From NCBI GenBank assembly GCA_000175855.1, contig ACYB01000031.1:176237-208236 (forward strand): 32,000 nucleotides of DNA. Reading direction: 5' to 3'. Positions within the stretch are counted from its first letter, which is position 1. Every line of letters begins with the position of its first letter. The position numbers were made by a program, and so were the translations under genes. Source of the DNA: Raphidiopsis brookii D9. GTDB lineage: Bacteria > Cyanobacteriota > Cyanobacteriia > Cyanobacteriales > Nostocaceae. This document shows, in pieces, positions 1-32,000 of the stretch. Under the pieces are notes generated by a model. It was not told the origin of the DNA and searched no databases. It saw nothing but the letters and a program-made list of their open reading frames with translations.

Positions 1-1080
1 TTGAGTAACACCAATGGTTAGGGTATTAGCCATCAATGGTGATGGTGCATACCGAAATTCTGAAGCATATTGTACTTGAGTGGGAATTTCTGCCAACTGC
101 TCTATTAAGTATTTCCCAACCAATGCTGCATGCCAACTTGTTCCACAAGCGACTATTTGAATTTGTGCCAGATCCGTATACAATTCTTCTGGCAGTCCTA
201 AGTTTACTGGTGTATGGGAGTGATTGGGAAAATAGGACTCTAAGCAAGTTCTGACTACCCCCGGTTGCTCATATATTTCTTTGAGCATAAAATGCTTGAA
301 ACCCTGTTTTTCCACCATGATTGGATTCCAATCCAGGGTACGAGGATGTTTCTTTAATCTATTTCCAGCAAAATTATAAACCTCAACCCCCAAAGGAGTT
401 AACCGGGCAATTTCCCCATTCTCTAGGGTCAATACCGCACGAGTATAGGGAACTATTGCTGGGGTGTCGGAAGCACAGAAAAACTCCCCTTGTCCAAAAC
501 CTATAACTAAGGGCGCCTGTTGACGAATCACAATCAACTCATCGGGAAAATCCGCACAAATAGCCGCGATCGCAAAAGCTCCCTCTAATTTACCCACTGC
601 TGCTAACACTGCATCTAAAAATGCTGAATTGGATTTATGATTAGAGTTATTAGGAGATAAAACATGCTTTAAACACTCTGCAAACAGATGGGGAATTACC
701 TCCGTGTCCGTATCTGAACGAAATTTATGACCTAAGGTCTTTAAATATTCTCGCAGTTCACGGTAGTTTTCTATAATACCATTTTGTACTACGGCAATGC
801 GTAGAGCAGTATCTTGATGAGGGTGGGCATTATATTCTTCGGGTTTACCATGGGTTGCCCAGCGGGTATGACCTATACCTAATTGAGCTGGGTTTTCTAT
901 TTGTTCTAGCTTGGAGCGTAAATTTACTAATTTACCCTTGGCTCGCACGCAACTAATATTACCTTCCCCAACTGTGGCAATTCCAGCTGAATCATAGCCT
1001 CTATACTCTAATTTTTCCAGTCCAGATAGTAAAATTTCCGTTGCTGTTTGAGTACCTATATAACCTACGATTCCACACAT
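1..1080 (-). CDS. glmS: Glutamine--fructose-6-phosphate aminotransferase, N-terminal 360 codons; gene continues beyond the left edge
   Basis: Reverse-strand ATG at 1080 translates to MCGIVGYIGTQTATEILLSG, the N-terminal Cys amidotransferase signature of GlmS. The frame stays open to base 1, so it is absent from the ORF track because no stop lies in the window. Confidence 0.9.
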   Translation of the reverse strand, partial: MCGIVGYIGTQTATEILLSGLEKLEYRGYDSAGIATVGEGNISCVRAKGKLVNLRSKLEQIENPAQLGIGHTRWATHGKPEEYNAHPHQDTALRIAVVQNGIIENYRELREYLKTLGHKFRSDTDTEVIPHLFAECLKHVLSPNNSNHKSNSAFLDAVLAAVGKLEGAFAIAAICADFPDELIVIRQQAPLVIGFGQGEFFCASDTPAIVPYTRAVLTLENGEIARLTPLGVEVYNFAGNRLKKHPRTLDWNPIMVEKQGFKHFMLKEIYEQPGVVRTCLESYFPNHSHTPVNLGLPEELYTDLAQIQIVACGTSWHAALVGKYLIEQLAEIPTQVQYASEFRYAPSPLMANTLTIGVTQ

Positions 1081-1160
1081 TTTTTATACTACTCCAGCTA
1101 TATTAATCCAATTGCGGTAATTATAACAAGCTTAATAATAACCATGATAAACTAATCTGT

Positions 1161-1994
1161 CTAAATTTGACACTGGGGACAAAAGTGACTAGAACGCCCA
1201 CTCAGTTTAGTCCTTTGGATCATGCTACCACAAACCTTACAGGGATCTCCCGCTCGGTTGTATACCCAAGCTTCACCACCATAATTCCCATTTACACCTT
1301 TGACATTCAAAAAGTTACTAAAAGTGGTGCCACCAGCAGCTATACTAGCTGATAGAACTTCAATTATGGCCATTCTTAAACTCCCTATCTGTTTTTCGTC
1401 TATGTTTGTGCAAATAGTAGTTGGTAAAATGCCACTTTTAAATAAGGCTTCATCAGCATAAATATTACCTAAACCTGCTACTATAGACTGATCCAATAGG
1501 GCGGTTTTAATGGGACGACGAACCTTTGCCAGTTTAGTAGCCAAGTATTCAGGTGTGAACTCTACAGCAAAGGGGTCAATTGCCAGTTTGCCTAAACCTG
1601 TTATGATTTCCTCCCTCACTACCCCACTTGGCACATGCCACATTTTCCCAAAAGTGCGTTGGTCTACAAACCGTAGTTCTTGCTCCTTGCCAAAAAACAA
1701 TCTTACCCTGGTGTGTTTATGTAATGGTTCCTCTTGATTTAACCATAACAATTGTCCAGTCATGCGCAAATGTACACCCAACCAAGCAGAAGAAGAAAGC
1801 TCGGCCAGCAGATACTTCCCGCAACGGATCCAGGATTTAATGGTGTTACCTTTAATATCTCCAATAAACTCCTCACCAGCAAAAGGATAAGCAACAGTAC
1901 TTGCAAGCAAAACATCCCCACCAGTAATCGGTTGATGGAGCGTTAACTGATTTAAACCCCTACGGACTGTTTCAACTTCGGGCAATTCAGGCAT
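1161..1994 (-). CDS. mutM: Formamidopyrimidine-DNA glycosylase (Fpg/MutM)
   Basis: 277 aa. The N-terminus MPELPEVETVRRGL carries the catalytic Pro2/Glu3. The C-terminal zinc finger is CKVCG...CPQC. Confidence 0.9.
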   Translation of the reverse strand: MPELPEVETVRRGLNQLTLHQPITGGDVLLASTVAYPFAGEEFIGDIKGNTIKSWIRCGKYLLAELSSSAWLGVHLRMTGQLLWLNQEEPLHKHTRVRLFFGKEQELRFVDQRTFGKMWHVPSGVVREEIITGLGKLAIDPFAVEFTPEYLATKLAKVRRPIKTALLDQSIVAGLGNIYADEALFKSGILPTTICTNIDEKQIGSLRMAIIEVLSASIAAGGTTFSNFLNVKGVNGNYGGEAWVYNRAGDPCKVCGSMIQRTKLSGRSSHFCPQCQI

Positions 1995-2117
1995 AGTTGG
2001 GTAGTTGCTGTTTGATCTTATGTCGGGGTTTCACCCCTCTGGTTTTACCGAAGGTCTTCACCCCAACATTTTTAGATAAGGTTTGATGGGTAGTGCTTAT
2101 GCCTACAGCCAGTGGCT

Positions 2118-2318
2118 TTATTTACTGGGTGGTTGTACTTCCAATAATTCAGTCAGAGCGAAATTATTAGTATTCACACCACTGTAATTGACATTGGGAA
2201 AACGCACAATCACAGGATATTTAATGCCACTTTTATCTACAGAAGCAACAGTACCTACTTCTTGAAACCAGTAGGACTCAGGACGAAGCACACGTACTTT
2301 AGAACCGCGTTGAACCAT
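2118..2318 (-). CDS. psaE: Photosystem I reaction centre subunit IV (PsaE)
   Basis: 66 aa. [28 protein letters not shown]...YPVIVRF matches the conserved PsaE SH3-like sequence. Confidence 0.9.
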
Positions 2319-2429
2319 GATATGTTACCTTTAAATGATCAATTGAAAGCAGGGCTATTTCTTTTCAGTCTAGAACTTTTTGTCCGATGGTCAAGAATCT
2401 GAATAAAATCTTAATGGCACTTAGCAATT

Positions 2430-3023
2430 CTATCTCCAAGTAATATAAGGTAACTGACTTGCTACTGCTTTTACCTGTGCCGCATTAGCTACTAACTGTC
2501 CACAAGCATCCCAGGTCCCCGACACAAAGGCGGTTTTTGTTCCCTGACCCATAGCCACAGGTAGGATTAAATCATGAATTTGTACTTGCAAATTTTCCAC
2601 ATCTATGGTAACCAATGCCTGAGGATCTGCAGTCACTAATTCTTGTAACTGTCTAACTATGCCAGGTTCAGCGGTGACGCAGGGTATACCCATAGCTACA
2701 CAGTTACCAAAAAAGATTTCAGCAAAGCTTTCACCAATAATCCCCCTAATACCCCATTTAGCCAATGCTTGGGGGGCGTGTTCCCTAGATGAACCACAGC
2801 CAAAATTACGGTTGACTATTAATACTTTTGCCCCCTGATATTGGGGAAGATCAAAGGGATGTTGACCATTTAAGGCTTTTCGGTCATCTATGAATGCTCC
2901 TTCCCCTAAACCGTCAAAGGTGATAGCTTTTAAGTAGCGGGCAGGTATAATCCTATCCGTGTCAATATCATCTCCCACTAAAGGTAAGGCGCGATCGCTG
3001 ATTTTGTTAATTTTATTTAGCAT
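2430..3023 (-). CDS. leuD: 3-isopropylmalate dehydratase small subunit
   Basis: 197 aa with [12 protein letters not shown] and [12 protein letters not shown] motifs of the aconitase-family swivel domain. It lies 37 nt downstream of leuC on the same strand. Confidence 0.9.
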
Positions 3024-3060
3024 GTTTATGATCAGTAATTAACTTTAATTACATTTCTGT

Positions 3061-4479
3061 TCAGCTATTAGCTGATAAAAGTTCGCGCACATCCGCAACT
3101 TCACCCTTAATAGCAGCCGTTGCCACCATAGCGGGACTCATGAGCAGGGTGCGACCAGAAGCGGAACCCTGTCTACCCTTAAAGTTACGATTAGAGGAGG
3201 AGGCGCTAATTTGTCTTCCTTGTAATTTGTCGGGGTTCATAGCCAAACACATGGAACATCCCGGTTCGCGCCATTCAAAACCTGCTTGAATAAAAGATTT
3301 GATCCAACCCTTCAGCTTCAGCTTGTTTTTTTCACCCTTTCCGATCCAGGAACCACAAAGGCTTTCATACCCGGTGCAACTTGACGACCTTGGGCAATTT
3401 TTAGCTGCTTCCCTCAAATCGCTGATGCGTCCATTAGTGCAACTGCCAATAAAGCAAACATCTATTTTTGTCCCTTGAATGGGTTGACCAGGGTAGAGAT
3501 CCATATAGCGATAGGCTTCCTCCGCTACAAACCGGTCTTCTTCTGGTAGGTCTTGGGCGGCGGGTACTTTTTCATCTACCCCAATTCCCTGACCAGGAGT
3601 AATTCCCCAGGTGACTGTGGGTGGAATATCTTCCGCCCTAAATACTACCACATCATCATATTCCGCATCCTCATCACTCCGTAGAGATTGCCACCACTTT
3701 AAGGCTTCTTCCCAAGCTGCTTCTTTGGGGGCAAAGTCCTTATTTTTTAAATACTCATAAGTAATTTCATCGGGATTTACATATCCGCACCTGGCACCAC
3801 CCTCAATGGCCATATTACAAACGGTCATTCTTTCTTCCATGTTCATTTGTTCAAAGGTGGTTCCCGCATATTCATAAGCATAACCTACGCCACCTTTGAC
3901 TCCCAGGGTGCGAATTATATGTAATATCACATCCTTCGCATAAACCCCCGGGGGAAGATTCCCATTTACCTCAATTTTCCGCACCTTGAGTTTTGATAAT
4001 GCTAAAGTTTGAGAAGCCAAAACATCACGCACCTGACTTGTGCCAATTCCAAAAGCGATCGCCCCAAAGGCACCATGACTGGATGTATGACTATCTCCAC
4101 AGGCAATAGTCATACCCGGTTGTGTCAATCCTAATTCTGGTGCAATGACATGGACTATACCCTGATTTCCCGAACCGATATTATAAAAAGTGATGTCATT
4201 TTCTTGACAATTTTTTTCCAAAGCACGGATCATTTCTTCTGCCATATTGTCCGCAAAAGGACGTACTTGGTTATCTGTAGGGACAATATGATCTACCGTG
4301 GCCACAGTTCGGTGTGGGAACAATACCTTGAGACCCCTTTCCTTGAGCATAGCAAAGGCTTGGGGACTGGTAACCTCATGGATAAGATGGAGTCCGATAA
4401 ACAGTTGGGTGAGTCCTGATGGAAGTGTGCCCACGGTGTGAATTTCCCAAACTTTGTCAAATAGAGTTCCCTTGCTCAT
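3061..4479 (-). CDS. leuC: 3-isopropylmalate dehydratase large subunit; ORF is open but about 37 internal codons are read out of the ancestral frame
   Basis: 472 aa with aconitase-family motifs [23 protein letters not shown] and [11 protein letters not shown]. The segment 3292-3402 translates to a non-LeuC peptide in the ORF frame but to canonical LeuC sequence after removing one base from each of three homopolymer runs (see finding). Confidence 0.9.
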
Positions 4480-4554
4480 ACGCTCAATGCTATGTTTACT
4501 ACTTAAAAGGAGTTCAATCTACTATCATATCAGATATATCAGAAAACTGGAACT

Positions 4555-5463
4555 TTAAAAACTGTTCGCAGCAGCACGCAAATTACCTTTATGTGCTGCT
4601 AGTAGCTGTTGAGCCTCCTGCTTATCCAAATTTTTCCAGTGCATCAGCAAAGCTAGTTTCACCCACTTACCACTTCTTTCTAGTAAAGTCTCAGCTGCTT
4701 CCTTATTTAGGTCAGTCAAATCTCGTAATATCCTTAAAGCGCGGTCATGTAGTTTTTGATTAGTAACAGCAACATCCACCATGCGATTACCATAAACCTT
4801 GCCCAATTTCACCATCACACCGGTTGAAAGTATATTCAAAGCCAACTTTGTAGCCGTACCAGCCTTCAAGCGGGTGGAACCAGCCAAAATTTCCGGTCCA
4901 GTTAGTAGGCGAATATCCACATCCGCCTCAACAGCAACCTGTTGTGCGGGAACACAGGCAATAAAAATAGTTAAGGCACCTCGCTGACGTGCCCCATGCA
5001 AGGCTCCATGAACATAGGGGGTAGTTCCTCCAGCAGTGATACCCACCACCACATCGAGGGAATTCACCTGGTGTTGGATGATAGCATTTTCCCCATCCTC
5101 TGCCAAATCTTCCAAACCCTCAGAACTGCGTAACAAAGCACCCGCACCACCAGCAATAATCCCCTGTACCAAATCTGGAGGTGTGCAGAAAGTGGGTGGA
5201 CATTCGGCCGCATCTAATACCCCTAATCTCCCACTTGTGCCCGCACCAATGTAAAATAACCTTCCCCCTTGATGTAGCTTGGCAGCTATTTGTTCGATAG
5301 CTGCTGCCAACTCCATTTTAGCACCAGCTATAGCAGATAAAGCTTTTTGATCTTCACTGTTGAATAACTCTACCAGTTCCAGAGCATTAAGTTGGTCTAG
5401 ATTTAAACTATGAGGATTTATCTGTTCTGTTAAAAGATGTCCGCGTTCTTGTAAGTTAGTCAT
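4555..5463 (-). CDS. murQ: N-acetylmuramic acid 6-phosphate etherase
   Basis: 302 aa. SIS-domain sequence GAGTSGRLGVLDAAECPPTF and AGSTRLKAGTATKLALN are typical of MurQ. Confidence 0.85.
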   Translation of the reverse strand: MTNLQERGHLLTEQINPHSLNLDQLNALELVELFNSEDQKALSAIAGAKMELAAAIEQIAAKLHQGGRLFYIGAGTSGRLGVLDAAECPPTFCTPPDLVQGIIAGGAGALLRSSEGLEDLAEDGENAIIQHQVNSLDVVVGITAGGTTPYVHGALHGARQRGALTIFIACVPAQQVAVEADVDIRLLTGPEILAGSTRLKAGTATKLALNILSTGVMVKLGKVYGNRMVDVAVTNQKLHDRALRILRDLTDLNKEAAETLLERSGKWVKLALLMHWKNLDKQEAQQLLAAHKGNLRAAANSF

Positions 5464-5562
5464 TTTCTATTTACTACCCAATTACCTACTATTATATATA
5501 TCTGGGTATATCTGGGAATTGGTAATTTTCAAAACCTGCTAGAAATAGAAAAATTGGCGAAT

Positions 5563-5578
5563 TGTGATTGAACATACA
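5563..5578 (+). promoter_or_regulatory. NtcA-type operator (TGTG-N8-TACA; GTG-N8-TAC core) upstream of amt
   Basis: TGTGATTGAACATACA is a near-consensus match to the cyanobacterial NtcA site GTA-N8-TAC, with one mismatch in the left half. A -10-like GATAAT lies at 5603-5608, about 25 nt downstream. The site sits 126 nt upstream of the amt start. Confidence 0.45.
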
Positions 5579-5703
5579 GAACTGAACCATAGATAACAGT
5601 TTGATAATTTACAGTGGATTAAAAAAATGCTAGGGATTCCCCTAGTTACAGCTTTATCCTTCAAAAAACATTAGAAAAACATTAGCTAAATTACTCACTT
5701 ACA

Positions 5704-7236
5704 GTGATGAGCATGACAAGAATAAGATCAAAACGCCTCCGGCGTAAGCGGGGTTCTGCCCTTCGACTGAGTTTTCCATGGCTATCAGCAGGAAAGCTGG
5801 CTCCTATTGGGCGTGCTTGTATAACTGTGGCTATGCTGATTATAGTTGGATGGGGCTATGCAGCTGTTGCAGCTGACCCACCTAAGCTAGAAGATCTTGC
5901 TAAACAGTCCGCTGATCTCAAAGTTGGCATTGACACCATGTGGGTGATGTTTGCCGGGATGCTAGTATTTTTTATGAATGCTGGTTTTGGTATGTTAGAA
6001 ACGGGGTTATGTCGTCAAAAAAACGCCGTTAATGTACTGGCAAAAAACCTAATTGTATTTGCCCTTTCTACCGTAGCTTTCTGGGCCATTGGATTTGGCC
6101 TGATGTTCAGTGATGGCAACCCCTTCATCGGTCTTGGTGGTTTATTTTTACAGGGAGCTGATAATAGTCCAGCTATGGGGGATGCATATAAGGGAATTTT
6201 CAGTTCCCTCAACTGGACTGGTGTTCCTTTAGGGGCCAAGTTCTTTTTCCAACTAGTGTTTGCAGGTACAGCGGCCACAATCGTATCGGGAGCAGTAGCA
6301 GAAAGAGTCAAATTTCTCAGTTTTCTCGTCTTTAGTTTACTCCTGGTTGGCTTGGCCTACCCCATTACAGGTCATTGGATCTGGGGCGGAGGATGGCTAT
6401 ACAAGCTGGGTTTCTGGGACTTTGCTGGCTGTACTGTGGTCCACTCAGTTGGGGGTTGGTCTGCTCTGGTAGGAGCTTTCTTGTTAGGGCCCAGAATTGG
6501 TCGTTACAATCCGGATGGTTCTGCTAATGCCATGCCCGGTCATAATATGAGTATTGCTACCCTTGGTTGTTTGATACTCTGGCTAGGCTGGTTTGGTTTC
6601 AACCCTGGTTCTACTATGAGTGTATCAGATGGAACCGCTATTGCCCACATCGCCCTAACTACCAATACAGCTGGTGCCTTTGGCGGTATAGCAGCAACTA
6701 TTGCAGCTTGGGCATTTTTAGGTAAGCCTGACTTATCTATGATCATTAATGGCATTCTGGCCGGACTGGTGGGAGTCACTGCTTCTTGCGCCTATATTAG
6801 TGTTCCCTCATCAGCTATTGTGGGTGCTATTGCTGGTGTTCTTGTAGTGAAGGCAGTGCCATTCTTTGACAAGCTAAAAATTGATGATCCAGTAGGAGCA
6901 GTTTCCGTACACCTGTGTTGTGGTGTGTGGGGTACCTTAGCAGTGGGATTATTTTCCCAGGGAAATGTTTACTATCAGGGTGGTCCCACAGGGCTATTCT
7001 TTGGTGGTGGTATTGGACAACTGTGGACCCAATTTGTGGGTGTGTTGACCGTGGGTTTGTTTACACTTCTGATATCTGGCATTTTCTTCCTCGCACTCAA
7101 ATATACTATGGGTATTCGAGTCGAAGAATCAGAGGAACTGGAGGGTCTGGATGTGGGCGAACATGGTATGGAAGCCTACCCCGGATTTGTCAAGGAAGCA
7201 TCCTCCCCTGATTTGCTTGGTTTTGGCAATCGCTAG
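5704..7236 (+). CDS. amt: Ammonium transporter (Amt/MEP family) with N-terminal signal-like extension
   Basis: 510 aa with many hydrophobic segments. Conserved Amt stretches include [45 protein letters not shown] and [16 protein letters not shown]. The start is ambiguous (GTG 5704, ATG 5707 or 5713). Confidence 0.9.
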
Positions 7237-7978
7237 TCAAGGACCTGGGGGTGGTTGGGAATGGGATTTCACAAGCAGCAGCAATCAAAGATAAAGCAAC
7301 TATGGGGGCAGTTGCTGCACGCAAAATGCGATCGCCTAGTGATACTGGCTGAAATTTAGCTAGGATGGCAGTGGCAATTTCTGTTTCTGTCCATCCACCC
7401 TCTGGACCTATGGCAATTACGACTTCTTTAATATCTTTAAGCGGAATATTAATTATATTGATTAAATGGGGATAGCTACCCCTTGCCTCGCATATATAAC
7501 ATTTAAAATTACTATATTCACTTAGAGCAGTACTAAAAGCCACAGGTTCTAATATAGTGGGAACAAAAGCCCGTTCTGACTGCTCTGCAGCTTCTTTGGC
7601 TATGCGTCGCCACCGTTCCAGTTTTTGGGGACTGGGATTTAGTAAAGTGCGATCGCTCAAAACAGGTAAAATAGAGGACACTCCCAGTTCTGTGGAGTAG
7701 CGAACCACGTCATCAAAAGCATTGCCCTTGGGTAAGGCCAGTATGAGGGTTATGGATAAGGGTAACTCTGTTTTTGGTGTGAGGGTTTGTAAAATCTGTG
7801 CCGTGTCTGCTGTTAATTTGGTCAACCACCATTTACCCATACCATCCATAGAAATAAATTGATCCCCATCTTGTAGTCTTAATACTCGTAACAAGTAGTG
7901 TTTTTGTTTAGGGGTTAAGAGAACTTGATTTTGTTGTAATTGGGATATTTGAATAGTGAGACGTTGCAGTTGGGCCAT
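7190..7978 (-). CDS. rsmE: 16S rRNA (uracil1498-N3)-methyltransferase, RsmE family
   Basis: 262 aa. It has an N-terminal PUA-like region followed by the SPOUT-type motifs [13 protein letters not shown] and [12 protein letters not shown]. The 3' end overlaps the amt 3' end by 47 nt. Confidence 0.8.
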
Positions 7979-7987
7979 AGTTTACAG

Positions 7988-8335
7988 TTAAAAATTTACT
8001 ACACTTTCAATTAGTTGCCATTTGCGGTTATGTTCAAATTCTTGACGAATCTGGTCAAAGACTTGCCGGCAATGGTTATCCAACTTCAATGGCAGTTCTT
8101 CACTCTTCACCACAAGATTTATCCATGTTTCATTTTCCGCTTTGGATTTGTCAACTAACACTTCTATAGCTACTAATTTAGAAAATGACACCTTACCAGG
8201 GATCTCAGTGGCGATGATATAGTCATGGGAGTAAAATTGAACCGAGAATCCGCAATCCTGCAATAGTTGGATTATTAGCGAGTGTAAATATTCAGCTTTG
8301 ACACCTATGAGAAAGGAAGAGGTATAACGAGCCAT
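7988..8335 (-). CDS. Hypothetical protein (115 aa)
   Basis: The ORF is tightly spaced, 9 nt upstream of rsmE on the same strand, and has coding-like composition. I recognise no motif. Confidence 0.5.
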   Translation of the reverse strand: MARYTSSFLIGVKAEYLHSLIIQLLQDCGFSVQFYSHDYIIATEIPGKVSFSKLVAIEVLVDKSKAENETWINLVVKSEELPLKLDNHCRQVFDQIRQEFEHNRKWQLIESVVNF

Positions 8336-8438
8336 ATTGGGTTCAAGTTTTTTGTAAAATGTAAAATTAGACTCACAAGGTTATTCATGGAGTTAAAAAA
8401 AGGGGGAACCCAAGCTTTAAAGGATTCCCCATTGCCCA

Positions 8439-8792
8439 CTATTCTGGTATGTCAATCAAAACATGATCATTTTCCACACGCAGGGGAAACACGGGTAAAT
8501 TTTTCTGTTGAGAGACCATTCCCATTAACTTACCAACTGCGGGAGGCCAAGGACACCAGGTTTTGACTTCTCCAGTAGCTAGGTCAAAAGCACTACGGTG
8601 AAATGAGCAAACAATTGTACTATTTTCAATTTTTGCGGATTTCATTGGTACTTTAAGGTGGGGACAGCTATTTTCTACAGCATAATACTGGTTATCATGG
8701 TTTAACACCAGTATATTTCTTTTTCCTACCTTTACCACTTCTCGACCTCCCGGTAGCAGGTCACTTGTTGCCAGAATTTTTTGCCACGCCAT
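8439..8792 (-). CDS. Rieske [2Fe-2S] domain protein
   Basis: 117 aa. CPH (CPHLKVPM) and CxxH (CSFHRSAF) motifs have the spacing typical of Rieske ferredoxin-like proteins. Confidence 0.8.
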   Translation of the reverse strand: MAWQKILATSDLLPGGREVVKVGKRNILVLNHDNQYYAVENSCPHLKVPMKSAKIENSTIVCSFHRSAFDLATGEVKTWCPWPPAVGKLMGMVSQQKNLPVFPLRVENDHVLIDIPE

Positions 8793-8824
8793 TGTTTTGT
8801 CCCCTATTTGTGTTAAGATTGAGG

Positions 8825-10468
8825 TTAAAGATCACAGTGTAAATTATTAGCCTTTTGGGTGAACCTACGATTTTCTCTATAGTCTACCCTACAATCTATC
8901 ACACTGGGAACATCTTGTACTAAGGCCTCTTTCAGGACGGGAATTAAATCAGTAGCTGAATCAACACGGTAACCCTTTAATCCCATGCTTTCTGCTAGTT
9001 TGACAAAGTCGGGATTGCCAAAATGCACAAAAGCTGCTTTACCCTTACCAAATTGATTTTCCTGTTTCCATTCGATTAGTCCATAGCCACCATCATTAAA
9101 AATTAGCGTGACAAATGGTGTGCTAACTCGCAGTGCTGTTTCCAATTCTTGACAATTCATCATAAAACCACCATCGCCGGTTACAGCTACAATTTTGCGA
9201 TCAGGATACACCAGCTTAGCTGCTAAAGCGCCTGGGATAGCAATTCCCATGGACGCAAAACCATTGGATATAATACAAGTGTTGGGACTATGACAATGGT
9301 AATGTCTAGCCATCCACATTTTATGAGCTCCTACATCAGAAATAACAATGTCCTCTGGTCCCATGACCTGACGTAGATCATAAATTAATTTTTGTGGTTT
9401 AATAGGGAAGCCATCATCCTGAGCATACTGTTCATAATCAGCTCGAATATTGCCCCTTAAACTAATAGCGTAGGGTTCTGGTTTACCATGTCTGTCAGCA
9501 ATTTTTAAAATCTCATTTAGGGAATCAGAAATATCACCTATTACTTCTATTTGGGGAATATAACTACTATCAATTTCCGCTGCATCAGCTGCAATATGAA
9601 CGATGGGAATATTACATTCCATATTCCATTTTTTGGGAGAGAATTCAATTAAATCATAACCAATGGCTATGACTAAGTCCGCATGATCAAAACCGCAGGT
9701 AATAAAGTCTCTTTGTTGGAGTCCTACAGACCATAGGGCTAAGGGATGGGTGTAGGGGATAACACCTTTACCCATAAAAGTATTAACCACGGGAATATTC
9801 ATTTGGGTGGCAAATTGGGTGACAGCATCACTAGCTTGGGCACGAATCGCCCCATTCCCTACTAAAATTATGGGGTTAATTGCCTGGGAAATCACCGCTG
9901 CTGCTGCGCGAATGCTGGCAAAAGCTGCGTAGGTTTTCTCTAAATTGTCCTTTTGTAGGGGTTTACCTTCTGCTGGCATGGCCGCAATATTTTCCGGTAA
10001 ATCGATGTGAACTGCTCCGGGTTTTTCTGTTTGCGATCGCTTGAAGGCTTTTCTGACTATTTCTGGTGTGATGCTGGGTCTAACTATCTGTTTATTCCAC
10101 TTAGTAACTGGAGCAAACATAGCCACTAAATCTAAATATTGGTGAGACTCAATGTGCATTCTATCTGTTCCCACCTGTCCAGTAATTGCCACTAGTGGTG
10201 CGCCATCCAGGTTAGCATCGGCCACACCGGTCATGAGATTGGTAGCTCCAGGTCCTAGGGTAGAAAGACAGACCCCTGCTTTACCGGTTAATCTTCCATA
10301 AACGTCTGCCATGAATGCTGCGCCTTGTTCATGGCGGGTGGTAATAAATCGAATGGAAGAGTTTTTGATAGCTTCTAAAACGTGAAGATTTTCTTCACCA
10401 GGTAAGCCAAAAACATACTCTACACCTTCATTTTCTAAACACTTTACTAGTAGTTCTGCTGTATTCAT
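8825..10468 (-). CDS. Thiamine-diphosphate enzyme of the acetolactate-synthase-like family, probable 2-oxoglutarate decarboxylase
   Basis: N-terminus MNTAELLVKCLENEGVEYVFGLPGEEN and ThDP motif GDGGFMMNCQELETA...NDGGYG. ATG 10468 is preceded by AAGGA; the alternative ATG at 10501 adds 11 aa. Its position immediately downstream of an SSADH gene matches the known cyanobacterial TCA-bypass pair. Confidence 0.8.
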   Translation of the reverse strand: MNTAELLVKCLENEGVEYVFGLPGEENLHVLEAIKNSSIRFITTRHEQGAAFMADVYGRLTGKAGVCLSTLGPGATNLMTGVADANLDGAPLVAITGQVGTDRMHIESHQYLDLVAMFAPVTKWNKQIVRPSITPEIVRKAFKRSQTEKPGAVHIDLPENIAAMPAEGKPLQKDNLEKTYAAFASIRAAAAVISQAINPIILVGNGAIRAQASDAVTQFATQMNIPVVNTFMGKGVIPYTHPLALWSVGLQQRDFITCGFDHADLVIAIGYDLIEFSPKKWNMECNIPIVHIAADAAEIDSSYIPQIEVIGDISDSLNEILKIADRHGKPEPYAISLRGNIRADYEQYAQDDGFPIKPQKLIYDLRQVMGPEDIVISDVGAHKMWMARHYHCHSPNTCIISNGFASMGIAIPGALAAKLVYPDRKIVAVTGDGGFMMNCQELETALRVSTPFVTLIFNDGGYGLIEWKQENQFGKGKAAFVHFGNPDFVKLAESMGLKGYRVDSATDLIPVLKEALVQDVPSVIDCRVDYRENRRFTQKANNLHCDL

Positions 10469-10504
10469 TGATTTTCCTTGAATTATATTACTACCAACCA
10501 TTAA

Positions 10505-11887
10505 CTACTTAACCCAAACAGTCTTAATATTCACAAATTCATGCATACCTTGAATACTTAATTCTCGACCATATCCAGAACGTTTAATTCCCCCAAATGG
10601 CAATCGAGGGTCTGATTTAACCATGCCATTAATAAATACAGCTCCTGCTTCGATTTCTGTAATTAGTCGTTCCTGTTCTTGGGGATTATTTGTCCAAGCA
10701 CTTGCACCTAATCCGAATGGTATGTCATTAGCTAGTCTAATGGCTGCGTCTAGATCTGGAACTCGAAATAATAAAGCTACTGGACCAAAAAATTCTTCTT
10801 GAGCAATGGGATGATCTGGGGGAATATCTACAATAATAGTGGGTGGATAAAAGTTACCATGACCCTCTTTTATGGGATAACCACCTAGGAGAATTTTGCC
10901 TCCACTAGCTATGGCCATTTGCACTTGATTATCCAGGTCTTCCAAAATTTTGCTAGTTGCTAATGGTCCAATATCTGTGTCATCTGCTAAAGGATCCCCA
11001 ATTTTTAAAGTTGCAAATTTTGCCAATAGCATCTCCTCAAACCTATCAGCTATGGCTTCAGCTACAATTAACCGTTTCGCTGCTATACATGACTGACCAT
11101 TATTGATCAGTCTTGCTGTAACTGCAGTACTAACTGCTAATTCTAAATCCGCACTTTCTAACACTATGAATGGATCGCTTCCCCCTAATTCTAAAACAGT
11201 TTTTTTAATATGTTTACCAGATGCAACTGCTAAGGACACACCCGCTGGTTCACTTCCCGTTAGGGTGGCAGCCTTAATTCGATTATCTGCCATTAAGTCT
11301 CCTACTTGTATGGCTGGAATTAATAAGGTTTGAAATACTCCTTCAGGAAAACCAGCACGATTAATAATCTCTTCTATAGATAAGGCGCATTGGGGAACAT
11401 TAGATGCGTGTTTAAGTAATCCCACATTCCCGCCATCAGCGCAGGTGCAGCAAAACCGAAAAACTTGCCAAAAGGGAAAATTCCAGGGCATTACGGCTAG
11501 AATAACCCCCAATGGTTGGTATTTTACCAGACTCCGACTGGCATCGGTGCTAATATTCACATCAGCCAAGAAGTCAGGTCCATGTTCAGCATAATAACGA
11601 CAGACTAAAGCACATTTTTCTACCTCAGCGATCGCAGATTTTAGAGTTTTACCCATTTCTAAGGTAATTAATTTCCCTAGATCGGTTTTTTCTCTGTCTA
11701 GAATATTGGCAGTTTCCAATAACCAGTGCGATCGCTCTACAAAGTTTGTATAACGGTAATACTGAAAAGTCTGACTGGCTAAATGCAGTTTAGCTTCAAT
11801 TTCCTCATCTTTCAAAGGTAAAAAGACCTTGAGAATTTCCCCAGTGGTAGGATTAATGGTAGCAATAGCCACTTCCTGACCTCCCAT
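10505..11887 (-). CDS. Succinate-semialdehyde dehydrogenase (ALDH superfamily)
   Basis: ALDH motifs present: [16 protein letters not shown] (catalytic Glu region), [11 protein letters not shown] (catalytic Cys) and EEFFGPV. Likely start is ATG 11887 or 11905; the ORF-track start at 11947 would overlap the upstream gene. An 8-codon segment at 11429-11455 is off the ancestral frame (see finding). Confidence 0.85.
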   Translation of the reverse strand: [460 protein letters not shown]

Positions 11888-11910
11888 AAAAAATAGGTTT
11901 AGCATGCAAT

Positions 11911-12732
11911 CTACTTTAAATACTCTACCGGATCCTTGGCAGTCCATCCTAAATCCTCTCTAGCACGAACCTCAAAATGTAGATGGGGTTCTCTGGAACT
12001 TGGTTCACCGGTAGCACCTACAGTTCCTAAAACTTGATTAACCTTAACCTGTTGACCTAACTTCACTTTAATAGATTCTAATTGAGCATAACGAGTTTGC
12101 ATTCCACCCTGATGGTTAATAATAACTAAGTTACCATAGCTACCTTGCTCCTTGGCAAAGACCACTACACCACTAGCAGTAGCGCGGACAGGAGTGCCCA
12201 CTTCTGCTAATAAATCAATCCCACTGTGGAAAAAAACTTGATTGGTGATGGGATGAATTTGCCAACCATAGGGAAAAGACACACCAGTAGAATTAGATAC
12301 GGGGGATCCCATAATAGTGGTGATAGATGGAGCAGACCCATATATGGGTTTGATCTTGGATGAAGAGGGAACAAATACCACCCTAGGATTTTGTTGACAC
12401 CCATTCAGTTCAAATAGTGTATCTGGACGAACCCCATACTTTTTAGCTATTTGTTGCCAACCCTGACCATTTGGTACTTGCACCACCATTCCATCAAAAG
12501 GGGGAATTTGTAATTGGGTTCCCGGTATAACCTGACCATTATTGATTAAGGGATTCATCTGCAAGATAGTGGCTGGCATTAGCTTATATCTTTCCGCTAT
12601 AGTAACCAAGTTTTCACCTGGGTTAACTTGATGTTTTTTGATGCGAGATAGAGCAGGAGTTAAACAACTTTCTACAGCACTAACACTTGCCAGGTTTAGG
12701 TTTGAGGATATTAATGCCAAACCAGTGGCCAA
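11911..12732 (-). CDS. LysM-domain M23 family metallopeptidase (peptidoglycan endopeptidase)
   Basis: Two LysM-like repeats (HQVNPGENLVTIAERYKL..., VQVPNGQGWQQIAKKYGV...) are followed by M23 motifs FHSGIDL and PHLHFEV. The ORF-track start is a TTG. The true N-terminus is probably the ATG at 12769, in another frame (see finding). Confidence 0.8.
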   Translation of the reverse strand: MATGLALISSNLNLASVSAVESCLTPALSRIKKHQVNPGENLVTIAERYKLMPATILQMNPLINNGQVIPGTQLQIPPFDGMVVQVPNGQGWQQIAKKYGVRPDTLFELNGCQQNPRVVFVPSSSKIKPIYGSAPSITTIMGSPVSNSTGVSFPYGWQIHPITNQVFFHSGIDLLAEVGTPVRATASGVVVFAKEQGSYGNLVIINHQGGMQTRYAQLESIKVKLGQQVKVNQVLGTVGATGEPSSREPHLHFEVRAREDLGWTAKDPVEYLK

Positions 12733-12804
12733 GCCAAAAAAGAAAAATGGAAGGACAGGGAAAATTCATGTCAAGTCCAAAAATTGCCGACTACATTTTA
12801 ACCA

Positions 12805-13578
12805 TTATCTATATCTATTAGCTAGCCAATTTATCACACCCTCCACATCTTTTACCTGTTCTCCAGGTGGTAAAGGTGGACGTCTTACCATTAGCACTGG
12901 TATACCCATCTCCCTTGCTGCTATGATTTTAGGGTAGGTGGCATTCCCCCCACTGTTTTTACTCACCATCACATCTATATCATATTGGGTGAAAATTTCT
13001 CTTTCACCTCTCAAATCAAAGGGTCCCCTCTTAAATAATATCTCTCCCCAAGGGACTTTACTATCTACTGCAGGAGGATCAATCATTCGCATTAAAAACC
13101 ATATTTTCTCTAGGTGGGCAAAAGCTTCTATTTCCTGTCTACCTATGGTTAAAAAAACTCTTTTGATTTGGTTTTTAAAAACTTGTTCTTGGCCACTCAC
13201 ACCCTGCTTATGCAAAATCGCCGCCGCTTCCCTATTATTCTCTACTTCAATCCAATTATCCCCTGGTTCTTTTTCCCAACCCGGACGATGAAATAATAAT
13301 CGGGGAATTCCTACCTCTCTAGCTGCTGCATCCGCATTCCAAGATATGCTATCCGCAAACGGATGGGTCGCATCAATTAAAATATCAATTTTTTCTTCCC
13401 GTAAATATTCTACTAACCCAGGTACACCCCCAAAACCGCCAATTCGCACGTTAAGGGGCATAACCGGATTCTTGGTTCGACCCGCCCACGATGCGATCGC
13501 GTGTATTTTCGGAATCTGATTTATTTTGTTAGTGATTTCTATGGCATCACTGGTACCACCAAGAATTAAAACGCGCAT
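12805..13578 (-). CDS. cobK: Precorrin-6A / cobalt-precorrin-6A reductase
   Basis: MRVLILGGTSDA start, plus IDATHPFA and VSKNSGG motifs typical of CobK/CbiJ. ATG 13578 lies 5 nt after the stop of the upstream gene; the ORF-track start at 13620 would overlap that gene. Confidence 0.8.
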   Translation of the reverse strand: MRVLILGGTSDAIEITNKINQIPKIHAIASWAGRTKNPVMPLNVRIGGFGGVPGLVEYLREEKIDILIDATHPFADSISWNADAAAREVGIPRLLFHRPGWEKEPGDNWIEVENNREAAAILHKQGVSGQEQVFKNQIKRVFLTIGRQEIEAFAHLEKIWFLMRMIDPPAVDSKVPWGEILFKRGPFDLRGEREIFTQYDIDVMVSKNSGGNATYPKIIAAREMGIPVLMVRRPPLPPGEQVKDVEGVINWLANRYR

Positions 13579-13583
13579 TATAG

Positions 13584-15653
13584 TTATGGACAACGAGAAT
13601 GAATTCCACCATTGGTGCAAATGAAGGCCAATTGTTGAACATCTAGGTTTTTAGCATTGCTAAAATCTACATCCTGAACAATAGCTGCTTGGGATCCAAG
13701 ATCCGAGGTTTCCACAAATCTATCTCTAGGATCCTGTTTACCAGGAAATAAGATCGCTCCCTGAAAATCCGTACCTTCCAAATTTGCCCCTCTTAAATCA
13801 GCACGACTAATATCAGCATTGCGTAGATTAGCATTAGTCATGTTAGCAGAACGCAAAATAGCACCCGATAGATTAGCGGCACTGAAATTAGCACTGTTTA
13901 AGTTCGCATGATTTAAATAAGATTCGGAGAGATCTGCACCTTGCCAATTAGTTTTAGTTAAGTTGCTATGGGAAAGTTGGGATCCTATGGCAGAAACCCG
14001 AGCCAATTGGGCAGCATATAAATCAGCTTCTTGTAGTTGTGCACCGCTAATATCTGCCCCAGTCAGAATGGCATCTTGCAAAATTGCTTGTTGTAGATCC
14101 GAACCTACAAGTTGGGCCCTGCTGAGGTTCGCACCTATCAACTTACTATTTGCTAAGTTTGCCCTGTTTAACACAGAAAAACTTAAGTCCACACGACTCA
14201 TTAAAACTCGACTGAGATTGGCACTAGATAGATTTGATCCTTTTAGTTGAGCTTTACTCAAGTCAGCTATAATATCATCGTAGGTGTCCCAACGACCATC
14301 TTCTCCCACACTGCGAAAACGACTACTTTTAAAACTAGCTTGGTTAAGATTGGCAGATTTGAGTATAACTCCAGATAAATCTACATTCTCTAGCACTAAT
14401 TGAGATTGAGAATTTTGTTTGGCATTTTGCGAACTTAATTGAATTCCCGTTAAATCCAAGTTGTGAATTTTGCCACTATAAACTGTTAGTATTTTGTTAA
14501 TGGTTTGTTGGTTGATGTTTAACAGTTTTTCCCCCACACTATCAGAAATGGCACCAGATTTGATTTGTTTGCCAATGAACTGATTGACCCGTTTTAGTTC
14601 CGGTAGAGATGTGATTCCTATATTGGATAATGCCTGCTGGATAGTATTCAATATTCTGGGATCGGTTTCTTTAGTCAGTAAATCTACTAAATACCTGATT
14701 GACTGGAGATCATTAACTCCACCCATGGCAAGAATTGCCCGTTGGCGCTTCTCAATACTAGTATTAGACTGGGGGTTAATTTGTTGGCTTAGTTCTAAGA
14801 ATTTTTGACTGTTGACCAGCTGGATTTGTCTTTGATTGGCCTGGTTTTGAATATATATTTGTGTACCCACCAGAGTTGACAATAGAGCTATCATACCCGT
14901 TGCACCAGCTAAAATCAAAGTCAGATTGGGAGGAAACTTACATATAAAATTGAGGATGGGGTGAGATTGGGAGCTTTCTGGTGGTTGTTCACTGGGTATT
15001 TCCACTGCTGTTGTGACTGGGTTTTCGTTAATATTTACAGTGTATGTACCAGCTAACTGATCATGGATAGCTCGAGAGTTTCTGGGAGAATTAATACCCA
15101 TACCTTCTGCTATTACCATTACTAGAACCAAAAATGTAAATAGTTCCAGGTTAGGAAAGGCAAAACTATAACGCCACAATACATAAGCCATACTCACTGG
15201 AGCACCCCAACGCCCTATTCCCTCACGAATGATAATGGCTTTAAAACCGGGGGGTTTTCCTTCTATGTTAACCGTCTTGATTCCTAACTTCTTCTTGACA
15301 AGCGTACTACCTGTTGTGGCTAATAAGTATAGCTGCCAACCTACAAGAGTAATAGGTGTTAACAGACCTATGGTCCATAAAAAGTTGGTGGGACTGGCCA
15401 CATTGCGAATACCATAATTCACTGGTAGGGCTAATGGCTGTGCGATTGCTCTTTCTATTCCCGCTAAAACTGGATTTAAAGGTGTTCTTTGTAAATCGGT
15501 TTGGGAATTAATATAAGCCCCAATACTAAAGGGAATAACCCCAGTTGCAGTAACTAAGGTTATTTCTCCTAACCAAGCGAGCAAGCGTCTTGCTGGTAGG
15601 GGTAGGGATTTGGTTTTTGGTGGTTGGGGAAACGGACTAGATTGATTATCCAT
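13584..15653 (-). CDS. Membrane protein: RDD-like N-terminal TM domain + HEAT-like linker + C-terminal pentapeptide repeats
   Basis: 689 aa. The N-terminal roughly 200 aa contain several hydrophobic segments. The last roughly 230 aa are continuous A(D/N)LxX pentapeptide repeats (ANLSRVLMSRVDLSFSVLNRANLANSKLIGANLSRAQLVGSDL...). Confidence 0.75.
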   Translation of the reverse strand: MDNQSSPFPQPPKTKSLPLPARRLLAWLGEITLVTATGVIPFSIGAYINSQTDLQRTPLNPVLAGIERAIAQPLALPVNYGIRNVASPTNFLWTIGLLTPITLVGWQLYLLATTGSTLVKKKLGIKTVNIEGKPPGFKAIIIREGIGRWGAPVSMAYVLWRYSFAFPNLELFTFLVLVMVIAEGMGINSPRNSRAIHDQLAGTYTVNINENPVTTAVEIPSEQPPESSQSHPILNFICKFPPNLTLILAGATGMIALLSTLVGTQIYIQNQANQRQIQLVNSQKFLELSQQINPQSNTSIEKRQRAILAMGGVNDLQSIRYLVDLLTKETDPRILNTIQQALSNIGITSLPELKRVNQFIGKQIKSGAISDSVGEKLLNINQQTINKILTVYSGKIHNLDLTGIQLSSQNAKQNSQSQLVLENVDLSGVILKSANLNQASFKSSRFRSVGEDGRWDTYDDIIADLSKAQLKGSNLSSANLSRVLMSRVDLSFSVLNRANLANSKLIGANLSRAQLVGSDLQQAILQDAILTGADISGAQLQEADLYAAQLARVSAIGSQLSHSNLTKTNWQGADLSESYLNHANLNSANFSAANLSGAILRSANMTNANLRNADISRADLRGANLEGTDFQGAILFPGKQDPRDRFVETSDLGSQAAIVQDVDFSNAKNLDVQQLAFICTNGGIHSRCP

Positions 15654-15703
15654 TGACGAATTCGTATATAGTTGAACTATAAACTATACTTGAAGTAAAT
15701 AGG

Positions 15704-16039
15704 TTAAGGCTTGTTGAATAAGTTTTTGTTAAGTAAAAACCTATAACCAAGGTATACTAACACCCCCAGCACTGCCAGACTGATAATGGAAATTAACAGT
15801 CTAAATACTGTTTGTAAGGTCAGAAAACATAATATGATGGTAATGGTAGCAACGGCGACCTTTTTCACAGTGGACAAACCTTGAAACCAAGTTTGGTATT
15901 GATTCCAATAGTTGTTTATCTGATTAGTAGTGTTTTGACGCAGTTGTGAGCCTTGTAGTTGATCAGAGTAAAATGAATTAATTCCCGATTTTAACTCTTG
16001 GATGCGACGTTTCCATTCTTCTTGTGGTTGAGAATTCAT
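15704..16039 (-). CDS. Hypothetical small membrane protein (111 aa, two C-terminal hydrophobic segments)
   Basis: ATG-initiated ORF with a Q/N-rich N-terminal half followed by VAVATITIILCFLTL and LLISIISLAVLGVLVYLGY. No motif recognised. Confidence 0.5.
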   Translation of the reverse strand: MNSQPQEEWKRRIQELKSGINSFYSDQLQGSQLRQNTTNQINNYWNQYQTWFQGLSTVKKVAVATITIILCFLTLQTVFRLLISIISLAVLGVLVYLGYRFLLNKNLFNKP

Positions 16040-16242
16040 GATGTTTTACCACCGCCCTGTAAATTTACATGTACATATAAATCTACAATTGACTAAGGTA
16101 GAAGGTCAACCGGATCTCACCCACAATCAGGATAGTTCAATTAATAATGTACCTAAGACAGTAAAACTGGGAACAAAACTTGAGTGGTTTGGTCAAATTA
16201 AGCAAAGTTTCTATCCAAGTGTTCACAGATGCACAGGTGAAA

Positions 16243-16692
16243 ATGAAAACACTAAAATTAATAGCCTTTCTTACTGTTAACCTCCTCATAGGTTTGCCAT
16301 TGAACCAGGTCGTGGTAGCACAACAGGGAGTTATCGAGATTAAACGGGAATTTTCCCCAGATCCATTAGTTATTAGTGGTAACTCCCTAGCAAAAGTTCA
16401 AAAGGACTGTGGTCTTCTTCCGAGTCAACCCAATCAAATTATTGTGGTCCAAGAATCCATACCCTATATGAGACTAACATTGGAAGGGGAAGGAAAAGCC
16501 ACATTACTAGTTGACGGTCCAGGTGGACGTTTCTGTATGTTACCAGACAACTATGGAAATCAACCAGAAATGATTGGATTTTGGTCCCCTGGAGAGTACA
16601 AGGTATATGTGGGAAATCTATCTCCAGGAACATACGTTTATAAGGTTCATCTTTCTCGATTCAAGAACTCCAAAACTCTCAACCGCTTCTAA
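16243..16692 (+). CDS. Hypothetical secreted protein (149 aa from ATG 16243)
   Basis: MKTLKLIAFLTVNLLIGLPLNQVVVAQQ looks like a signal peptide, and GGTGA lies upstream of the ATG. The ORF-track start at 16180 is a TTG. Confidence 0.5.
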   Translation: MKTLKLIAFLTVNLLIGLPLNQVVVAQQGVIEIKREFSPDPLVISGNSLAKVQKDCGLLPSQPNQIIVVQESIPYMRLTLEGEGKATLLVDGPGGRFCMLPDNYGNQPEMIGFWSPGEYKVYVGNLSPGTYVYKVHLSRFKNSKTLNRF

Positions 16693-16786
16693 AAAGTTGG
16701 AAAAAGCCTCCCAAACTTCAGTAAGATAGGTAAGATGGGAGGAATCTCCAATTCAATAGTGTTTCACTAAGATTAGAAAGACTAAC

Positions 16787-19360
16787 ATGGAACTAGACAA
16801 ATTAACCAGGTTTAGAGACTACGGTGAATTTATCCTTCGTAAAATTGACTCTGTACCCCTCCATCTGTCTGAGCAGGAAGATTGGATTCCCTCCCGTTTA
16901 GATGAGTGTTTGCTCCAGTTACGAGGTGCTGCTGAAAAAACAGTGGAAATGGCTAACTCTCCCGTAAAAATTGGTGTAATGGGTGAGTTTAGCAGTGGCA
17001 AAAGTTTGTTGTTAGGTAGTTTAATTGGTTATGCAGATGCTCTACCAGTTAGTGAAAATCCTACGACGGGAAATGTCACTGCTATTCACATTCAACTACA
17101 GGAGAATTTTAGTACTACTCAAGTAACTAGTTATAGTGTTGAGTATTTATCCCATGAGGGTGTGAATGAATGTTTACATTTTATGTTATCGGAAGCTAAT
17201 CGCCGTGCGGTTGCTGCTGGGTTACCACCTTTACAGGTTGGTAAAATTAAAACTGGTAAGGATATTTCTTCCTGGTGTGAAGAAGCTTGGCAAAGCTCTA
17301 ATAATTTGGAACTACGCTATTTATTACGAGAGTTAGTATTATTTTTACGTTCTTATCAAGCTTATGGTGAATCTCTATGCGATAAAACCTATAGTATTGA
17401 TGCCAAAACTGCCAAAAATGGTTTACAGTTAGTTGAATTGCCCATGGCAATTCAAACATTACGATTTGAGGATTTACCTCCAGCTCATACTCGATTGCCC
17501 AAAGCGCCACAAATTCTGCCATCCCAATTATTACAAAATAGTTTTCCCTTGATTCGGAGAGTGGATATTCATGTGAAAATATCTAGGGAAATTTGGGACT
17601 TGACCGGAGCAGAAGAATTTGTTTTGTTGGATTTTCCTGGGTTGGGTGCGGCCAATTCCGGTGCTAGAGATACTTTTCTTTCTTTACGAGAATTGGCTCA
17701 GGTACAAACTATTTTGGTGCTATTAAATGGCAAATCCCCAGGGAGCGATCGCGCTAATAAGATATTTACAATGATGCAGCAGCAGCGACCGGGTCAAGAT
17801 TTAAAGGATTTAATTTTGGTGGGGGTAGGACGTTTCGATCAATTGCCTTTAGAGAGTGAAGGGGGGGAAAGAATTTTAGACAGTCTAATTGCTGAGGAAT
17901 ACCATGGCAAACCCTTAGAAACTGAAGTGGTTTTAGAAAATTTAAAAATTTTGGAAACTATTATTGATGGTGGAAGAGCGTTTACCAGTGAAGATGACAG
18001 AATTGTTCTATTATCACCATTGTTGGGGTTAGCGGAATTATCCAAACGTTCAACTAAGGTGAAAGCTGGTTCGGATGAATTTTTGGCAAATATAGATTAT
18101 CCCGATTATTTAGAACGACCGAAAAAATTACAAGAAAAATGGGGAAGGTTAAGTCAAAAATTATTAAGCCATGATTCCCGTAGTATTTTGGGTAGACAAT
18201 TGGATTATTTTGCTCAGGATGGAAGTGTAAGCAAGTTAAGGGAATTGATTCAAAATCATGTGAATACCCATGGTTTAAAACAGTTATATGAAGATACTCG
18301 CAGATCGGCGGATCTGATTCGTCAACAACAGGAAAAATTAAAAGATATTTTGGCTGAAATTCATGCCCAAGGCATACCTGCTGCTGATAGTCAAGACCTA
18401 GTTGATTTGCGGTTGTCCATTGAGAGTTTGGATAAAATCTACCGCAATTTTCGTAGGGATTTGGGTAAGGAACCTCTAAAAGATAGACGTGGTTTAGTAG
18501 TTAGTAGTATTATCAAAGATGAACTAACTTATCAAATTCTCAATTGGAATCAGTGGACTTTGTTATTTAATAAATTGCAAGGTGGTAGAATTGCCTTGGT
18601 AGAATCGAAAGGTGCAGCAGGGAAACTATTTGATCGTCCGGATCGTGGGAGCAAAAGTAATAACACGTTGCCTACAAAAAGTGATGATTTCTATCCCGTT
18701 TTTTCCCAAACCATTAAAGATGTGGAAAAATTTGCCAGAGATTGTATTAGGCAAGCTGTAATAGATTTATTGGTCAAATTAACTAATACCATCAATCTGG
18801 AATCAGAATTGGGATCAGAAAAATTAGCGCTCAATCCCGAACTGGAAGAATTGATGGAGGATAGGTTTGGAGCAGAAGCAGCAGACCTATTCTATAGACT
18901 GTTGTTAGCATCAAAACCAAATCAATGGAAGGAGGCAATTATTGAGGAAATAGAGAACCAAGATAAACCCATAATACCGGAAAATATATTTCCCCTGGCC
19001 AAACAGAATGAGAAGCATGATACAGGACAAGTATTTGATTGGTCCGTGGAAAGAAGTAAATATTTGTCTAGTAGTACAAATCACCAAGTTTTTATTTTAC
19101 GATTAAGAGATGAAATTATCACTAGTGCTAGTTTACATCTGGTTCAATATGTGAGTGAAGTAAACCGACAAATAAATTTGGAGTTGGAGGGAATCCTAGA
19201 TCAAATTATCCCCAGTTTGCAAAACTTATTGAAAAAAGAAGAACTACTTAGATATATTGCTGCTGGAGACACAAGCCTAGAATTGACCATACCTACCTGG
19301 TTAGAAATTCTCAGCGATATTGCGTCTATTGACCAGCAACATATCTATGATTACAACTAG
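16787..19360 (+). CDS. Dynamin-like GTPase (bacterial dynamin-like protein family), atypical long G domain
   Basis: 857 aa. G1 is GEFSSGKS (16982-17005), with a G2-like NPTTGNVT and G3 VLLDFPGLG (D at 17630). After G3 come ILVLLNGKSP and a G4-like VGVGRFDQL, then about 500 aa of helical or coiled-coil-looking sequence. Confidence 0.75.
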   Translation: MELDKLTRFRDYGEFILRKIDSVPLHLSEQEDWIPSRLDECLLQLRGAAEKTVEMANSPVKIGVMGEFSSGKSLLLGSLIGYADALPVSENPTTGNVTAIHIQLQENFSTTQVTSYSVEYLSHEGVNECLHFMLSEANRRAVAAGLPPLQVGKIKTGKDISSWCEEAWQSSNNLELRYLLRELVLFLRSYQAYGESLCDKTYSIDAKTAKNGLQLVELPMAIQTLRFEDLPPAHTRLPKAPQILPSQLLQNSFPLIRRVDIHVKISREIWDLTGAEEFVLLDFPGLGAANSGARDTFLSLRELAQVQTILVLLNGKSPGSDRANKIFTMMQQQRPGQDLKDLILVGVGRFDQLPLESEGGERILDSLIAEEYHGKPLETEVVLENLKILETIIDGGRAFTSEDDRIVLLSPLLGLAELSKRSTKVKAGSDEFLANIDYPDYLERPKKLQEKWGRLSQKLLSHDSRSILGRQLDYFAQDGSVSKLRELIQNHVNTHGLKQLYEDTRRSADLIRQQQEKLKDILAEIHAQGIPAADSQDLVDLRLSIESLDKIYRNFRRDLGKEPLKDRRGLVVSSIIKDELTYQILNWNQWTLLFNKLQGGRIALVESKGAAGKLFDRPDRGSKSNNTLPTKSDDFYPVFSQTIKDVEKFARDCIRQAVIDLLVKLTNTINLESELGSEKLALNPELEELMEDRFGAEAADLFYRLLLASKPNQWKEAIIEEIENQDKPIIPENIFPLAKQNEKHDTGQVFDWSVERSKYLSSSTNHQVFILRLRDEIITSASLHLVQYVSEVNRQINLELEGILDQIIPSLQNLLKKEELLRYIAAGDTSLELTIPTWLEILSDIASIDQQHIYDYN

Positions 19361-19417
19361 AGTAACTCTACCCGTAGTAAAATTTAGAATATACAAAAAA
19401 TCAATAACAGATAAACT

Positions 19418-21025
19418 ATGAACAATTTTGAACTGGACACTTACCTTAACAGATTAAGTCAAAAACTAAGTGAAAAACTAAATGGAGACTCTCATAAGAG
19501 ATTCCCGGGCTGGTTGGCAGTAGATTTTGGCACTTCTAACTCTACAGTAACAATGTTTGACCCTATTGAAGTGCCAATTGCAGAAACCCTACCTAGAGAA
19601 CAAGAAGTAAGACTGCGTCAGCGGTTAGGGGAATGGTTAAACTCACCTCCCCATTTAGCTCTACCAGATATTGGTGTGAACGAATGGGAAAAATTCCTGG
19701 TTAATCTGGGTAGGAATTTGGAAATTCCACCAGAAGCAATAGGGGAAATTTTTGAAAATGACCATAAGGACAAATTTTTAGAAGCTCTTCGTCAAATTGA
19801 ACTATGTTTGGGAAACAGTGAAAGATTTCGTCGTGCTGTCAGTAAAAAACTCTATCAAATATATCATGAGGTTTTTCGCGTTCCTACCCTAGAGTCGCAA
19901 AATTTGATTCCAGTGGTTTTGGATTTTAATAGAAGACAAACAGAAATTCCCAGTGAAATAGAAATCTGTAAAATACAACCATTGAAATTGCAAATGGGTA
20001 GAACTGCAAGAGATAACCGCAAAAAGGCGATCGCCCAGGGTACAATTACTGCAGTTAAAGATATTATTAGCAGATTTCATCATTCACCAAAACGATATTT
20101 TGGGCAAAATCGGACTTTTCCTGTGGTGATAAATGAGGGAGAAAAAAATGATCTAGAAAATAATAACATTGAAGTTCACCAATTAATTCAAGCAGCGTGG
20201 GGACATCTAATTGAATTAACTGAAGACTATCGTCAACGTGCAGGTAGAAGATTTTCTCAAGGGGACTTATTAACAGCAGTAGTCACCTATCCCACAGTTG
20301 CTCCTCCGGTGGTGCGAAAGGAGATTAAAGCATTAGTGGAAGAATTAGGGTTGGATGATGTACAAACGGCCTATGACGAAGCTGTTTCCGTAGCCATATT
20401 CTTTTTATGGCGAGAATTTGGTGGCAATTTGAATATTGGTATTGAATCATTTAAAACCCGTTGTCGTCAGGAAAAAAATAACTGGTCCCAAAATGTTCTG
20501 GTATTAGACATTGGTGGAGGTACAACTGACCTAGCATTAATCAAACTCACTTTAGAAGATAAAACTCCTGTTTTTACCAATAATGAAGATAGAGGTTTGG
20601 GAGGACGTTATTATAAACTGACACCAAAATTATTGGGTTCTTCAGGACATTTACAACTAGGTGGGGAATTAATTACTTTACGAGTTTTTCGACTGTTAAA
20701 AATTGCCCTAGCTGATTTTTTATTAACAGCGGTTACCGATGGTAATATAACCAGTGATAAACTGGAGGACTTAATTAATTCAGAACTCAACGAGCGATTT
20801 TTACAAGATGGCAAATTCAAAAGTGGCAGTTTATTAAAATGTGTGGACAAAGAGAATCCAGAAGGGGATGTTGCTTTCAAAGATGCTTTAGACACCGCTG
20901 AAAAAGTCTTACCAACTCGATGGCAACAAGCTCCTCAACGTCTCCAAACCTTCTACACTCTGTGGGAACATGCAGAATCGGCCAAATTAAAATTGGGGAG
21001 AAAGGATCTGAAGATGGTTTATTAA
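19418..21025 (+). CDS. Hsp70/actin-fold ATPase, part 1 of 2 (N-terminal part of a roughly 997-aa gene interrupted by a 1-nt frameshift near 20995-20998)
   Basis: Phosphate-1 motif AVDFGTSNSTV (D at 19523); VVTYPTVAPP...AYDEAVSVAIFF, comparable to DnaK VITVPAYF...NEPTAAALAY; phosphate-2 motif VLVLDIGGGTTDLALIKL (D at 20507). Confidence 0.75.
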   Translation: MNNFELDTYLNRLSQKLSEKLNGDSHKRFPGWLAVDFGTSNSTVTMFDPIEVPIAETLPREQEVRLRQRLGEWLNSPPHLALPDIGVNEWEKFLVNLGRNLEIPPEAIGEIFENDHKDKFLEALRQIELCLGNSERFRRAVSKKLYQIYHEVFRVPTLESQNLIPVVLDFNRRQTEIPSEIEICKIQPLKLQMGRTARDNRKKAIAQGTITAVKDIISRFHHSPKRYFGQNRTFPVVINEGEKNDLENNNIEVHQLIQAAWGHLIELTEDYRQRAGRRFSQGDLLTAVVTYPTVAPPVVRKEIKALVEELGLDDVQTAYDEAVSVAIFFLWREFGGNLNIGIESFKTRCRQEKNNWSQNVLVLDIGGGTTDLALIKLTLEDKTPVFTNNEDRGLGGRYYKLTPKLLGSSGHLQLGGELITLRVFRLLKIALADFLLTAVTDGNITSDKLEDLINSELNERFLQDGKFKSGSLLKCVDKENPEGDVAFKDALDTAEKVLPTRWQQAPQRLQTFYTLWEHAESAKLKLGRKDLKMVY

Positions 21026-22410
21026 CCTTTACCCTGAATGAGCAAGAAATTAGCGAGTTGCTTTTACAAAGCAGTGTGAAATTTCAACTGGTTAGTGCTG
21101 ATTCTATTTACCTAACTATAAATGCCCAACAATTTGAACGTTGTGCTATTTCTAGTATTAGAGAAGCGATAGGAATCGCCAAAGGACTGATGGAAAGTCG
21201 TTTAAATGAAGATCAAAAGGTAGATTGGTTAATTCTCTCGGGTAAAACTTGTAATCTGGATTTGGTGAAAACCCAAATTTACCAAGAATTCAGCAAATCT
21301 CCCTACTTTATCTGGAATCCAGAACGGATTACTTTTGTCCTAGAATTCACTAAGTTAGCAACTTCTGCTGGTGCTTGTTATGCAGAAAAATTAAGAAGGT
21401 TAAGATTTGATCCTGAAGCTTCTAAAAATTTACTGCGCAAGGGAGCAAATCAGCTGGAAATAGATGTGAAAAATCTATTTTATTATTTACCCTGCAACTT
21501 CAAGCGCAAAACCCAAACTCAGGAACTATTATCTATTTTTAATGCTGGACAAGAACTCTATCAACTTATCCCTTGGGAAAGTGTCGCTAAGGTAAGAACC
21601 ACCTGGCAAGGTATTCAGTTAACTAATATCATCTATCGTCAAGATTACCAAGATGGTGAATTACGTCTTTGGGGTAGTTTCGATGGTAAAACTCTCATGG
21701 AAAATTTGAGGATGGAAGAAGCTGAATTTCTCAAAAAAATTCAAGTCCAATTTGAAATTGACCAAACTCTCCAATTTACTGTTTTACTCTGTCAAGGTAG
21801 TCCCCATTATTTAATAGATGTGCCAGGAATTGATATCAATTCTGTCATTGACCCCCATGCAACTGGTTCTGATATATTTGTTGATGGAAAATTAAAATGG
21901 AATATTGCCCTCATAGGGGATTATGAAAATTTAAAAGATGGTGATATTGCTATCAATGTCCTAGAATCTGCTACAGTGGATCAACCGGATGCCTATCATT
22001 TAGTCTTTGCAGTTGATAACAGTCAAAATCAGATATTAGAAACGTTTCATTACTTACAAGATGGCACCAAAGAAACTGGGAAGGGATTAATTAGTAGTCC
22101 TTTACCACCATTTCCCCACAATGGTCAACATAATTTCTATATCTGTCAAACCGATAGTTTGACTAAAACTAAAAAATGGATCCGTATTGGATCCCTTAGC
22201 AAACCAGAAATCTCTACGGATTACCCTTGTCAATACTATGTCACCCTAGATAGTAAGGGGATATTAAGAATGCACCCAGGAGCAGTTCCTTACTGGACAT
22301 CCCATAGTCTGGAATCCTTACAACAACCAGGATGTGTTTACTGTACTGAATTGGAATTACAACCTAATGAAATTGATAGGGAACGAGACCCCTTTTGTGG
22401 TGTGCATTAA
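20920..22410 (+). CDS. Hsp70/actin-fold ATPase, part 2 of 2 (real coding probably resumes near 20996; ORF-track start is not a true start)
   Basis: It carries the rest of the ATPase fold: DWLILSGKTCNLDLVKTQI (adenosine motif, compare VLLVGGSTRIP) and ATSAGACYAEKL (compare AVAxGAA). The following roughly 330 aa do not resemble a DnaK substrate-binding domain. It overlaps part 1 by 106 nt in a frame offset by one base. Confidence 0.7.
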   Translation: MATSSSTSPNLLHSVGTCRIGQIKIGEKGSEDGLLTFTLNEQEISELLLQSSVKFQLVSADSIYLTINAQQFERCAISSIREAIGIAKGLMESRLNEDQKVDWLILSGKTCNLDLVKTQIYQEFSKSPYFIWNPERITFVLEFTKLATSAGACYAEKLRRLRFDPEASKNLLRKGANQLEIDVKNLFYYLPCNFKRKTQTQELLSIFNAGQELYQLIPWESVAKVRTTWQGIQLTNIIYRQDYQDGELRLWGSFDGKTLMENLRMEEAEFLKKIQVQFEIDQTLQFTVLLCQGSPHYLIDVPGIDINSVIDPHATGSDIFVDGKLKWNIALIGDYENLKDGDIAINVLESATVDQPDAYHLVFAVDNSQNQILETFHYLQDGTKETGKGLISSPLPPFPHNGQHNFYICQTDSLTKTKKWIRIGSLSKPEISTDYPCQYYVTLDSKGILRMHPGAVPYWTSHSLESLQQPGCVYCTELELQPNEIDRERDPFCGVH

Positions 22411-22430
22411 AACTATATTTTGTCATTTAC

Positions 22431-23558
22431 ATGATCATGATTCCACATCTACAACATCTACAACAATTATTAGCAACCCAAGATTCGCTTATTTCTCAAC
22501 TATTGAAGTTTAACCTATACGGACTCAAGGAGACACTAACACAGGCCAAAACAGCTTATCCCGCAGATCCAGGTTATGATTTATGTTCCCAGGTCATTGG
22601 GGAAATAGATGGTCTTTTACAGTCGAATTCAGTTGGGGAGCTGGAAGATGTTGAATTCACAATCCATAATTCCACATCTGGTCAATTACTCACAGAATTA
22701 CGACAAATTTTTAATTCTGATTTGGAGGTCAGGTTTTACCTGGGAGATCAACCTTTACACAGCGATAATGACTGTGATCTCTGGAATGAAATTCACCGCA
22801 AGTTGCTGCGCTTACCAGAAGACCTGGCCACAATCTGGAAAAACCGCACTCTGGAAATTGCCAAAAAACTCGGTGCTATGGAAGATTATGTGCATCTTCA
22901 TTATTTACCCTTTGTGCGCGATGAAATTATTTATCCCGGTCTAAGTGGCACAATCGTCTCTCCCGGACTCTCTTTGTCTAAAAAAGCTTTGCTCAAATTA
23001 GACCTAGCTCAATTACATAACTCCGATAATTGGCACTTTTTAACTGGTTTCCTCTCTTTATATACTAGTTTCATTGATATCGACCCCGATCTACATCACG
23101 CCCTAAAAAGTGTCTTTAGCTTTGATGTTATCTCTTTTCAATCTCATCCCGAACAAAAGCAATTATATCTGGAATCATTTAGCGATCGCCTGCAACGTAA
23201 CCAAAAACTTAATGATGATTCCAGCAGTATCATAAATTTACGCAGTTGGCTGGATTTAGATGAAGCAATACATTCCCTAGTATTTGTTCCCCCAGCGGAA
23301 AGATATTCCTGGTGGGGAAAACTCCAACAAGAATCAAGACGTATACTCAAAAAAATGGCTGATCAAGCTACGAAAGCAGGTAACAACATCAAGATCAAGC
23401 AACTATCAGGACTATATGCTGATATTTGCCAGTACGCTAAGGATGATTTACAACTGGAGAATGGGGGAACTCCAGGAGAGGTTCTATCTTGCCTTCGCTT
23501 ATACGCAAAAATAAATGAGGAAGAATATCCAGGAAGAGTAATATATAGGGCTTGTTAA
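22431..23558 (+). CDS. Hypothetical protein, third gene of the dynamin/Hsp70-like module (375 aa from ATG 22431; 387 aa if TTG 22395 is used)
   Basis: Long uninterrupted ORF starting 20 nt after the stop of the Hsp70-like gene on the same strand, with a HIP1 site inside (23182). I recognise no catalytic or binding motif. Confidence 0.6.
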   Translation: MIMIPHLQHLQQLLATQDSLISQLLKFNLYGLKETLTQAKTAYPADPGYDLCSQVIGEIDGLLQSNSVGELEDVEFTIHNSTSGQLLTELRQIFNSDLEVRFYLGDQPLHSDNDCDLWNEIHRKLLRLPEDLATIWKNRTLEIAKKLGAMEDYVHLHYLPFVRDEIIYPGLSGTIVSPGLSLSKKALLKLDLAQLHNSDNWHFLTGFLSLYTSFIDIDPDLHHALKSVFSFDVISFQSHPEQKQLYLESFSDRLQRNQKLNDDSSSIINLRSWLDLDEAIHSLVFVPPAERYSWWGKLQQESRRILKKMADQATKAGNNIKIKQLSGLYADICQYAKDDLQLENGGTPGEVLSCLRLYAKINEEEYPGRVIYRAC

Positions 23559-23565
23559 GACAGGG

Positions 23566-23610
23566 ATTTTGAGCTTTGAGTGATAAAGACATCAATTCAA
23601 AACTCAAAAT
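23566..23610 (+). terminator. Weak hairpin between convergent genes (possible bidirectional terminator)
   Basis: ATTTTGAG (23566-23573) pairs with CTCAAAAT (23603-23610). An alternative stem is TTTGAGT/ACTCAAA. T-rich sequence follows. The stem is AT-rich and the loop is long. Confidence 0.3.
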
Positions 23611-23635
23611 TTCATTCAACTACATGGCTATGGCT

Positions 23636-24268
23636 TTAAGCCATTTGATTTTCAATTGCCCAGCGTGCTAGCTCAGTACGATTATGCAGGTTAGTCTTGC
23701 CCAACATATTAGATACATGGCTTTCAACTGTACGCTGACTGACATTTAATTCCTCAGCAATTTCCCGATTTGCTAAACCCCTAGCCACAAATTGAACTAC
23801 TTTTAGTTCCGTAGGGGTCAATTGAACATCAAAAGGAACTTGGATGCGAGAACCAGGTTCCCCCACTTTGGTTTGATGTTCTTTCCAGCGACTGGTTTGC
23901 TTGAGTGAGGATTCTACTTGGGCCACAAGTTCTTCTGGTTCAAAGGGTTTGACCATGTATACGTCAGCTCCCTTATTTAAACCTTTTACCCTGTCCGCAC
24001 TTTGTCCTTTCGCTGACAGAAAAAGAACGGGCACCCAACTAGTCCGCTCGTTTTGTCTTACCTGTTCAACAAAGGTATAACCGTCCATTTCTGGCATCAT
24101 CACATCACAGATGATCATATCGGGAATATCCTGTTCTAAAATACCCAGAGCTCTTTGCCCATTTTCAGCTGTTAGAACGTCATATCCCCTAAATCCTAGA
24201 TAGTCTCTAACTAGCAAAATTAGATTAGGATCGTCATCAATCAGTAAAAGTCGTTTTTGGTCTTTCAT
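23636..24268 (-). CDS. Response regulator, NarL/FixJ (LuxR-type HTH) family
   Basis: 210 aa. Receiver domain: LLIDDD, phospho-acceptor region MIICDVMMPEMDG, and KPF. C-terminal LuxR HTH: LTPTELKVVQFVARGLANREIAEELNVSQRTVESHVSNMLGK. Confidence 0.85.
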   Translation of the reverse strand: MKDQKRLLLIDDDPNLILLVRDYLGFRGYDVLTAENGQRALGILEQDIPDMIICDVMMPEMDGYTFVEQVRQNERTSWVPVLFLSAKGQSADRVKGLNKGADVYMVKPFEPEELVAQVESSLKQTSRWKEHQTKVGEPGSRIQVPFDVQLTPTELKVVQFVARGLANREIAEELNVSQRTVESHVSNMLGKTNLHNRTELARWAIENQMA

Positions 24269-24645
24269 GCTGAATTCTTTTATAGCGTTGGCATTTTTCG
24301 CGCTTAGATCCTTCCCGGGATGGGATGGAAGAGCTTCTTTCCACCTAACTCATTCCTGTTGGTTATGGTTTGTGTGGGTGGTTGTTACTCCTTAGATAAT
24401 ACTAGTAACTTAATGACAAAGGTCTAGTAAGGATACGGAGAGCAAAAGTATTTATAATGCGCTATTATATTTTCCTTTGCCAGAAGCGAGTACAAGAATT
24501 TTATTCAATCATTTTGACGCCAAAGATGATCTTTACAATTCTACCCGCATTTCTATTAGGTTACTATTGCCCATACAATATCCAAGTTTTAGCGTTGAAG
24601 TTAAATCATACAAGAACATAAAAGTGGAGAACCAATTTTACATTT

Positions 24646-25897
24646 CTATATCTGTTTAACTCTTGCTAAAGGATTCACCTTTAGTGGTTGAACGCCACAA
24701 CTCCCTATCCTCTCAGCAGTTAACGCCTCTGAGGAATACATTCTAATTATGTTCAGGCTACTATTGAGATCTGCATTAATAACCTGACCATTGGCGGATC
24801 TAAATAGTCCCCGATGTACTCGTTCCCCCAAATATTTTTGATGTTTTGCTATGGGTTCAAAATCCCAAGCAGAGCACTTACTGGTGTATGCCTCATTAAC
24901 TGTGATTAGTTCAATCTGTGCTAGTCGGCATTTGTGTTCCAGCATGCTAATGAGTCTACTATAGGGTATTGGCATGAAGTTGTGTCTCTTGCTTATACCC
25001 ATCCTAGTCTCTTTTTCCCATTCATCGTTCTTTCCCACTACTAAGGTTTTAATACCATTAGACTTGAGATAATTGATTACGATAGAGGAGGTCTGATGAA
25101 GATAGTTATCCACTCGGTTATGATATTTGCTGGTTATCCCACCCAATCTTCGACTGGGTTGACTCTCAGACTGATAGGATCCTATTAGATCCCGCTTCCT
25201 ATTGAACAGTCGATTGAGGGATTTCAATGGTTTACCATTCACCAATAAAGGTCTAATAGTTGAACTATTAGTTGTTAAGGCAACCAGGTTATTAACTCCC
25301 AGGTCTATACCAGCTATAACTTGTGTAGACCTAGTTGTAGGCTCTTGCACCTCATAAGTGAATTTGAGGAGGTATGAGCCATTATTCCTGGGAATAATCA
25401 TGGCTTCTACCAGTTTTCTAACCTTACCAATGGAATCGTTCACATCACCCTCAAATAGACTTTCAAATAACTGGCACATTCCTTGGACTAGGGATGGTTG
25501 ATCCATGGTTGGACAACCCTGATATACATTATATACGACAATTGGAAAGCGTCCCTTAATTTTGTGTTTGTAATTGGGGATTTTTGGTGCATCTACATAT
25601 TTAGATGGATTAGCTTGCCAATCTTGCCAAGACCTGATATAGCCTTTCCACCTTTGTAATACCTGTCTAATGACTGAAAAACCTCTGTGAGTAACTGCCA
25701 TCTCCTGATAAGCTCTGGAAGTAAATACTAAGCCATATAGCTTCCTACTAGAAAGTATTTTGACCCGTTTTAAAAAAAGACTGCCTTATATAGTAGGTAC
25801 ACAAATTGTAGAGATTTTTGGCTTTAAAGCAGATTAAATCACATCCCCGCCAATATTTATTAGTTTTGTAAATAGGATGCGTTTTAACTAACTGCAT
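24646..25897 (-). pseudogene. tnpB: IS200/IS605-family TnpB (OrfB) RNA-guided nuclease gene, solo (no tnpA), interrupted by a 1-nt frameshift near 25751-25785
   Basis: ATG 25897, preceded by AGGAG, gives MQLVKTHPIYKTNKYWRGCDLICFKAKNLYNLCTYYIRQSFFKTG and then TAG TAG. The +1 frame continues as ILSSRKLYGLV...MAVTHRG into ORF 24646-25701. RuvC-like motifs are present: GIDLGVNNLVAL, VVGKNDEWEKE, YTSKCS and INADLNSSLNI. The span is 1252 nt (3n+1). Confidence 0.8.
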
Positions 25898-26259
25898 CTA
25901 GTTTTCTCCTGCAAGTAGAATGTGGAAATTGGCGAAATTTGGTTGCACCAATAGCCAAAAGTTGGGAACTCCTGTATTGTTACTCATTCAGGGATTCCTT
26001 GACTACATTTCTATAACAATTTTCCCCATTTGGAAATAAAGTTGTTCATATAAAAATATTCACCACTTACCCAACAGAACCAGATAACTAGAATAATTCA
26101 GTATTTATGCTTGATTAAGAAGTGATATATATAATCAAGGGGTAAATCAAAGGAAAGCAAAAATCCAGCAGATTGTGTTTTCCTCACCTATTAAACCTTC
26201 TCCAGTTCGGAAAACCGTACAGATAAGATTGTTGCCATTTGTGGTCTTTTTTCGGTACA

Positions 26260-26286
26260 TTAGCACTCAGGAGTTGAGAGTGCTAA
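26260..26286 (+). promoter_or_regulatory. CIRCE operator (HrcA binding site) of groESL
   Basis: TTAGCACTC-AGGAGTTGA-GAGTGCTAA is a perfect match to the consensus TTAGCACTC-N9-GAGTGCTAA. It lies 30 nt upstream of the groES ATG. Confidence 0.9.
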
Positions 26287-26315
26287 TCAACGACATTTAA
26301 GATAAGGAAAAAATA

Positions 26316-26627
26316 ATGGCAGCAGTATCTCTAAGCGTATCCACAGTTAAGCCCCTAGGCGATCGCGTGTTTGTAAAAGTCACAGCAGCTGAAGAAAAGA
26401 CAGCAGGTGGGTTGTTTTTACCCGACACAGCTAAAGAAAAGCCCCAAGTAGGGGAAGTAGTAGCTTTAGGAGCTGGTAAGCGCAATGATGACGGAACCCG
26501 TCAGGAAATTGATCTGAAGGTGGGCGATAAAGTACTATATTCCAAGTATGCAGGTACTGACGTGAAACTGGGTACAGAAGAATATGTACTGCTTTCTGAG
26601 AAAGACATTCTAGCAGTAGTTGGGTAA
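26316..26627 (+). CDS. groES: Co-chaperonin GroES
   Basis: 103 aa. [12 protein letters not shown]...[24 protein letters not shown] is canonical GroES. Confidence 0.95.
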
Positions 26628-26687
26628 TAGCAGTTTAGGTAGAAGAACAAACTACCCTAAAAACCACCCTAACAAGTTGATAGTTAA

Positions 26688-28355
<1,668 letters not shown>

Positions 28356-28363
28356 TCCCTAAG

Positions 28364-28392
28364 TTAGGGGGAGGTGTAAAACCTTCCCCTAA
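28364..28392 (+). terminator. Rho-independent-type hairpin after groEL, shared with the convergent minus-strand gene
   Basis: TTAGGGGGAGG (28364-28374) pairs with CCTTCCCCTAA (28382-28392), giving 11 bp including one G-U pair and a 7-nt loop. TTATGATTT follows. Confidence 0.6.
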
Positions 28393-28409
28393 TTATGATT
28401 TAAGGAATA

Positions 28410-28721
28410 TTAGCGAGATAGCACCAGATTACTAGTTAATGTAATAGCCAAATCCTGTTCTGGGCGCAGAACAAACACATCAGCGGTGTTCTTTCGCAAT
28501 AACACACTCGCCAAAGCGCCCGCTGCTGCACCACCAATGGGTTCCAAGACCTCTACTTTTTTATTACCAGTGACCAGAGCGATCAAAGTTGCAGCACCAG
28601 CACCAATAGCAGCATCGGTTAAAATCTGACCGGTGTCACTTCCCCTAGTGATAGTTTCTGTTCTGGTAATGGTTCTAGAATTAGCACTAATTGTTTGTGT
28701 TGTGCCATTAGGAAACACCAA
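28410..28721 (-). CDS. Hypothetical glycine-zipper-like protein, C-terminal part of a split gene (28410-29074)
   Basis: The ORF-track start is a TTG. The same frame stays open upstream as GNNTRGVRFVATELVFPNGTTQ. It contains AAIGAGAATLIALVTG and GGAAAGALASVLL glycine-zipper-like segments. Confidence 0.55.
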   Translation of the reverse strand: MVFPNGTTQTISANSRTITRTETITRGSDTGQILTDAAIGAGAATLIALVTGNKKVEVLEPIGGAAAGALASVLLRKNTADVFVLRPEQDLAITLTSNLVLSR

Positions 28722-28738
28722 TTCGGTTGCGACAAACC

Positions 28739-29074
28739 TTACCCCTCTTGTATTATTACCCCCAAATTAACCGGTGTCAATTCTCCTGTCACCTCACTAT
28801 TAACAGGAATTAAGATATTTCTATTACTATCCATAATATCATTAGCTATTCTCAAGGTCAGGGGTATTCTTTCCCCCGGTTGGAGAATTATTTTTTCTTT
28901 TTCATAGGTTACGGGTAGGGTCACATTAGCTGGAATCGTAATCGTGCGCGGCTGGTTAAAATTAAATTGTGCTTGAGCAGGATTAGGGTAGAGCCAGGGA
29001 ATAACAGCAACTGTGTTAATGGCTATGGTCATTAGTGCAGCAGCAGTTGATTTCCAAGTTATTAGACCACTCAT
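28739..29074 (-). CDS. Hypothetical exported protein, N-terminal part of the same split gene
   Basis: It has a signal-like N-terminus, MSGLITWKSTAAALMTIAINTVAVIPWLYPNPAQAQ. It ends 24 nt after the homopolymer run 28759-28763, where the frame of the downstream fragment takes over. Confidence 0.55.
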   Translation of the reverse strand: MSGLITWKSTAAALMTIAINTVAVIPWLYPNPAQAQFNFNQPRTITIPANVTLPVTYEKEKIILQPGERIPLTLRIANDIMDSNRNILIPVNSEVTGELTPVNLGVIIQEG

Positions 29075-29136
29075 AAGATATTACCAATAATCGTCCTGGA
29101 TAGTATGACCTAATCCTGGCAAAATAGTTTCCAAAC

Positions 29137-29162
29137 AACAACCCGCCCTAGGGCGGGTTGTT
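29137..29162 (-). terminator. GC-rich palindromic hairpin downstream of the porin gene
   Basis: AACAACCCGCCC-TA-GGGCGGGTTGTT is a perfect inverted repeat with 12-nt arms. It starts 34 nt after the porin stop codon. Confidence 0.6.
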
Positions 29163-29195
29163 AGTGTTCAACAGGTTACTAAGTCACTATTGAGC

Positions 29196-30854
29196 TTAGA
29201 AGCTGAAGGTGGTACGTATTGTACCTACAAGGATGTTGGGGTTACTCTGGCTGTGTTGAGGATCTAGAATCACTAAGAGACCTGGGGTAACGAGAATATT
29301 GTCAGAAACCTTGATTTTATACAGACCTTCTAAGTGGTAGGAAGTATCAGTTTCTCCGCTTAATTTGGGAGGTTGACCAAAAACCAAGCCCAGGGTGTTG
29401 CCTTCTCTTAGTAAGTCTTTAAATGCCACATTACCAGCCCAGTACCAAACATTTCCACTGGTGGAATTAGGTCCCAAGCTGTTAACATTTGTGTAGCCTA
29501 ACCAACCGCCTAGTGAAATCTTAGGAGTAGCCTTAAAGTTCACTTGCAAACCATAGTTACTGGCTTCGAAACCTGTAGCGGATCCAAATCTTTGTCTAGC
29601 TACAGTACCACCACTAGTATCACCGAAGAGTCTATTAAACGCATTTGTTATTCGTTGTTCTGCTGTTGTTCCTGTTGTACTAACTACTGTTTCGTAGGCA
29701 CGGGAGTAGGTAAGACCAACATTAACAGATTCAGTTGGCTTAAAGGCCACCTGACCAAAAATGGTGCTGGGGCCTTCAAAGAATCCATTACTAGCTCCTG
29801 GATCGGAAGCACTAGCTCCTCTAGCATAATAACCAGCACCAATGGTGACAGCGTCATTAGCTTTGAAGTTTACACCAACACCAGATCCAGCTCCACGATA
29901 GATGGGGCTAAAACGTCCATAGCGGGAGATAGATCCCGAACCACTGCTCTTGAAGTCGGGGTTGAACTGTCCAAAGTTATCATCTAAGTCAGCACCTATG
30001 GCATCAATCTTCACACTAAGATTGGGCAGGGGGTTGAAGGCGTAGTTAAGTTTGTCAATGGTAATTGAGTTACCAGTACCACCTTCATAACTTAATCGAG
30101 CCATGTTGGTACCTGTGGCACCTGGAGCTGAAGTAGTAACAGGAGCAGTAACAGGACCAGTAGTTGTAGTAGAATTCAAATTGAAAACATTCCCAGCATT
30201 CAAACGAGTTTGCAACTTATCATTACCGCTAAAGCTGCTTTCCAAAGTCAACCTTACCCGATCAGAGAAAGTGAAGTTGGAATCTAAATCTGTACGCGGA
30301 GTACCAGCTATACCCCTTCCAAAGGCTTGGGTAAGACCAAAAATAGCTTCACCCTTGAGTTTGGTGGTGGTGGAAAACTGATTAGCTTCTAACTCACCAG
30401 TACGGGCTTCTAAGGCATCAACTTGACCACGGAGAGTAGCCAATTCAGCAGAAAATTCTTCTTGTAAACGCTGTAAAGTTGCCAAGTCTTCCTTCTTAAC
30501 TGCATCAGCTGTTGAAGAAGCAATTAACTCACTAACTCTTTCCAAACAAGCGTTTAAACTAGCCGCAAATTCAAAGCGGTTTAGAGTGCGATTACCACGG
30601 AATGTACCATCGGGATAACCAGCAATACAATTATAACGCTCAACTAAAGATTGCAATGCTTGGAATGCCCAATCTCTTGGTTGTACGTCACGAAACTGAG
30701 AAACAGAAGTTGTTTGACTAATCTTATCAGAGGACAATTGAGCAACGCTAGTGGTTGGCTCTTTCACTTCATTAGCTAATACGCCGTTTGCAGAAAGGAT
30801 AGTAGCTGCAACAACCGGACTCACTCTGAGAACATTCCAGAATAGTTTTGTCAT
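29196..30854 (-). CDS. Outer-membrane porin with N-terminal SLH domain and OprB-like beta-barrel
   Basis: Signal peptide MTKLFWNVLRVSPVVAATILSANGVLA, then SLH motif FRDVQPRDWAFQALQSLVERYNCIAGYPDGTFRGNRTLNRFEFAA and a coiled-coil linker. The remainder is G/S/T/N-rich alternating sequence ending in F. ATG 30854 is preferred over GTG 30872. Confidence 0.85.
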   Translation of the reverse strand: MTKLFWNVLRVSPVVAATILSANGVLANEVKEPTTSVAQLSSDKISQTTSVSQFRDVQPRDWAFQALQSLVERYNCIAGYPDGTFRGNRTLNRFEFAASLNACLERVSELIASSTADAVKKEDLATLQRLQEEFSAELATLRGQVDALEARTGELEANQFSTTTKLKGEAIFGLTQAFGRGIAGTPRTDLDSNFTFSDRVRLTLESSFSGNDKLQTRLNAGNVFNLNSTTTTGPVTAPVTTSAPGATGTNMARLSYEGGTGNSITIDKLNYAFNPLPNLSVKIDAIGADLDDNFGQFNPDFKSSGSGSISRYGRFSPIYRGAGSGVGVNFKANDAVTIGAGYYARGASASDPGASNGFFEGPSTIFGQVAFKPTESVNVGLTYSRAYETVVSTTGTTAEQRITNAFNRLFGDTSGGTVARQRFGSATGFEASNYGLQVNFKATPKISLGGWLGYTNVNSLGPNSTSGNVWYWAGNVAFKDLLREGNTLGLVFGQPPKLSGETDTSYHLEGLYKIKVSDNILVTPGLLVILDPQHSQSNPNILVGTIRTTFSF

Positions 30855-30972
30855 GTTTTTACCTTTTCTCACACCTAAAGAAAATCAGGAGATTTAAATG
30901 CCTATCATCAAATCCTTTCGGGATTCAGGGAATTTACATATCATACCCTTAATGACTACTATACACTATTTT

Positions 30973-30984
30973 TGTTCCGGAACA
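30973..30984 (-). promoter_or_regulatory. Perfect 12-bp palindrome TGTTCCGGAACA in the porin upstream region (possible operator)
   Basis: The palindrome is seen directly. It lies about 120 nt upstream of the porin ATG and about 100 nt downstream of the Crp/Fnr-family gene. Confidence 0.3.
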
Positions 30985-31087
30985 CAAAATTTATAAATTT
31001 TAATTTTTTTATAGTAATGGTCAGTCCCAGCTACCCAGGAGAAGAGGCCAGCCAGATTACCTACCTGGATAGAGATAATTTTGGCGG

Positions 31088-31672
31088 TCAATCTTGCTGC
31101 AAATCCTGGGTCAACCGGAGAATAATACTCCGTTTATGACGTGATATTTTTCCCTGGGTCTCAAATTTCTGCAACAGTCTGGTAATAGTCACTCTTGTTG
31201 TGTTCAACACCTCTGAAATATCTTGATGGGTCAGGTTCAAATCAATCAACTTACCCCGTTCCAAATCCCTACCAAATTTATTCCCTAACCACAGCAAAAA
31301 ATGCCACAATCTTAACGATGTGGGCTTACAATGCAGTATATGTAAGATTTGTTCAGTTTGTTGAATATGGGATAATAACGCTTTAAGATCTTCATGCCAA
31401 AGATCTGGTGGTATGATTGTTGCTTCTACACTGGTCAAACACTGAATTTGGTAGGGTGTGACCTTTGATAAGACATGACCAGTAATATCTCCAGGACCCC
31501 AATAACCAAGAGTTATAGCTGTTCCCTCCTCATCCCAAGTCAGTGTGCGCACCACACCGCGCTCAATCCGCCACAGAACATCATTTTTGATCGGAATGAT
31601 TGAGTGCTGGGTAAGTATCTGTTGCGCCAAATGCTTTCTTGGTAGATGGATGATATTTTCAGTAGGGTTCAT
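31088..31672 (-). CDS. Crp/Fnr family transcriptional regulator
   Basis: 194 aa. It has an N-terminal beta-roll-like effector domain (LWRIERGVVRTLTWDEEGTAITLGYWGPGDITG) and a C-terminal HTH (LTHQDISEVLNTTRVTITRLLQKFETQGKI). Confidence 0.8.
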   Translation of the reverse strand: MNPTENIIHLPRKHLAQQILTQHSIIPIKNDVLWRIERGVVRTLTWDEEGTAITLGYWGPGDITGHVLSKVTPYQIQCLTSVEATIIPPDLWHEDLKALLSHIQQTEQILHILHCKPTSLRLWHFLLWLGNKFGRDLERGKLIDLNLTHQDISEVLNTTRVTITRLLQKFETQGKISRHKRSIILRLTQDLQQD

Positions 31673-32000
31673 TGCCAGAAATGCCAGAAGAGGTTATTAG
31701 TTACTGCAAGATTAAATGCTTACATCTTAATAATTAAAGGTTAAGAATGAGTTATCATCCGGTAAAAAATTGAAACCAGCTTAGAATCCCCTGTGTCTCT
31801 TAGGTCTACCAAACACCACCATCGTGTCGGGAACCAGTTTAATTTTGTTAGTACTCTTGAATCTACTGGCACTGCTGGAACTTCAAAAAATCCGAGAGTC
31901 AGTTGAGAGCTAACTCTACCAGGAGGAGAGTTTTTAAAAACCCCCTCCCGAAGGTATGCTGATGCAGGTAACAGTTTATTCAAGTCCAGTAATATCAATA

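Follow-up and report, generated by a model that had tools for sequence, protein, structure and literature searches.

We show that three adjacent genes, encoding a divergent dynamin-like GTPase (A), an SrfB-like ATPase of the Hsp70/actin fold (B) and a third partner protein (C), are inherited as a unit. We tentatively read them as encoding a cytoplasmic machine of three proteins, two of them NTPases, that is resident and passed on vertically; its Hsp70-like ATPase would drive assembly and disassembly of the dynamin-like protein. The trio appears to be typical of heterocyst-forming cyanobacteria, and occurs also in Micromonospora and on high-G+C contigs. In the list of open reading frames of the window (the whole 32,000-nucleotide stretch that was analysed), the three genes are neighbours, all on the plus strand, within 16787-23558. 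The features of the locus are as follows:

16787-19360, plus strand: gene A, an open reading frame of 857 aa
19418-22410, plus strand: gene B, in two open reading frames (19418-21025 and 20920-22410), 997 aa once repaired
20992-20999, plus strand: frameshift site in B, a G run of four where intact relatives have five
22431-23558, plus strand: gene C, an open reading frame of 375 aa, or 387 aa from the alternative start TTG 22395
23563-23613, plus strand: AU-rich hairpin between the convergent C and response-regulator genes
23636-24268, convergent to C: response-regulator gene, beyond the hairpin

A gap of 57 nt separates A from B, and one of 20 nt separates B from C, replaced by a 16-nt overlap if C starts at TTG 22395. 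The hairpin, which has 14-nt arms that are 93% complementary and lies in a region with a minimum free energy of -26.2 kcal/mol (z-score -4.2), is the probable end of the transcript. An earlier note on this DNA had described these reading frames, their spacings, the motifs quoted for A and B, the terminal hairpin followed by a convergent gene, and HIP1 octamers inside the three genes (at 17745, 20027 and 23182), and all of these were recovered in place. Its view that the locus is resident, and not recently acquired, is also supported. GroES and GroEL genes lie 3 kb from the trio.

A profile-HMM search places A in the dynamin family, as had been proposed: it matches Pfam Dynamin_N (PF00350) with an E-value of 1.1e-8 and 35.8 bits against a cut-off of 27, and so do all eight of eight diverse homologues (best E 1.2e-11). 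The motifs are GEFSSGKS at residues 66-73 (G1), NPTTGNVT at 91-98 (switch I, with TTGNVT at 93-98), LLDFPGLG at 280-287 (G3, with DFPG at 282-285) and GRFD at 348-351, which holds the G4-like RFD at 349-351. The positions of G1 and G3 thus give a spacing of about 210 aa, and the sequence between G2 and G3 holds about 130 inserted residues. Among the homologues scanned singly, three from other lineages (on contigs L015, L017 and L018) show a Dynamin_N match that spans G1 to G4 across this insertion; in three of the eight, about 280 residues are matched to positions 1-149 or 1-150 of the profile. G1, the switch-I threonine and G3 are invariant in eight homologues of 26-78% identity. The exception is the Micromonospora homologue, which has lost both the P-loop and the DxPG motif, so GTP hydrolysis is not universally required. 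The canonical G4 signature N/TKxD is replaced at the aligned position by GRFDQ, in which F350 is invariant; a weak profile match to SynDLP (9em9, E 0.05) pairs it with NRID. The C-terminal 450 aa are predicted to be helical, in a structure model of low confidence (pLDDT 39.8), and no hydrophobic or transmembrane segment was found in A (best 19-residue Kyte-Doolittle mean 1.1). Homologues of A across Nostocales are 72-96% identical. By genus, identity is 78% to Sphaerospermopsis, about 73% to Dolichospermum and Nostoc, and 40-52% to Fischerella, Scytonema and Rhizonema. In sum, A is a dynamin-like GTPase that has diverged but keeps its G1-G3 motifs intact.

Gene B is, by its motifs and profile matches, an SrfB-like ATPase of the Hsp70/actin fold whose catalytic motifs are intact. 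Its motifs start at residues 34 (AVDFGTSNS), 288 (VVTYPT), 320 (DEAVSVA), 363 (LDIGGGTTD), 605 (LILSGKTCNLDLV) and 649 (TSAGACYA), within a nucleotide-binding core of approximately residues 30-660 that is enlarged by sizeable insertions. Beyond the core comes a C-terminal domain of about 340 aa, whose end is marked by RDPFxGxH, a motif found throughout the family. DFGTSNS, DIGGGTTD, LILSGKT and TSAGAC supply the phosphate-1, phosphate-2 and adenosine motifs, and the catalytic Asp, Glu and Lys are in place. Among 29 sequences that are 25-54% identical, residues D36, G38, T39, K225, D320, E321, D364, G366, G368 and D371 are invariant, as are single glycines within LILSGKT and TSAGAC. The Hsp70/actin fold claimed for B earlier is borne out by these invariant phosphate-1 and phosphate-2 residues and by the family profile, which matches the DnaK nucleotide-binding domain in the PDB (8w1m, E 9.9e-9), followed by BiP, SSB1 and mortalin. 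The single sequence scores below the cut-off of 20.6 for Pfam HSP70 (E 8e-4, 18.2 bits) and just under that of 27.1 for Pfam SrfB (PF07520; E 3.9e-6, 25.6 bits), while its 97%-identical relative P0001 reaches 24.3 bits against SrfB, in both cases over about 75 residues around phosphate-2 (positions 510-587 of 992). SrfB is matched with an E-value below 1e-3 by 14 of 29 diverse members of the B family (best E 2.5e-12), a family that comprises 413 clusters at 50% identity. No match to a DnaK-type substrate-binding domain with lid was detected in B, and no J-domain/DnaJ or GrpE gene was found in the window region examined, both in agreement with the earlier reading. With HSP70 below its cut-off, no substrate-binding domain match and no DnaJ or GrpE nearby, B was rejected as a canonical DnaK-type Hsp70. 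Database entries routinely annotate B as "virulence factor SrfB" or "molecular chaperone".

Gene C had been called an orphan, a description contradicted by 442 homologues in the database. It has no match in Pfam, NCBIfam (including SrfA, NF040486), PADLOC, PHROG or the PDB, and its conserved motifs are SWWGKLQ, KDDLQL, GEVL-CLR and PGRV. The AlphaFold model is helical, at low confidence (pLDDT 57), and a hydropathy scan found no transmembrane or strongly hydrophobic segment in C, or in B; C is predicted to be a soluble, all-alpha partner protein. In the window it carries a strain-specific 9-nt tandem duplication (22445-22453).

The earlier proposal that A, B and C form a syntenic module holds well beyond this genome. 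Among the 60 informative cyanobacterial metagenome loci found with the C profile, 55 keep the order A-B-C and 56 have C downstream of B, and the same order on one strand is found in Nostoc, Rhizonema, Fischerella and Scytonema genomes. Six of seven distant loci recovered via B carry the trio (L008, from Micromonospora, and L016, L017, L103, L104 and L105), which recurs in Micromonospora and several high-GC contigs; start and stop codons overlap in L008, L017 and L104. Contig L018 has A and B, with no C within about 5 kb downstream, and on the cyanobacterial contig L015 the order is permuted to B-C-A and B is fused to a TIR domain. Flanking genes vary between genera, so the trio itself is the conserved unit. 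Conservation is highest for B (mean identity 69%), followed by A (65%) and C (52%), and the Micromonospora relative of C is recovered at E 7e-14. Identity declines with taxonomic distance, C is kept by 'Nostoc azollae' 0708, whose genome is reduced, and C is intact on L001 and L023 even where rearrangement has parted it from A-B; together these indicate vertical inheritance and purifying selection. The trio has no match in the plasmid collection or among phage protein families of known function. On two other contigs, C (L103) and A (L016) appear split.

Under the machine reading, the three proteins would form a complex, and GTP-dependent assembly of A may take place on some target in the cell; a membrane surface is the most probable one, in line with other bacterial dynamin-like proteins. 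In turn, B would spend ATP on loading, remodelling or dismantling A assemblies, by analogy with Hsc70 uncoating clathrin and cpHsc70 controlling VIPP1 oligomers, and C could be an adaptor or co-factor filling the place of a J-protein or exchange factor. A membrane role has against it that all of A, B and C lack a transmembrane or strongly hydrophobic segment, and the machine reading as a whole has against it the non-canonical G4 of A and the absence of a P-loop from the Micromonospora protein.

The frameshift in B that had been noted is present in the window sequence as a 1-nt deletion, a missing G in a homopolymer at about 20995. Contig L020, which is 99.7% identical to the window over 14.2 kb, has GGGGG in place of GGGG, reads TTGGGGGAG where the window reads TTGGGGAG, and encodes an intact 997-aa B; P0001 likewise aligns across the junction, reading AKLKLGEKG there. 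Either the machine is inactive in this strain or the base at about 20995 is miscalled. That the locus is here a decaying remnant, with B a pseudogene and a module that does nothing, seems to us very unlikely. The adjoining TnpB gene does show a 1-nt indel difference, in keeping with decay; however, deletions in a homopolymer such as this G5 run typically arise in sequencing, neither A nor C is interrupted, and the two halves of B are still open, with about 97% identity to a relative whose gene is intact, which means that any inactivation would be very recent. Together with the apparent splits of A and C on two contigs, the frameshift may nevertheless indicate that the system is dispensable.

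A serious rival to the cytoplasmic machine is an immune-type role, in which the trio would be an NTP-gated conflict system, serving multicellular filaments in defence against phages or in programmed cell death. A would then be the sensor or switch, B would provide a scaffold that oligomerises, and the effector or adaptor would be C, or else the N-terminal domain of B; the logic would resemble that of Eleos (LeoABC) or of the GTPase-HSP70 systems described by Kaur et al. (2020). We regard this as possible, on balance rather unlikely. In its favour is P0376, the B relative on L015, whose N-terminal TIR domain (PF13676, E 4e-21) sits in a B-C-A operon adjoining a transposase and points to immunity rather than housekeeping; yet a TIR or any other known effector domain occurs in 1 of 67 B-family members scanned, and the usual N-terminal extension of B is one conserved domain rather than a variable one. 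Carriers that are named or typed by composition include Nostocales and Micromonospora, both filamentous and multicellular, which is the pattern that Kaur et al. give for such systems, their GAP1-N2 subtype being enriched in multicellular bacteria (Kaur, Burroughs, Iyer & Aravind 2020, eLife 9:e52696). No GAP1 domain is found by Pfam, however, and the best DO-GTPase2 score (E 0.15) comes from one homologue only. Identities of only about 30% between relatives across phyla would fit horizontal spread, whereas within Nostocales the trio is core-like: near-universal, evolving no faster than its neighbours and outside islands, and the lack of plasmid and phage-family matches speaks the same way. Conflict-type genes occur nearby in some loci: in Scytonema an NB-ARC/TPR gene has been inserted between A and B, and L017 carries a caspase-family gene. 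These, the candidate pseudogenes (B in this sequence, C on L103, A on L016) and the cytotoxicity, when expressed, of the SrfABC proteins, distant kin of B (PMC6950479), all favour conflict. The resemblance of A to LeoA is weak (E 1.6e-4) and covers 52 residues only, and PADLOC matches are confined to the P-loop or the phosphate-2 motif; in the defence-model search, a PDC-M61B match (E 0.0025) covers 35 residues only. A, B and C have no match to whole known defence-system proteins, C having no hit at all. As the matches are partial, and LeoB and LeoC are not present alongside the trio, Eleos and other catalogued defence systems were rejected as its identity.

It is also conceivable, if improbable, that the trio corresponds, in cyanobacteria and actinobacteria, to the proteobacterial SrfABC operon, with an SrfC-like A, an SrfB-like B and a replaced third subunit, and that it shares the cellular function of SrfABC, which may be linked to the envelope or to vesicles. 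Beyond the SrfB matches in about half of the diverse B-family members, profile lengths of 992 (SrfB) and 878 (SrfC) positions are close to the 997 aa of B and the 857 aa of A, masses of 51/114/102 kDa for SrfA/SrfB/SrfC compare with 43/114/97 kDa for C/B/A, and SrfA, SrfB and SrfC have been modelled as a ternary complex (bioRxiv 10.64898/2026.09.18.752743). One homologue of A matches the SrfC family PF10139 (E 3e-4), but this match is confined to the P-loop, and gene A itself has none. The sub-threshold and short SrfB matches of window B and P0001, a C without a transmembrane helix, kinase-like or lipocalin domain and thus unlike SrfA, and a different gene order likewise argue against it. Full membership of an SrfABC operon was rejected, given no PF10139 in A and no membrane-anchored, SrfA-like C. 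A broader proposal, which we hold to be unlikely, is that the trio belongs to a widespread class of machines with dynamin-like, SrfB-type and adaptor components, of which the SrfABC "toxin" operon of proteobacteria is a diverged branch, and that these machines are immune or cell-death switches of multicellular bacteria, set by an NTP threshold; if so, the TIR-fused variant would reveal the effector logic.

Among known systems, the DO-GTPase/GAP1 systems with HSP70 and GrpE (Kaur et al. 2020) share with the trio a GTPase and an Hsp70-family protein, but A is a Dynamin_N GTPase, B is a non-canonical HSP70, and GAP1, GrpE and DnaJ are absent. Nostoc BDLP, SynDLP (Slr0869), DynA and LeoA resemble A in having a G domain of the Dynamin_N type and, after it, a long helical region, which in A is predicted; A differs from them in about 130 aa of extra sequence in the G domain, a non-canonical G4 and the lack of a recognisable hydrophobic paddle, and its partner is an ATPase of the Hsp70 fold in place of a second dynamin-like protein, a KGK protein, an HSR1 GTPase or LeoB/LeoC. 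SrfABC of Salmonella and Xenorhabdus is alike in being a three-gene operon with an Hsp70-fold protein of about 114 kDa that Pfam relates to B, a protein of about 100 kDa with an N-terminal P-loop and a third protein of 45-50 kDa, and differs in gene order, in host phyla and in its SrfA, which is membrane-anchored with kinase-like and lipocalin domains that C does not have. The closest precedent was described by Jilly, Khan, Aronsson & Schneider (2018, Front Plant Sci 9:206, PMC5827413): a "chaperone clade" of dynamin-like proteins in cyanobacteria whose genes have a DnaK-like gene downstream. Its 11 listed members, Cylst_0498 and Nos7524_3124 among them, all come from heterocystous strains. 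The family and the arrangement, a dynamin-like gene followed by a DnaK-domain gene, are the same, the gene downstream of Nos7524_3124 is annotated "Virulence factor SrfB", and Cylst_0501, next to Cylst_0498, is a homologue of C; by this arrangement and proximity, the trio is the chaperone-clade locus. The earlier description of the module as undescribed was thus too strong, since the pairing of A and B had been reported and B is annotated as SrfB. That paper describes the pairing only, with speculation on protein sorting during membrane remodelling and no experiment, and it is silent on the third gene, on carriers outside cyanobacteria, on the TIR variant and on the relationship to SrfB. What our analysis adds is the third component C, the conservation of the trio across phyla and its distant resemblance to SrfABC.

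The three genes described here form one unit, a real, conserved and uncharacterised module that had been partly noted in the literature before. They encode a dynamin-like GTPase (A), an SrfB-like ATPase of the Hsp70/actin fold (B) and a predicted helical partner protein (C). Our ORF scan of the window shows all three to be co-directional, with intergenic gaps of 57 nt (A-B) and 20 nt (B-C), which is the tight packing that the earlier note had described, and the hairpin and convergent gene that it took as the boundary of the module lie directly behind C. Every motif that it quoted was located in A and B with the spacing claimed, as were all three of its HIP1 sites (17745, 20027, 23182).

16787-19360, + strand: gene A, ORF of 857 aa
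19418-21025 and 20920-22410, + strand: gene B, ORF in two pieces
22431-23558, + strand: gene C, ORF of 375 aa (alternative TTG start at 22395)
23563-23613, + strand: hairpin, energy z-score -4.2, between C and a convergent LuxR-type response-regulator gene

The neighbours of the trio (window 13584-15653 and 26316-28355) are ordinary chromosomal genes, encoding an RDD-domain protein with pentapeptide repeats, CbiJ, a LysM/M23 peptidase, GroES and GroEL, and an OprB/SLH porin, and the flanking genes vary from genus to genus. The G+C content of the module (0.36-0.39) is slightly below that of most of the remaining window (0.38-0.47). We rejected the downstream response regulator as a part of the module, as it is adjacent in the closest relatives only. 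Directly upstream of A is a 170-aa ORF (16180-16692) with a signal-peptide-like N-terminus and no match in Pfam, which is kept at the same position in the related contig L001 (84% identical) and is not found beside the trio in other genera. The product of an IS605-family TnpB gene (24646-25701; OrfB_IS605 and a Cas12f-like TNB domain) has 351 aa in the window versus 416 aa in the sister contig L020, a difference that is due to a 1-nt indel at 25763.

The earlier note had placed A in the dynamin family, and Pfam agrees, with A scoring 35.8 bits against Dynamin_N (cut-off 27) and all eight homologues scanned (26-78% identity) matching the same family. It had also predicted a large insertion in the G domain; three of four more distant homologues scanned singly (L015, L017, L018) match Dynamin_N positions 1-149 or 1-150 stretched over about 280 residues, which confirms that about 130 aa are inserted in the G domain. 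G1, switch-I TTGNVT and G3 DFPG are invariant in the aligned homologues apart from the Micromonospora carbonacea copy, and G4 is a non-canonical RFD. A profile search of the PDB with A gave only weak matches to SynDLP and Drp1, over the P-loop region, and NCBIfam, PADLOC and PHROGs returned no informative match for either A or B; databases name A a “dynamin family protein” or a “proteasome protein”. The Micromonospora carbonacea homologue (L008 5737-7947) has neither P-loop nor DxPG, with AEGDDDH in place of GEFSSGKS, and since both motifs are retained in every other A homologue checked, it looks like a pseudo-GTPase version. Structure prediction gave poor models of A (pLDDT 39.8) and of C (pLDDT 56.9, pTM 0.31) because the input alignments were restricted to near-identical Nostocales sequences.

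The assignment of B as an ATPase of the Hsp70/actin type is upheld by our family-wide comparison. Across 29 sequences of the B family (25-54% identity), no variation is seen in the residues of phosphate-1 and phosphate-2, in K225 and E321 as the candidate catalytic Lys/Glu, or in single glycines of the LILSGKT and TSAGAC motifs, and the family profile matches DnaK nucleotide-binding domains in the PDB with an E-value of 1e-8. The family is large (413 clusters at 50% identity), and its best Pfam family is SrfB, matched by 14 of the 29 members (best E 2.5e-12), with B of the window falling slightly below the cut-off; database names are “virulence factor SrfB” or “molecular chaperone”. Compared with DnaK, the nucleotide-binding core of B is longer (about 630 aa as opposed to about 380 aa), and B shows no detectable substrate-binding domain of the DnaK type, as the earlier note had anticipated for its C-terminal region; B closes with a C-terminal domain of about 340 aa whose last motif, RDPFxGxH, is family-wide.

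Most relatives of B carry an extra conserved N-terminal domain of 140-290 aa (compare residues 1-140 of the B-family protein P0005). This domain is missing from B of the window (start 19418), where the gap to A is just 57 nt, and tblastn finds it nowhere else in the window; it is likewise missing in the closest relatives and several Nostoc strains (B forms of 985-997 aa). The domain was lost in the window lineage. The idea of a variable effector domain at this end of B was largely rejected, as 38 distant members have one conserved N-terminal domain, and a known effector domain is seen in the N-termini of none of the 38. The split in B, which the earlier note had ascribed to a frameshift in a gene of about 997 codons, is explained by one G missing from a G run at about 20995. 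L020, 99.7% identical to the window over 14.2 kb, reads GGGGG there and encodes an intact B of 997 aa, and a 97%-identical protein (P0001) aligns straight across the junction. We rejected a programmed frameshift because the sister contig simply has one G more, and the missing G would be either a true mutation or a homopolymer miscall.

C had been presented as an orphan without a recognised motif. It indeed has no match in Pfam, NCBIfam, PADLOC, PHROGs or the PDB (profile search), but with 442 homologues it is not an orphan. Relative to L020, the window has a 9-nt tandem duplication (ACATCTACA) at 22445-22453, which inserts an HLQ repeat close to the N-terminal end of the protein. A, B and C all lack transmembrane and strongly hydrophobic segments.

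The earlier note had made its proposal depend on synteny in other genomes, and synteny is what we find. The three genes lie colinear as A-B-C on one strand in named genomes of Nostoc, Rhizonema, Fischerella and Scytonema, and relatives are found in Trichormus variabilis ATCC 29413 and in Nostoc and Anabaena strains. Our metagenome search with the C profile recovered 80 cyanobacterial loci, and among the 60 with enough upstream DNA to be judged, A-B-C is colinear in 55, with B-C only in one and C alone in four. Three of these four come from a single lineage (L001 and L023, from the same JGI metagenome) in which A-B and C are on separate contigs with all three genes intact; C retains its downstream neighbours (response regulator, TnpB, GroEL) next to new upstream genes, which indicates that a rearrangement split the locus precisely at the B-C boundary. 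Outside cyanobacteria, Micromonospora carbonacea, with overlapping start and stop codons, and contigs with a G+C content of 59-71% hold the trio at about 22-30% identity. Searching through B yielded seven distant loci, six with the trio and one (L018) with A and B and no detectable C. A scan of GTDB genomes with generic Hsp70 motif patterns gave at least 13 loci, and five of those listed were discarded as unrelated Hsp70-like genes (DUF2760/DUF3731-type, YegD-like).

Several loci depart from this arrangement. L075 (1075-3084 and 8001-9203) has a C homologue (48% identical) without A or B in the 8 kb upstream and, on the opposite strand, another ORF, of 669 aa, whose phosphate-1 motif GFDLGHGDT is actin/Hsp70-like. 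One cyanobacterial metagenome contig (L015 3391-11868) has the permuted order B-C-A, adjoined by a DDE transposase gene, and its B, of 1549 aa in total, carries a TIR domain at the N-terminus as well as a long linker of repetitive sequence. Between A and B, Scytonema HK-05 has an NB-ARC/TPR (STAND NTPase) gene of opposite orientation (L006 2071-5397), and a Nostoc contig has a DUF2887/Rpn-like gene (L035 3498-4358); such foreign inserts of selfish or conflict-type genes are occasional. C on L103 (11534-12800) and A on L016 (5534-7997) each align as two pieces and may therefore be frameshifted.

To our knowledge, little is established about what most bacterial dynamin-like proteins do in vivo, and no example of one that works with a dedicated Hsp70-fold ATPase has been demonstrated. 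Tentatively, and with somewhat less than even confidence, we suggest that the trio is a resident cellular machine: going by the known activities of the protein families, B would drive the assembly cycle of A, and C would serve as an adaptor. Trio identity drops as taxa become more distant, as vertical inheritance would predict. Conservation is high, with B on average 69%, A 65% and C 52% identical; the A and B copies of L001 share 96-97% identity with those of the window, against only 88% for the neighbouring RDD protein. C is kept in the reduced genome of ‘Nostoc azollae’ and persists after unlinking from A-B. Also in favour of a machine, tblastn with B found no match in the plasmid collection, and A, B and C matched no phage family of known function in PHROGs and no whole known defence-system protein in PADLOC. 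On the other hand, no membrane-binding element was found in A, B or C, and one A homologue (L008) has lost its GTPase motifs.

The competing and less favoured explanation is that of an immune or cell-death system. It draws on the TIR domain that replaces the usual N-terminal domain of B in L015, although this TIR-bearing B is unique among the 67 members scanned, on the filamentous, multicellular nature of the named carriers (Nostocales and Micromonospora), on the scatter of the family over phyla, and on copies that look broken. The three possibly broken copies (B of the window, C of L103 and A of L016) could be assembly errors or reflect a dispensable system. If it is immune, the trio would be a further member of a type of system for which enrichment in multicellular bacteria has been described. 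The trio is a compact and testable system of three soluble proteins, widespread in model heterocystous cyanobacteria, and would lend itself to studying the control that an ATPase partner has over dynamin-like protein assembly.

Jilly et al. 2018 (PMC5827413) grouped cyanobacterial dynamin-like proteins according to their sequences and gene neighbourhoods. That study defined a “chaperone clade” with a DnaK-domain protein encoded downstream, listed 11 members, all from heterocystous strains, and offered only speculation on function. Its member list fits the family of A and B described here. The A-B pair is already on record, and the earlier note, which listed the module as a candidate undescribed one, was right only in part; the third component is unreported in the literature searched, and this literature also contained no later functional work on the clade and no study of what the trio does in Anabaena or Nostoc. 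The DO-GTPase/GAP1/HSP70 type of system (Kaur et al. 2020) was rejected for want of any GAP1 or DO-GTPase signal in Pfam, and by the PADLOC scan the trio is not Eleos. A possible relative is the proteobacterial SrfABC operon, whose SrfA, SrfB and SrfC (51, 114 and 102 kDa) resemble C, B and A (43, 114 and 97 kDa) in size, and whose SrfB profile is matched by members of the B family. This kinship is unproven, as the link between A and SrfC comes from one A homologue with a match confined to the P-loop, and as SrfA, which is membrane-anchored with kinase-like and lipocalin domains, is quite unlike C. As far as we have searched, the third component, the cross-phylum conservation and the possible SrfABC kinship are new. 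The trio also provides a possible context, in evolution and in mechanism, for the enigmatic SrfB family and hence for the SrfABC operons of Salmonella and Xenorhabdus.
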